This document shows positions 1 to 64,000 of a stretch of 64,000 bases of DNA, piece by piece. The DNA comes from Rebecca billardiae RCC1528. Lineage: Eukaryota; Protista; Haptophyta. Both the position numbers and the translations under genes were made by a program. How positions within the stretch are numbered: position 1 is the first letter of the stretch; each line of letters starts with the position of its first letter. The notes beneath the pieces are model-generated. The model was not told the origin of the DNA. It made no database searches and saw only the letters and a list, made by a program, of their open reading frames with translations. The stretch covers positions 496,001 to 560,000 of the forward strand of contig OZ251234.1 in the NCBI GenBank assembly GCA_965240325.2. Reading direction: 5' to 3'.

Positions 1-873
1 GTTGGCTGCGCTCACGAGCGTGCCGCACACCGCCTCGAGGGCCTGGTGCAGCTCGCGCTGCGCCGAGCCGGTGCGCAGGTCGAGCCGCGCCAGCACGGGC
101 CGCGCCGCGGCCCCCGCCGAACGCGCGCCGCCGCCGCTGCCGTTCGCCGTGCGCGCCTCGTCGGGCGCTGATCCCGCCGGGGCCCACAGGCCGAGCCGGC
201 GAGCGCGCGCCCAGCCTTTGCGCGTGAGCTCGATGGCGCAGTGCTCGGCGACCGGCATACTCCCCGGGTTGCGCACCCCGAGCGCGCGCAGCAGCTGCGT
301 GGCCAGCGCATGCCGCTGCCAGAACGGAGCGGCCATGCTGTTCACACCGCTCACCATTCGGCCGTCGCACGCGCGCGCGAGCGGCGCGACGCACATGCGG
401 AGCGGCGTGGAGTGCTGCAGGAAGAGCAGCCGCTGCTGGAACTCGGGCAGCGTGTCCGCCAGCTGCAGTGCGGCCAGCTGCCCTTCGTCGCCGCGCATCC
501 GTACGACCCGCGCGCCGTGCGGCGCCGCGATCGAGCCCACGTCCCAGCCCGATGCGGAGTCGGCGACGACGACGCGTGCGCCGGGTGCGAACCGGCGAAT
601 CGATGCGAGCGTCTGATTGAGTACCAGCGCGTTGTGCTCGTTGCAGATGTGCGCAGTCAGCAGGGCGGTCATGTTGGGTTGCGGCCGGCACGAGCGAGGC
701 GCCGGCGTGCCAGGCGTCGCGGATCGCGCCGGCCTGCGAGGCGTCACGGATCGCGGCGTCGGGAGCATCTTGGACAAGGTGCGCGGCGGCTGCGGTGCCC
801 TCTTCAGCTCAGCCGCCGTGATACACGCCGCGAGGATGGCGACGACGGCCGCGGGATGGCGACGACGCGTCAT
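1..873 (-). CDS. Putative GT-A fold (GT2-like) glycosyltransferase, type II membrane or secreted; runs off the left edge of the window
   Basis: Not in the ORF track. Manual translation from ATG 873: MTRRRHPAAVVAILAACITAA (signal anchor), a Pro/Thr stem, then ALLTAHICNEHNALVLNQTLASIRRFAPGARVVVADSASGWD, which resembles a GT2 N-terminal nucleotide-binding segment. The frame is open to position 1. Confidence 0.55.
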   Translation of the reverse strand, partial: MTRRRHPAAVVAILAACITAAELKRAPQPPRTLSKMLPTPRSVTPRRPARSATPGTPAPRSCRPQPNMTALLTAHICNEHNALVLNQTLASIRRFAPGARVVVADSASGWDVGSIAAPHGARVVRMRGDEGQLAALQLADTLPEFQQRLLFLQHSTPLRMCVAPLARACDGRMVSGVNSMAAPFWQRHALATQLLRALGVRNPGSMPVAEHCAIELTRKGWARARRLGLWAPAGSAPDEARTANGSGGGARSAGAAARPVLARLDLRTGSAQRELHQALEAVCGTLVSAAN

Positions 874-1235
874 CGGTCCTGGCGGGGGAGGCCGGCCGCC
901 ATCATCATCATGATGCTCGAGCGAATTGCGGAAATAAGCCGCCGCGCAGTGAATTTCTTTTTTTAGACAACGCACTGGCAGTCCGCACCTCCGTCACGCA
1001 GCGGGGCCCGGGGCCGGGGCCCAGTCGGACCACGGACAGCAGACGACGCCTGCGACAGACTGGTGCCGTGAAGGAGCCGGCGTGCCGCCAGGCGAGCTTC
1101 GGGCGTGATGGCGCGGCACTCGTGTGCGCCGTGTGAGCGCCGCGGCCAGTGCCAGGCCCAGGCGCCATCGTCCGTCCCTCTGCGAGCCCCGGCCGGACTC
1201 TGATGCCACGGGATGTGCCGCAGCCGGCAGCGGAC

Positions 1236-3948
1236 TCAGTCGGCGCCGCCGCCCGTCGCCAGCGGCAGCTCGGCCGCGCGCCCGCTCACCGGGAGCTGCT
1301 CCACAAAGCGCGCGGTCACGCTGAGCGTCTCGGCGACGGGGTTAGGGTCGAGGTACGCCGTGGCCTCGGCGGGCAGCCCGCGCGCGCGCAGCGCCTCGAA
1401 CGTGTCCTCCCGCGCCGTGTACTCGAGCAGCACCGCGCGCGCGCCGAAGCGGTGGAAGAGGCGCGTGTCGTGCAGCCTCACCAGCAGCCCGTCCACGCGC
1501 AGCCAGAAGCGGAGGAGCACGAACCAGCAGCTCGGCATCACGCGCACGCGCGCGCTCAGCTGCGCGACGCCGTTGTCGTCGAGCTCCGACTCGAAGAGGT
1601 GCACCTCCTCGTTCCACAGGATCGGCTCCCGCCGGCGCAGCAGCTCGTAGTCGATGCCCTCGCCCGGCGCGGCGGGCTGCGGCCGGGCGCGAGACAGGCC
1701 GCCGCCGCCGCCGCCGTCCGCGCCGCCGCCATCCGCGCCGCCGCCGGAGCCCGCCCCCTCGCCGCACGCGTACGCGTAGGAGTACGAGCCCCTGTACGTG
1801 GTGGAGAAGGTCCAGTCGGAGGCCTCGACGGGCGAGGCGTCGACCTCGAGGTGCTCGATGTCCGCCGCGAGCCGGCTCAGCCGCTCGCTCCACGCGCCGG
1901 CGGCGGGCAGCTTGAGCGGCGACGGGTCAGGCGCGCGGCCGTCGGCGTGCGGCCGGCTGCCGTCTGGCGCGAGCACGGCGCCGCGCAGGGCGTCGAGGGC
2001 GCAGAGACGGATGCGCAGGCCGAGCGGGCGCGCGGCCGCGTCGCCGGGCGGCGTCGTCGGCGCCGGCGGCTCGAACTCGAGCGTGAGGTGCGCGTCCGGG
2101 AAGACCATCTCCGGCAGCTGCGCGCGCTCGCCGAGCGCGGCGCCGAGCGCGCGCAGCTGCGCCGCGTTGGCGAGTGGCGCGCGCGCTGCGTGCACGTGCC
2201 AGCCGTGCATGCGGATGCCGCTGTCGCCGGGGTCGAGCTCCCACGCGCCGGGGCCGGCGAGGGGGTGCGCGGGCACGGGCTGCGCGCTGGGCGCGATGGC
2301 CGCGGGCACGGCCGGCGCGACCGCCGCCACGGGCGCCGCCGCGCCGGCCAGCACCGGCGCGGCCGGCGCGCCGCCGCCGCCGGCCGCGGCCGCGGCCGCG
2401 GCGCGCGCGCGCGCGCGCGCGGCCGCCGAGCCCGTGTGCTGCGGCGCGGCGCTCGCCGGCGTGCCCCCGCCGAAGAGGCGGCCGACGAGCTCGACGATCG
2501 ACGTGTGCTGCGGCGGCGCCATCCCGCCCATCGGCATCGCGCCGGGGAAGGCGGTGGGCGGCATGGCGGCGCACGCGCCGCCGCCCAGCGCGGGCGCGCT
2601 CGGCTGCGGCTGCGGCTGCGAGCGCGGCGGCTGCGGCGGCGGGCGGAAGGGGAGCGTGCGGCCGAAGAGGAGGTGCTGCGCGACGGGGAACTTACCGAGC
2701 ACCTCCAGCCGCCACAGCTGCACCAGCCCGCGCGCCGCCGTCGGCCAGTCGCGCGCCATCTTGCAAATGTCGCACAGGATGGGGCACGCCTCCTGCAGCG
2801 AGCAGCTGCGTGCTTTGGTCGCCTTGGCGTGCGCGACGGCCGAGAGGAAGTGGGTGCGCTGCGCGAACATGTCGACGAGGCCGCCGCCCCCGCCGCCCGC
2901 CCCGCCGTCCACGTCCACGACCACCGTCTTCGGCGTGCGCACGTGCGCGTGCCCGATCAGCTGCGCCGCGCCCCACGCGAACGGCAGCATCACGTAGTCG
3001 TCCACGCACCACACGCCGTGCGAGCCTGCGGGCTCGAGGTTGAAGAGCGAGGTGAGCGCGCGGACGAGGCGGGCGTACGCGGGGAAGATGGCGCAGCCGA
3101 TCGCGACGAGCGCGGCGCGGTCCGTCGACCACGCGTACTCCGGGCGCACGCCGTCGCCGACACCGCCGCCGCCGCCGCCGCCGCCGGCCGCGCCCGCGTC
3201 CGCGGGCGCGCCGCCGCCCGCGCCGCCCGCGCCGCCGTCGGTGCGTAGGCAGCCGCGCTTGGCGGCGGCGAGCAGCAGCATGCAGAACGTGGCCTCGTGG
3301 CCCGTGCCGTAGTCCAGCCGCGCGCGCGAGCCGAACGAGTCCACCCAGTACGCGCGCAGCTCGGCGGCGAGCGCGTCCGGACCCTCGCTCGGCGGCCGCG
3401 CGGGCGGCTGGTGCGCGGGCTGGGCGGCGCCGCCGCCGCCAGCCTCGGCCTGCGCGGCCGAGCCGGGGCCCTCGGCCTCGGCGGCGAGCGTGCGCATGTC
3501 CTCGAGCGCGCGCGCAGCCATCGCGTCGTACCACTCGCGGTACGCCGGGTCGCCGAACCGCGCGGCCGCGCGCGCCGCCTCGCTGCGCGGCTGCGCGCTC
3601 GCCTCCGCCGCCAGCCGGTCGAGAGCGCTCACGAGCAAGCGCGCGCCGACTGCGGCGCGAGGCGCGCGCGGGCGGGGTCGGAGCGCGGGGCTGAGGACGG
3701 TGGGCGGCGGCGCGTCGCGGTGGCGGGGCTTCGAGCCGCGGGCGCGCGGGGTCGCGCCGCGCTGCGCCGCGCGCACCGGAGGTGGCGAGCGCGGCATCGT
3801 TCTCGACGCCGCGGATCGCATCGCCGACCGCCTCGGCGAAGGCGCAGAGCTCGACGCAGGTGGGCGAGGCGAGCCAGGCGTGCACGTCCTCGTCCGAGCC
3901 GATGGTGCGCGCGGCGGGGGGCATCGACATGGCGGCCGGCGGCTGCAT
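1236..3948 (-). CDS. Fusion of PTPA (PP2A phosphatase activator, Rrd1/Rrd2-like) and TIP41/TIPRL; exons 3948-3777 and 3649-1236
   Basis: PTPA motifs RFGDPAYREW, SFGSRARLDYGTGHE, LEPAGSHGVWCVDDY and EVLGKFPVAQHLLFG (to about 2646). TIP41 motifs LPEMVF, DWTFSTTYRG, IDYELLRRREPILW and LFESELDDNG..RVRVMPSCWFVLLRFWLRVDG..RLHDTR (about 2222-1290). A GT-AG intron at 3776-3650 joins exon 1 in frame. Confidence 0.9.
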
Positions 3949-4214
3949 CGTCGGCGGCGGAAAGGGAGGTCGAGAGAGTACGCGCACGCCGATGGCGGCT
4001 GGAAGCGCGCGTCTGGTCTTGCGTGACTGTCTTGTGTCCGGGTTCGAAGTGACCATCTGAACAGCGCGTCTATTCGAGAGGCCTCGTGACTGTCCTCATG
4101 AAGAGACGACGCTATCCCTCCCAAGCGGGTTTGATTTCGTGCTTGAAAGGCGAGCGCCCCCGCCGCGAAGCACGGGCGGCCGCGCCATCGCTCGACGCGC
4201 ACGCCAGCGGAGCG

Positions 4215-7200
4215 ATGTGGGCGCGCCCGGGCGCGCTCGCAGCGTGCGTCGCGCTGGCCTTCGCCTTCGGCTGCGCGCACGCCCGCTCGCCCGCCTCGCT
4301 CGAGGACACGCTCTCGCACCTCGAGTACGCGCGCCTCTTTGACGCCTTCCACTCGTGGGCGCGCCGCCACCACCGCACGTACCCGACGGCGGCGAAGGAG
4401 CGATCGGCGCTCGCGGCGTTCTACCTGGTGCGTGGCGCTTTCCAGAGCTGCTTTGCTTCGGCGCGCGCACGCCGCGCCGCCGCGCCCACGCGCGCCCACG
4501 CGCGCTCACGCGCGCAGCGCGCGCGCGCTCACGCGCGCGCGCCCGCAGAACCGCAAGGCCGTGGCCGAGTGCAACGCTAACTCGGCGGAGAGCGGCTTCA
4601 TCTGCAGCATGAACGGCTTCTCGGACGAGACGCACGCGCAGTTCCTCGACGGCCGCCTCCGCGACTTTGGCGACTACGACAAGGGCTACTCGAAGGCGGG
4701 CACGCACCCGGTCAAGGACACTCTGGGAAACACGCTCGCGCCGCCGCCCGGCCGCATGGATTGGGTGGAGCGGGGCAAGGTGACGCCCGTCTCCGACCAG
4801 GTGCGCGGCGCGGCGCGTGCGTCGGCGCGGGCGCTGCCCCGACGCACCCGCCCTGCTCGCACGCCGCCTGGCTCACCCGCGCGCCGCCGCCGCCGCCGCC
4901 GCCGCCGCTGCCGCCGCGCCGCCTGCCCGCTCGCGCGCACGCTCGCGCGCACGCTCGCGCTCGCGCGCGCCGCGCCGCGCGGCGGCGCAGGGCGCGTGCG
5001 CGTCCTCGTGGGCGTTCGCCGCCGTGTCGTCGCTCGAGAGCCTCAACGCGATCATGGGCCGAGACCTGGTGCACCTCTCCGTGCAGCAGATGCTCAGCTG
5101 CGACGGGCACGAGCACGAGAAGGGCTCCGAGTGGCGGGTGCGCCGCCGGCCGCGCGCCCGCCACGCGCGCGCCGCTCGCCCCCGGTGGGGCGGGACGAGG
5201 CACGTGCGCGGCGCTCGCGCGCGCGTCGGCGCTCGCGTCGGCGCCGATCTCCGCCCTCGGCCGCGGCGCGCGGCGCCTCGGCGCACACCCGCCGTGCAGG
5301 CGTGCGCGGGAGGTCTGCCACACAACGCACTCGGCTGGGTTCAGAAGCATGGCGGACTTTCAAGGGCTTCGGCCTACTCGCCCTACCTCTCGGGGAACAC
5401 GTCGGCGGACATGCGCTGCCTGTGCTGCGGCGGCACGTTCGGGCTGTGCGCGGGGCGCGGCTCGGTGGGCGGCGCGCACACGCGCGAGTGCGAGCGCGAG
5501 GTCACGTGCGGCGGTTACTTCGAGGTGCCGCACGGTGCGCGCGCAGTTGCGCCGTTGCGGCGCTGTGCGCGCGGAGCCGCGCGCGCGCCGGCCCGCCCCG
5601 AGCGCGGCGGAGCGGGGGCGGCGCGCGGCGCGCGGCGCGCGGCGTGCGGCGTGCGGCGCGCGGCGCGTGGCACTCCGGCCGCGCGCGCCCACGCCGGCTC
5701 GCCGCGCGCCCCCGCTGCCGCCCCGTGCGCGCGCGCGTGCGCAGACGAGGGCGCGCTGCTGGATGCTGTCTCGCAGCAGCCGGTGGTCACGGGCGTGGAC
5801 GCGTCCGCGCACACGTTCATGCTGTACCGCTCGGGTGTGTACTCGGCGGCGGGGCACGGGTGGAGATCGCACGAGATCAACCACGCGCTGCTCGTCGTCG
5901 GGTACGGCGAGGAGGACGGGGTGAAGTACTGGAAGGTGCGCGCGCGCCGGCACGCGCACCGCGCAGCGCGCGCCCGCGCAGCGCGCGCTCACGTTGCGCT
6001 GCCGCCACGGCCGCGCGCTGCGCGCGTGCGCGCGCGCGCGCCTGCGCGTGCCTGCGCGTGCGCGCCGCCTGCCTGCCTGCCCCTGCCCCGCCTCTCTGCC
6101 GCGCGCAGCTCAAGAACAGCTGGGGCACGGACTGGGGCGAGAACGGCTTCCTCCGCCTCAAGCGCGGCGAGCGCGAGCTAGGCGTTGGTGCGCGCCGCGC
6201 GACCGCCGCCGCGCGACCGCCGCCCCCCGCGGCAGCCGGCGATGCGCCCGCGCGCCCGCGCGCGCGCGCTCCGCCGCGCGAGCGGCGGCGCCGGCCTCTC
6301 ACCCGCGCGCGGCGCCCTCGGCCGCGTGCGCGCGGCCCTCGGCGCGTGCAGCCTCGTACTCCGTCTACCCCTCCACGCCGACAGTGCCGCTGCAGTGCGC
6401 GGCCGCGGCGGAGGGCGACGTGCAGTTGCTTGCCTACCCGCGCGGCGTGGTGACCACGTTTACGCACGGCGCGTGGCGCGCGCTGTGCGCGGAGGACAAG
6501 CACGTGCGCGAGCGCACCGGTGCGTGCGCGCGGCTGGGCGTGTGCTGCGACGCGCGGCGCGCGCCGGGCTGCGCGCGCCGCGCGCTCCAGCCGGCGAGCG
6601 CTGTGCACGCGCGCGCGCGCCGTGCGCCGCGCGCGCCGCCCGCCCGCCCGCCCGCGCGCGCCGCCCGCGCGCGCGCGCCGCCCGAGCCCAGCTCTCCCGC
6701 GGAGGCCTGCCATGAGGCGAGCCCCGCGCTCGCCGCCCCCTCGCGCGCGCGCGGCGACCGCGCGGTTGCGGCCGGTGCGCGCAGGCGGCCTCGTGTGCAG
6801 GCAGCTGGGCTACTCGCACGCGCACAAGGTCGACGACGTCAAGACGGCGCGGGCGCACGCGCTTACAGCTCCGCAGGTGCCGCGCGCGCCCGCGGCCGCG
6901 CGCGCGCGTGCGGCTGCTGCGCGCGCGGCGTGGAGGGGGGCGGGTGGGCTTGGCGAGGCTCGGGCGTGTGGGAGCAGGGCGGCGCGCTGAGCGCTCTGCG
7001 CGCGCCCCGCTGATCCGCCCTGCCCGTGCGCGCTGCGCCCTCCGCCCCGCCCGCCGCCCGCCCGCAGCTGCGCTGCTCCTCCACTGCTGCCTCGCTCGTC
7101 CAGTGCGACCCGATCGGCGCGGCGGTCGACAGCGGCGCCGACCCGTGCCCCTCGGGCGAGATCATGGAGGTGGAGTGCGAGGGCGCGAGGCCGTCCGACG

Positions 7201-7817
7201 AGACCAAGCAGTGCGGCACCGCGACGATGGGCGCGGCGCAGGGCAGCATGCGCGGCAGCACCGGCGCGGTCGGCGCGGGGCCTGGCCAGTCAGCGCCGCC
7301 GGGGCGCGCGCCGCCGGAGCCGGCGGCGCGCGCGAGCGCCGAGCCGGCGCGCGCCGGCGGCGCGGGCAGGACGGGCAGCGGCCTGCAGGCAGCGGGCGCG
7401 GCTGGGTCGGGCGCGGGCGGCTCCGACGCCGGCAGCCGTCGTGACGCGCGCACCCGCGCCGACGAGCACGACGCCGACGACGCCGGCGGCGGCAGCCGGC
7501 GCAGCCGGCGCAGCAGCCGGCACGAGCGACACCGGACTCACGACCACCTGCACCTGAGCGTGTCTGAGCACACGGCGCAGGGCGCGGACGCAGCCCTGCC
7601 CGGCCGGCGCGCCAAGCACCTCGCGGCCGAGGCGGGCGCGCGCGGCGCGGACGCGGACGCGGACGGCGGCGCCGCGGCCAAGCCGCCGGCGGCGCGCGCG
7701 GGCGCGGCGGCGGCGCTTGGCGGACTCTCGATCGCCGCTCTCGTGTTGGCCGGCCGCGCCGCGCTCGGCGCGGGGGCGCGCGCGCCGAGCACGCCGCCGC
7801 CGCCCCCTCTCGCGTGA
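4215..7817 (+). CDS. Papain/cathepsin L-family (C1A) protein with I29 prodomain, Ser in place of the catalytic Cys, an SRCR domain and a C-terminal hydrophobic anchor; predicted exons 4215-4427, 4549-4800, 4991-5137, 5300-5534, 5745-5935, 6109-6187, 6352-6519, 6785-6876, 7068-7817
   Basis: Signal peptide; I29-like FHSWARRHHRTYPT and MNGFSDET; mature domain MDWVERGKVTPVSDQ|GACASSWAF, LSVQQMLSCD, INHALLVVGYG, YWK|LKNSWGTDWGENGFLRLKRG; SRCR-like GAWRALC..LVCRQLGY..LRC..LVQC..C..MEVEC. All eight GT-AG introns keep the frame. Confidence 0.88.
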
Positions 7818-8879
7818 GGCAGGCGCGCCGTGGCGGACCGAGCTGCGCGTGCCGGCGCGTGCGAGCGTGGGCGCGCGCGCAGCGCCCTCGCCGCTGCCGC
7901 GAGCGGCTGCCGCGCCGCGGCCGCATCCACCGTTGGCGCCGCGGGAGGCGGCGGGGCGGCACGGAGGCACGCCGCATCAGGCCGTGTCGCACGCGGCACG
8001 GCCGCCCGGGCGTCACGGCCGGCGCCGGCGCCGCGGCCAATGCCGGCGCCCCCTGGCCCGGCCGCCGGGCTCGGCACGCGGCACGGCATCCGGCTCGAAT
8101 GGCCGCGGCGCTGCCAGGTGGCAGTGTAGCCGGCCGACCGCACCTGTGCCTGACATGGCTCACCCTGGCCGTTACGAATACGGGTGTTATTATTATAAGT
8201 AGTTAGTAGTTACGACTACTATTAAATCTAGCGGTCGTTAATCGTTTCAAATATGAATCAACTGGCGGTTACATCGGTTGGAACTGATGTAATTAAGATT
8301 GACGTACCATAATATATTATATTGCTGGAGCCGTGCTGTGGATCCGAAGTCCGAACTTGTCGGTTTGAACAGGGGAGAGAGAAGTTTGACGTTGCGAACC
8401 TCATTGCTCTCGTCAATATGGCGCTCGTCAATTATTGCAGGTGCCTTCTGCCGAGATGCTCGCGAGCCCGAAGAATCTGCCGGCCATAAGTCATAGTTTC
8501 GCCCCGTTAGCAGTGATTCAGGCAAGAATCTAATTCGTATGGTGGTAGCAATCTTCGCAAAGGACTGTCCCTTCCGTCAGCTTCTCTATGATACTACAAG
8601 CTTCGCCTCCTTCGGCAAAAACAGATAAACCCAATCTCGGCCGAGATTGGAGAATTTGGGTAATGGTCGGTAGGGAATCGGTGTTAGCCAAATTTTTGAT
8701 CGGTGCAGTGTGGTGGGGCCCCCAATCGACGAAGCCCATCAAGGACGATGTAACTATTGGAAAGGATCGGAAATATCGAATCGACATGAGCCGCGAGAAG
8801 CAATCTCCGCCCGCGAAATCATCGTGCCCGAGGAGCCCGTCCCTGACAACACGCCCCCCGACGAGCCCGCCCAAGACCA

Positions 8880-9818
8880 ATGCGCCTTCCCCCCATCTTC
8901 AACAAGGCCACGTACGCGGACGTGGCGCCGCGCGTGCAGACGCGCGTGCGCGACCTCGTCGCAGCCATCTCCAACGGCCCGACGCCGGACATGGCCTGGA
9001 CCAGCGGGATCAGGCCGGAATCGCTCGTGCTCGCGTGCGCGTACCTCGGCCGGCTCGTCGCGAGCGTCGACGAGGGCTCTAGCCGGAGTGAGGCGGTGCA
9101 GGGGATCGCCGCGCAGGCGCTGCTCCACTTCGCCACGTGCGTCACCCTCGCCGACAAGTACTGCAACGACCGCAGCTACGACAACCTGCTCCTGCTCGTC
9201 GCACAGGCGGCGACGCTCGAGGCGTCGGCGCTCCGTCGCGCCGAGCTCGCGACCTGGCGCGTGCTGCTCGACACGTCGGGCATGCTCGTCACTCCCGAGG
9301 AGTTCAATGCGTTCGCGTTCCTGATCAGTGACGCGAAGTGGGGGCGACTCGGCCACGACGACGCGCTCGCGCTGCTGGCGCGCACTGCGCGCTCACATGC
9401 GGCGGTGCTGCGCGCCGGCTCGGTCAAAGACCCCTTCTTGCGAGCAGGCGTGGACGACGAGGAGGAGCGCCCGGCGCGCGCGGATGCGCTACAAGCTCTC
9501 GGGAGCATCTTCGGCCGTGTGCGTGCGCCGCGCGCGCCGCGTGACAGCCACATCAGCAGCAGCAGCGGCAGCGGAACCAGCGGCAGTAGCGATGGCGGCA
9601 GCTCCGTCGCTGCGAGCGCAGACGGCCGCGACGTCAGCGGCAAAGCGTCCGACGTGTCGGATTCGCAGGCGCGCTCCTGGACGCAGCGCCTTCGCATGTT
9701 CCCGGGTGCGCGCCCAACGTCGGCGCGCTCCGGCGCAAGCGCAGTGAGCGAGGCGATGGCCGCTCTCCCCACAAGAAGTCCTGGGCACGACCGACTCGCC
9801 GCCGCTTTGGCCGAGTAA
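8880..9818 (+). CDS. Cyclin-box protein, PHO80/P(U)-type-like
   Basis: LVLACAYLGRL...FATCVTLADKYCNDRSYDN...LRRAELATWRVL matches the cyclin-box pattern (LAxK..D..Y.N, then E in helix 5); Ser-rich disordered tail. Confidence 0.7.
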   Translation: MRLPPIFNKATYADVAPRVQTRVRDLVAAISNGPTPDMAWTSGIRPESLVLACAYLGRLVASVDEGSSRSEAVQGIAAQALLHFATCVTLADKYCNDRSYDNLLLLVAQAATLEASALRRAELATWRVLLDTSGMLVTPEEFNAFAFLISDAKWGRLGHDDALALLARTARSHAAVLRAGSVKDPFLRAGVDDEEERPARADALQALGSIFGRVRAPRAPRDSHISSSSGSGTSGSSDGGSSVAASADGRDVSGKASDVSDSQARSWTQRLRMFPGARPTSARSGASAVSEAMAALPTRSPGHDRLAAALAE

Positions 9819-10098
9819 CGAGTAATCTGCGACTGCCGACTACCGAGCCGGTACGTTCGCGGACTGACTCCGCTGGGAGCGATTCAATTAGCCCGGACGG
9901 TGTGCCACCCGCTCTGTATCCTGATATATGTCTCAGAAGTCCGTGCCATGTGACACATAGTTCTGGAAACCCACGAGAACAAAGGCACGACTTCACGCTG
10001 GGGACCAGCCCGTCGCGGGCCTTTATTTGACGCCCCGGCTCACCACCCACCGGGTCACATAAGCGCAATTCGCGTACCCGCTTACGCGCTCGATAGGA

Positions 10099-10141
10099 CA
10101 AAAACCGCTCGTCGTTCGGTCAAAAACCGCTCGTCGTTCGG
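10099..10141. repeat. 22-bp tandem duplication (caaaaaccgctcgtcgttcgg[t])
   Basis: Two adjacent copies are visible in intergenic DNA. Confidence 0.9.
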
Positions 10142-11139
10142 CGCTTTGCGTACTCACATTCGCGCGAATCGCATCGGCCCATTCGTCGTGTCGCGAGTTC
10201 ACACTTCACATTCACACGAACCGTCACATTCCGCTAGACATTTCACGAGCGAAAGGGCGCGCTGAAGCCGCTGATATTAGGCACGCGGGTATCGCGCGGC
10301 CTTGCGTCGACGACGTCCCGTCGTGCAGGACACAGGCGGAGAGCCCACGCCATTCCAAGGGTCGCCCTTGATTGACGTCTCGTTCGGTCGCGCGACGAGC
10401 GGCTCGCGTGCGGCGCCAAGCGAGAGACGCGGGGCGCGCGGCGGGCGCACGCGCGAGGCTGCCCACCACGCGCACGCGCGCGAACCCGCCGGCTCCGGCG
10501 ACACGCGCCGCCTCAGCTCGAGCACGAGCGCGAGGCGTGGCGCCGGCTCGATGGGCGGCGGACGGCTCGACCTGCACTGCGGTGCCAGCGGATGAAGCGG
10601 CAAGCCCGGCGGGCGCATACGCGCAGGTCCGCCCTCCACGCGCGAGCGCGCGACTGCGTGTTCCACGAGCTGCAGCAGGCGGCCGCGGGCTGGTCGGCGG
10701 CCGGCGAGGTCGGCGGAGTGCCGCCCGGCCCGCGTTCTCGCTTGGGCGCGGGCCACACTCTCACTCACAGCGCGGGGCGTGGTGCTGCGCACGGGCCGGT
10801 CATTGCAGCGCGCACTCCGTGGTCAGACGTGCACACGCGCGCGCGTCGTCAGCCCCGCCGCTGCGCCCCTGTGGCGCCGTTGGCAGCGTCGGAATTCCGA
10901 GCTCGGGCTACTGGCTGCGAGCCATCATGCGTTTCAGAAACAGGTTTCCAGCCCAAGTTGACGCGCAGCGCCAACCCATATAAATGCCGGATCGTCGGTA
11001 AAATCGTCGATCAGTGCTGGCAGCGGAAAAATATGGAAATTTCGACTACGTTCATCCGGAGTCCGGAGTACTGGACCAATGGACCATGGCTTTTTCCGGA
11101 CCTGCTTCAGTCACCGACTCACCGCCACTCGGGGACGCC

Positions 11140-11634
11140 ATGAAGGCCGGGGAGAAGGTCGACCTCGCCGAGGGCGGCCGCGTGGTGAAGCTCGTGCAGC
11201 GCCCGGGCGCCGCAGGCGAGCGCCCAGAGGCCGGCTCGCGCGTACGTGTGCACTATGTCGGCAAGCTCGCCGACGGCACGGTGTTCGATTCCTCTGTGGA
11301 GCGCAAGGCTCCCTTTGTTTTCACAGTGGGCGTCGGGCAAGTGATCGCTGGGTGGGATCGAGGTGTTGCCTCGATGGTGCGAGGTGAAAAGGCTGTGCTG
11401 ACCATAGCGCCCGAGTATGGCTATGGCAACCGAGCGATCGGTCCGATCCCCGCGAACTCGACACTCACGTTCGAAGTGGAGCTACTCGACTTTGACGAGC
11501 CCGGTGTGCTGCAGTCCATGCTCACACGTATGGCCGTTGCCCTGGTCGTCGTTGCCCTGGTCTTCTTGTACCTTTGGAAGACGAATCCGGAGTTGATGTC
11601 TGGGCAGGCTGTGACAAACGCCCCACCGCACTGA
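11140..11634 (+). CDS. FKBP-type peptidyl-prolyl isomerase with C-terminal tail anchor (alternative in-frame ATG at 11086)
   Basis: VRVHYVGKLADGTVFDSS, FTVGVGQVIAGWDRGV, IAPEYGYG, IPANSTLTFEVELL; transmembrane segment MAVALVVVALVFLYLW. Confidence 0.92.
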   Translation: MKAGEKVDLAEGGRVVKLVQRPGAAGERPEAGSRVRVHYVGKLADGTVFDSSVERKAPFVFTVGVGQVIAGWDRGVASMVRGEKAVLTIAPEYGYGNRAIGPIPANSTLTFEVELLDFDEPGVLQSMLTRMAVALVVVALVFLYLWKTNPELMSGQAVTNAPPH

Positions 11635-12718
11635 TGCAGCCCCGTGCGGAGTGCACTCTCAGTCTTCAACGAGCCGAGGCCGGCGTTTGACTGTGGGAGC
11701 TACTTGGTCCTGCAGCGGCGCGAACAGCTTCATGATACTGTACAAAGGGTCGGCGCGGTTCCGCTCGGCCTGACGAAAGGCTCGAAAGACCTCGAAGGTG
11801 GATAGTGTCACAGGCGGCAACTCGTCGCTCGTCATTTCGTCAGCGTAGCCGGCGCTGAGCGGAAGACATTCAACCACTGCTCCGGGTCATCGATGGTTAT
11901 TGTGGCGTGCTGGCACCTTACTCGTGCCTCGTGGCGGCGCGTGGCGCCACACGGTCACGGTCACGACGGTGGCGCCTCACCACGCCTGGCACGCCGGCAG
12001 CGTCGAATTCGAAATTGGCGCGCGCGTTTAATAGTTAAATAGTGTCACTGCATTTTTTGACTAAGTAGTTATTATTTTGTTGCGCGTCTGGTCACGGCGT
12101 CACGCGGCTGATGCATCGTACCTTGATGAATGATGGCCATCCGGCGCCATCTGAGTCGTAACAGTCGATAGTGATACTCAGTCACAGTGTATATAGCGTC
12201 TTAACCCCTGTATTGTTGAACGGAAAACTACGGGTCAGGTGAATGTCTTAACCGCCGGCCGACGGCGACTACTCGGACTAGACTACTGACTAGAGTCCCG
12301 CATGCGGCCCGGCGGGAGGCTCGGCCCGGGAATGAAGCGCCCGGACGACGGGTACCGTACTGGCATCACGGGCCTGGTCTGGACCCTGCATGGCGGCGTG
12401 AGGGCGCCGGCTGCACAGTGTGGCAGTCACCGGGAGCGAGCTCAGCCAGATTGCCAAGAGCCCCCACGGCCGAGCGCGTTCACCCGACGCGAGCACGCAA
12501 CCCGTTCAGGGGTGCGTCCGGGCAAATGCCAGATGGCGTTGCCAGGCGCGCCGGCAGGCCGCCATCTCGAGACGTCGGTCGGCATCGGCTGGCAATGACT
12601 CAGGTGCCGCAGCGGATGCCCAGAATGCGGCCGATGACGACCACCGTGAGCGGGATGCTGGGCTGTGCCTTTGCGCCTGGCTTGCAGCGCCGCCAACCGT
12701 TGGTCTGCGCCCCTTCGC

Positions 12719-13039
12719 TCAGAGCCCGCTTGGACGGGCAGCGTCCTGAGGTAAACGCTGCCCACGATGCAACGAGTCGCAATCCGGCCGGCCGCACACA
12801 CGATGCGGCAGCTTGTGCTGGTAGCACGTTGGGCACGTGTAGTAGTTCGTCACGAGTCGGGGGCCACGCATCTGCATCGTCCCGTGCCGCCGAATGCGTC
12901 CACGCGACCTGGAAACGCGCTTCTTGGGCACAGCGAACAGAGCGGGTATCCCCAGAGGAAGCCACGAGAGTGCGCCCCCCAGCCGCGTGATCGACGGTGC
13001 AACGCCGCCGAACAGGCGGTGAATGGCCAGGGACGCCAT
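12719..13039 (-). CDS. MRPL32: Organellar (probably mitochondrial) ribosomal protein bL32
   Basis: Presequence followed by AVPKKRVSRSRGRIRR and the zinc motif CPTC..HKLPHRVC..C. Confidence 0.88.
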   Translation of the reverse strand: MASLAIHRLFGGVAPSITRLGGALSWLPLGIPALFAVPKKRVSRSRGRIRRHGTMQMRGPRLVTNYYTCPTCYQHKLPHRVCGRPDCDSLHRGQRLPQDAARPSGL

Positions 13040-13233
13040 GCTCCCGACCGTCGAGCCGCCACGCGCTCGCCCTTCGCCCTTGGAGGGCACAAAGCCGACA
13101 GACCCGGACCGCGCGCGGGTCCGGTACGTCCGGCTGCTCGTGGTACCCTCCGTGCGGCGACCACCCTTGACACGAACTCTCAAGGTTGCGCGCGGCGTCG
13201 TGCCGAACCCCGCGCGCTCCAGCGAAGTCGCGA

Positions 13234-16200
13234 ATGCCACCCTCGGAGAGCGATGCGGCGTTCATGGAGGCGATGATGCGCGACCCATCCATCCTACGCC
13301 AGGCTGCGGAGCGGATAAACACCCCGGAAGGCCGCGTGCGCATGCGCGAGGCGATGCGGACCAGTGCGGGCTCGGCCAGCCGCCCTAACGACGGCGAGGA
13401 CATGGAGGACGAGGGTCCGGGCACGGCCGTGCACGCGATCCGCGTGGACAACCGCGACGTGGATGCGTGGCTGCGCTACGCGCAGACGCCCCCGAAGGAC
13501 ATCTTCTCGGACACGTTCGGGATGATGCAGATGTCTGTCGGCCTCAGCCCACCGCCGTCGGCGTGACACGCCGTCGCGCACCTCGCGCCCGAGGGCTCTG
13601 CCGCGCAGGAGGAGGCGCGGCGCGAGCTCGCGCGCGCGTCTCAGCAGGCCGGCGGTCCGTCCGCGGGCGACGCCGTGCCGACCCTCGCCGACCTCCGCGC
13701 GTCCTTCTTGCGGCTGCGCTCGAAGCTCCAGGTGTTCCAGCAGGGGGCGCCCGCGCAGCTGCGGCTGTCCGAGCAGACGGACCCGCTGGGCAGCCTGAGC
13801 AAGATGGACGAGCTGATGGTGCGCGCGTTCATCGACACCGAGCGCCTGCGCGAGCTCCCGCGCGCGAGCCCCCCGAGCCGTGGGAGGTGTACTTCTCCGA
13901 CGAGGGCGGCGGCACCACCAGCCAGACGGTGGCTGTGATGGACACCAGCGAGAGTGCGCTCAAGGGGCGGACGGTGGCCGCGTCCCACCACAGGCTGTAC
14001 CGGCCCGCGGGGCTGCAGGCCGCGCAGGACCTGGAGATGGCGATGGCGTGCCCCTGCCTCTTCGGCGGCGAGCCGCGCCGCCCCTGCTTCGTGCTGCTCA
14101 ACAACGCTTACTCGCGCGCCGACTATGAGTACGTGCGCCGCGCGATGCGGCCGCACGACGTGGCCGTCCTGCACAAGTCGGACTACGAGGCGCACGGCGA
14201 GGAGGAGGGGGCGAGGCGCATGTCGGAGGACATGACGGCGGTGCTGATGCGGCAGACGCCCGAGATCCTCCGCGGCCTCCCCCCGCCCGGCCTCTTCGCC
14301 TCGCCCGGCGCGGGCGGCTCCGCGGACGGCGGCGCGCACGAGGCGCAGCTGCGCGCGATGCTGCAGGACAACGCGCTCGCCCGGACTCCGGAGCAGAACG
14401 CCGCGCAGCTCGCGGAGGCGGCGGCCGTGTCGAGCGCGGCGGCGGCCAAGTACCGCGCGGGCGAGGTGCGCGAGGCGATCGAGTCGTGGCGCAAGGCCTT
14501 CAGCCTCGCGCTCGGCGCGCAGCACGGCCCGTCGCCCATGTGTGTCTCCTTGCACGCCAACCTGGCGGGCGCCTACCTGCGGCTGCGGCTCCGGGACCCG
14601 GCCGCGGGCGGGGCTGGGCGCGAGGCGGAGTCGGTCCTCGAGCAGCTGACGCTGGGCTTCAGCGGCACGCTGGACAGCGGCGCGGCCGCGCCCACGCTCG
14701 CCTACCTCGAGCGCACGCGCCTCCACCTCGCGCTGTGCCACGCCGAGCTCGTGCTTGCCAAGGACAGCGGCCACCGGAAGGCTCACGCGCGGCGCGTGCA
14801 GGCGCTCGCCGCTGCGCGGCTGCCCGGCGCGGCGCACCTCGCCGCGCGCGCGGCGGTGCGGCTGCACCCGGATCTGGCGGACGAGGAGGCGGCGGTCTCC
14901 AGCGCGCTCGCCGCCGCGCCCACGCCGGGCGCGCCCGTCGCGCGCGCGCGCGCCTTGGCGCCGCGCGCGCCGGCACGCGCGCCGCCGCGCGTGTGGGAGC
15001 ACTCCCTGACGGTCCTCGGCGACACCGTCGTGCTGCTCGGCGGGTACGACGGCGACTCGAGCGTGAGCAAGATGGCAGAGATGATGCGCGACCCGTTCGC
15101 GCCCGCGCCCATGTGGACGTGCGCCCTCGCCGACTTCACGGCCGCGGACGCCGCCGGCTCCGCGGCGCGCGTGCGGTGGCGCGCCCTCCGGCCGGAGGCG
15201 GCCGGCGCTGGCGCGAAGCGGCAGGCGCCCGCTCAGCAGTTCTGCTACCACTCGGCGGTGGCGCACGAGGGCACGCTGTGGGTCTTTGGCGGGCAGGAGG
15301 GCATGCGGCCCAACCTGAGCCGCCTCCTGGCGTGGACCCCGCCCGCGTCCGGCGAGCGCGGCGACGGCCGCTGGCGCCTGGTCGGCGAAGACAGCCCCCG
15401 TCACAAGGGCCGCTGGCCGGTCGCGCGGCGCGCGCACGCCGCCGCCGTGTGCGGCGCGCAGCTGTGGATCCACGGCGGCGCGTGCACGGCCGAGCGCGGC
15501 GGGCTCCTGCAGGACACGTGGGCCTTCGACTTCGCCACGCACACCTGGAGCCACGTCGACGGGCCCAAGACGCCCGTCGAGATCGCGGACGCCCGGAAGA
15601 CGTCGCAGGAGCGCCCGAGCCCGCGCGCCGCGCACGGCATGGTGGCGGATGGGCACCGCCTCCACTTGCTCGGCGGGGCGCCGTACATGATGGACGAGGT
15701 GTCGCGCGTGGCGCCGGAGGACCTGGCCACCGAGTGGCCCGTCGAGGTGTGGGAGCTCTCCACGCGCGCCAAGAAGCCGCGCTGGAAGGTGGTGCGCACC
15801 ATCGGCTCGCTCGACGGCGCTCCGTGCGAGGGCGCGCACAGCGGCCGCGCGCAGGCGGCGTGCTTCGCGCTGGACGTGCGCGTGCCGCTCGCCGAGGCGG
15901 AGGGCGGCGGCTTCCGCTGCCTGTGCTCGTTCGGCGGGTACCGCGACGGCGAGCGGTACTACGGCACGCTGCACGTGCTCCCGCTGCGCGAGCTCTCCGC
16001 GGACGAGGCGGCGGCGGCGGCGGCGGCGGCTTCGCAGCTGGACGGCGGCGCGCCGCCGCTCGCGCTGGCCTCTGGCCTGCGGCTGTTGCAGTGGAGCCGC
16101 TGCGACTGGGCCGTGCCGCCAGCCGCGGCAGCGGCCGCGCACGCGCGGGGCGACGGCCCGGGCGCCGCGTCCGACGCGAGCGCCGAGCGCTCCGCCATCG

Positions 16201-16738
16201 AGCCCCCGCTCCTCGGCCGCGCCGGCGCGGCGGTGGCGGCGGTCGCGCCCAGCCACGTGCTGCTGCAGGGCGGGGGCTCAGAAGCCATGCTGGGCGGCAC
16301 GTGGCTGCTCTCACTGGGGGGGCAGGAGGCCGGCGGGGCCGGGGTGGGCGGCGCGGGCGCGGCGGCGGCGGCCGGTGCGCCGGAGCCCGCCGCCGCTGCC
16401 ACCGACGGCTCCGCCGCCCGCGCGGAGGAGCTCGCCCTGCTGCGCTCGGCGCTCGGCGCCGCCGCCGCCGGCGCGGAGGCGGGCGCGGACGACGTGGCGG
16501 CCATTGTGCAGGCCGATCAGCTGCTCGACGCGCAGTGCGCGGCCGCCGCGCGCGCGGGCGGGCACGGCGGCGGGCGCTTCCTCGCGCCGATGCGCCGCGT
16601 GCTCGCGCGCATGACCGCATCCGAGGCCTACATGCACGGCTGCGCGGACGCGCTCGCTGTGCTCGCGTGCCCGCGGCGCACCGAGCACCTCGCGCGCGGC
16701 CGCGCCCGCCGCGCGGCCGGCGCCGGCGCCGGTACGGA

Positions 16739-16773
<35 letters not shown>

Positions 16774-17996
16774 ACGCGGGCGCGGGCGCGGACGCGCTCG
16801 GCGCGCGCATGCTGCTCGCCGTGCGGTACGGGGCGCGGCAGGCGAGCGCCGGGACCGTCCTGCGGCACCTCGGCCGCGTCGACGAGGCGGCCTCGCTCCT
16901 GCGCCGCGCGCTGCGCCTGCTGCGCGCGCTCCCAGATCCGGAGGCGGAGGACTTCCCCGCGGCGGAGCCCGTGCGGCGTTTGCTCAAGGGCGCGCTGCTG
17001 CCCGCGGCGCAGGCGCTCGCGGGCTGCTTCCGCCCCACCGACGCCGAGATGGCGCGGCGCGGGTGGGACGTGGGCCTGCTGCCGGGCCGTGGCTGGCAGA
17101 CTGACGAGGCCGAGCTCGGCCACCTCTTCGCTGACTTCATACAGGAGCGCCACGGCCCTGCTTCGAATCGGGTGGACAGCGGGGCGCGCGCAGCGCGCGC
17201 CGCACGTGCCGGCTCGGGCGAGCTCGCGCGCATGTTTTTCGACGAGCCGCAGAAGAGCCTGCGCGGGCGCAGCTGGCTTGAGGGTGTGCTCGAGGAATGG
17301 CGCATCGGGGACGACGCGGCGGAGGCGCTGCGTACGGGCAGGACCGCGCTGCGCTGGCACCCGCCGACGATCGCGTGGGTGCCGCGCGTGTGCGCGCCGT
17401 GCGGGCGTGAGGAGCTTCGCCCTCACGAGTTCCAAGCGTGCGCGCGCTGCAAGGGCGCCTACTACCACGGCGTGGCGTGCCAGAAGGCCGACTGGCCGGC
17501 GCACAAGGCGCGGTGCAAGGCCGGCGCTGCGCACGACGCGGGCGCCAGCGCGCCGGCGCACGGCGCCGCCGACGCCGCCGAGGCGGCCGCGCCCTCCCGC
17601 CTTCGGCTGCTCGCCGACCTCATCTGCGCAGACGCGCGCGCCGCCATGGACAGCTGGACCGCCCTGCGCGCCGAGTGCGAGCGAGGCGGCGGCGCGGGCG
17701 ATGACGTGGACGCGCGAGCCGCGCGCGAGCTGCGGCCCGTCGACTGCGCCTTGGCGCTGGCCTCGCACCCAGCGGCTCCCGCCGACTTTGCGGGCGTGCC
17801 GCGAGAGGTGCTCGCCCGCCGCTCAGCAGAGCTCCCGGCCAGCCCCGGGAGGGCAGCGGATGGCGGCGGCGCAGCCGACGGCGACGGCGGCGTCGGGGCG
17901 CAGGCTGCAACGCGGCGAGATGGCTCCCAGGCTGAGACGCCGACGAACGGGGCCAGCATTGGGATCGGCTGCAGAGCCTGCCAAGGCTGGTCGTGA
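13234..17996 (+). CDS. TPR + Kelch beta-propeller + MYND zinc-finger protein; the 5' part has an in-frame TGA (13564-13566) and a frameshift near 13865
   Basis: TPR-like KYRAGEVREAIESWRKAF..LHANLAGAYLRL; about six Kelch blades (HSLTVLGDTVVLLGGY, HSAVAHEGTLWVFGG, RRAHAAAVCGAQLWIHGG, PSPRAAHGMV..LHLLGG); MYND CAPC..CARCKGAYYHGVACQKADWPAHKARC. The 5' exon structure is uncertain. Confidence 0.8.
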
Positions 17997-18741
17997 CACG
18001 CGGTGACTTGGGACTCGCTGATTGCTCGGCCGAGTGTTTGCGGGCTCCACAAGAGCTCTGCGCGTACGCCGCCTTGCTGCTGCTGCTGCCGCTTCGCGCG
18101 CTCGCATCAAGGCCGAGCTGATGACGATGCCACTACGTGGCGAACGTTCGAAACTCGTCGTTGCAGCTCGTTGCAGCTCGTTGCTGGGGTCACTTGGTGC
18201 AGTGACTTGCTGCTGGCTGTCTGCTGCTATTATTCTTTGACTGCTGCTATGACGATGCCATATCACTACTGCTACACGGCCGGCGCATCGTCGCGTAGTC
18301 GTCGTCTGCAGATTTTGCGCTGACGACGACGCGACGACTCAGCACTGTGACTGGCAACTCAGCATCGTCGTAATTCGTACGTCAGCAAGATGCGCTGGCT
18401 GCGCTGCTGATGACGACGATATCTGATGATGCCGGGCGGCGCGCGCGGCGACTCCGAGACTCTGAGTCCGATGAGTAGACCGACGAGTCCAAAGCGCCGG
18501 TTCCGACTCCGAGACCGAGAGGCGAGAGTACCGTGCCGGCCTGCTGCTGTGCGGCTGTGCCATGCGTGATGCGGCATGACGACGATGACACGGCGCCACG
18601 GAGAAGATGCCACACAGACTGACACACAGAGTACACAGACACACTGCCGTCCGGCTGTCGGCGCCGACGGTCTGAGTCCATCGACGTCGCGCGGCGGCGA
18701 GCGACGACGGGCCGGTCTCCGCCCCACCACGCCGTTGGCGC

Positions 18742-19587
18742 TCACTCCTCCGCCGCGCCGCCCGCGGGCGCGCTCTGCGCGGGCTCGACGTCGTACAGCA
18801 GCGTGGTGCTCAGCATGGCGGCGTTGAGCGCAAAGCCCGCGCAAAAGCCCGCCACCAGCAGCCAATCAGAGGTGAGCTGCACGGAGGTGAAGACGCGCGC
18901 GCCGTTGCCCGCGGTCGAGAGCGCGGCGGTGATCACGCTCCAGCCGCCCGACGAGCGCCGGCGCACGTTCGACACGAGCTGCGGGATCAGCGCGCCGTTC
19001 ACGGACACGGCCGCCGCCGCCTGCACCGCGGTCAGAGCCCACAGCGGGGCGAGCCGCACGCCGAGCGCGCACGCGCACAGGACGAGCGCGCACGCGGCGC
19101 ACGCGAGGGGCCAGCCGCGGGGCTTCTCGAGCGCGACGAGGGCGCCGAGCACCAGCACCGACTGCACGCCGAGCGCCACCGTCTCGAAGTAGGCGGAGGG
19201 CGGGAAGCGCTTTCGCACCGGGTAGACAAGAGCGGCGGCGTACCCGCACAGCTGCAGCGCCCACGTGGAGAGGGAGAGGCCGCGCGCGGAGCGGCGGCGG
19301 AGGATACCGATCAGGATCGGGAGGTAGATCGTGAGCGAGCCCGCCGTCACGGCCCAGCCGAGGGAGCGCGCCGCAACGTCCGCCACCGACGACTGAGCAG
19401 CCGCGGGGAGCGCGACGCAGCGCGCGGCCGCGCGCGGCCGCGCTCTGGGCCCGCGCACGAGCGGCGGCGAGCACGCGCCGAGCGGCTGAGCGCGAGCCAT
19501 TCCGAGTGGCGCTCGCCTGGCCGATGTGGCCGCGTGGGCGAGGCTTGCGCCGAGCCACAGCGCGACGAGCACCGCGCCCTGCTTCAT
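18742..19587 (-). CDS. PQ-loop membrane protein, MPDU1/Lec35-like, with a bipartite-type N-terminal presequence
   Basis: LGWAVTAGSLTIYLPILIGILRRRSARGLSL, FPPSAYFET, LIPQLVSNVRRRSSG, ARVFTSVQLTSD; multiple transmembrane segments; signal peptide followed by an Arg/Ala/Pro-rich stretch. Confidence 0.82.
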   Translation of the reverse strand: MKQGAVLVALWLGASLAHAATSARRAPLGMARAQPLGACSPPLVRGPRARPRAAARCVALPAAAQSSVADVAARSLGWAVTAGSLTIYLPILIGILRRRSARGLSLSTWALQLCGYAAALVYPVRKRFPPSAYFETVALGVQSVLVLGALVALEKPRGWPLACAACALVLCACALGVRLAPLWALTAVQAAAAVSVNGALIPQLVSNVRRRSSGGWSVITAALSTAGNGARVFTSVQLTSDWLLVAGFCAGFALNAAMLSTTLLYDVEPAQSAPAGGAAEE

Positions 19588-19694
19588 TTCGCACGCCGGC
19601 CGCGCGTCCGGAGACCACACTCCGCCGTGCATGCGGCTCTCGTGTTTGCGTCCGCGGCCGCGCGTCGGATTTCATTTTGAACGCCGCCGGCAGG

Positions 19695-20452
19695 ATGGCG
19701 GGCGTAGTGCCCGGCGCCACCGCCGGGGCCGGGGAGGGATGGGTGCACGTGTACACGGCCGCGTGCGCGCGGAAGGGCGCGAGGGTGTGCGACGAGCTCG
19801 TCGCCTTCCTCCAGCGCCGCGCGGCCGGCTCCGTCGACAGCGAGTGCGACCTCTCCCGCACGGCGGTGCCGATCGATGACGCTGACGTGAGCGCGCTCGC
19901 GCACGCGCTCGCGGCGAGCGGCGGCGCCGCGCTTCTGGACCTGTCGCACAACGCGATCGGCGCATCGGGTGCGAGCCACCTCGCCACCGCGCTCGCGTCC
20001 GGCCTGACCGCGCTCAGGCTGCGCGGCAACGCGCTCGGCGACGCGGGCGCGCTCGCGCTCGCGCGCGCGCTGCGCGCGCACGGCTCCAGCCTCGTCGAGC
20101 TCGAGCTGGGCGAGAACCGGATCGGGCCGAACGGCGCGGCCGCGCTCGCCGAGGCGCTCATCTCCGCGCCCAGTCGGCTGCGCACCCTCGGCCTCCGCGC
20201 CAACGCCGTGCGCGACGGCGGCGCCGCGGCGCTCTCGGCTGTGGCCCAGTCGGCGCTCTCGCCGCTGAGCGCACTCAGCCTGGCGTGGAACGGGCTGGGT
20301 GCCGACGGCGTGTCGGCGCTGGCGAGCGCGCTCGGTGGCGGGCGCGGCACGCTCACCGACCTCGACCTGAGCGGCAACCACGTCGGCGACCGCGGCGCCG
20401 CCGCGCTCGCGCGCGCGCTCGGCTCCGAGCCGAGCGCGGCACTCAGAAGGCT

Positions 20453-20498
<46 letters not shown>

Positions 20499-23400
20499 AG
20501 GGTGTCGTCGCTGCGCGTGCTTCGGCTGCGCGCGACGGACGTGGGCGACGAGGGCGCGCTCGAGCTCGCGCGCGCGCTGCGCGCCCCCGCGTGCCCGCTC
20601 ACCGCCCTCGACCTCTCGCACGCGCCGCTGAGCGCGCGCGGCGTGGTCGAGCTGCTGCGGGCGTGCGCGTACGCGGCACCGCGGGGGCTGCGCGCGCTCA
20701 GCGTGGAGGGCGCGGCGGTGGGCGGCCCGGGCAGGGGCGGAACGCAGCTGCTCGACGCGTGCTGCCTGCTGCTCGGCGGGCGCACGCGCGCCCCGCTCAC
20801 CAGCCTCTCGCTCACGCTCTCGCCCGCAGCGGCCGAGCCGGCCGAGCCGGCGGACACCACAGCGCAACAGCCACAGCCGCTGCGCGCGCGCGGACGCGGC
20901 GAGGCCGGCGGCGGCGGCGGCGGCTGGGAGGCGGCGGCGGCGGGCGCGCTGGGCGCGGAGCCGGACGGGAGCACCATCGGCGCGGGCCTGCGCCCGCTCG
21001 AGCGCCTCGCGCGCGCGCTCGAAGCCAACGGCACCCTCCTTGCGCTCGCGCTCGCTGACGGCTGGTCGGAGCCGCCGCCCGCGCCGCCCGCCGCCGGCGC
21101 GCGGCCGCATCCGGCGGTCGGCCGCGCCGCGCCGCTCGCGGGCGCAGCCGGCGAGGCGGCACTCGGTGGGCTCGCGGCGGCGGAGCGCGACGCTCGCGAG
21201 CGCGAGCCGGACACGCCGGGCTCGCACCCCCTCGTGAGCACGTGGGCGGACGTGCAGGCCCGCAGCGTGATCCGCGCCATCCTCCGCTCCAACGGCGCCG
21301 CCGTGTCGCGCGCGCGCGATCGGCGTGGCGCCGTGTTGCCTCTCAGCTCGGGCGGCGCGGCGGCGGGTGCGGGCGGTGCGGCGTGGGCGCATGCGGCGGC
21401 GGGCGTGTCGCCGCCGCAGCTGTGGCCGGCGCCCGGCGCGGGCTGGGCCGCGCGCGCCGCCGGGGCGGAGCAGCCGCCCTCGCCACAAGGCGCGAGGCCG
21501 GCGCGCGCGCCCAGCGCCGGGCGCACCGAGCCCGCTCCGCGCGCGGAGGCGGCCGCGGCGGCAGCGCGCGCGGCAAGCTCGGTCGCGCCCGGCGCGGCGG
21601 AGGAGGCGCGGGCGGCCGACGGCCGCGTGCGCGAGCCGACGCAGCCCGAGCGCAGCGCCGACGCGCGGGCCGCGGCTGCGCGCGCGCCATGGGCCGCAGG
21701 GCTACCGCTGGGCGAGCTGGACACCCCGCCGCCGTCCGCTGCGCCGCCGCGCGCGCTGCCGGCGGCGGCGCCGGCTGCGCGACCGCCGCAGCAGCAGCGG
21801 CCCGCGTCGGCAGCGTCGCGCGCGGCGGTTGCCGCGGCGTCCGCGGATCAGCACGCCGATCTGCCAGGCCGAGGGGCGTCCCCCTGGCCTCACGCTGTGG
21901 CGCCCGGCTGGGCGGAGGCGGCGGCGGCGGCGGAGGCGGCGGCGGCGGCGGAGGCGGAGGCGGCGGCGGAGGCGGAGGCGGCGGAGGCGGAGGCGGCGGC
22001 GGCGGCGGAGGCGGAGGCGGCGGCGGCGGCGGCGGCGGAGGCAGCTGCGGCGCACGCGCGTGCTGAGCAGGAGGCTGGCGCTGCCGGCGCTGTCCTCATG
22101 CACACGGGGGCGGAGGCGGAGGCGGAGGCGCAGGTGGAGGCGGCATGGGAGCCACCGGACGAGGCCGGTCTGCCGCCTGGCTGGCTGAGCCCGCCCACGC
22201 CGCCGCAGCGCGCGCGCGGCGCGAGGCCGCGCGCGGCGCCGCGCTCGCGCCCCGCGCCCGGCCCTGCGCCGGGCGGTGGGATGGCGGTGGGCGGTGTGCA
22301 CCATGCGCTGGCGGCGTCCGCGCTGCGGCTCGAGCAGCTCGCCGCGCGCGCGGAGCAGCGGCTGGCTCGCGTCGAGGCGAAGACGGCAGCCTTCGAGCGA
22401 GACTCGCCGCCGGCCGTGCGCGCGCTCGCCCTCGGAGCGTCGCCGCCGTCGTCCAAGCGCGCGGCGGCGGCGCGGGCGGAGGCGGCGACGCGCGCACGCG
22501 ACGATGGCGCGCGCACGCCGCCCACCGCGGCCGCGCCGTCGCGCGTCGCGCCCGCGGGCACTCAGACGGAGGCGCTCGCCGAGCCGCCCGGCCTGCCGCC
22601 CGCGCGGCTGAGCGCCGCCGCGCCGCGCACCACCCGGGTGTGCGCCGCAGCCTCGGGCAGCGCGCGCACCGCAGACGCGCACACAAGCTGCTCGGTCGAC
22701 GCAAGCACGTGCACGCGCCCGCCGACCGCGGACGCGCAGACGGGCGCGTGCGCGCACGCCGCGACGTGGACGGAGGGCGCGGCGCGCGCGGACGCGCAGA
22801 CGGGCGCGTGCGCGCACGCCGCCACGTGCACCGAGCACGCCGCTGCCACGGCCGCGGACCCGAGCGAGCGCGGCGCCGGCGCGGCCGAGCAGAGCGGCGG
22901 CGGCGGCGGCGCGGGCGTCGCGGCGCGGCGCGGCATGCTCACCGGTGACGACGCGCCGCCGCGCGGCGCGGTGCGGCGCGCTGCCGAGGCGCTCGGCGCG
23001 AGCGGGCTCCACGTCACCGGCGGCGCCCAGCCGCCGCGCTCGCCGCCGCCCGGCGCGCGCTCGGCGGTCCGGCCGAGTCCGGCGCAGAGCCCGAGGCCGC
23101 AGCCGGCGGGCGCGGCGGGCGCGCACGCTCGGCTGTCGGCGCGCGTCACGCCCGCTGCACGCGCCGTCTCCGCCGCCGCCGCCGCCGCGCCGTTGGACGG
23201 CGCGCGCGGCGCTGTGGACGAGGCGGAGGCGGAGGGCGCGGCCGAGCGCGCGCGCGAGCGCGAGGCGGCGGCGGCGGAGCGTGGGCGCGTCGCGCTCGCC
23301 GCGCTTCGCGCCGAGCGCGAGCTGACCGCAGAGGGGCGGCGCGCGCAGCTCGCACGCCTGAGCGCTGCGGCGGAGCGACGCCGCCAGCGCTTCGCGTCGC

Positions 23401-26400
23401 CGCCGCCTCCGGGCACGCCGCCGCGCGAGACGCCGGCGACGGCGCGCGGCGTGCGCGGGGAGGAGCGGGCGCGGCGGAGCGCGCCGCGCGACTCGCCACT
23501 GCGCCGCGCGAGCTCGTCGCAGCCGCTGCTGCGCGGCCGGCGGGGCGACGCGCGTGGTGCCGCCGGCGCGGCCGAGGGCGGCGCGCGCGGCGACGGCGCG
23601 CGCGGCGCGCGCGGCGCGCGCGCGCGAACGCCAAGCCCGCCGCAACGGCGCGGCGGCGGCGGCGGGCTGGCCGCTGCGGAGCCGCAGGCGTCGTCGCTGC
23701 AGATCGCGCTCGCCGTGCTCGAGGCCATCGAGCGCTCCACCGCCGCCGCCGCCTCGCCGCCGCCGCGCCCGTCGACGGCGAGAGCGGCGCCGCGCCGCGC
23801 CGCGGCCGCGCCGCTGTCCGCGTCATCAGCCGAATCGGACTCGGCGGCGACGGAATCAGACGTGGCGGCGTCGGACTCGGAGCTGGGCGGCAGTGCTCTC
23901 GGCAGCGGCGGCGAGGAGTCGGCGGGCGAGGGCGATGCTGCCAGCGCGGAGCACGACGCCGCCGGCTCTGCGCCGCCGCGCGCCGCCGGCCACGGCTCGC
24001 CGCCCGGCCGCGAGCCGCGCCGCCCGGCGCGGGCGGCGGCCGAGGCGGGCGGCGCACGAGTGCGCGGCGCGGCGCCCGCGGTGTCCGCGTGGATGGGCGA
24101 CGCCCGCGAGCAGCTGGTGGCGGCGGCGCGGCTCGCGCGCGAGCTGCGCGGCCGCGGTGCCGCCGCCGCGCGCGCGCAGCGTGGCGCCGCCGACGAGCCG
24201 AGCGGCGCGGAGGTCGAGGGTGGCGCGGGCGCGCGCTCGGCGCGCCGGCAGGCGGCGCCGAGCGCGCGCGCGCCGCGTGAGCCGTCGCCGCCGCCGGTCG
24301 CCGCTGACGACCTGCCCGCGCGCGTGCTGCGCGCGGCGGCGGCGCACGCGCGCACGGCGCCAGTGCCGCGTGCCGAGCGCGCGCGCGACGCCTCCTCGCC
24401 GCCGTCCGACGGCCGGGCGCCGCCTGCCCGGCGGCAAGCGGCGCACGCGCCGGCGCGCGCCACGCCGCCGCCGGCCACCGACGGCTCGCGCCGCACCGCC
24501 CCGAGCGCGCGCGACGCGGCGAAGGCGGCGGCCGCCGCGGAGTACGCGGAGGCCGCGGCGGACTTCGCGACGAGCGCCGCCGCCGCGGCGGAGGCGCAGC
24601 TGCAGGCCGCCGAGCGCCAGCGCCGCGAGCTCTCCGACGCGGCCGACGCGCTCGCACGGCGCGAGGCGGAGGCGGCGTTCGCCGCGGGCCGCGCGCACGC
24701 GCTCGCGGCCGCGACGGCCGAGCTGGCGCAGCTGGAGGCGGCGGAGGCGGAGGTGCTCGCGCAGATCGAGTGGCTGCGGAGGCAGCACGCGGAGGCGGTG
24801 GCGGCGGACGCGCTCGCGGCGTCCGCCGCCCAGGCCGCGCTACAGACTGCCGCACACGCCGAGGCGCACGCCTCGCCGCCGGACGGCGCCGAGGAGCCTT
24901 CGGCACGCGGCGGCGCGCGGCAGTCTGCGAGCGCGGCGGCCGCGGAGGCTGTGAAGGATCGGGCCGCGCACGCGGCCGCCGCGCACGTGGCGGCGTGGGG
25001 CGAGGCCCAGCGCCAGCAGCGCGAGGAGGCCGAGCGCGCCGAGGCGGCCGCCGCCGCCGCCTCGGCGGAGCGGCAGCGCGCGCAGGCGGACGAGGATGAG
25101 CGCCTGCTCGGAGCAGCAATGGCCGCCGCCGAGCGGGCCCAAGCACACGCGGCGCTGCTGGGGGCGGGCTCGGCGGGCGCACGCGGCGTGGGCGGCGCGG
25201 TGCCGGGCGCGCCCGGCGCTCGGCCCGCGTGCGCGTGCTGCGCGACGGCGGAGCATGTGTGCGCCGCCACAGAACGCTCCACGCGGGCGTCGCCGCCCGC
25301 CGCCGTCGCCGCGGACGCCCCCGCCGCCGTGCGCGCCGAGGGCGAGGCCGCCGATCGGTTGCCCGCCTCGGCCGCCGCGCGCGCGTCGGCGCGCAAGAGC
25401 GGCGGCGGTGCCGCGGCATCGCCTCAGCTCGCCGCCGCGCACGCCAGCCCGCAGGTCGGCGGCGCGCGCGGTGTGGCGTGTGCCGAGCCGTCAGAGGCGT
25501 CGGAAGCGGCGGCGCAGCGCGGCACGGATGGTGCGCGACCGCCGCACGCGCAGCCGGATGCGGCGGCCGAGTCCGCGGCCGAGGCGGCGCTGCCAGCGGC
25601 GGCGGCGGCGGTGACGACACCACGGCCGCCGCCCGCGCGCCCGCCGCCCGCGTCCGCGCCGCCCGACGGCGGCGCGCGCCCGGCGGATCGCGGCGCTGAT
25701 CGGGGCTGGATCAGCAGCAGCAGCAGCACGGCGCGCGCAGGCTTCTCCGTGCGAGAGTTTGTCGAGGCGAAGCTGTCAGACTCGCAGCGCGAGGTGCAGG
25801 CGGCGTGGGACGCGGCCGCGGCGGCGGAGGCGGCGGAGCGCGAGGCGAGGCGGCGCGCCGAGGCGGCGGCCGAGGCGGCGGCCGCCGAGGCGGCGCGCGA
25901 GCGCAAGGAGGCGGCGGCGAGGGCGGCGGCGGAGGCGGCGGAGGCGGAGGCGCGAGAGGCGGAGGCGAGGGCGGCCGCGTCGCGCGAGCGGCTCCGGCTG
26001 GAGGTGGAGGCGGCCGCCGAGGCCGAGCGCGCGCGCGCGGCCGAGGCGAAGGCGGAGGCGGAGCGGCAGCGCGCGGCGCGCGAGGCGGAGGCGGCGGCCG
26101 CGGCGGCCGCGGCGGAGGCGGCGGCAAAGGAGGCGGAAGCAAAGGCGGCGGTCGAGCGCGCCGAGGCGGCGGCGGCGGCCGAGGCGGCGGCCGAGGCGGA
26201 GCGGCAGCGGGTGCAGCGCGAGCAGGCCGCCGCCGCCTCGGCCGCGCTGATCGTGCCCGTGATGCAGTGGATCTCGGCCGTCACCGGCGCCGCCCTCCCC
26301 GAGCCCCCCCTGGACGAGACGGCCGTCCACGCGCACCTGCGCTCGGGCGTGCTTCTGTGCGAGCTCGTCAACCGGATCCGTCCGGGGATCGTGCCGCGCG

Positions 26401-27686
26401 TCGCCAAGCCGCTCGGCCCGTTCCAGCAGCGGGAGAACATTGCCGCCTTCCTCGGCGCCGCGCGCGAGCTCGGCGTCGAGGGGCACGCGCTCTTCCTCAC
26501 CGAGGACCTCTACTCTGCGCACAACGTGCAGCACGTGTGCCACTGCCTGGACGCGCTCGGCCGCGCGTGCCACTCGGTCGACGGCTACACGGGGCCCACG
26601 CTGGGCAAGCCGATCACAGCGCGCGTGGGCGCGGGGCGCGCGTACCGCTTCGAGGTGCAGCAGGCGGACGGGCTGTGGGGCAAGGCGTGCGGCAGCCACG
26701 GGCCGAACGCGGGCACGGAGGCGCGGCCGCGCGACGCGTCGGCGACCGGCTACCGACCCCAGCCCGCGCAGCTCGGGCCCGCGCCGGCGCCCCTCTCGCC
26801 CCGAAGCTCGCTCAGCCCGAGCGGTCGGCGCGCGGTCGCGCGCGCGGGCAACGTGTCAGAAGCCGAGGCCGCGGCGTCGTCGCTTAGCCCTCGTGCCGCC
26901 GCCGCCGCGCGCGCGCGCACGCCCGCGCCCAAGCCGGCCACCGGCGGCGCGCAGCGCAAGCAGCCGAGGGCGGCGGCCGAGGGTGCGCAGCAGGATGCAC
27001 AGCCGGCCGCATCCGCCGCCGCGCCTCAGCCTAAACCCGAGCAAAAGCCCAAGCACAAGCAAAAGCACAAGCCCGAACCGGAGCCGGAGCCGGAGCCCCA
27101 GCCGGCGCCGGAGACGCGGCCATCGCCGGAGGCGTCTGAGAGCGCGGCCTCCTCCGACGATGGCGCCGCCGAGCCGGCGCCGCCGACTCGGCGCGCCGCG
27201 CGCGCCGCCTCGTTCGGGCGCAAGCCGGCCCCAGCGCGCGCACGGCAGGAGGCCACAGCTGCTGCGGGCGCGAGCGGCGACGAGGGCGCAGACGACGCGC
27301 GCGCCGACCGCGCTGACGACGGCCCAGCAGCCGCAGCGGCGCGTGACGAGGAGGAGGCGAGTGAGGCGGCGGCAACCACCGCCGCGGGCGCGGCAGCCAT
27401 CAAGGGCGGCGCGCCGCCGCGCGCGGGTGGAGTGAAGCCCTCCGCCTTCCTCTCCTCGAGGCTGAACCGCGTGCGCGGAGCGGTGGCTGCGCGCGCTAAG
27501 GCGGGCGCCAGCCGCGCGAGTGCGCGCAAGTCATCCTCATCGGCCTCCGCGGGCGCTGATGACGAGCCACCCGCCGCCGGGCGAGGTCCGAGCCGCAGCC
27601 AACAGCAGCAGAACGTCTCCGCTCGGCTGCAGCACGCGCGCATGATGCAGGCTGATCGGGAGGCGCGCTGGGCGGGAGGCGAATGA
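19695..27686 (+). CDS. Giant (about 2660 aa) protein: N-terminal RNI-like LRRs, Ala/Pro/Glu-rich disordered and coiled-coil regions, and a calponin-homology domain near the C-terminus
   Basis: LDLSHNAIGASGA, LRLRGNALGDAGA, LELGENRIGPNGA, LDLSGNHVGDRGA; CH domain WISAVTG..LRSGVLLCELVNRIRPG..FQQRENIAAFL..LFLTEDLY (about 26260-26570). Single open frame. Confidence 0.85.
20454..20498 (+). repeat. (GGC)n coding microsatellite, poly-Gly inside the LRR region
   Basis: Direct inspection. Confidence 0.9.
21911..22040 (+). repeat. GCG/GAG compound repeat encoding an Ala/Glu tract
   Basis: Direct inspection. Confidence 0.85.
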
Positions 27687-28097
27687 TGTATGACGACAAC
27701 GATATACGACGACGATGATATATCGACGACGACGCGTTCGGAGCCGCCGCTGCCAGCGCTGCAGGATACAGCATCATACACTGACTACTGCTATAGCTAC
27801 GCGCTCAACCGGGAACCGGGTCGTGAAGTGACGACTATAATAGTGCCTGACTATAGTGAGTGAGTCTGACAGAGTCTGTAGGCTCTGTAGCTACCGATAC
27901 AGAGTACTGCGCGGGCACGGCGCACAGACTGTAGTAGTCGTACGTATAATATAATGGCCCGCGGTGCAGGGCGGAGCGCGCAGCGTCGTGGAGCCCGCAC
28001 TGCGGGCCCTAACCACGTTTCAAAAAGATCTTTGATCGTCAATAAGAAAAAAGGGACGGGGGCGATTTTATTAGGCGGGCTGGCGGAGATCGACCTC

Positions 28098-28120
28098 TAT
28101 ATATATATATATATATATAT
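28098..28120. repeat. (TA)n microsatellite
   Basis: Direct inspection. Confidence 0.95.
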
Positions 28121-28402
28121 TCCCCTTTATAACGGGGCTCCGGGTGAGCCGAGTTTCAATTTTTGAGAATTTGAGACTACCCTCTTGGCCTCTTTTGACG
28201 ACACGCATTAACGACTTACGTGTACGACGGGAAATGGACGCGCCCACGAGATTCCCCTATTCAATCGTGGACGGCCGGGCGTGAGAGCTCACGAACGGGC
28301 TTGATTAATAGTGTGCAGTCGTTGGACGGTTACAAGTTTGATACAGCAATTATAAAACACGCGCGTATTAGCATGCAGCGTACGACGGTATAGAAGAAGT
28401 CG

Positions 28403-28403
<1 letters not shown>

Positions 28404-28480
<77 letters not shown>
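28404..28480. repeat. Long perfect (TA)n microsatellite
   Basis: About 77 bp of uninterrupted TA. Confidence 0.97.
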
Positions 28481-28485
<5 letters not shown>

Positions 28486-28637
28486 CATCAGCATATTATT
28501 TAGCGCGTATATAATCGAATAACCGGTCGATACGTACCCGCGGACTCAATGCGGGCGCGGCGGTGCTACGTACAGTGTAATATCTGCTTCGCTCCGCCTC
28601 TGATGGTCAGCAGCGAGCCATCCGCCTTCGACCTCAC

Positions 28638-29789
28638 TCAGTGACTGACGACTCGCGGGTGCCCTCGATGGCTGCGATCTCGCCCTCGGGCTCTCGACCT
28701 CAGGTGCCACTGCAGCTCGCCCACCGCCACGCTGCTGTCAGCGCCAGCGCCTGCTGTCGTTCGACTGATGATATCCTCATCGTCATCGTCCGTATCAAAG
28801 ACTGCGCCGCCGCCCGACGCGCGCCTGCGTGGCCCCGGCGGCCCAGCGGCAGCACGCGCATCGCGCGTCGCAGTCGCAGGCCGCCGCCGATCGTCGCCGG
28901 CCTCGTCACGGGCCGGGCGTAGCGTGTGCGGATCGCCGGAGCGGCCCGCCTCGCGCTCGAGGAGCTTGCACGCATGGAAGGTCCTCGTGCCCTTCTTGCG
29001 GAGCGCCTCGAGCACCTCGGCGAAGTGCTTGATGCGCTCCCCGCACCTGGGCTTGTGCAGCTGCAGGGTCGTCCCGTTCCCGCGCGCAAACGGCGAGCCG
29101 CGCACGGGCTGGCCAAGGAAGTGCAGTGCGTCGCGCATCGCGTCGTCCCGCAGCCGGCCGAGGAGGTGCTCGTACAGCAGGGGGTGGTACCTGACGCCCG
29201 GCTCGAAGAGCAGCCGCACGCGCCACGCGCTGTCCTGGGCATCGGCCTTGACCACGTCGTTGACGATTGCGTGCGTGCCGAAGGCGATGCGTGTTGACGC
29301 CGCGCGTATCGCCTGCGCCACGGCCGGGTTTGATGTGTGGTGCGCTTCATAGCTCGAGAGGTTGAGCCTCGTCATGGCCTGCGCCGTCTGCGCCTTGGAG
29401 GCGGCGCGCATGACGGCTGCTTCGCGCACGAGGTGCACCACGTGGATCGAGCGCTTGGCCAGGTGCTGGAGGAAGCTGGGCACGTCGTCGGGCGGCGTCT
29501 GGTCGTACATCAGCTTGAAGCCGACCGCTTGGAGCGTGCGCGACTCGGTGCAGCCCGACTGCGCCACCACCTGGTCGAAGACGCGGGTGAGGTTGCCCGC
29601 CCATTCCGTCCACTGTATGGGCCTCTTCGCGGCATTGTCGTACGAGAACGAAATGAGCGGCTCGTCTAAGGGCGGCCTTCCGGGCCGCAGCACGCCGCAG
29701 TGCGTGCCCTCTTGCGCGCGCAGCACCTCACACACCCACGACGAGCCGCTACGCTGCGTGGTGAAGAGCACGAAGAGAAGGCAGCCCAT
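28638..29789 (-). CDS. PAPS-dependent sulfotransferase, Stf0/NodH-like
   Basis: 5'-PSB loop FTTQRSGSSWV, GFKLMYDQ, 3'-PB VVHLVRE..RAAS, YEHL. The true start may lie upstream. Confidence 0.8.
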   Translation of the reverse strand: MGCLLFVLFTTQRSGSSWVCEVLRAQEGTHCGVLRPGRPPLDEPLISFSYDNAAKRPIQWTEWAGNLTRVFDQVVAQSGCTESRTLQAVGFKLMYDQTPPDDVPSFLQHLAKRSIHVVHLVREAAVMRAASKAQTAQAMTRLNLSSYEAHHTSNPAVAQAIRAASTRIAFGTHAIVNDVVKADAQDSAWRVRLLFEPGVRYHPLLYEHLLGRLRDDAMRDALHFLGQPVRGSPFARGNGTTLQLHKPRCGERIKHFAEVLEALRKKGTRTFHACKLLEREAGRSGDPHTLRPARDEAGDDRRRPATATRDARAAAGPPGPRRRASGGGAVFDTDDDDEDIISRTTAGAGADSSVAVGELQWHLRSRARGRDRSHRGHPRVVSH

Positions 29790-30082
29790 CGCGGCGAGAC
29801 CAAGACGCCTCGCGGGCCACGCGGGCCGTCGCCGGCCGTTTCCGCCGCTGCCGCGCGGCGCCCGGCGGCGCCGTGCGACGCACCGCCGGCGGCGGTCAAG
29901 TCAAGTAAACCTGCTCGTCATCATGCAAGCAAGGATCGCAGCGGCGCCCTTGCGGCTCCGGCCGGGGCGGTCCGGCCAGGCAAGGGTGCCTCCGCGCGCG
30001 TGTCGGCGGCTCGGTGCGGCGCGCGGTTGGGCGCGACCCGGGCGGCGTGCGACTCGAGCGGGGTGCAGGGCGCCAGCCTCCG

Positions 30083-30744
30083 ATGGAGCCCGACCGCGGC
30101 CCGCGCAAGATCGACGTCGACTCGCGCGCCCTGATCGACAAGGTCCTCGCCCGTTACGCCACCGACTTTGCGCTCGTGCGCGAGCTCGTGCAGAACGCCG
30201 ACGACGCGGGCGCGTCGGCCGTGCGGCTGGAGTTCGCGACGGAGGCGGCGGAGGCGGAGGAGGGCGGGCGGCGCGTGCGCGAGCTCGCCGTCGCCAACGA
30301 CGGCCGCGAGTTCTCGCCCACCGACTGGGAGCGCATACGCGTGATCGCCGCGGGCAATTCGGACTCGGACGCGACCGGCCTGTTCGGCGTCGGCTTCTAC
30401 GCGTGCTTCGCCGCGTCGGACGCGCCGCGCGTGCTCTCGGGCGGGCGGGTGCTCGGCTTCACCACGTCCGCCGCGGACGTGCTCACCGAGCTGCGCGCGC
30501 ACGAGCCCGCGGTGCGCGGCGTCCGCGTGGAGCTGCCGGTGCGCGCCGGCTCGGACGCCGCGGCCTGGTGCGCGCCGGAGCGCATGCGCGCGCTGCGCCG
30601 CGCGCTGGGCTCGATGCTGCCGTTCGCGCGCACGGTGCGCTCGATTGAGCTCCGCGTCGACGGCGCCGCGCCGCTGCGCCTCTCCTGCGAGCGCGGCGTC
30701 GACGTGCCGCTCGGCGCGGCTGTCAGCGTGAGCGCCGCCGCAGC

Positions 30745-30806
<62 letters not shown>

Positions 30807-32226
30807 GGAGCGGCGAGGGCGGCGGCGGGGCGTGGTTCGGCGTGGTCGCGCCTGGCGCAAGCATGGCGCACGTGACCATCCGCGCGCGCTGCGATGCCCC
30901 GGCGCGCGCGCACCAGCCCCCGATCGACGAGGTCGTCGAGCTCACCGCTGTGAGCGGCGTGTTTGGCGCTGCGCGCACGCGCCGTGTGGAGCGCGCGCTG
31001 GCGGCGATCGCGGCGACGCTGCGCAAGCAGCCGCCGGCGACGGCGCGGGTGCAGCTGCTGTACGCGCGCGGCGGCGCGCCGCCCGCGCCGCTCGACGTGC
31101 TGCGCGACGTGCCGCCGGAGGACGCCGCGCCCGCGGCCGACGGCGGACAGGGCGGGCGCGGCGGCGGCGCGGGGTCCGACGGCGGCGGCGGCGGCGGCCG
31201 CCTCTATGTGGGGCTAGCGCCGACGGGGCACGGGAGCGGGCTGGGGTGCCACGCGGCGGCGCCGTTCCTGCCCACGATGGAGCGGAGCGGGCTCGACCTC
31301 GCGCACCGCGAGATCGGCGCGTGGAACCGCGAGCTGCTCGCCGCCGTCGGCGCGCTCGCGCGCGCGCACTACTGCGCGCGCATGCACGCCCTCGCGCGCG
31401 CGCCCGCGCCGCGGCCGGCGGCGGGGCAGGCGGGCGCGTGCGTGCTGCCGCCGGCGACGGCGCAGCTGCTGCGCGCGCACACGCTCGCCAGGCGGACGGC
31501 GCCGCCGCTCATCGGGCGCATCGTCGGCGCCGCCTTCCTCCAGCCCTCCGCCGCGGGCTCAGCCGACGGCCTGCCGCTGCCTGCGAGCGGCGCACGCGCC
31601 GTCGCGCCCGCGGCGCATGTGCACGTGGTGCCGGCGGCGCTCGCGGCGCTTGCGCCCTTCGCGCACGAGGCGGGGGTGAGCACGGTGCCGCTGCGCGAGG
31701 CGCGCGAGGCGGGCTGCGCGCGCTTCTACGAGGGCGTCGAGGCCGCCGGGCTGCTGCCGAGTCTGACGCTCTTTGATGTCCGCGAGGCGCTGCGCGCGCG
31801 CACGCACGCGCCCGCGGGCGCGCGCGCCGCGGGCGCGGGCGCGCGCGGCGCGCGCGGCGGCGAGGAGGAGGGCGCGGCGCGCGGCCCGCTGCGCGAGGAC
31901 GAGCTGGTGCGCGTGCTCGCGTGGCTCGTCGACGACGACGCCCACGTCCGCCTCTTCGCAAGCGCCGCCGCGCTGCGCGAGTTCTGCGCAGCGGTCACCT
32001 TTGATGGCGGTTACGCAGACGGTTACGCGGACGGTTACGCTGACGGTTACGCGGACGAGGCCGCGGGCTGGGCTGGCGTGGGCGGCGAGGGCGGCGCGGC
32101 CGGCGGCGGCGCGGCCGGCGAGCGCGGCGACGGCGGCGGCGTGGCGGCCGAGCCGTCCGGCGCGGCTGGCACCGGCGGCGCGGGCGGCGCGGGCAGCGGA
32201 CCGGGCTGCGTGCATGCCGCCGCCGC

Positions 32227-32257
<31 letters not shown>

Positions 32258-34234
32258 GACGACGACGCCGCCGAGCCGCCGTCGGCGCGCGCGCCGCGCT
32301 CGCTGGCCGCCGTCCGCCAGCACGCGTGCGGGCACACGTCATTCGCGCCCGCGCTCGTGGCGGCGGGGGCGCCGCTGCCGCCGAGCTGCCTGCCGTTGGA
32401 CGTGAGCGCGCGGCTGGGCCGCGCGCGCTGCGCCGCGCTCGAGCTTGCGCTGGGCCTCGCGCCGCTCACGGCGGCGCGCTGGGCGCGCTGGGCGGCGCGC
32501 TGGGCGGCGGGCTGGGCGCGCGGCGCGGCCGCGCGCGGCGGGCTGCGGCCGCGCGCGCGCGAGGAGGCGTGTGCGCTGCTCTGCGCGGCAGCTGCCGCGG
32601 CGGACGCGCTGACGGGCGAAGAGGGCGGCGGTTGGGCGCGCGCGGAGGCGGCGGAGGCGGCGGAGGCGGCGGAGGACGACGACGAGGAGAACGGCGGCGG
32701 CGCGCGCGGCGCACGGGACGCGCTGCTCACCGCGCTGCGCGAGACTCCCTGCGTCCCTTCTGAGCACGCGCGCGGCGCCGCGGCCGAGCGCGCTCCCGCC
32801 GCCGGCTCGGCCGCGGCGCCGCTTGGCGCGCTCAGCCGTCCGCGAGACTGCCTGCTGCCGCCGGTTGCGTCGGCGGTGGCGTGCGCGGCGGGTGCGGCGG
32901 GTGCGGAGTCCGACGCCGACGCCGCGCGGCCCGGGGGCACGGGCCACCTCGCCGCCGTGGCCGCGCTCGTGGGCGCGCCGGTCGTGTCGGCGCGTCTGTG
33001 GGCGCACGCGCGCCACGCGCGCGCGTGCGCGCGCGTGCACGCGCTACTGACAGAGCTCGGCGCGACGGCGCACGTGAGCGCGCCGCGGCTCGCGTCGGCG
33101 CTGCCCGCGCTGGGCTGGGGCTGGGCACAGCTCTGTGCGCACGTGCGCGCGCGCGGCGCACCGCTGAGCGACGCAGAGGCGGCGGGGCTGCGGCACGCGG
33201 CGCGCTCCGCGTGTGGCGGGCGCGCGGCGCACGCGCCGACGCGCGCGCTGCGCGCGCTGCGAGTGCGCACGCTGCCGTGGTCTGCGGCGGAGGTGCGGCG
33301 CGCGGGGGGCGGCGAGGGCGCGGCCGAGCCCGCCGAGACCGAGCCCGCCGAGCGCGAGCCCGACGCCGCCGACCTCGCCCTCCTCGCCGGCTGCGGCGTG
33401 CGGCTGCGCCCGAGCACGGCCGCGCTCGCGCGAAGGCTCGTTGGTGCGCTCGGCGAGCGGACGCGGCGCTCGGCGCTGGAGTACGCGGCCGCGCCGCCGG
33501 CGGAGGGCGCGGCGCGCGCGCGCTGGCTGCTCCGCGCGCTCCGCGGCGACGACTCGGACGCCGAGAGCGCGGCGGACGCCCCCGCCGCCGACCCGACCGC
33601 CGCCGCCGCCGCCGCCGCCGCGCGCGCGCCCGCCGATCGCGCCGGCGGCGCTGGCGACTCTCCCGATGACCCTTCCGACCCCGATTACCCCGATTACTCG
33701 TCGGGGGAGAGTGACGAGGAGGAGCGGCGCGGCGCGCCGGCGCTCGGGGTGCGCGGCGTGCCCTTTGTCCCCGTCGCCGCGCCGCGCGCCGCCGCCGAGC
33801 CCGCCGCGGCTCCGCGCGCGCCGCCGCAGCTCGTGGCCGCGCGCTGCTGCTATCAGCGCGCGCCGCCGCCACCCTACGACTCGGCGCTGCCGCAGCTGCA
33901 CCCGAGCGCGCGCGCGCACGCGGCGGCGCTCGGCGTGCGCGCGGCGCCGAGCGGGCGCGCGCTCGCGCGCGCGCTGTGCGCCACCCCGCCGCCCGACGCG
34001 CGCACCGCCGTCGCCGTGTGCTCGCAGCTCGAGGCGGAGGCGGCGGCGGGCGCGCTCGACGGCGGCAGCCTGTGTGCGCTGCGCGGCGCTTGCTGGGTGC
34101 CTCTGGACTCGGGCGGCGAGGGGTGTGGTTGGGAGGGCGGCGGTGGCGCCGGCGCGCGGTGGGCGCGCCCCGCCGACTGCTTCTTCCCGACCCACCGCGC
34201 GCTGTACGGGCCGCTGCTCGACTATGCCGCGCTG

Positions 34235-34266
<32 letters not shown>

Positions 34267-35109
34267 GCCGCCGGCCGCGGCCGCGCCGCCGCCGCCGGGC
34301 CGCGTCGCGCTGGCGGCGCGGCTGCTCGCGCGCTGCGGCGTGCGCGACGCGCCGAGCGCGCCCGAGCTCGCGCGCGCGCTCGCCGCGCGGCACGCGCTCG
34401 CCCTCGACACCGCGCGCGTGCCGCCGCTCTCCGCGCCGCACCACTCGCCCGCGGCGGCGGGCGCGGCGCGCGGCGCGCGCCCGGCCGCGCCCGCGCCGGC
34501 CGACGCGCGCGCCGCCGCCGCCTATCTGCGCTGCATGGCGGCGCTCGCGGGCGCGCTGGGCGAGATCGACGGCGCGACGCGCGAGGCGCTGCGGCGCGGC
34601 GCGTGCGCGCTCGCTGTGCTCGTGCCGCCGCCCGACGCACACCCCTCGCCCGGACAGCACCGCCCGGACCGGCCGGACTCATTTGACGAAGCCGTGGCCG
34701 CCGCGCCGACCGCGCCCGCGCTCGCGCGGCTCGCGCTCGCGCGCTGCGCGCCGGCCGAGCTGTACGTGGTGGACGAGGTGCGGCTGGCGCGCACGTTTGC
34801 GCCGCTGCGCGCGTGCCCGCGCGACGAGGCTCTCTGCGCCGTGCTCGCGTGGCTCGGCGCGCCGCGCCTCTCCCAAGCCGTGGCCGTCCGATGCGCGCCC
34901 GCGCCGACGCTCGGCGGCGCCGACGCCGCCGCGCTTGCCGCCGTGTTCGCGCCGACGCGCCGTGCGCTCTCGGAGCGGCTGGCGCAGCGCGCGTACGTGC
35001 TCACGCGCGACCTGGACAGCGCGCACGCGCCGCCGCGCGCGGACATGCGGCCGAGCGCGCGCCGCCGGCTGCTTGCGCTCGCGCAGCAGCCGCCGCCGCC
35101 GCCGCCGCC

Positions 35110-35150
<41 letters not shown>

Positions 35151-38041
35151 GCGATGAGCAGGCGCCGGCCGCGCCCTACTCGGTGCGGCTGGCGGCCGCC
35201 ATCGTGCGCACGCTCGAGCTGGGGGGCGCGAGCGCGACGGAGGAGGCGGCGGCGTGCGTGCTGAGCGACGACGGCGGCGAGGCGGAGGCGGAGGAGGCCG
35301 AGGCGGAGGCGGAGGCGGGCGGAGGAGCCACCGCTCCCGGCGCACGCCGCGCACACGCGCACGCGCACGCACACGCGGACGCACACGCACACGCGCACGC
35401 GCGCGCACACGCGGACGGCGCCGGCCGCGCGCCGCGCCCCGCCACCATCTGGCTGTCGGCGCGCGCGCTCCTCGCGGCCGCCGGCGCTGACACGGCCGAG
35501 CTCCGCGACGAGGTCGGGCTCGCGCGCGCGGCAGCCGCCCTCGAGCCCGCGGCGCACGCGGCCCTGCTGGCCGAGGGCACGCAGGCGCTGGCGGAGGCGC
35601 TGGCGGAGCACTCGCTCGAGCGCGCGCGCCCGTCCGACGGCCTGTCGTATGCGCAGCTGCTGGCGCGGCCGCTGGGCGCGCTGCGCGCGCGCGGGCTGCC
35701 TCTCAGCGCGCCGGAGCGCGCGGGCGGTGCGGCCTCCGAGGCGGAGGGCGCGCGGAGCATTGAGGCCCAAGACGACGGCCCGGCCGACCCGCCGCCGCGC
35801 GCCACCGCGCTCGAGGCCGAAGCTGCGACGCTCCTCGCGCGCGCGTGGCGCGAGCACGCGCGGCGCGCGGCGCGCGGCAAGTGGCGGGCGGCGCGGCGCG
35901 ACGACGCGGCCGCGCGCGCCGAGGTGGCGGCGGCGGCGGCGGCGGCGGCCGCGGCCCCGCCCTCCGAGCGCGAGCAGTTGCTGCGCGCGCTGTTCCACCC
36001 CGCGCCGAGGCCGGCCGCCGAGCCCGCCGCTGAGCACAGCGGCGGCGCCGCCGACGGCGCAGACCGCGGGCTCAGCGGCGCCGAGCGCGCGGCGTGGCCT
36101 CCCGGGGAGTCGGACGCGTCGGCGGCGCCGTGCGCTGGCGGCACGGACTTGGTGGCGCCGCCGCCGGCGCCGCACGCGTGTTGCGGCGCGGCACCGGCTG
36201 TGCTGGTGGCGGCGCGCGGGCCGCGCGAGCTGCCGGGCGCTGGCGCCGCGGCTGCAGCGGGTGTCGCCGCCGTGGCAGCGCAGCTGTGGGCGCCGGTGGG
36301 TGGCGCGCGCACGGCGCCCGGCGCGGGGTGCGCCGAAGCGCACGCGCCGCCGCCGCCGCCGCCGCAGGGCGACCTCGCCGCACCGCCCGCGCCCGCTCCG
36401 TGCGGCGCGCACGCGCACGGTGCGTTCTTGCACGGCGCGGCCGCGTGCGCACCGCTCGGCGGCGGCGGCGCGCCTCCTCCGGGCTGCGCGCCGCGCACGC
36501 TCTGGGAGCCGGACAACGAGGACGCAGCAGCAGCGGCCGCTGGCCGTGAGCCAGCCCGGTGCGGCAGCGGCAGCGGCGGGGGCGGCGCCGGCGGCCTGTG
36601 CGCGGGCGGCACAGCCGTCGCGCCGGGCAGCGGGCTCTGGGCCTGGGCAGGGCCGGGCGGCGCTGTCGGCCACAGCCCCGCCGGCGCCGCGGGCGGGGCG
36701 GGCGGCCACGGCGCGGGGCTCGCGTGGGCGGCCGGCGTCGAGGCTGTCACGCCGCCAGCGCCGGGGAGGGGGGTGGGCGGCGCCGCCCTCGGCGCGTGGC
36801 CCGCAGCCGGCAGCCCCGGCGGCGCGGAGGCGGCGGCGGCGATGTCGGCGCGCCACGCGCCCGCACACGGTGAGGCCGCGGCGGAGGCGGCGGAGGCGGC
36901 CGCACTGGCGGAGCAGCTCCGCGCGGCCGAGGCCGCGCTCGGGGCCGCGCAGCGCCGCCGCCACCTGCTGGAGGAGGACCTGCTGAGCGCCGCGCCAACG
37001 GGCGGCGGCGCGGCGTGCGGCGGCGCGCCCGGCGGCGGCGGCGGCGAGGCGGAGGCGGAGGCGTGGGCCGCGGGGGTCGGCGAGAGCGCGGGGGGGCTGA
37101 CGGCTGCCGCGCTGCGAGCGCTCGCACGGATGAGCGGTGCGGTGCGGCGCGAGCTGGACGCGCTCGAGAGCGAGCTGCGCGACGGCGCGGCGGCCAGCGC
37201 GCAGCAGCACGCCGCGGGCGGCCTCGGCCGCGCGGAGGCGGACTGGGCGCACTGGGCGTGCGCGGCGGTCGCGGCCGCTCGCGAGCGCGTGCTGCGGCTG
37301 CTGCCGCCTGCCACCGTGGGCGAGGAAGGGCCTGGTGGCGCGGAGGGGAGCGCGGCGGCAGTGCCGGCTGCACACCCGCAGCAGCCGACCGCACCCGCGG
37401 CGCGCGGGCCGCGCGCCGTCCCCCGCGCCCCCGCGCCGCCGCCCGCGCCGCCCGCGCCGCGCGCCGCCGCCGCCGCCGCGGAGATGGCGGCGGGCCCGGC
37501 GCGTGTCGCCCTGGCCGCCCTCAGCTCTGTCGCGCGCGGGGCATCTGCCGACGGGCCGGCCTCGGCCGAGCGCGCAGGCGGGCCCGCCGGCCGCGTGCGC
37601 GTGCGCGGCGGCGGGCGGGGCGGGCGCGCCGCGAGCGGGCGCGGCGGCGCCGAGCGCTTGCACACCCTCGCGGGCGACGCGCACGAGAGCGGCGCGCTCT
37701 CGGGCGCAGAGGATGCGAGCTGGCCGGAGGCGGCGGCGCCGGAGCCGCTCTGGCGCGGCGGCGAGGAGGCGCAGCCTCGGCACGGCGGGCGTGGCCGTGC
37801 GCACGGGCACGCGCTCGGCGTCGCGGCGCACGCTGGCGTGCGTGGTGCCGTGGTGCAGGGCGCGCTGCCGGCGGCGGCTGCAGCCGCGGTGGCTGATGGC
37901 ACGCGTGGCGGCACCGGCGCCGGCACCGGCCGCGGTGGCGCCGTCTACGTGCGCGGTGGTGGGCGCGGCGCAGGCGGTGGCACGCGTGGCAGCGCTCGCG
38001 GCGCCTCCAACCGCAAGCTATGGGTGCCTCCCGCCGAATGA
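30083..38041 (+). CDS. Giant GHKL-ATPase protein, sacsin-like / DUF3684-type
   Basis: VDSRALIDKVLARYATDFALVRELVQNADDAGA (N-box), ANDGREFSPTDWERIRVIAAGN (G1), GLFGVGFYACF (G2); later LYVGL.PT..GLGCH.AAPFLPTMERSGLDL..WNRELL. Confidence 0.82.
30749..30802 (+). repeat. (GGC)n coding microsatellite, poly-Gly
   Basis: Direct inspection. Confidence 0.9.
32009..32056 (+). repeat. 12-bp coding tandem repeat x4 (GYAD)
   Basis: ggttacgcNgac x4, varying only at the Ala wobble position. Confidence 0.9.
35111..35149 (+). repeat. (CAG)n coding microsatellite, poly-Gln
   Basis: Direct inspection. Confidence 0.92.
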
Positions 38042-38390
38042 CTGCCGAATGACAGTGCCGAGGGCGCCGGAGGCCCGGTGGGTGGCGGCGGCGTTCGATT
38101 CATCAGCGCACGATGCACGGTCGACCGAGGACGAGGTGACGGTGATGACGACGATCGAACAGGGGGACCAGACAGGGCGCGGCGGTGCGCAACCCCCCCC
38201 ACCCGAAGCGGTACGGAAGATGAGCCTCTTAGGCGACTTTTCGAGAAAGTGCGCTCAGAATGACCGAAGAGCTTGCTGTTCCCTCGCCGAAACTGTACTA
38301 CAGCAGAGTACTCAGTAGCCGCCAGCCGGTCTCTTTGGTCGGCGGTAACCCGTCCTCAGCCGGCTCAAGTGCTCAAGCACACCGTCCGTC

Positions 38391-41300
38391 ATGGCCGAGG
38401 AGAAGGGGACGCGCGTGCGCGCCAAGGCGGTGCCAGGCCCGTTCACGCGGCTCGTCGTGGGCCGCCCCCGGCTGGTCGCGCTCTCTACCGCCTGCCTCGC
38501 GCTCGCGCTCGCGCTCGCGTCCTACGCGCGCGGCGAGCCGCACTTGAACCTGGGCACGGGCTGGACGGACCGGCACGCGATCGAGCAGCAGCGCCTGGAC
38601 GGCCTCATCGCCGTGCAGGCGGAGGCATACGCCGACGGCGACGGCGACAAGGACAAGGACGATGACGACAAGGAGCGCGAGGCGCGCCTCGACCAGGTCG
38701 CCATCGTGTACGACGCGTTCGAAGGCGGCAACATGCTGGGCGAGAGTGCAATCTCGACCGTCGAGGCGTTCGAGCGCGCGCTGCTGGGCAGCGCGGGCTG
38801 GCGCAAGGTGTGCCGGCTCGTGTACTCGAGCCGCAGGAAGCACGAGGACGAGGCTCGCTGCGCCTCGCCGGCGAGCATCCTCAACTTCCTCTTCGTGAAC
38901 GACGAGGAGCACCGCGCGCAGTGCGAGGACGGCTTCTGCGCGGTCGGGCCCGAGCAGATGAGCGCGACGTGTGCGCACAACCTGACCCGCTGGGGCACGT
39001 TCCCGTGCCGCTCGACGGTGCGCTGGCCGAGCCCGCTCCCGCCCCGCCGCGCCACGCCTCCGGACTCTCTCAGACACCCACCGCCGCCGCGCGCGCCGCC
39101 TGCTCGCCCCCGCCGCAGGTGTACGACTGGCGCTCCGGCACGCGCGTGCGCGCGCGGCTGCTCGGCGACGTGCTCGAGCGCGCCGCGTGCGGCGACGAGG
39201 CGAGCGAGCCGTGGCTGCGCGACGCCCTGCTCCCGCGCGCCGCGGAGTGCGGGCTCGGCCGCGCGCGCCACCTCCGCTCCTTCTACGACGTGGGCGGCCC
39301 GGCGGCCGGCTTCAGCTCGGTGGACGAGGCGGTGATCGACCAGGTGTTTGCCGTGGCCGAGTCGGAGGCGATGCGCGGCGTGAAGGCCGCGCTCAACGCG
39401 AAGCAGGACGCGCTCTCCGCCACGGCCACCTCCGACCGCGCCACCGCCACCGCGCCCGCGCGCGGCCGATCATTCAACGTGCTCTGGGACGCCGTCTCCG
39501 CGCTCAAGCCCGTGGACGCGCTCGGCGCGGACCTGTTGTTTGCTCTCTGCTCCGTCCTCGTCGTGTTCGTGATCGTGTGGCGCAACGTGGGCTCGCTCTT
39601 CCTCGCGCTGTGCGCGATCTGGCAGATCGAGCTCTCCTTCGCCATCGCGCTCTTCTGCTGGCGCGTCGTCGGCGGGCAGGACGACATCGACTTCATGCAG
39701 GCGATGACGCTGTACCTGGTGCTCTGCATCGGCGCGGACGACGTGTTCGTGCTGGTGGACGCGTGGAAGGCGAGCGCGGCCGTACAGCCACTCACTCAGC
39801 CAGCGGCCGTACAGCCCGCAGGGGCCGCGCCGACGCCGCCGGTGGCGCCGGCGGGCGAGGAGGCCGGCGAGGCCGCCGCGCACGCCGAGGACGACGACGA
39901 CGCGCGCCGCCGCGAGCGCGAGCGCCTCGAGGCGCGCTTTGCGCACGCGTACCACACGGCCTCCTCCGCCATGCTGACGACCACGCTCACCACAGTCTTT
40001 GCGCTGCTCGTGACGGCGAGCGCGCCGATCCCGGCGCTCAAGGGCTTCGGCATCTTCGGCGCCACGCTGATCAGCGTCAACTACTTGCAGGTGATCAGCT
40101 TCTACCCGGCGTGCGTGCTCGTGCACCACTCTGTGTTCGAGGGCCGCGCCTGGTGGTGCGCGCGCGCCGGCCGCGCGGGCGGGCGCGCGGGCGGCGCGCG
40201 GCGCGCGCCACGGTGCTGCTGGCCGTGGTCAAAGGGCCGCGCGGGCGTGGACGCCGACGCGCACGCCGAGGCCGACGGCGCCGGCGCGGAGCGCGAGGCC
40301 GAGCGGCCGAAGCCCGCAGCAGCCGAGCGCCGCGCGGTCACGCTGCTGCGCGAGCTGGCCGCCCCGCTCCTGCACCGCCACCGGTACGCGCTCGTCGCGT
40401 GCGCCCTCTGCCTCTGCTGCGTCGGGCTTGGGCTGACGGTCGGGCTGTTCCGAGTGGCCGAGGGCTTCCCCGAGGACTTCGACGAGCACCACCCGCTCGT
40501 CCGCATCAAGACCATCCAGCGGGAGCGCTTCCGCGCCGCCGAGGACTGTGCGTGGCGGCGCCCCCGGCGCGGCGCCGTGCGCCCGACCGAGCGCGCGCCA
40601 GACCACTGCCCGGCGACGCTCTCACCCACTCACGCCCTCACCCACGACATGAGCTGCGCGCGCCGCGTGCGCCGCGCCGCGCGCGGTGCGCGCGCGCAGG
40701 GCGGCACGGCGTGTACGTCGTGTACGGCCTCGACCCCGACGCGCCCGTCTCGTACAGACCGACCCGGCAGGTCTTCCCGCCGTTTGCAGAGCGCGCCGCG
40801 CCGCGGTACGAGCGCAGGCTCACGCTCGACCGCGCGGGGCAGCGCGACATCGTCGCCGACTGCGACGCGGCGAAGCGCGAGCGCGCGCTCGTGCACAGGC
40901 GTCAGGCGTACTGTCTGCTCAACGACCTCAAGGCGCACGTCGGCGACGGCGCGTTCCCGTACGAGGACGAGGCGGCGCTCCGCTCCGCGCTCGAGTCCTG
41001 GTACGCGTCGGCCGCGTACGCGCAGCTCAGGCAGGAGCTCCCGGACTACGAGCGGTACACCGGCTTTGTCGCGGCGGGCGGGAAGGGCGTGCGCGCGCTG
41101 TGGCACACGTTCAACTCGACGGTGCCCAAGGACCTCAAGAACGGCCCGCTCGTCGTCGAGCCGCACTACAACGCATGGGAGGGCTACGTGCAGCGCACGT
41201 GCGCCGCGGCGCGCGGCTGCTTCCACATCCTGCCGCCCTCCGCCGCCGACTGGTACCGCGCCAACTGGGTGTACTACGCGCTGCTCCGGGAGCTGCTGCA

Positions 41301-41889
41301 GGTGTCGCTCACCGGCGTGCTCGCCTCGCTCGCGTGCGCGCTCGCCGTGCTGCTCCTCGTCACGCGCAACGCGCGCACCGCGCTCATCGCGATCGTCACG
41401 ATCCTCGCCATCGTGGTGACGGTGGTCGGCTTCATCTTCGCAATCGGCTTCGAGTTTGGCATGTTCGAGACCGTGCTGCTCGTGCTCACGATCGGGCTGT
41501 CTGTGGACTACGCGGTGCACCTCAGCCACTTCTACAACGAGGCGGAGGGCACGCGGTACGAGCGCGCGCGCGACGCGCTCAGTGGCGTGGGCATCTCCGT
41601 GCTCGGCGGCGCGCTCACCACGTTCAGCGCGGGGCTGCCGCTCGCCGCGAGCGTGTTCGTCTTCTTCCGCCTCTTCGGCTTCTTCATCTTCTTCACCTCG
41701 TTCTTCGCGATCCTGTACTCGTTCATCCTGCTCATCCCGCTGCTGATGATCCTCGGGCCGGAGGGCTCGCAAGGCTCGCTCGACGCGATGGCGAGCGGGG
41801 TGCGCGCGTGGCTGAAGCGCGCTGGGCGGTCGCGCCACCGCGCGTCGCCGACGGCGGTGACCCCGCCGAGCACGGCTGCGGCGACATGA
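38391..41889 (+). CDS. Dispatched/Patched-family RND transporter with sterol-sensing domain; exons 38391-39017, 39119-40547, 40700-41889
   Basis: TM4 LCIGADDVFVLVDAWK, AMLTTTLTT, TM10 TIGLSVDYAVH, GALTT; two 1+5 TM halves; two in-frame GT-AG introns. Confidence 0.9.
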
Positions 41890-41999
41890 TCAGTCCACCA
41901 TGATTCTTTTTGAAAAGCGCCATTAATTATATTTTTCAAGAAAAGGATCCAAAAAAGACCGCCGCTGGAAGCCGGAAAAGTGACGAACACGCGCCCAGC

Positions 42000-44222
42000 A
42001 TGTCCTCGCGCACACGCGCCGTCGCGCTCGCATTGTTCGCCAGCCTCGCACTCGCGCTCGGTACCGACCCCGCCGCAGGAGGGGCACGCGTGCAGTTCAC
42101 CCTCGCCCTCCGTCGTGCGGGCCACCAGACGGATGCGGCCGAGCTCGCGCGCGTTGCGGCGAGCCGTCACTTCCTCAGCCTGTCCGCCGCCGCCGAGCGG
42201 ATCGAGCTGAGCTGCTCGGCGGAGGCTGCCGCGCAGGAGCTGGGGCTGTACGAGGCCATCGGCTTTACTGTGGCCCGGCGCCTGCTCGGCGGGCGCTACG
42301 TCGTCCTCGAGGGCCCGCCCTCCAAGGCCAAGGTGCTTGAGCTGGTGTGCACCACCGCTCAGGCGTCCGGCACCGTCATCAAGAAGATCTCGTGTAACGG
42401 CACGCAGCCGAGCGCCGTGACGACCGGGTACTTCGAGACGTGGGCGCTGCCGAAGGTGGTCGACTTCGCGGCGGAGACCATCGAGGGCACGCCCATCCGC
42501 ACGGACGCAAACTGCATGGGCGCGCTCTTTGACCTGCGGCTGCTCGGCGCGGCGCCGAGCACGCCCGCGCGCCTCACCCACCCGCCACCGCTGGGCCTGG
42601 ACGAGCTGCCGGCGGCGTGCACCGCGGAGGCCGTCATTGGGAGTATCATGCGGTACAAGTCCGTCACGTGGCGTGCGATCGCCGACTCGTACGGCTTGAA
42701 CCCGACCTTCAACGCGTCGGCCGCGCGCGCGCGCATCGGGCTTGTCGAGTCCTCGGGCGCGCAGTTCGACCCGGCCGACCTGCTGTGCCTGCAGGCGCGG
42801 ACTGGCGCGGGGACGAGCGCGCGCGTGAGCGCGGTGTACACGGCGGACGGCGTCTCGAGCGGGCTGTGCACCAGCTGCGCTGGCTCCGGCGGCAACGAGG
42901 AGGCGGCGCTGGACGTGCAGGCTGCGCTCACCGTCAACCAGCACGCGGACGGCGAGTTTGCGAGCCTTGGGTACGGCCTCACGATTAGCGAGATGGGGAG
43001 CGGCTTCGCCACGGCGCTCGTGGAGTACGTGCACACGCTCGTCGAGCGCGACGCGGCGGCGGAGCCGACGCCCGACTTCCTCTCCATCTCGTTTGGCTCG
43101 CCCGAGGGCTACGACGCCGGCGCCGAGCCGTTCGGCCCCACGCCGGGCTACACCGTGACCGAGGGGCAGAAGGAGGCGCTGCGCGCGGTCTGCGACGAGC
43201 TGTACATGCTCGCGCTCGCGGGGATCACGACGCTCACCTCGAGCGGCGACGGCGGCTGCTCGGGCGCGAAGGGCGGCAAGCGCAGCTACGCGTGCAACGC
43301 GTACCGCGCCCAGTTCCCGGCGTCGTGCCCGTGGGTGACGACCGTGGGAGCGACCACCTTCAAGGCCGGGCTCGGCTGCCGCGAGTGCGAGGCGACTACA
43401 ATGTCGGACGGCCTCGAGAGCGCGAGCGGGGTGACGGCGACGATCACGAGCGGAGGCGGGATCAGCGATGTGTTCACGGCCGACGCCGGTTACAACTTCT
43501 CGTGGCAGCTCGGCAGCCCGGCGCCGCACGCGCGGACCTATCCGGACGTGGCTGCGGTCGGCGCCAACTTTGCCATCGTCTTTGGGGGCGTGGAGACCAT
43601 GGTGTTCGGCACGTCGATCTCGGCGCCCGTGATGGCCGGCCTGATCTCGCTCGCGTACACGGGCGAGCGCTTCGGCTGGATCAACCCGCTGCTGTACCGC
43701 GCGCACGCAGAGACGGCGGGCTCGGCCGCCCCTGCCTTCTACGACGTGACCGTCGGCAACAACGGCTGGGGCGAGCACGGCGCGCCGGCGTTCCCCGCCA
43801 ACCCGCGGCCGCAGAGTGCGTGCTTCAACCCCGCCGTGAGCTTCAACGCGACGGTCGGCTACGATCTGACCACCGGTCTGGGGACGCTCGGGCATGGCGC
43901 CGAGACGCTGCTCCGCAGGCTCAACCCTGGCCTCCCCGCCGAGCTCTTCGAGCCCTCCCTCATCCCCGCCCTGTCTGCGGCGCGCGCCGAGCCAGCTCCC
44001 CGCGGCCTGCCGGCGTCGCACGCGCAGTCTCACTCTCAGCCGCGCGCAGCCGGAGCGGCGGTCGGCGTGCTGGCAGGAGTCGGCATGGCCGCCGTCGCCC
44101 TTGGCGCCGTGGCCGTGGCCAGCAGCAAGCACTACGGGTGCGCGTACGGTCCGGCGCACCGCTCCGAAGACGCGAAAGGAGCCACGGCGGCAAGCCCCAC
44201 TCCGACTCGTGACCTGCTCTGA
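42000..44222 (+). CDS. Sedolisin (S53, tripeptidyl-peptidase I-like) with signal peptide and C-terminal transmembrane segment
   Basis: EEAALDVQ (Glu and Asp), SSGDGG, FPASCPWVTTVGAT, RTYPDVAA, GTSISAP (Ser), FYDVTVGNN, GYDLTTGLGT. Confidence 0.92.
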   Translation: MSSRTRAVALALFASLALALGTDPAAGGARVQFTLALRRAGHQTDAAELARVAASRHFLSLSAAAERIELSCSAEAAAQELGLYEAIGFTVARRLLGGRYVVLEGPPSKAKVLELVCTTAQASGTVIKKISCNGTQPSAVTTGYFETWALPKVVDFAAETIEGTPIRTDANCMGALFDLRLLGAAPSTPARLTHPPPLGLDELPAACTAEAVIGSIMRYKSVTWRAIADSYGLNPTFNASAARARIGLVESSGAQFDPADLLCLQARTGAGTSARVSAVYTADGVSSGLCTSCAGSGGNEEAALDVQAALTVNQHADGEFASLGYGLTISEMGSGFATALVEYVHTLVERDAAAEPTPDFLSISFGSPEGYDAGAEPFGPTPGYTVTEGQKEALRAVCDELYMLALAGITTLTSSGDGGCSGAKGGKRSYACNAYRAQFPASCPWVTTVGATTFKAGLGCRECEATTMSDGLESASGVTATITSGGGISDVFTADAGYNFSWQLGSPAPHARTYPDVAAVGANFAIVFGGVETMVFGTSISAPVMAGLISLAYTGERFGWINPLLYRAHAETAGSAAPAFYDVTVGNNGWGEHGAPAFPANPRPQSACFNPAVSFNATVGYDLTTGLGTLGHGAETLLRRLNPGLPAELFEPSLIPALSAARAEPAPRGLPASHAQSHSQPRAAGAAVGVLAGVGMAAVALGAVAVASSKHYGCAYGPAHRSEDAKGATAASPTPTRDLL

Positions 44223-44525
44223 AAGTACGCGCGTCGTCTCAGACTCAGAGTCTATAGTCGCGATCATCATCGTCAGACGACAGCATATATATCCTGCCTA
44301 TATAAGCAGATTCTAAGCAGACCGCTAAGACGACGATAGACAAGGTGACGACGCGGCCCCGACGGCGGGCATCAAGTATCAACGCCGGGCCCGAGACGAC
44401 TTCGGACTTGACACTTGTGACCCATCACGGCCCCGGCGGCCCGTCTGATCACGTCTGGCACGACTCTGATACTTCAGAGCGCGCTCTCCGCAGCTCTGAC
44501 GAACCGCAGCCTGCTGCGAGCATCA

Positions 44526-46436
44526 TCAGTAGTAGAACTCGTGCACGCCGTCGTCCGCAGCCGGCAGCGGGTTGGTGTACCCGAGATAGATGCGCCTGCG
44601 CGCGTGCAGCTCGCGACCCATGTGGATCGTGTCCGACCGGATCGGGCCGTTCTCGAGCGTGCTCGCGCGCATGTCGCGCCACGCCTGCATGCGCGCGTGC
44701 ATCTGGTGCCGCGCCTTGCGCTCGTCCCAGCCCGGCCGCTCGTACTTGGCCGCGCCGACGCGCACGCCGCCCGCCGAGGCGGAGGCGCGCATCGCCTCCG
44801 CGTACGCGCTCTCGCGCTGCCGCGGCGCACCCGCGCCCGCACCCAGCTGCTCGAGGGCGGGAAGCACCTTGCTGCCCGCGCCGCGGCCGGGCACCCTGCG
44901 CGCCGGCAGCGCGGCATGCAGCTCGCCCCTGCTGCCCAGCGTGTGCACCGCGAGCGCGCGAGCCCCCGGGTGCCCCGGCACCGCGACCTCCTGAATCGCA
45001 CCGGCGAACGGCTCGCGGCCGATTGGGCGCGTCAGCTCGTCCCCGCGGGCGAGGACAATCCGCGGCTGCAGCGGCGGCTGCTCCGTCCTCACGTGCAGCG
45101 ACGTGCTCACCGGCATGCCGCTCAGCGTGGTGCGCGCGCCGGCGGAGGCGGCCGCCGGGCCGCCGCTCGCTGTGGCGCGGTGCCGCACCGCCGGCCTGCG
45201 CTGCGTGATCCGGAACTTGGGCGGCGGCAGCCGCGAGTCCGTCGAATCCCAAAGCCCGTCCGCGCCGCCCGCGTCGACCGTCGAGGTGGCCGACATGAGC
45301 AGCGGCGGCTGCTTGGCGCCAGAGCCGCCCGCGGCGCTCCCGACGCCGTCCGCCGCGGCTAGGTCGCCGTAGGACCCGGCATCCTCCTCCTCGTCGTCGT
45401 CCGACGCGGGCTCGAGGCCGAAGCCCGCGTTCGCCGCAGAGCTGCCGGGCGGCGCCGCGTCAGCGACCGCCGGCGCGCCGCCCGGCGGGCGCGCCTCGCC
45501 CTCGCTGCCTGCCGCGTTCTCGTCGGCCGCAGCAGCCGCCGCGCCGTCGGCGCTCGTGCCGTACCACCGCTTCTCGTAGCCCTGCCGGTAGCGCAGGTAC
45601 TCCGCGTACGCGTCGCTGTACGCGCTGAACGTGTCCCAGAACACGCCCGTGCGCTTGGGCTCCTCGCCCGCCTCCTGCGCCGAGCGCGGCGTCTGCGTGC
45701 CCGACACGTCGGAGCGCGCGGAGTGCTCGGATGCGGGCTGCTTGGGCGACTTGGGCGAGGGGGGCGCGAGGTCCGCCGCCTGACGGTCCACGTGCACCGA
45801 GAGCTGGCCCTTCCCCGTCGTGCTCCCGCGCCGCCCCTCCGCCTGCTCGTCCTTGAGCATGCGCGAGAAGCGGTTCTGCACGCGCGCCTCGGCCTCGGGG
45901 TCGGCCGGCTTGGCGCCCGAGGCGTTGACGGTTCGGCGCACGTCGTACGCGCGGGCCATGAGCGGGAAGATGTCCAGGAACGAAGGCCCCTCCACGTCCG
46001 TCGTCGTCGCCTTCAGGTTCGACCGAAACTGCTTGGCCATGATGATCTGAACGAACTCGTCAAAGTCAATCTCTCCGTTGCCGACGCCCGTGTCGTCGTC
46101 GACGGCGCGCACGAGGCCGCGGAGGCCGCGCAGCTTCTTTGCGGGCTCCACGTCCACGCCAAGGAGCGCCAGCGCGTCGTTCAGCTCCGAATGGTCGATC
46201 GTCCCCGAGCCGTTGGTGTCGATTGTGTCGAAGCACTTCTTCAGCTCAATGCGCTTGCGCCGTGAGAGCCGCCGCTTGACGGCGTCCGCCTTGCCATGGT
46301 TGAGCAGCCAGTACACCACGGACCGGTCGTTCACGAAGTGCACGTCAGCCCCTTCGAGATCCTCCCCCGAGTCGCTCGCAAACTCGCCCTCGGCCGTCGG
46401 GTCATCCTCCCCGAGGCCGTCATGGAGGAGCTCCAT
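44526..46436 (-). CDS. EF-hand pair protein with long disordered C-terminus
   Basis: ELKKCFDTIDTNGSGTIDHSEL and VDDDTGVGNGEIDFDEFVQII. Confidence 0.82.
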   Translation of the reverse strand: MELLHDGLGEDDPTAEGEFASDSGEDLEGADVHFVNDRSVVYWLLNHGKADAVKRRLSRRKRIELKKCFDTIDTNGSGTIDHSELNDALALLGVDVEPAKKLRGLRGLVRAVDDDTGVGNGEIDFDEFVQIIMAKQFRSNLKATTTDVEGPSFLDIFPLMARAYDVRRTVNASGAKPADPEAEARVQNRFSRMLKDEQAEGRRGSTTGKGQLSVHVDRQAADLAPPSPKSPKQPASEHSARSDVSGTQTPRSAQEAGEEPKRTGVFWDTFSAYSDAYAEYLRYRQGYEKRWYGTSADGAAAAAADENAAGSEGEARPPGGAPAVADAAPPGSSAANAGFGLEPASDDDEEEDAGSYGDLAAADGVGSAAGGSGAKQPPLLMSATSTVDAGGADGLWDSTDSRLPPPKFRITQRRPAVRHRATASGGPAAASAGARTTLSGMPVSTSLHVRTEQPPLQPRIVLARGDELTRPIGREPFAGAIQEVAVPGHPGARALAVHTLGSRGELHAALPARRVPGRGAGSKVLPALEQLGAGAGAPRQRESAYAEAMRASASAGGVRVGAAKYERPGWDERKARHQMHARMQAWRDMRASTLENGPIRSDTIHMGRELHARRRIYLGYTNPLPAADDGVHEFYY

Positions 46437-46643
46437 GCTGCTTGTCCGGACCCGAAACCGACAGGGCATTTCTCATTGTCAGTCCGGCTCAGCCGCTCAG
46501 GGAGTCTTCAGGGGTCTTTTGACTTTTCACTCTTTTGAGTCTTTCTGACAACTATTGTACAGCCCAAGCAAGACAGTGCCCAACTCCAACCAGGTTCAAG
46601 CGCATGCCAACTTCGACTGGCCGCAGTGGAGCACTCCGAGACG

Positions 46644-47543
46644 CTAGAGTTGCGAGCCGTCGGAGTCATACGATGAGGCCACCACCGCGGCCCACGACGC
46701 GAGCTCGTCGAGGCAGCGCTGGCGCGGCCTCGGCACCCGTCCACCCGAGAGGCAGCCGGCCAGATGCAGCGCCAGGTCGCCCGGGCGGTGGTTGCTCGGG
46801 TAGCTGTTGAGCTCGCGCTGCGGCACGTGCGCGACCGCGCGCGCGCCGCCCGCCGACGTGAGCGGCGAGGAGAGCACGTGCGCGAAGGCGGCCTGGTCGC
46901 CGTGCCGCGTGGTGCGCACGGAGCCATCGTCGATGAGGAACTGCGTGGCGTTCCACACCGCGTCGAGGAACTCGTCCGACCACGGCGATGCGCGCAGCAG
47001 CCAGACGCCGTTGTTGATGGAGCGGCCGCCTGACGCGCTGTCGCGCGTGATGATCAGGCTCGCGTGCGGATCGGCGAGGGCCCGCGCGGTGTGTGCGTGC
47101 GCGGCGTCCGTGAGCGTTGCGCGCAGGTTGGTGATCACCACGTCGGCGTCCGTCCACATCACCCACTCGTGGCCCCGGCGCAACACCTCGCGTGCGGCCA
47201 GCACCTTGGTCCAGGACGCGGGGCGGGCGCAGTCGACAGAGCGCGAGTCGAGGACGTAGAGCCACAGGCCGTGGCGCCGGGCGTAGGCGCGCTTTGTTGG
47301 GAGCGAGATGGCGGCGAAGTCCTCGAAGGCCGCGTCGTGCGCGGTCACCAGGGCCAGCGAGCGCTGATCGCGGCCGCGCACGAGGACCTCGGGCGGCGCA
47401 CGCGCGTCGCCGTCGCCCGTGCAGTTGGCGGCGGGCTTGCGCCGGCGCGTAGGGAGCCAGGCCGGCGGGATCCACAGCGAGGCGATGAGCACGACCTCGA
47501 GGAGGGCCAGAAGCCCGATCGTCCAGCGGGCAAAGCGTGACAT
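46644..47543 (-). CDS. GT34 (GMA12/MNN10-like) glycosyltransferase
   Basis: N-terminal signal anchor; KRAYARRHG, SWTKV, WVMWTDADVVITN (DxD), INNGVWLLR, DQAA, QRELNSY, LHLAG. Confidence 0.9.
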   Translation of the reverse strand: MSRFARWTIGLLALLEVVLIASLWIPPAWLPTRRRKPAANCTGDGDARAPPEVLVRGRDQRSLALVTAHDAAFEDFAAISLPTKRAYARRHGLWLYVLDSRSVDCARPASWTKVLAAREVLRRGHEWVMWTDADVVITNLRATLTDAAHAHTARALADPHASLIITRDSASGGRSINNGVWLLRASPWSDEFLDAVWNATQFLIDDGSVRTTRHGDQAAFAHVLSSPLTSAGGARAVAHVPQRELNSYPSNHRPGDLALHLAGCLSGGRVPRPRQRCLDELASWAAVVASSYDSDGSQL

Positions 47544-47628
47544 CCATCGTGCGGCGGCCGGCTGATCGGCAGGTGAACGAAAGCCGGACTGGCCGGACTA
47601 GTTCTGGACACGCCGGGCTGTCACGGCC

Positions 47629-50151
47629 ATGTCTACGCAGCTCTTGCGCTTCCTGCCGGACGACAATGGCGGCGCGCACCTCCCCGTCGAGGCGCAGCTG
47701 CACGGCTCGCGCGTGGTGGGTGCGCTGAACGAGGACCTCGCCGAGCTCCTCGCCCTCGACGACCGCGCGTTCGCCGCGCGCGTGCGGGCGGATGCCACGA
47801 TCGCGTCCGCCGCGGCCTCGTTCTTGCAGCACCGCGCGCGCACGCCGCGGGTGGACGGCCCCTCGGCGGCCGAGGGCGTGGAGCTCGTGCAGCTTGACCG
47901 GCGCATGCTGCTGCTTCTCCTCCGACTGGCCGAGCTGCCCACACCCAGCGTGCCCGCGAGCGCCGCACAAGCGCTCGACGTCGCGGCTGTCTTTGGGCTG
48001 GCCGAGCCGGAGCGCGCGCGGCACGTGATCGCGCGCGCGCTGCAGCTCAGCCCGGGGCTGGCGCGCGAGCTCGCGGCGGCGCTAGAGCTGGCGGCGGACG
48101 CCGTGCAGTCCGCGCTCGCGCGCATCCCCGCGCGCCCGAGCAGCCGCGCGCCAATCGAGCCGGAGGGCGCGCACGCGGTCGCACTGGCGCTCGAGGTGGC
48201 GTGCACAGCGCACGCGCTCGCGCTCGCTCTCGCAGGCGCGGCGTGGCTGGAGGCGCAGCTGCTGCCGGCGGACGGCGTGCCGGGCCCGCTGGTGCTCGCG
48301 CTCGGGCGCGCGTACGCCCCGTGCCGCGCGCTCGCCGCAGCCGCGCCGGGCACGGCGGCGGCCAGCGACGCGCGCGCCGCGTGCGCGCACACACTGCTGC
48401 TGCTCGAAGCCGCAGCGCTGCGCCCGGCGCGCGGCGCCGAGGCGGCCGACGAGGGCGTGGGCGGGGAGGGCGAGGGCGGCGCTGCTGCTGCCGCCACCGA
48501 GCACGGTGGCGACACGGGCCGTGGGCGCGGCCGAGGCCGGCGCGGCGGCGCGCGGGGCGGCGGCGGCGGCGGGCGGCGCGGCCGCCCACTGGCCGCCTCG
48601 TCCGAGCCGGGCGCGGGCGCGGCGGGCGCGGGCGCGTCCTCGGCCGCGGCGGCGGGCGCGGTGCGGCCGAACCAAGCGCTTGGCCAGCTGCTGCAGGCGC
48701 TGCCCGCGCCGGTGGCGGCCGACGGCCCTCCGGGCCTCGCGCCGCCGAGCGACCGGCCGCACCCGCTGCGCGCCGACCTGCGCGCTGCGTTCCCAGCGGC
48801 GCTCGGCGCCGCCCTCGGCGAGGGCGGCGGCGGCGGCGGCGCGGCGGTCGGCGCCGGCGGCGCCGCGCCGCCTTCGCCGCGCACGCGCGCGCGCATCGCC
48901 GAGGTGCGCGAGATGATGCCGCACCTGGGCGACGGGTACGTGCGCGCGTGCCTCCACGCGCACGGCGGCGACGCGCACGCCACGCTCAACGCTCTGCTCG
49001 AGGGCCAGCTCCCCGCGGCACTCGCAGCGCTCGATCCGGCGCTGGGCGAGTGGGCGCCACCCGCCGCGCCGCCGCCCGCCGGCGCGGCCGCGGCGCGCGC
49101 GCCGCCGCTGCCGCCGGCGCCGTCGGACGGCGAGCGCGGCGGGCGGTGGCAGCGCTCGGACGCGGCACTCACCCGCGAGCTGCTGGACGAGCGCTCCGCC
49201 GCCTCCGGACGGCTGCTCCCGCGCGCGCTCCTGCGAGTCCTGGAGCTGGAGGAGGAGCTGCGCTACGACGACGATTTTGACGAAACGCTGCAGGATGGCG
49301 GCTCCGCCGGAGGCGCGGTCTCGTTCGAGCTGCCGAGCGCGGAGACGCTCGTGGTGGCGGAGGAGGCGGGCGCGGCGCGGCGCGCGCCGCGCGGCCCCGA
49401 CGCGCCAGCCGGCGGCCGCGCCGACGGCGGCCGCGAGCCGCGCGCCGCCCCCGCGCCGTCCGCCGCCGCCGCGGGCCCTCAGAGCGTGGCGGAGTGGCTT
49501 GGCGCGATCGGCCTCCCCGCGCACAAGTACGCGCCGATGCTCGAGCGCGTGGGCTGCACGCGGATCGAGCTCGTCCCGAGGCTGAGCGAGAGCAAGCTGC
49601 GAGCCGCCGGCGTGACGGACGAGCGCCACCGCGCCAAGCTCGTCGCGAGCGCGCACAGGCTGGGCCAGCGGCAGGGCGGGGCGCTTGTTGTCGTCGCGCC
49701 CGCGGACGGCGCGGTGGGCGGGCGCGGCGCCGGCGCGGGCGCGCGCGCCGAGGAGGAGGAGGACTACTTCCGCGCGACCCGGCTGCACTTCGACCCGAGC
49801 CAGCGCGCGTTTTGGGCGGAGGACGGCTCGAATGAGAGCGAAGTGCGCACAGCGCTGCCACCGGCGATGCCGCCGAGCGGTGCCGCGCGCGCCGCCGGCG
49901 GTGCTGAGGCGGAGGGCGCGGAGGACACAGCATCGCATGGAACGGCGGCGGGCAGGGGCGGGCGCGGGCGCGGCCGGGGCGCGGGCAGAGGCGCGCGCGG
50001 CGAGGCCGGCGGCGCGCGCGGCGGGCGCGATGGCGGGCGCGCCAACCCGCGCTTCGAGCGCGAGCGCAAGTCCCACGGGCAGCGGCAACGCGCGGCCGCC
50101 AAGCAGCAGGGTCGCGGCGGCGGCGGCGGCGGCGGCGCGCCTGGCAGCTGA
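47629..50151 (+). CDS. ASCC2: ASCC2/Cue3-like CUE-domain protein with an additional SAM domain
   Basis: N-terminal LRFLP..LNEDLAELLALDDRAF; CUE IAEVREMMPHLGDGYVRACL..TLNALLEGQLP; YDDDFDET acidic motif; SAM SVAEWLGAIGL..KYAPML..LSESKLRAAGV..HRAKL; basic tail. Confidence 0.75.
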   Translation: MSTQLLRFLPDDNGGAHLPVEAQLHGSRVVGALNEDLAELLALDDRAFAARVRADATIASAAASFLQHRARTPRVDGPSAAEGVELVQLDRRMLLLLLRLAELPTPSVPASAAQALDVAAVFGLAEPERARHVIARALQLSPGLARELAAALELAADAVQSALARIPARPSSRAPIEPEGAHAVALALEVACTAHALALALAGAAWLEAQLLPADGVPGPLVLALGRAYAPCRALAAAAPGTAAASDARAACAHTLLLLEAAALRPARGAEAADEGVGGEGEGGAAAAATEHGGDTGRGRGRGRRGGARGGGGGGRRGRPLAASSEPGAGAAGAGASSAAAAGAVRPNQALGQLLQALPAPVAADGPPGLAPPSDRPHPLRADLRAAFPAALGAALGEGGGGGGAAVGAGGAAPPSPRTRARIAEVREMMPHLGDGYVRACLHAHGGDAHATLNALLEGQLPAALAALDPALGEWAPPAAPPPAGAAAARAPPLPPAPSDGERGGRWQRSDAALTRELLDERSAASGRLLPRALLRVLELEEELRYDDDFDETLQDGGSAGGAVSFELPSAETLVVAEEAGAARRAPRGPDAPAGGRADGGREPRAAPAPSAAAAGPQSVAEWLGAIGLPAHKYAPMLERVGCTRIELVPRLSESKLRAAGVTDERHRAKLVASAHRLGQRQGGALVVVAPADGAVGGRGAGAGARAEEEEDYFRATRLHFDPSQRAFWAEDGSNESEVRTALPPAMPPSGAARAAGGAEAEGAEDTASHGTAAGRGGRGRGRGAGRGARGEAGGARGGRDGGRANPRFERERKSHGQRQRAAAKQQGRGGGGGGGAPGS

Positions 50152-51802
50152 TGAGGGTCCACGTGCTAAGGTGGCTGAGACTTCGAATAAGCATATTCAT
50201 CGTCATCAGACTGCGCATCTAATGGCAGCGGCCATGACTCCGCGTGTGTGACTGTGTCGTGTCTCACGGACCGGACCGGATCGTCATCATAATTCATATA
50301 TAATTATTCTAAGTAGATAGATGATACGAGTGCCGTTAGGACGCGATGAACGGATATATGATCGGCTACGCCGATCTTCGGGTAGTGAACAACGAAGTTG
50401 AGGGCGCACGGCCCTAGTGGCTAGTCACCATCACGCAGCTAGTGAGCTTGTGAATGTGAGCAGCAGCCGCGGCTTGTGACGACACGGTCGGACGCGGACG
50501 GTCGGACGGTGCCGGTGCGGCGGGGGCAGCGGCGGCGCGACGGCGTCGGCGGTGGCGCGCTCGTACAGCGTCTGCAGCACGTGCGCAGCGTGACTGCGTG
50601 TGCAGCAGCGCGCCGCTCAGCTCCCGCCGCTCCACGCCGCCGCAGCGGCGCGCGCGGCGCGCGCCCGCCTCGGCCGCGGCCGCGCCCGCCACCAACCATC
50701 CGTCGCGCCGCCGCCAGCTGCTGCGCCGTCGGTGACGGCGGCGGGTCGAGTGCAGAGAGGAGGTGGATGAGCCAGTGCAGCTCGGACTGCGTGACGTCCA
50801 CGTCCACCACCGCGTCCTCCTTCGCCACCGCCATCTCCTCCGCCCGCCCCGCCCCCCAGCGGCGGTCCCACCACTTAGTAGGCGGCGACCGCGGCCCGGC
50901 GCACGCCGCCGTGACGCCGCGGGCGCCCGGCGAGCGCTCGGATGACGAACCGGCTGGGCGGCAGCGTGGGCGGCGAGGCGACGCGCTCTCCGCCGCTGAC
51001 GGAGGAGTTGACGGAGGTCGTGCGCGCGAGGTCGGCGGCGGTGTGCGCGGCGGCGCTGGGCGAGTGCGCCAGCCTCTCGGGCAGCACATGCGCCACATGC
51101 CCCGCCGCGCGCCCGCCGCCGCCCAGGCTCCCGCGCTCGGCCGCGCGCCGCGCCGCCGCGCTGTCCGGATGGCGCACCTCCCTCGACTGCGCCGCCACCA
51201 TCGCCCTCGCTCCCTGCAGTCGCCGCCCCCGCCGCCTGCCGTGACGCGCTCGCCGCGCGCCGTTCAGGCGGCACTCGCGGGCGGCGGCGTCGGCTGAGAG
51301 CCGGCGGCGGTGACGCGCGGGCGGCCGCCGCTGGCGAGGGTGAGGACGGGCATGCCGTTCGGCGCGCCTCCCTCGTCCGTGCCGCCACCACCGCCCTCGC
51401 TCCCTTCAGCCGCCGCCCCCGACGCCTCCGCCTGGCCGCTACAAAGGCCGCCGCATCGCAACGGACTCGCGCCGACGTGCGGGCGGCGGTTGGATCGTGA
51501 CTGTTCGCGACCAGAGATACCAGAAGTGACGGTTCGTTAACTCGTACCATAAAACTTTACTACAAGAGGCAGAATCAAAGCCGATCGCTGCCCTTTCAAG
51601 TTGTCCAGGACACACTCGTTTTCAGAGAGCTGTTAATCCTCGCAGATAGAGATGTCGAATCCCACCCGCATTGTAATACGTTGATACTGAAACGTTGTTT
51701 TTGAAGTGTGGTTCTCTTCAGAGGAGAAGGATAATAGGAGGTCTACGATACTTTACTCTTTGAATTGGAAACAGCAAACCAGAAGTGTATATCAGCAGGA
51801 GA

Positions 51803-51837
51803 ATCACGAACGGCCCACCATCACGAACGGCCCACCA
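51803..51837. repeat. 17-bp tandem duplication (atcacgaacggcccacc)
   Basis: Two exact adjacent copies. Confidence 0.9.
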
Positions 51838-52816
51838 GTTCTCTTAAGAGAAGAGGGATGCGTCTAATCTAAACCGCTGTTTTTCAGAAGCGCGTGAATC
51901 AAAGCTGACGACCCAACCTATCGTTTCTATGGTTGGCGAGCTGTTTCAGGCTCTTACAATTCAGGCATCTTACTATGACGGAATGTTCTAACACACGGCT
52001 GGTGTTATGTGCTATTCCACCCTGCATTCCCCTAAGTGTTACTATCGTTAAAATTAAGGGGCAGTACAAACGCAATCATTGCGGCAGCGATATCCACTCA
52101 TACGCGGTGGCCACCTACCGAAAAATCCCCAAAATCCTGCGCGCATCCTCTTTTTGATTTTGCGGAGCACGTGCGCCGCCCCCCCCGGCTTTCGCTCACG
52201 CTCAGACCTTTCGGGGGGGCCGTGCGCCATGATGAATCATCATCAACTACTATATATATACATGCATATATATTAGCCCGACACTCACTACAGTCCCGCG
52301 ATGATGACGACAGTCATCCGCCGGTTACCGCTCGCAGTGACGAAGACTCAGCAAAGCTCTCCGAGGAAGAGTCTCCGTCTGCTGCCGACGACCGTCCGAG
52401 TCCGCCGTCTGTGCCCGGCGCGGAACCGCGACAACTCGTCACGCCGCATTGCGGCATTGCGGAGACGCTGACGGCGCGGAACTGATATACCCCGGATTTA
52501 GCCGGAACGTCGTGAGTCGTGACCCGAGATGACCGACGGCAGCGCGGGCGGAGCCCGACTCGGCGGCGACCCGTGGGCGCGGTGATGATTCTGCCTGACT
52601 GAGTCTGATGATGGTCGTCGATCGTCGTGACTCACGAGCCGTCGTCAGTCGTGGTGCCAGTAGTGGGTCGGTCTCGTGCCAACTTAAGGCTAAGCGCCTG
52701 CACCACGTGCGCGCAGGCGCCACCGGTCGCACCTGCCCCTGGGCTGCGGCTCTGCTACCCCACCCCACCCCCCCCGACCAACCGCCGCGCCGGCGCGTGC
52801 GCGGCGCCAGGGTCCG

Positions 52817-54631
52817 TCAGCCTCCGAGCTCGTCGTCGCCGATCCTGTCGTCGTGGTCAAACGTCGAGTAGTGGTGGGCGCGCGCGGACGCACGCCGGGC
52901 CGCAGGGGCGGGCGTGTGGAGGCGGGCTGGCGGCGCGGCGGATGGGCCGGCGGCTGGGGTGGGCGGCGCGAGGCCACGCAGCCGCGCCCGTGAGGCGCCG
53001 CCGGCGAGCCGCCGGCCACGCAGCTGCCGCACGCCCGGCGCGATCCCACCGGCCGCCTGCGCGCCCGCGCCGCCGGCGGCTTTGCGCTTCGAGGGCAGGC
53101 GCGGATTGCGGCACGCGCCGTTGCGCATGCCGCACACGCGCTGGTGCCACACGATGTGCCACTCGGGGAACTGCTTGCCGTAGATCGCCTGCGGCGAGCC
53201 CCCCGGCGCGAGCGGCTTGAAGCGGATGCAGCAGTGCTCCTTGTTCTTGCCAGTGATCCCCATGCACCGCTCCACGAGCTCGCCGAGCTCGCGCACGCTC
53301 GGCCGGCACGGGTTGTCACGGAAGTCCTCCGCGTCGCCGTCGGCGGCCCAGTCGCACTTCACCTCCTCCGCCGCGCGCGGGTCGCTCCCGCCGACCCACG
53401 CGCCGGTGCGCGCCGCCTTGAACGCGGCCACGCGCGCGGCGAACGGCTCGCCCAGCGCGGCGACGCGCTCGCGGAAGCGGCGGGCGTACGTGTCGTAGAG
53501 CGCGTGGTCGAGCGGCGCGATGCGGCGCACGTGCGCGGCGCACTTGTCCATGTCCGGGCAGACCTCGGCGGAGCTGAAGGGCGGGAGCTTGGGGTCGCGG
53601 TGGCGGTGCACCGGCTGCTTGCGCTCGTACTGCAGCCGCGGCAGCGCGCGCGCGCCGAGCAGGTCCGCCGTGAGCAGCAGCGACGCGTCGAAGTCCTCGA
53701 CGGTGCCCACCACGTCGAACCTGTCGAGCGACGCCTTCACCTTTGCAAACGTGCCGTTGCTCATGTCCAGGTTGGAGCGCCAGCGCTTGGGGTTGCGCAC
53801 GTCGTAGTAGCGCGAGGCGAACTCGGTGGAGAAGGCGTTCCACAGCGCGTTCGTCTGCAGGTTGGGCGGCGCCCAGTCGACGAACGACGCGCCAAACTCC
53901 TTCTCCCCCTTGAGCTGCCGCCCCATGATGTCCCATTTGAAATAGGACAAATAAAAGGAGAGCGGCTCGCGCACGCGCGTGGTCAGCAGCACGCGGCAGC
54001 GGCCCGCCGTGCCCGCCGCGTCGCGCAGCTTGGCGATCTGGCCGACGCGCTTGTCCATGAAGTGGAACACGGGGAAGTGCGCCTCGAGGCACAGCTTGAG
54101 CGGCGGCGCCGACGCGTTCGCCGCCAGCTTGGGCAGCAGCCGCTCGGCTCGGTCGACAAAGTTGCCCCAGTGCGGCTCGTCCTGGCCGTAGCCCCAGTAG
54201 ACGCAGTCGCCGTACCGCGCGTTCTGCTCCATGATCTCGCGCACGGTCGTGCCGCCCGTCTTGTGGTTGTGCCGGTCGACGAGGATGAAGCAGTCACCGA
54301 GCTGCTCCGAGGCCGCCGCGCCCGCGGTGGCCGCGCCCGCATAGTGCGCGCGCGCGGCCGCGCGCGCGGCGGCGGGCTGCGCGGCGGGCGCCTGGCCACC
54401 GGCCGGATCGGACGCGTCGCGCGGCGGCGCCTTCTTCTCCCCCGCGCGCTCGTACTCGAGCGCGAGGCTCATCTCCGCCTCTGCGCGCGACTCGGCGTTG
54501 AGCGTGCGCTGCACGCTGACCGGCACGCTGAACATCATCGAGGTGGCGAGGCCGAGCCAGAGCGCGACGGACGCGGTGAGGAAGAGGCGCAGGCCCTTGG
54601 TGCACAGCACGGGCGCCGGCTTGGCCTCCAT
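52817..54631 (-). CDS. Golgi-type carbohydrate sulfotransferase (Gal-3-O-ST / Sulfotransfer_2-like)
   Basis: Signal anchor LFLTASVALWLGLA; 5'-PSB HNHKTGGTTV; 3'-PB TRVREPLSFYLSYF; FDVVGTVEDFDASLLL; LDHALY. Confidence 0.85.
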   Translation of the reverse strand: MEAKPAPVLCTKGLRLFLTASVALWLGLATSMMFSVPVSVQRTLNAESRAEAEMSLALEYERAGEKKAPPRDASDPAGGQAPAAQPAAARAAARAHYAGAATAGAAASEQLGDCFILVDRHNHKTGGTTVREIMEQNARYGDCVYWGYGQDEPHWGNFVDRAERLLPKLAANASAPPLKLCLEAHFPVFHFMDKRVGQIAKLRDAAGTAGRCRVLLTTRVREPLSFYLSYFKWDIMGRQLKGEKEFGASFVDWAPPNLQTNALWNAFSTEFASRYYDVRNPKRWRSNLDMSNGTFAKVKASLDRFDVVGTVEDFDASLLLTADLLGARALPRLQYERKQPVHRHRDPKLPPFSSAEVCPDMDKCAAHVRRIAPLDHALYDTYARRFRERVAALGEPFAARVAAFKAARTGAWVGGSDPRAAEEVKCDWAADGDAEDFRDNPCRPSVRELGELVERCMGITGKNKEHCCIRFKPLAPGGSPQAIYGKQFPEWHIVWHQRVCGMRNGACRNPRLPSKRKAAGGAGAQAAGGIAPGVRQLRGRRLAGGASRARLRGLAPPTPAAGPSAAPPARLHTPAPAARRASARAHHYSTFDHDDRIGDDELGG

Positions 54632-54854
54632 CGGGCCGAGTCGCCCCGCCCGCGAGTCCGCCCTCGCGTCGTGGAGACAGCGAGGCCTCGCGGTCGAGGC
54701 CGCGACCCTACCCAATACCGTACGATGGCGGCGGCTCTCCTCCGCTCGCAGGGAAGCAAGGGAAGGGCTTCGTCAAGGGCCAAGCACAGCCGGGGCGGTG
54801 GGCCCCTTTGCCCGGCTTGCGCCTCTGCCGCGGGGCGGCCGCGCGCGCGCCGCG

Positions 54855-56753
54855 ATGCGCTCGGTCGAGGAGCTCAACAAGCTCGTGCGCAGCGTCTCGG
54901 TCCAGCCGGACGCGCCGCTCAAGCGCTACCTCTCCGCCGCGAGCAAGGCGCGCGATGCCGGTTACAGCAAGTACGAGGAGTGCGACTGGGAGGCGGCGTA
55001 CGTGCTGCTGCTGCGCTTCGTCACGATGGTGCTCAAGGACATCGCGCGGCACCCGGACTGGCGCGTGCCCAAGGACTCCGAACAGCGCCACCAGGTGCGG
55101 CTGTACAAGGACCAGGCCGGCACCGCGCTCGGCATCCTCGAGGACGTGAAGCGCGAGCTCACGGCCGTCCTCCAGGTGGACGCGGCCGTGCGGCGGCAGG
55201 CGATGGAGCGGGAGGCGCAGGCGCGCGAGGAGGAGGCGCGCCGCGCCGCAGAGGCCGCCGCAGCCGCCGCAGCCGCCGCCGCAGCCGCAGCCGCACGCGT
55301 GGCAGCCAACCCGGCGGCCGCGGACGCGCGCGCGTTTGCGGGCGCAGGCACGGGTGCGCTCGACTTGCTGAGTGTGCTCGAGGGCTCGTGCGCGCAGGAC
55401 GAGCGGCCGCGCGCGAGCTACCCGACGCTGACGGGTCGTGAGAGCGGCGTAGGCGGCGGCGCGGCGGTGCCGGCGCGCATGGCCGCGCGCCACCCGCTCC
55501 CGCCCGCCCCGCCTGCGCCGTTTGCGCCGGGCGCCGCCTCAGGCCCGGCCTCTGCGCCCAGCGGAGGCGCGGCCGCGGCCGCGGCCGCAGCCGCCTCTGC
55601 CAGTGCTGCCGAGGCGGTGTTGATCCCGGGGCTGAGCGCGGATGGCGCTGCGGAGGAGTTGGAGGATGCACCCGCGCCGCGAACGAGCGCGCTGGACGAG
55701 CTCACTGCCGCGCTAGGGGACATGCCGCCGTCGGGCGCAAGCGCTCTCGCCGGCGCGGCCGAGGGCGGCGCGGCCGAGGGCGATGGCCACGCGGCGGCGC
55801 ACGCCGACAGCGGCGACAGCGTGGCCAGCGGGGGCAGTGGCGGGAACAGCGACGCGGCTGCACGGCCGCCTGACGCGCCGTCGAGCGCGCCCGCCGTGGC
55901 CGACCCCGTCGGCACCGTCTCGCCGCCCGCGGCCACCGCCGGCCGCTCGGCGCGCGCGGCGCCAGAGGCGGCGCAGCCAGCGGCGGAGCCGGCAGGCGCC
56001 AACGCGGACGGGGCGACGTCGGCCTCGCCCGCGTCGCCGGCGAGCACCGGGGCGGGCGCGGGCACGGAGGACGACGAGCCGGAGGACGCGCGGCTGGGCA
56101 GCAAGCGCTACCCCAACGAGGAGCGGCCGCACACCTCGTACACCGTCGAGCGCGTGCCGGAGGGCCCGATCAAACAGCCTCGCGAGCCGCGGAGCGCGCG
56201 CGACGCGCACGCGGTCGGCGCGCCGCCGCCGCCCAAGCTCAGCCAGCGGCCGCCGCTGCCGGCGGGCACGGACCACCGCGCGCGGCTGAGGCGGCACCTC
56301 GCGGTCCGCGGCTTCGCCGAGCACCCCGTGCCGGGCGACGGCAACTGCCAGTTCCACGCGCTCGTCGACCAGCTGCAGCAGAACGGTGTGAGCGGCGTCG
56401 ACGCGCGCTCGCTGCGCATGCGCGCGGTCGGCTGGCTCAAGGAGAACGCCAACCGGCCGATGGACGACGGCACGGCGGGCGGCGGCGTGGCGACGCTGCG
56501 CGAGTCGATCGGCGTGGCGGACTGGGGGCGGTACCTCGCCGACATGCGGCGCGAGGGCGTCACCTGGGGCGACGAGGGCACGCTGCTCGCCGTGTCCGCT
56601 CTGTACCGCGCCGAGATTGTGGTGATCTCCTCGCTGTCTGAGGAGTACTGCCACATCGTGCACCCGCCGCCGTGCTGGAAGATCCCGCTGCGCATCCGGC
56701 TGTACCTTGGGCACTACCACGAGTTTCACTACTCGTCGGTGCGATGGGCATGA
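54855..56753 (+). CDS. OTU-family deubiquitinase with an N-terminal USP8-dimerisation/AMSH-N-like domain
   Basis: N-terminal SVEELNK..PLKRYL..AYVLLLRFVTMVLKDIARHPDW; OTU PGDGNCQFHAL, WGDEGTLLA, YLGHYHEFHYSSV with Cys and His intact. Confidence 0.85.
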   Translation: MRSVEELNKLVRSVSVQPDAPLKRYLSAASKARDAGYSKYEECDWEAAYVLLLRFVTMVLKDIARHPDWRVPKDSEQRHQVRLYKDQAGTALGILEDVKRELTAVLQVDAAVRRQAMEREAQAREEEARRAAEAAAAAAAAAAAAAARVAANPAAADARAFAGAGTGALDLLSVLEGSCAQDERPRASYPTLTGRESGVGGGAAVPARMAARHPLPPAPPAPFAPGAASGPASAPSGGAAAAAAAAASASAAEAVLIPGLSADGAAEELEDAPAPRTSALDELTAALGDMPPSGASALAGAAEGGAAEGDGHAAAHADSGDSVASGGSGGNSDAAARPPDAPSSAPAVADPVGTVSPPAATAGRSARAAPEAAQPAAEPAGANADGATSASPASPASTGAGAGTEDDEPEDARLGSKRYPNEERPHTSYTVERVPEGPIKQPREPRSARDAHAVGAPPPPKLSQRPPLPAGTDHRARLRRHLAVRGFAEHPVPGDGNCQFHALVDQLQQNGVSGVDARSLRMRAVGWLKENANRPMDDGTAGGGVATLRESIGVADWGRYLADMRREGVTWGDEGTLLAVSALYRAEIVVISSLSEEYCHIVHPPPCWKIPLRIRLYLGHYHEFHYSSVRWA

Positions 56754-57374
56754 GTGGGGAGGGTCCAGCGCTCAGCAGCGGCCAGTCTGACGTGGGTGCG
56801 GGGGTGGACCACGGCGGGCGCGGCGCGGCCGGCGGCGCGCGAGCCGTCAGCCGGCCAACTCAACGACAACAGGCGCTAGATCGTCAGTACTTACAGCGCG
56901 GCAAACGTTCTATGATGCATATATGCGCGTTGTCGGAGCAGATTCTGACGCTGCGCATACTGTGAGCTGCGTGCAAGTCATGCCAAGACTGACACGACGG
57001 ACGTCATGCAGGCGCGACGGAAGCCTGACTGACGACGCTGAGGACTCGGTCTCGGACTCGGGCCTGAGGCTGAGTCGTGAGAGACTGAGAGCGTGCTGAG
57101 GCGTGGTGCCGACGATGAAGTGCTGCTTGCGACTCGGGCTCGGCTAGCCACTGAGACGCACGCCTACTGTGAGACGGCGGCGCGCATGACGATGACGCGC
57201 AGCGCAGATAGCGATGCTGCGCTCGGCGGCGGGAGCAATGCACAGCGTACACGCCAGGCAGACGCGCTGCGGCCGATGGAGGGCGGCGCCGCGGTCGGCC
57301 GTTCCGCGCTGCGCCTGGCGGTCGTCGTCGCCGTCGCCGTCGTCGCACCCAGCGCCACGGGCAGCCGGGCAACC

Positions 57375-59106
57375 TCACCTCCGCGCGCCGCCGCCGTCCT
57401 CGTCCGCCTTCACCTTCTCAACACGCAGCGCACGGCCCTGGACGACCATGCCGTGTATGCCGTGAATCGCCTTCTCCGCCTCCTCGACAGTCTCGAAGCT
57501 GACGAACCCGTAGCCGCGCGACAGCCCGGAGTCACGGTGCCGCGAGACCTGCGCGAACACCACGTTGCCATATGGCCGCGCAATCTCCTGCGCGGCGCGG
57601 GAGCGCGTGGCGCGCCGCGGTCAGCGCACACGCCACCATGCCGCCCCCGGCCGGCGTCCCCCCTTGCGCGCCCGCGCGTGCGCGCACATGCAATTCCACG
57701 TCGGTGTACGCATTTGGAATGCAGAACAGGGCGAGGTTGGCGCCCCTCGGCCCGCGCTTGCCGCTGCTGCCCACGCCGCCGCCGGCGGCAGCGCCGCCGC
57801 CGCCGCCACCGCTCGCGCCCGCCGCGCCGTTATTCGCGGCGGGGCCCACAAAGTAGCTGCGCGCACCGCACGGGGCGCGCGACGCGTGCGGGCGCGCGGC
57901 AACCGGCGCCACGGGCAACCGGGTGGCGGCACGGCACGCGGCAGCGGCGTGGGAGCGGGCAGTGGGCGTGAGCGGCATGCGCGCGTGGCCGGCGCGACCC
58001 AGGCATGCGGTGCGCTGGGCTGCCCCGCCTCGAGCCAGCGCGTGCGCGCAGGCCACCCCTGCCCACCCACGCCCTCGCTTGGCCCTCACTCCCTCGCTGC
58101 CGCGCGCACCCTGCGGGGACAGGCTGCGCATAGGGGTACATCATGGTTGCGGGCATGTTGAGCTGCGCGGCCGGCTGCTGCGACGGCCATGACGGCGGCG
58201 GCTCCCACTGGCTCACGCCCGACTGCGAGTTGTAGTAGTACTTGTTGCCGTCGCCGTCCGTGTGCTCAGACCACTCGCCGTGCTGTGTCGCGAACTGCGG
58301 CACCATGCCGAAGCCGTACCCGCTCGGGAACGCCGCCGCCATGTACTGCGGCCCCGCTGCGCCGCCAACGTAGTAGGGCGCTGCCGCCTGCCCCGCGGGC
58401 GGGTATGCGCCCGTGTGCTGCGGCGGGAAGCCGGCGTAGCCGAACGCGCCAGGCCAGCCAGGCACGATGCCCACCTGCTGAGGCTGCTGAGCGCGCTGCT
58501 GCTGAGCCTGCTGCTGAGCCTGCCGCGAGCGCTGCTCCTCGCGCGTGCGTGGCGGGTCGGCGACTCGCACGAGTAGGGGCATTGACGAGCCGAGCCTCTC
58601 CGGTACCTGACCGTTGAGCGCCTTGATGGCCGCCTCGGCCTCGGCGGCGGTCGAGTACGTGACGAAGCAGCACCCACGCTTGCTCTCCGACGACGGGTTG
58701 GGCTTGATCATGTGCACCTGCGCGCCCCAGTCGCGGCATGCGGCAGGCGCAATCAGTGGCGGCGCACGGCGCTGCACGGGGCTCACGCGCGCGCGAGTGT
58801 GGCGAGGTGGCGCACCTCCTCAACTTTGCCGTGGGGTGCGAAGACAGTTGTGACCTGCTCCTCTGAAGAACCCTGTGGCAAGCCTCCGACGAAGAGTTTG
58901 CGCGAGTCGCTGCCTGGCCGCGCTTGATTCGCGCTCGCCGCATCTGCGCCCGATGGCGCGCCTGCCGACGCGTCTGCCGAAGCGGAGGCGTGAGCATCGG
59001 CACGGGGACCGGCTCCGCCGTGAGCAACGTCCGCCGATGCTACGCCACCCCCCACGCTCAGGTCCGCCAGATGCTCGGCGACGTCCTCCGGCGTCGTCGC
59101 CATCAT
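57375..59106 (-). CDS. CELF/FCA-like RNA-binding protein, RRM-WW-RRM; exons 59106-58816, 58717-58110, 57856-57688, 57587-57375
   Basis: RKLFVGGLP..KRGCCFVTY..PLLVRVADP; WW WSEHTDGDGNKYYYNSQSGVSQWEPP; GPRGANLALFCIP..SRGYGFVSF. Three in-frame GT-AG introns. Confidence 0.88.
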
Positions 59107-60016
59107 CGACGGCCCGCGCTCTTAATGAGGAGAGGCCGCCGCGCCTCCGCTCGGCCGCGCTGACGGGCCGCGGAGTGCATCTGTGTTATCATCAAGCTTG
59201 GGCGCCACCCGGACTCTCGCCGCCGTCAACCTCCGCGGCCGGAGGCGTTGATTGGCCCGCTCCACGCCCCGGCCGAGATGCGCGCGTCGAAGTTTGTGCG
59301 GAGATCTCGCACGGGGCGCGATCTTCCGCGAGATCGTAATCAGAAGGCCGCCACTACTGCGCTGCCCAACGGGCAACAGCCAACGGCCATTTCATTACAA
59401 TAATACAGTAGTGGGCGGAATCTTGGGCGAATCGATGGGTAGTTCAACTAGTCATGTTGCCAGAACATAATAAGCATCAGAGGTGGCGTCAAGACTCAAG
59501 ATCAGCGGTTTGTCGTTTGCGGGGCCGAACGGTGCCGAGTTCATGCCGGCCGGCCCGAACGGGACGGGTCGTCAGGCCGTTCACACAGAGGGTTCGCAGG
59601 ATAGGGCAGAGCGCGCGCTACTCTGTGCGGGGCATAGTATGTCACGGCATGGTACGGAAGTGCTCAGTGCAGGTGGTGAGCACTGTCAACTATGAGACTG
59701 CAGTGATCCGTAGCTACCGATACGTGAATCAAGAGGCACTCGCACACACAAAACAATAATAAGCATACAGCCAGCAGCAGACTTATAGCTGACTGCATCT
59801 TGTGAGGCTGGCAGGCGGCACAAAGATCGCCGAAACCAGACCGGTCAGTCACTCACCGGAGTACAGTACCTGTAGTCTGTTGATCGCCACTTCATGGCCA
59901 CCGGGTGAGCTGGGTTCCTTCAGGCCGCTCTCTGGGCTGCGCGTGCCGTTGCAGAACGCTGAATCTTTAGCGGCCCAACATGCCAACGATACCACCCTAC
60001 TGTAGCGCGGCTGATC

Positions 60017-60056
60017 ATATTCAGCGAAGCGCCGTATATTCAGCGAAGCGCCGTAT
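60017..60056. repeat. 19-bp tandem duplication (atattcagcgaagcgccgt)
   Basis: Two exact adjacent copies. Confidence 0.9.
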
Positions 60057-61082
60057 TACATCAGGGCGGTGCCGGACAGGCTCGCCGCGGCTCGTCAACG
60101 CCAGCCTGATAGCTGGAGTACCTACAGCATGCTCAATGCCGTACCAGCCAGGCCGGACCGGCCGATCCCAGACTCACCACTAGTGAGTCACCGCGCCCGG
60201 CTCCTCGGGACGGTGACGAGCCGGCCTGAGTCCGGGACAGGCTGGCAGTGTGACTGACTGTGTGGCGCGGCCTGTGCAACGCAGTGGCTTCATTCAGTAC
60301 TCTGAACCCGCCGGCTCGGGCCGCCGCGAGCTGCACTAGCTGCTGATTGCAGCGCTGCCGGCTGCGGCGCGCAGCTTGAGGACGCTCGTGCTTCCGGCGC
60401 GACCGCCCAGGGCCGCCGACCGAAGGCGGCTTACGCGGTCCGAAATGCGGCGGCCTAGCTAGTATTATGGCAGCATTGCCACCGTGATGACTGTACGTAC
60501 TGTCATATTACCGCCGTATGCATAGTATTGCCGGCTGGTAACCTGCGGTGGCGCGCCGGCGCCCCGAGTGGGACCACAGTGACGGAGTGACGTGACGGGC
60601 TCGGACCGCGCGGGGCCCCGGACCGCCGGACGCGCTGATCATCAATCATCATCGGTCTAGTGATCGGGCCCGCGGTCACCCCAGGGCCACAGTAACCAGA
60701 CGGCCCGGTGACCAGTGTACGGGGCTAGTACGGCCCGGTGACCACCGTGACCAGTGTGCGTCATACTATAGTATCCCGTATCCGATACTACCGCGGCGCC
60801 GCCCGGCGTCGTGATGAGCCGTGGGACTTGCTGAGTGTCCGTGCCCCCCGACCCCGCGGCCCCCGTGATTGTAATGCAGTGCATGCGCGCCGATGACTCG
60901 GCCCACCGCGGCCACTACAGACTACTGTCGTCTGTCATATATCGTACTCAGCGCACTGCTCAGCAAGTCCTACGGCCGATAACTTGACGGACTCAGCCGC
61001 TCGTCCTCGCAGAGGCGTACACGCTCGCGGCTTGGAACCAGGTCGGTTGCCACTCCGTGAATCTCTGCGCGCTGTATGACCA

Positions 61083-61850
61083 TCACGGCGCAGTCCACGA
61101 GCGGCTCGGCTCGTCGCGCGGGCAGCCAGTCGGCGCCAACACACCTGCGCGCGCAAGCTCGGGCCGGAACGCGTTGTACTGGGGCCCGTACCACTCGCTC
61201 ATGTCGTCGTGGAACTGATGGTAGATCTCCGCCTGGTGGAAAGGGAAGCGGGTAGTGTCCATCACGTAAACGGTCCCCGCAATGTCTTCGTCGTCACCTT
61301 CACCTGCGACGAGGCGAACTCCCCGCTTCTTTGCTGCCGCCGCCCACAGGCGGCCTGCCGGTGACGCGAGGCCCCCAGGAAGCCCGATGAGCGAGCGGTA
61401 CTCCGCGCCGACATCCTGGATGTCGCGGCGCCGGCCGTTCACGCAGATCGAGTCGAAGTAGATGTTGGCCACGGCGGGCACGAGTGCATCGGGCAGTCCG
61501 TGCAGTGACACAACCTCTGCATGGCCCAGCCGGCCATAATCACCAACGCCAGAAAAGGAATGATAGCACACAAGCCCGCTGGCGTGCTTGTGGGTGCCAC
61601 CGGCGTACCCGGTGAAGGCGGTGAGCGAGGTGTGCTTCCGACCTAGCAACGCCTCCTCGATCTGGGTGACCATCTCGTGCTGCACGTGCCAGAAGCATCC
61701 GCACCCCAGGTACGTCTCGTTGTGAGTTGGCGCGACCCCGCCAGCAGCACGCTCCGGGCCCGCAGGCCGCGGCACGAGCACAGCAAGCGAGAGGCCGGCG
61801 ATGCTGATCAGCACGCCTGCGAGTAGCAGCGCGCGAGTGGCCTGGTGCAT
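61083..61850 (-). CDS. Peptide methionine sulfoxide reductase MsrA-like protein with N-terminal signal/anchor
   Basis: YLGCGCFWHVQ, TGYAGG, GHAEVV, DVGAEYRSLI, FHQAEIYHQ. Confidence 0.85.
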   Translation of the reverse strand: MHQATRALLLAGVLISIAGLSLAVLVPRPAGPERAAGGVAPTHNETYLGCGCFWHVQHEMVTQIEEALLGRKHTSLTAFTGYAGGTHKHASGLVCYHSFSGVGDYGRLGHAEVVSLHGLPDALVPAVANIYFDSICVNGRRRDIQDVGAEYRSLIGLPGGLASPAGRLWAAAAKKRGVRLVAGEGDDEDIAGTVYVMDTTRFPFHQAEIYHQFHDDMSEWYGPQYNAFRPELARAGVLAPTGCPRDEPSRSWTAP

Positions 61851-62212
61851 GGGCGCGCAGGCCTGCTGGGCGAGCTTCGGGTGGGTGACGAGCGACCTTC
61901 ACCTCACGCCCGGGGTGGTTGCTCAGCCCGGCCTACCCGGTCCGGGCCAAGGGAGTACTGAGCACTCGTTTGGACGAGAACTTTCCGCCATCTTTCCTCG
62001 GCGGTTGCTCGTCTTGTTCGCGCCGAACTCCGCGGGGCGAAGGCCGTCGCGAGCTCCAGGTCTGGAGCGGGAACGCATCAACGCCGAGTTCGCCTCCGCT
62101 CGGCTGCTGGCGTGGCGTTGGTGGAAGAGGAAAGCCCGCAACGGGCTCAACTGGCCCGCCGCCTCCCTCGCGAGGGTTCGGCCGCCTCAACACCCCGTGA
62201 AGGCTCGGTCGT

Positions 62213-62743
62213 ATGGAGCAGCTCAAAGCCCTCAAGTCGTTCACCCCGGGCGACAAGGAGAACCTGGTCACCAAGCACGCGCAGGTGCTCGAGGCAAAGC
62301 AGCAGCTCGATGATGTCGTCGCCGAGAAGGACGAGCAGCTCGTCGTGCTCAACAAGATGCTGTGCGACCTGATGGCGGAGCGCGACGCGGCGGTGCGCGA
62401 AGCGGAGGCGCTCCGCCAGCTCACATCGGTGAACGAGCAGCTCCGCTCCGAGAACAGCAGGCTGATGACGCAGGTGCACGATCTGGAGGAGCAGGTGGAG
62501 GAGCTCAACACGGAGCTCGCGGCGCGCGAGCAGGAGCGGCCACCCTCGGAAGCGCCGTCCGGGCCGCCCCCGTCGATTCCGCACTCGTTCTACGTCGCGA
62601 GCCCCGCCAAACCGCCCCGGCGAGAGGTCATCGCACGGCCCATGTCCCTCGCTTCGCATCGCTCGACTCACCACCTCACTGCTGCCGATCGCGCGCGCTT
62701 GCACGACACAATGACGCGGGCGATGCTGCTCAAAAAGTGGTGA
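62213..62743 (+). CDS. Hypothetical coiled-coil protein
   Basis: Strong GC3 codon bias and an E/Q/L heptad pattern. Confidence 0.7.
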   Translation: MEQLKALKSFTPGDKENLVTKHAQVLEAKQQLDDVVAEKDEQLVVLNKMLCDLMAERDAAVREAEALRQLTSVNEQLRSENSRLMTQVHDLEEQVEELNTELAAREQERPPSEAPSGPPPSIPHSFYVASPAKPPRREVIARPMSLASHRSTHHLTAADRARLHDTMTRAMLLKKW

Positions 62744-63561
62744 GGCGGCGCAAGGCCCTGGACGTTGCTGCTCATGGGGCCGTTCGCAGGAAGCCGTCGC
62801 ACGACCGTCAGGGTGCCCACTCGCGCAGCGGCCCTGCACGCAGCGCGGGCTGCGACCACCGCGCACTCGTGATCGCCTCACACTCGTCCTGTGACAAGCC
62901 CTTCTCCGACCGCGCTGGCGCGGCAATATGCGTGGGAGCGGCCTGCCAGGCAGCCTTGACGGCTGGGCTGGCAGCCAGGCTCGCGCAAAGCCCGCGAACA
63001 CAGAATGGTTCCGTGTTGCGGCTTGATCGGACTCGGCATCAGGCCTGCGAGGCTGCTCTTGTCACGGATTGCCTCGGCAGCGAGGCAGGCGCCCGATCGG
63101 CCGATCGTGCCTCGTGGCGATGCGACTCGCGCGTCGTCAGCCAGAGCGGCATCCTGGCTGTGGGTCACGGGCAGCCAGAATCATCGGCTCGTGGCCAGGT
63201 TCGGGCGGCCCGGTGCGACTCACTGACGGCCCGGCGGTGTGACACTGTGACAGGCTCGCGGCAATTTATATTCGTCATATCGCGTATTTAAGTATTCTGT
63301 TTGACACTCGGGCGCCACTCGGCGTGATGACAGACAGACAGACACTAGACAGTTAACACTACCGTTCGTTCAGGCGCATTATTATCCGACGAATAATTTA
63401 TTCCGCGTAGTCATCGTATTCCGGCGGGCTATGATACAATTGATGATGCGCGCCTCCACTCTCCAGGTCAAGTCACCAGTCCGCCAACGAATTCCATATG
63501 ATGATCCATATTCCATGATCCCGGAGTAACTAGCTACTACTACTAGTCATTCATTCACGTC

Positions 63562-64000
63562 TCATGACGATTGACGACATGATGACGCCGCGTCTGCGAC
63601 ACCGCCGGCGCCATTGGCATTGTCCTGAACGACGTCGCCGAGCTGCCACTTCGTGGGCGTCGGCGACTTCAGCTGCCAGCCGCCGAGATGCTGCCAGTCC
63701 GTGAGCAGAGCGTGTCGTGCGTCCGCGTATGTGGTGCTTGCGCGCTTAGCGCCGACCGCATCCAGCTCCAGCAGGTCGTCCCGCCCCGCGTGGTCGCACA
63801 GTGAGCGGAAGCGCGCGTGGAGGGCACGCGAGCAGATGGCGCTTGTCCGCCCAGGGAGCGACGGCCGGGGCTGCGAGCCGATCGCGCGCTCGACCGCGTC
63901 GGTGATCGGTAGGCCCGTCAGCGCGTCGAGCACCTCCGCGTGCGTGCACGCCGCCGACCACCACAGCGCGCGCGGGTCGTCAAAGCACGCGTGCTGCGCG
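63562..64000 (-). CDS. C-terminal part of an adenosine deaminase acting on RNA (ADAT1/ADAR catalytic domain); 5' part lies outside the window
   Basis: ALWW..EVLDALTG..SAICSRALHARF..AKRASTTYADARHAL..GWQLK matches the A_deamin C-terminal pattern (W..EV.dg.tG..S.lC..F..aK....Y..ak..l..gW..K). Confidence 0.72.
   Translation of the reverse strand, partial: AQHACFDDPRALWWSAACTHAEVLDALTGLPITDAVERAIGSQPRPSLPGRTSAICSRALHARFRSLCDHAGRDDLLELDAVGAKRASTTYADARHALLTDWQHLGGWQLKSPTPTKWQLGDVVQDNANGAGGVADAASSCRQSS

What the first reader, a model, noticed from the sequence alone, without database searches (positions are those of the whole stretch)
1236..3948. PTPA-TIP41/TIPRL fusion: PP2A activator and inhibitor/recycler in one polypeptide
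Seen: a complete PTPA domain and a complete TIP41 domain in one stop-free frame. They are joined by a Pro/Ala/Gly linker of about 140 aa (about 2645-2225) with no AT-rich spacer of the kind found at most gene boundaries in this window. Established: in yeast, animals and plants these are separate genes. PTPA (Rrd1/2) is the ATP/Mg-dependent chaperone that activates the PP2A-family catalytic subunit; TIPRL/Tip41 binds the catalytic subunit's C-terminal tail and active site, inhibits it and, with alpha4/Tap42, disassembles holoenzymes in TOR signalling. Inference: this is a Rosetta-stone fusion that could hand the catalytic subunit directly from the latent/recycling state to reactivation. I do not know of a described example.
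Basis: partly seen in the sequence, partly recalled or inferred. Interest (0 to 1): 0.85.

Follow-up and report, generated by a model that had tools for sequence, protein, structure and literature searches.

The report
Fused PP2A activator-inhibitor gene (PTPA-TIP41)
This very GC-rich alga has one real gene that joins the protein that switches the phosphatase PP2A on (PTPA) to the protein that switches it off and recycles it (TIP41/TIPRL); the same fusion occurs in at least 19 sequence clusters from other protists, sits unremarked in public databases, and I found no paper describing it.

Summary
The gene lies on the minus strand, 3948-1236, and encodes 861 aa. A 57-codon first exon in another frame is joined by a 127-nt GT..AG intron to one long exon. 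That exon carries most of PTPA, a 133-aa linker and a complete TIP41 domain.

At 80-90% GC a stop-free linker proves nothing. Three other results show it is translated:
- All 139 linker codons end in G or C, continuing the codon pattern of both domains.
- Complete transcripts from other protists carry the same fusion.
- A short linker motif is conserved in every fusion examined.

An exhaustive search of 1.84 billion representatives found 19 clusters, always in the order PTPA then TIP41. Named sources include a centrohelid and a thraustochytrid. In both domain trees a single clade of fusion proteins is not rejected.

The residues needed for PP2Ac binding are kept in both domains. Published structures show that the two domains compete for the same surface of the catalytic subunit. 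The fusion therefore most likely works as a tethered toggle or hand-off device; this mechanism is inferred, not shown.

No RNA data exist for this organism. Four literature searches found no description.

The parts
3777..3948 (-). Exon 1: start codon ATG at 3948 and 57 codons plus 1 base. It encodes the N-terminal helices of the PTPA domain.
   Evidence: Gene model. Matches residues 11-47 of P0179 (E 2e-11) and 11-54 of P0001 (E 3e-6). GC1/2/3 is 0.70/0.58/0.97.
3650..3776 (-). Intron of 127 nt, GT..AG, phase 1. The donor is tccg|gtgcgc and the acceptor ccgcag|tc.
   Evidence: A frame change is required between exon 1 and the main ORF. Splicing here restores the frame and rebuilds a Val codon. 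Codon periodicity is weaker here (0.88/0.81/0.93). The exact borders are not confirmed by RNA.
1236..3649 (-). Exon 2: the rest of PTPA, the linker, the TIP41 domain and the stop codon (1238-1236).
   Evidence: Single open frame. Pfam hits to both families.
2643..3948 (-). PTPA (PP2A phosphatase activator) domain, aa 1-393, interrupted by the intron. Motifs: RFGD 3560-3549, DYGTGHE 3314-3294, LEPAGSHGVW 3038-3009, KFPVAQH 2693-2673.
   Evidence: Pfam PF03095, E 6.8e-53. PDB 2ixn, 4lac, 2hv6 at E about 1e-28. The predicted fold matches 2hv6, 4lac and 2ixn with TM 0.71-0.75. Human F100, A204, V209 and D213 are conserved.
2244..2642 (-). Linker of 133 aa (aa 394-526), rich in Pro, Ala and Gly and predicted to be disordered.
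   Evidence: GC3 is 1.00 over 139 codons in the same frame as both domains. AlphaFold pLDDT is below 50 except at the motif.
2469..2501 (-). Conserved linker motif SIVELVGRLFG (aa 441-451). It is the haptophyte-type form of the family-wide motif D-x-[LF]-x-[KRT]-Y-F-G.
   Evidence: Conserved in P0001 and P0002/P0179. The KYF(G)-type motif is present in every other fusion linker examined (17 rows). It is absent from 52 stand-alone TIP41 N-termini and 50 stand-alone PTPA tails. AlphaFold predicts a short helix at pLDDT about 60.
1239..2243 (-). TIP41/TIPRL domain, aa 527-861. Motifs: LPEMVF 2117-2100, DWTFSTTY 1817-1794, GIDYELL 1658-1638, RVRVMPSCWF 1550-1521, HDTRLFH 1472-1452.
   Evidence: Pfam PF04176, E 3.8e-39. 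PDB 5w0w, 5d9g at E about 5e-27. Fold TM 0.81-0.91 to TIPRL structures. Tail-cleft residues I136, R173, F180, R184, D198 and R200 are identical, K171 is R and M196 is L.

Best explanation
One gene (minus strand, 3948-1236, one 5' intron) encodes an 861-aa protein. An intact PTPA domain is tethered to an intact TIP41/TIPRL domain by a disordered 133-aa linker that carries one conserved short motif.

Shown here:
- Both domains are present and keep their PP2Ac-contacting residues.
- The linker is coding.
- The architecture is conserved, always PTPA then TIP41, in a family found in haptophyte-type algae, a centrohelid, a thraustochytrid and unnamed protists. The data are compatible with a single origin.

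Established in the literature: PTPA is the ATP/Mg-dependent activation chaperone of the PP2A-type catalytic subunit. TIPRL binds the unmethylated tail and active-site region, inhibits, and helps dismantle holoenzymes. The two bind overlapping surfaces and compete.

Inferred (about 40%): because both domains cannot sit on the same catalytic subunit at once, the fusion acts as a tethered toggle. A subunit captured or decommissioned by the TIP41 end is re-bound in cis, at high local concentration, by the PTPA end and reactivated. This fixes the two activities at 1:1 and couples recycling to reactivation. The conserved YF-containing linker motif may gate this step.
For: - Domains: Pfam, PDB sequence matches and fold matches only to TIPRL and PTPA structures.
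- Functional residues: PTPA F100, A204, V209 and D213 (PMC3915903). TIPRL I136, K171(R), R173, F180, R184, D198 and R200 (PMC4973239).
- Linker coding: GC3 is 139/139 in frame.
- Orthologous fusions: P0001, P0002 and P0003. Seventeen both-domain representatives, plus fragments P0059 and P0139 (19 clusters) and the truncated fusion P0081, among 1.84e9 representatives, all in the same order.
- Single mRNAs in relatives: MMETSP and EukProt complete ORFs.
- Single genomic ORFs: L002, L004, L005, L006.
- In L001 (74% GC linker) the reading frame has 0 stops while the other five frames have 1-2 each.
- The linker motif is family-wide and specific to the fusion.
- Holding the fusion proteins as one clade gives a better likelihood than the free search in both domain trees (AU p 0.82 and 0.99).
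- Competition of TIPRL and PTPA for PP2Ac: PMC5741625.
Against: - No RNA or protein data exist for this organism. The only run found holds 6% of the sampled words and is not RNA, and laying it gave one identical 236-nt contig and low-complexity matches.
- The intron borders are predicted, not observed.
- An internal promoter or proteolytic cleavage that releases separate proteins cannot be excluded.
- AlphaFold gives no confident contact for the linker motif (pLDDT about 60) and no inter-domain information.
- Whether the genome also has stand-alone PTPA or TIP41 genes could not be tested, because only this window was available. It holds no second copy.
- The hand-off mechanism is untested anywhere.
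Confidence: 0.8

Rival explanations
1. Two adjacent same-strand genes (PTPA, then TIP41 starting at the Met in IRMHGW, about 2210) that only look fused, because 80-90% GC DNA rarely contains stop codons or because the assembly has an indel in the linker.
For: All three frames of the linker are open in the window apart from one TAA. A Met lies close to where stand-alone TIP41 proteins begin. There is no RNA evidence from this organism.
Against: - GC3 is 100% in exactly the domain frame across the linker, unlike the intron and flanks.
- There is no GC dip inside the gene.
- That Met is Leu in P0001 and P0002.
- The linker motif is conserved.
- The same fusion is seen in complete transcripts and in uninterrupted genomic ORFs of at least 19 clusters.
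- A stand-alone PTPA gene would have no stop codon.
Confidence: 0.04
2. The fusion gene is real, but the cell mostly uses separate proteins. These would come from an internal transcription start, an alternative transcript, or proteolytic cleavage in the disordered linker. In that case the fusion only secures co-expression and 1:1 synthesis.
For: The linker is long and disordered (pLDDT below 50) and varies from 61 to about 200 aa among family members. The two domains compete for one site, so free domains would behave like the canonical proteins.
Against: A conserved linker motif and an invariant domain order in every fusion cluster found argue for selection on the joined polypeptide. No conserved internal Met. 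No cleavage signal is known.
Confidence: 0.12
3. The fusion is translated as one chain but the two domains act independently on different catalytic subunits (for example PP2A versus PP4/PP6) or as a bridge between two phosphatase molecules. There would be no cis hand-off.
For: TIPRL binds PP2Ac, PP4c and PP6c (PMC4973239). The long flexible tether would allow two subunits to be bound at once.
Against: Nothing tested here argues directly against it. It does not explain the conserved linker motif any better than the hand-off model does.
Confidence: 0.25

Closest known systems
PTPA / PPP2R4 / yeast Rrd1, Rrd2 (Ypa1, Ypa2); PDB 4LAC, 2HV6, 2IXN
   Same: Full-length Pfam PTPA domain. The DYGTGHE, LEPAGSHGVW and FPVAQHxxFG motifs are present. 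PP2Ac-interface residues F100, V209 and D213 and the ATP-interface residue A204 are conserved. The predicted fold has TM 0.71-0.75.
   Different: Known PTPAs are stand-alone proteins of about 320-450 aa. This one continues into a linker and a TIP41 domain, and it carries Gly/Ala-rich insertions (aa about 195-235).
TIPRL / yeast Tip41; PDB 5W0W, 5D9G
   Same: Pfam TIP41 domain. The cleft that binds the PP2Ac C-terminal tail is conserved (I136, R173, F180, R184, D198, R200). Fold TM 0.81-0.91.
   Different: Known TIP41 proteins are stand-alone, about 270-360 aa. Here the domain has no start of its own and is preceded by PTPA and a linker. T138 is Tyr and M196 is Leu. There is a Gly-rich insertion at aa about 690-720.
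Unannotated PTPA-TIP41 fusion proteins in public databases: UniRef100_A0A7S2R8T0 (Mucochytrium quahogii), EukProt EP00299 Pterocystis sp. P015529, NCBI KAH9257290.1, MMETSP Transcript_5009
   Same: Same domain order, same kind of disordered linker with the YF motif, and the same clade in both domain trees. P0001 and P0002 are 50-51% identical to the window protein.
   Different: The window protein and its two close relatives have a longer linker (about 130-200 aa) and a variant motif (IVxLVxxLFG instead of DxLxKYFG). The database entries are named only 'PP2A activator' or 'hypothetical protein', and no paper was found that notes the fusion.

Membership tests
PTPA (Pfam PF03095) | Profile match above the curated threshold over the whole domain | tested here: met
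   180.5 bits against a cut-off of 27, in two stretches, the better covering profile positions 153-293. The N-terminal part is in exon 1, which is homologous to the orthologues' N-termini. The orthologues match profile positions 1-292.
PTPA (Pfam PF03095) | Residues at the PP2Ac interface (F100, V209, D213) and the ATP interface (A204) defined by mutagenesis in PMC3915903 | tested here: met
   All four are identical in the HMMER alignment to 4lac_B. The offset of +15 between chain index and published numbering was checked on all four residues.
PTPA (Pfam PF03095) | All-helical PTPA fold | tested here: met
   The AlphaFold model matches 2hv6, 2ixm, 4lac and 2ixn with target TM 0.71-0.75 and E 3e-11 or weaker (3e-11 to 5e-8).
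PTPA (Pfam PF03095) | ATP/Mg-dependent activation of the PP2A catalytic subunit | not testable with these tools
   Needs biochemistry.
TIP41/TIPRL (Pfam PF04176) | Profile match above the curated threshold | tested here: met
   134.4 bits against a cut-off of 25, profile positions 36-173 of 174.
TIP41/TIPRL (Pfam PF04176) | Cleft residues that bind the PP2Ac C-terminal tail (I136, T138, K171, R173, F180, R184, M196, D198, R200; PMC4973239) | tested here: met
   Six are identical, K171 is R and M196 is L (conservative), and T138 is Y. Alignment to 5w0w_B, with the +8 offset checked on all nine residues.
TIP41/TIPRL (Pfam PF04176) | TIPRL beta-sheet core fold | tested here: met
   Target TM 0.81-0.91 to 5d9g, 5w0w and 5w0x, E down to 5e-17.
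TIP41/TIPRL (Pfam PF04176) | Binding and inhibition of PP2A, PP4 and PP6 catalytic subunits; cooperation with alpha4/Tap42 | not testable with these tools
   Needs biochemistry or genetics.
PTPA-TIP41 fusion family (defined here) | Both domains in one ORF, PTPA first | tested here: met
   Window gene model. The order is the same in all 17 both-domain representatives and in the added fragments.
PTPA-TIP41 fusion family (defined here) | Conserved [KRTQ]-[YL]-F-(G) motif in the linker | tested here: met
   The window has GRLFG inside SIVELVGRLFG. The motif is present in every fusion linker examined (20 rows) and in 0 of 52 plus 50 stand-alone termini.
PTPA-TIP41 fusion family (defined here) | Groups with other fusion proteins in trees of each domain | tested here: met
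   The window forms a 99% supported trio with P0001 and P0002. A single clade of all fusions is not rejected and has a higher likelihood than the free tree (TIP41 AU p 0.82, PTPA AU p 0.99). These are quick trees, unrooted, and deep support is weak.
PTPA-TIP41 fusion family (defined here) | Expressed as one mRNA and one polypeptide in this organism | not testable with these tools
   No RNA run holds the locus. Complete single transcripts are shown only for relatives.

The most novel reading that the evidence does not exclude
The fusion is an ancient self-contained PP2A recycling module: one polypeptide that strips, holds and reactivates PP2A-family catalytic subunits. It would have arisen once and would be shared by Haptista and labyrinthulomycete stramenopiles, by descent or by transfer. 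The fusion-specific YF linker motif would be a built-in mimic of the catalytic subunit's DYFL tail. It would occupy the tail-binding cleft of the TIP41 (or PTPA) domain in cis and so gate which domain engages the phosphatase. That would be a regulatory principle not known for PP2A biogenesis.
Probability: 0.15. Interest if true: 0.75.

Novelty: new variant of a known kind. Interest (0 to 1): 0.55.

Why it matters
PTPA and TIPRL are usually treated as opposing, separately encoded regulators of PP2A biogenesis, and structural work shows they compete for one surface of the catalytic subunit. A conserved natural fusion of the two, with a fusion-specific linker motif, indicates that in several protist lineages activation and decommissioning are coupled on one molecule at fixed 1:1 stoichiometry.

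This gives PP2A researchers a natural single-chain system for testing whether the catalytic subunit is handed directly between the recycling and reactivation steps. It also gives them a candidate short motif to test as a tail mimic.

For annotation, it shows that entries named only 'PP2A activator' in protist data hide a second domain. It also shows that prokaryote-style gene callers split such genes.

Tried and rejected
1. RNA evidence from the organism. The look-up of sequencing runs returned one non-RNA run with 6% of the sampled words. Laying it gave one identical 236-nt contig (1713-1948) and low-complexity matches, which says nothing about the linker.
2. 'No stop codons' as evidence. Rejected, because all frames of the linker are open at this GC content. 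Replaced by codon-position composition.
3. GTAAGT at about 2694 as a splice donor. Rejected: it encodes the conserved G-K-F of the PTPA C-terminal motif.
4. ESM Atlas feature search. It returned only stand-alone PTPA clusters at sub-threshold scores, so it was uninformative.
5. AlphaFold docking of the linker motif. Two models (the window protein and the Mucochytrium protein) give only a pLDDT of about 60 for a short helix, so no confident contact can be claimed.
6. Earlier notes of this scan. No note mentions PTPA, TIP41, TIPRL or PP2A.
7. Stand-alone paralogues. Only this window could be searched, and it holds no second copy. Domain-only database searches found stand-alone relatives at no more than 36-38% identity over most of the query, none attributable to this organism.
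8. Organism identity. 'Haptophyte-type alga' comes from earlier scan notes and was not verified here.
Full report
**What is in the sequence**

The window is extremely GC-rich, 0.71-0.90 across the region. On the minus strand an ORF runs from 4499 to 1236. Pfam finds PTPA (PF03095, E 6.8e-53) and TIP41 (PF04176, E 3.8e-39) in it.

The ATG at 3948 and the next 57 codons are in a different frame (the ORF 2692..4056). A 127-nt GT..AG intron (3776-3650, phase 1) joins them to the main frame and rebuilds a Val codon, giving an 861-aa product. Exon 1 is homologous to residues 11-47 of P0179 (E 2e-11) and 11-54 of P0001 (E 3e-6). This supports the splice. The exact borders lack RNA confirmation.

The layout is:
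- PTPA: aa 1-393
- linker: aa 394-526 (2642-2244)
- TIP41: aa 527-861
- stop: 1238-1236

GC dips only outside the gene, at 3900-4200 and 800-1000. A cathepsin-like gene diverges from about 4213 on the plus strand.

**Is the linker really coding?**

At this GC content an open frame is not evidence: all three frames of the linker are open except for one TAA. Codon-position composition is evidence. In the frame shared with both domains, GC1/GC2/GC3 of the linker is 0.85/0.75/1.00, so all 139 codons end in G or C. The domains give 0.77/0.60/0.97 and 0.79/0.56/0.97. The intron (0.88/0.81/0.93) and the flanks (about 0.62-0.74 at every position) lack this pattern.

The Met in IRMHGW that could start a separate TIP41 protein is Leu in both close orthologues.

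**Relatives**

A length-restricted search with the fused query found three proteins carrying both Pfam domains (P0001 801 aa, P0002 811 aa, P0003 717 aa). Pfam confirms full-length PTPA plus TIP41 in each.

The exhaustive HMMER search of 1.84 billion representatives gave 3093 hits. Among the best 150, 17 carry both domains. Two more (P0059, P0139) are fragments that begin with the last residues of PTPA, which gives 19 clusters. P0081 is in addition a truncated member of a cluster that holds 698-757-aa fusions. The order is always PTPA then TIP41.

Sources:
- P0001 is identical in length to an MMETSP transcript with a complete ORF (Transcript_5009) and lies in the same cluster.
- P0030 is Mucochytrium quahogii (UniRef100_A0A7S2R8T0, MMETSP0098, complete ORF).
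- P0026 is a complete ORF from the Pterocystis sp. transcriptome in EukProt.
- P0037 is NCBI KAH9257290.1, labelled Batrachochytrium salamandrivorans.
- P0029 comes from assembly GCA_048222815.1.

Pterocystis is a centrohelid (Haptista) and Mucochytrium is a thraustochytrid (Stramenopiles). Genomic contigs L002 (ATG at 760, 818 aa), L004, L005 and L006 carry the fusion as one uninterrupted ORF between unrelated neighbouring genes. In L001, whose linker is only 74% GC, the reading frame has no stop while the other five frames have one or two each.

Single mRNAs and single ORFs with this architecture therefore exist in several lineages. For the window's own organism no RNA run was found.

**One family?**

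In the TIP41 tree (96 rows) all 20 fusion rows fall in one weakly supported group, together with two stand-alone sequences whose cluster includes Chondrus crispus TIP41. In the PTPA tree, 13 fusions plus the truncated P0081 form a 95% clade. The window trio (99%) and the long-branched P0036 sit elsewhere without strong support.

Constraining all fusion proteins to one clade gives a higher likelihood than the free search in both trees: AU p 0.82 for TIP41 and 0.99 for PTPA. A single origin is thus compatible with the data but not proven. The trees are quick searches and unrooted, most rows have no taxon label, and only the best 150 hits were sampled.

**Are the domains functional?**

Sequence matches to solved structures are strong:
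- PTPA chains 2ixn, 4lac and 2hv6 at about 1e-28
- TIPRL chains 5w0w and 5d9g at about 5e-27

The AlphaFold model (mean pLDDT 67.6; domains mostly 80-95) hits only TIPRL (target TM 0.81-0.91) and PTPA (0.71-0.75) structures.

PTPA residues whose mutation abolishes PP2A binding (F100, V209, D213) or ATP-dependent activation (A204) (PMC3915903) are all identical.

TIPRL residues lining the cleft for the PP2Ac tail (PMC4973239) are identical at I136, R173, F180, R184, D198 and R200. They are conservative at K171 (R) and M196 (L), and changed at T138 (Y).

**The linker motif**

The window, P0001 and P0002 share [ST]-[IL]-V-x-L-V-x-[RQ]-L-F-G in an otherwise unalignable linker. Every other fusion linker examined has D-x-[LF]-x-[KRT]-Y-F-(G) at a comparable position, and the two forms look homologous. 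No such motif occurs upstream of the TIP41 core in 52 stand-alone TIP41 proteins, nor downstream of the PTPA core in 50 stand-alone PTPAs.

AlphaFold models a short helix there at pLDDT about 60, between stretches below 40, in both the window protein and the Mucochytrium protein. This does not establish docking.

The motif's Y-F resembles the DYFL tail of PP2Ac and the LYFQ peptide found in the TIPRL cleft (PMC4973239). The idea that it mimics the tail is my speculation.

**How it most likely works**

Established: PTPA stabilises and activates PP2Ac with ATP/Mg. TIPRL binds the unmethylated tail and active-site region, inhibits, and promotes holoenzyme decommissioning. [quoted passage not shown]

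Inference: the two domains of the fusion cannot occupy one catalytic subunit together. A flexible tether therefore makes them an intramolecular toggle. Release from one end favours capture by the other, at fixed 1:1 stoichiometry, which couples recycling to reactivation. I put this at about 40%. Independent action of the two ends, or mere co-expression, remain open.

**Comparison and novelty**

Each domain is an ordinary member of its family. The joined architecture with its linker motif is the new element. It already exists in public sequence databases under uninformative names. Four full-text searches found no paper that mentions a natural PTPA-TIP41 fusion; the hits for 'fusion' concern tagged constructs. 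The paper library is incomplete, so a description elsewhere cannot be excluded.

I rate it a new variant of a known kind with moderate interest. The functional link between the two proteins is already known, so the Rosetta-stone inference adds little. The fusing of an activator to its competitor, the breadth of the family and the fusion-specific motif are nevertheless worth a specialist's attention.

The scan had not noted this fusion before.

Noticed in passing
window 4213-6500 (+): A papain-family (cathepsin L-like) protease gene with a signal peptide and an I29-type propeptide, interrupted by introns. It lies head-to-head with the fusion gene, with about 265 bp between the two start codons. 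The scan had already noted it (s1-341133).
   Followed up: no
window about 3240-3120 and about 1760-1670 (-): Gly/Ala-rich low-complexity insertions inside both folded domains (aa about 195-235 of PTPA, aa about 690-720 of TIP41). The orthologues lack them and AlphaFold leaves them disordered. They look like GC-driven expansions in surface loops.
   Followed up: partly
protein cluster of P0081: One 90% cluster mixes 264-285-aa proteins called 'TIP41' with 698-757-aa fusions. Prokaryote-style gene calling on metagenome contigs splits or truncates this eukaryotic gene, so fusions are under-counted and some 'stand-alone' TIP41 entries are fragments.
   Followed up: partly
L005 (GCA_021556665.1, JAKFGG010000017.1) 3001-4896: The fusion protein KAH9257290.1 is labelled Batrachochytrium salamandrivorans. 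In both domain trees it groups with unnamed metagenome fusions (P0003, P0032), inside the larger fusion clade that also holds the Mucochytrium (thraustochytrid) protein. It also sits among compact, intron-poor genes. The taxon label may be worth checking.
   Followed up: no
L003 2-1861 (+): The gene just upstream of the fusion gene in this ENA metagenome contig has only a weak, sub-threshold match to the cysteine-rich region of TMEM135 (E 5.7e-4, 21 bits against a cut-off of 27). Only 72 bp separate the two ORFs.
   Followed up: no
window 1713-1948: The only public run that holds any of this locus (X1) contributes a single 236-nt contig, identical to the window, inside the TIP41 domain. All other matches are low-complexity GC repeats.
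   Followed up: yes
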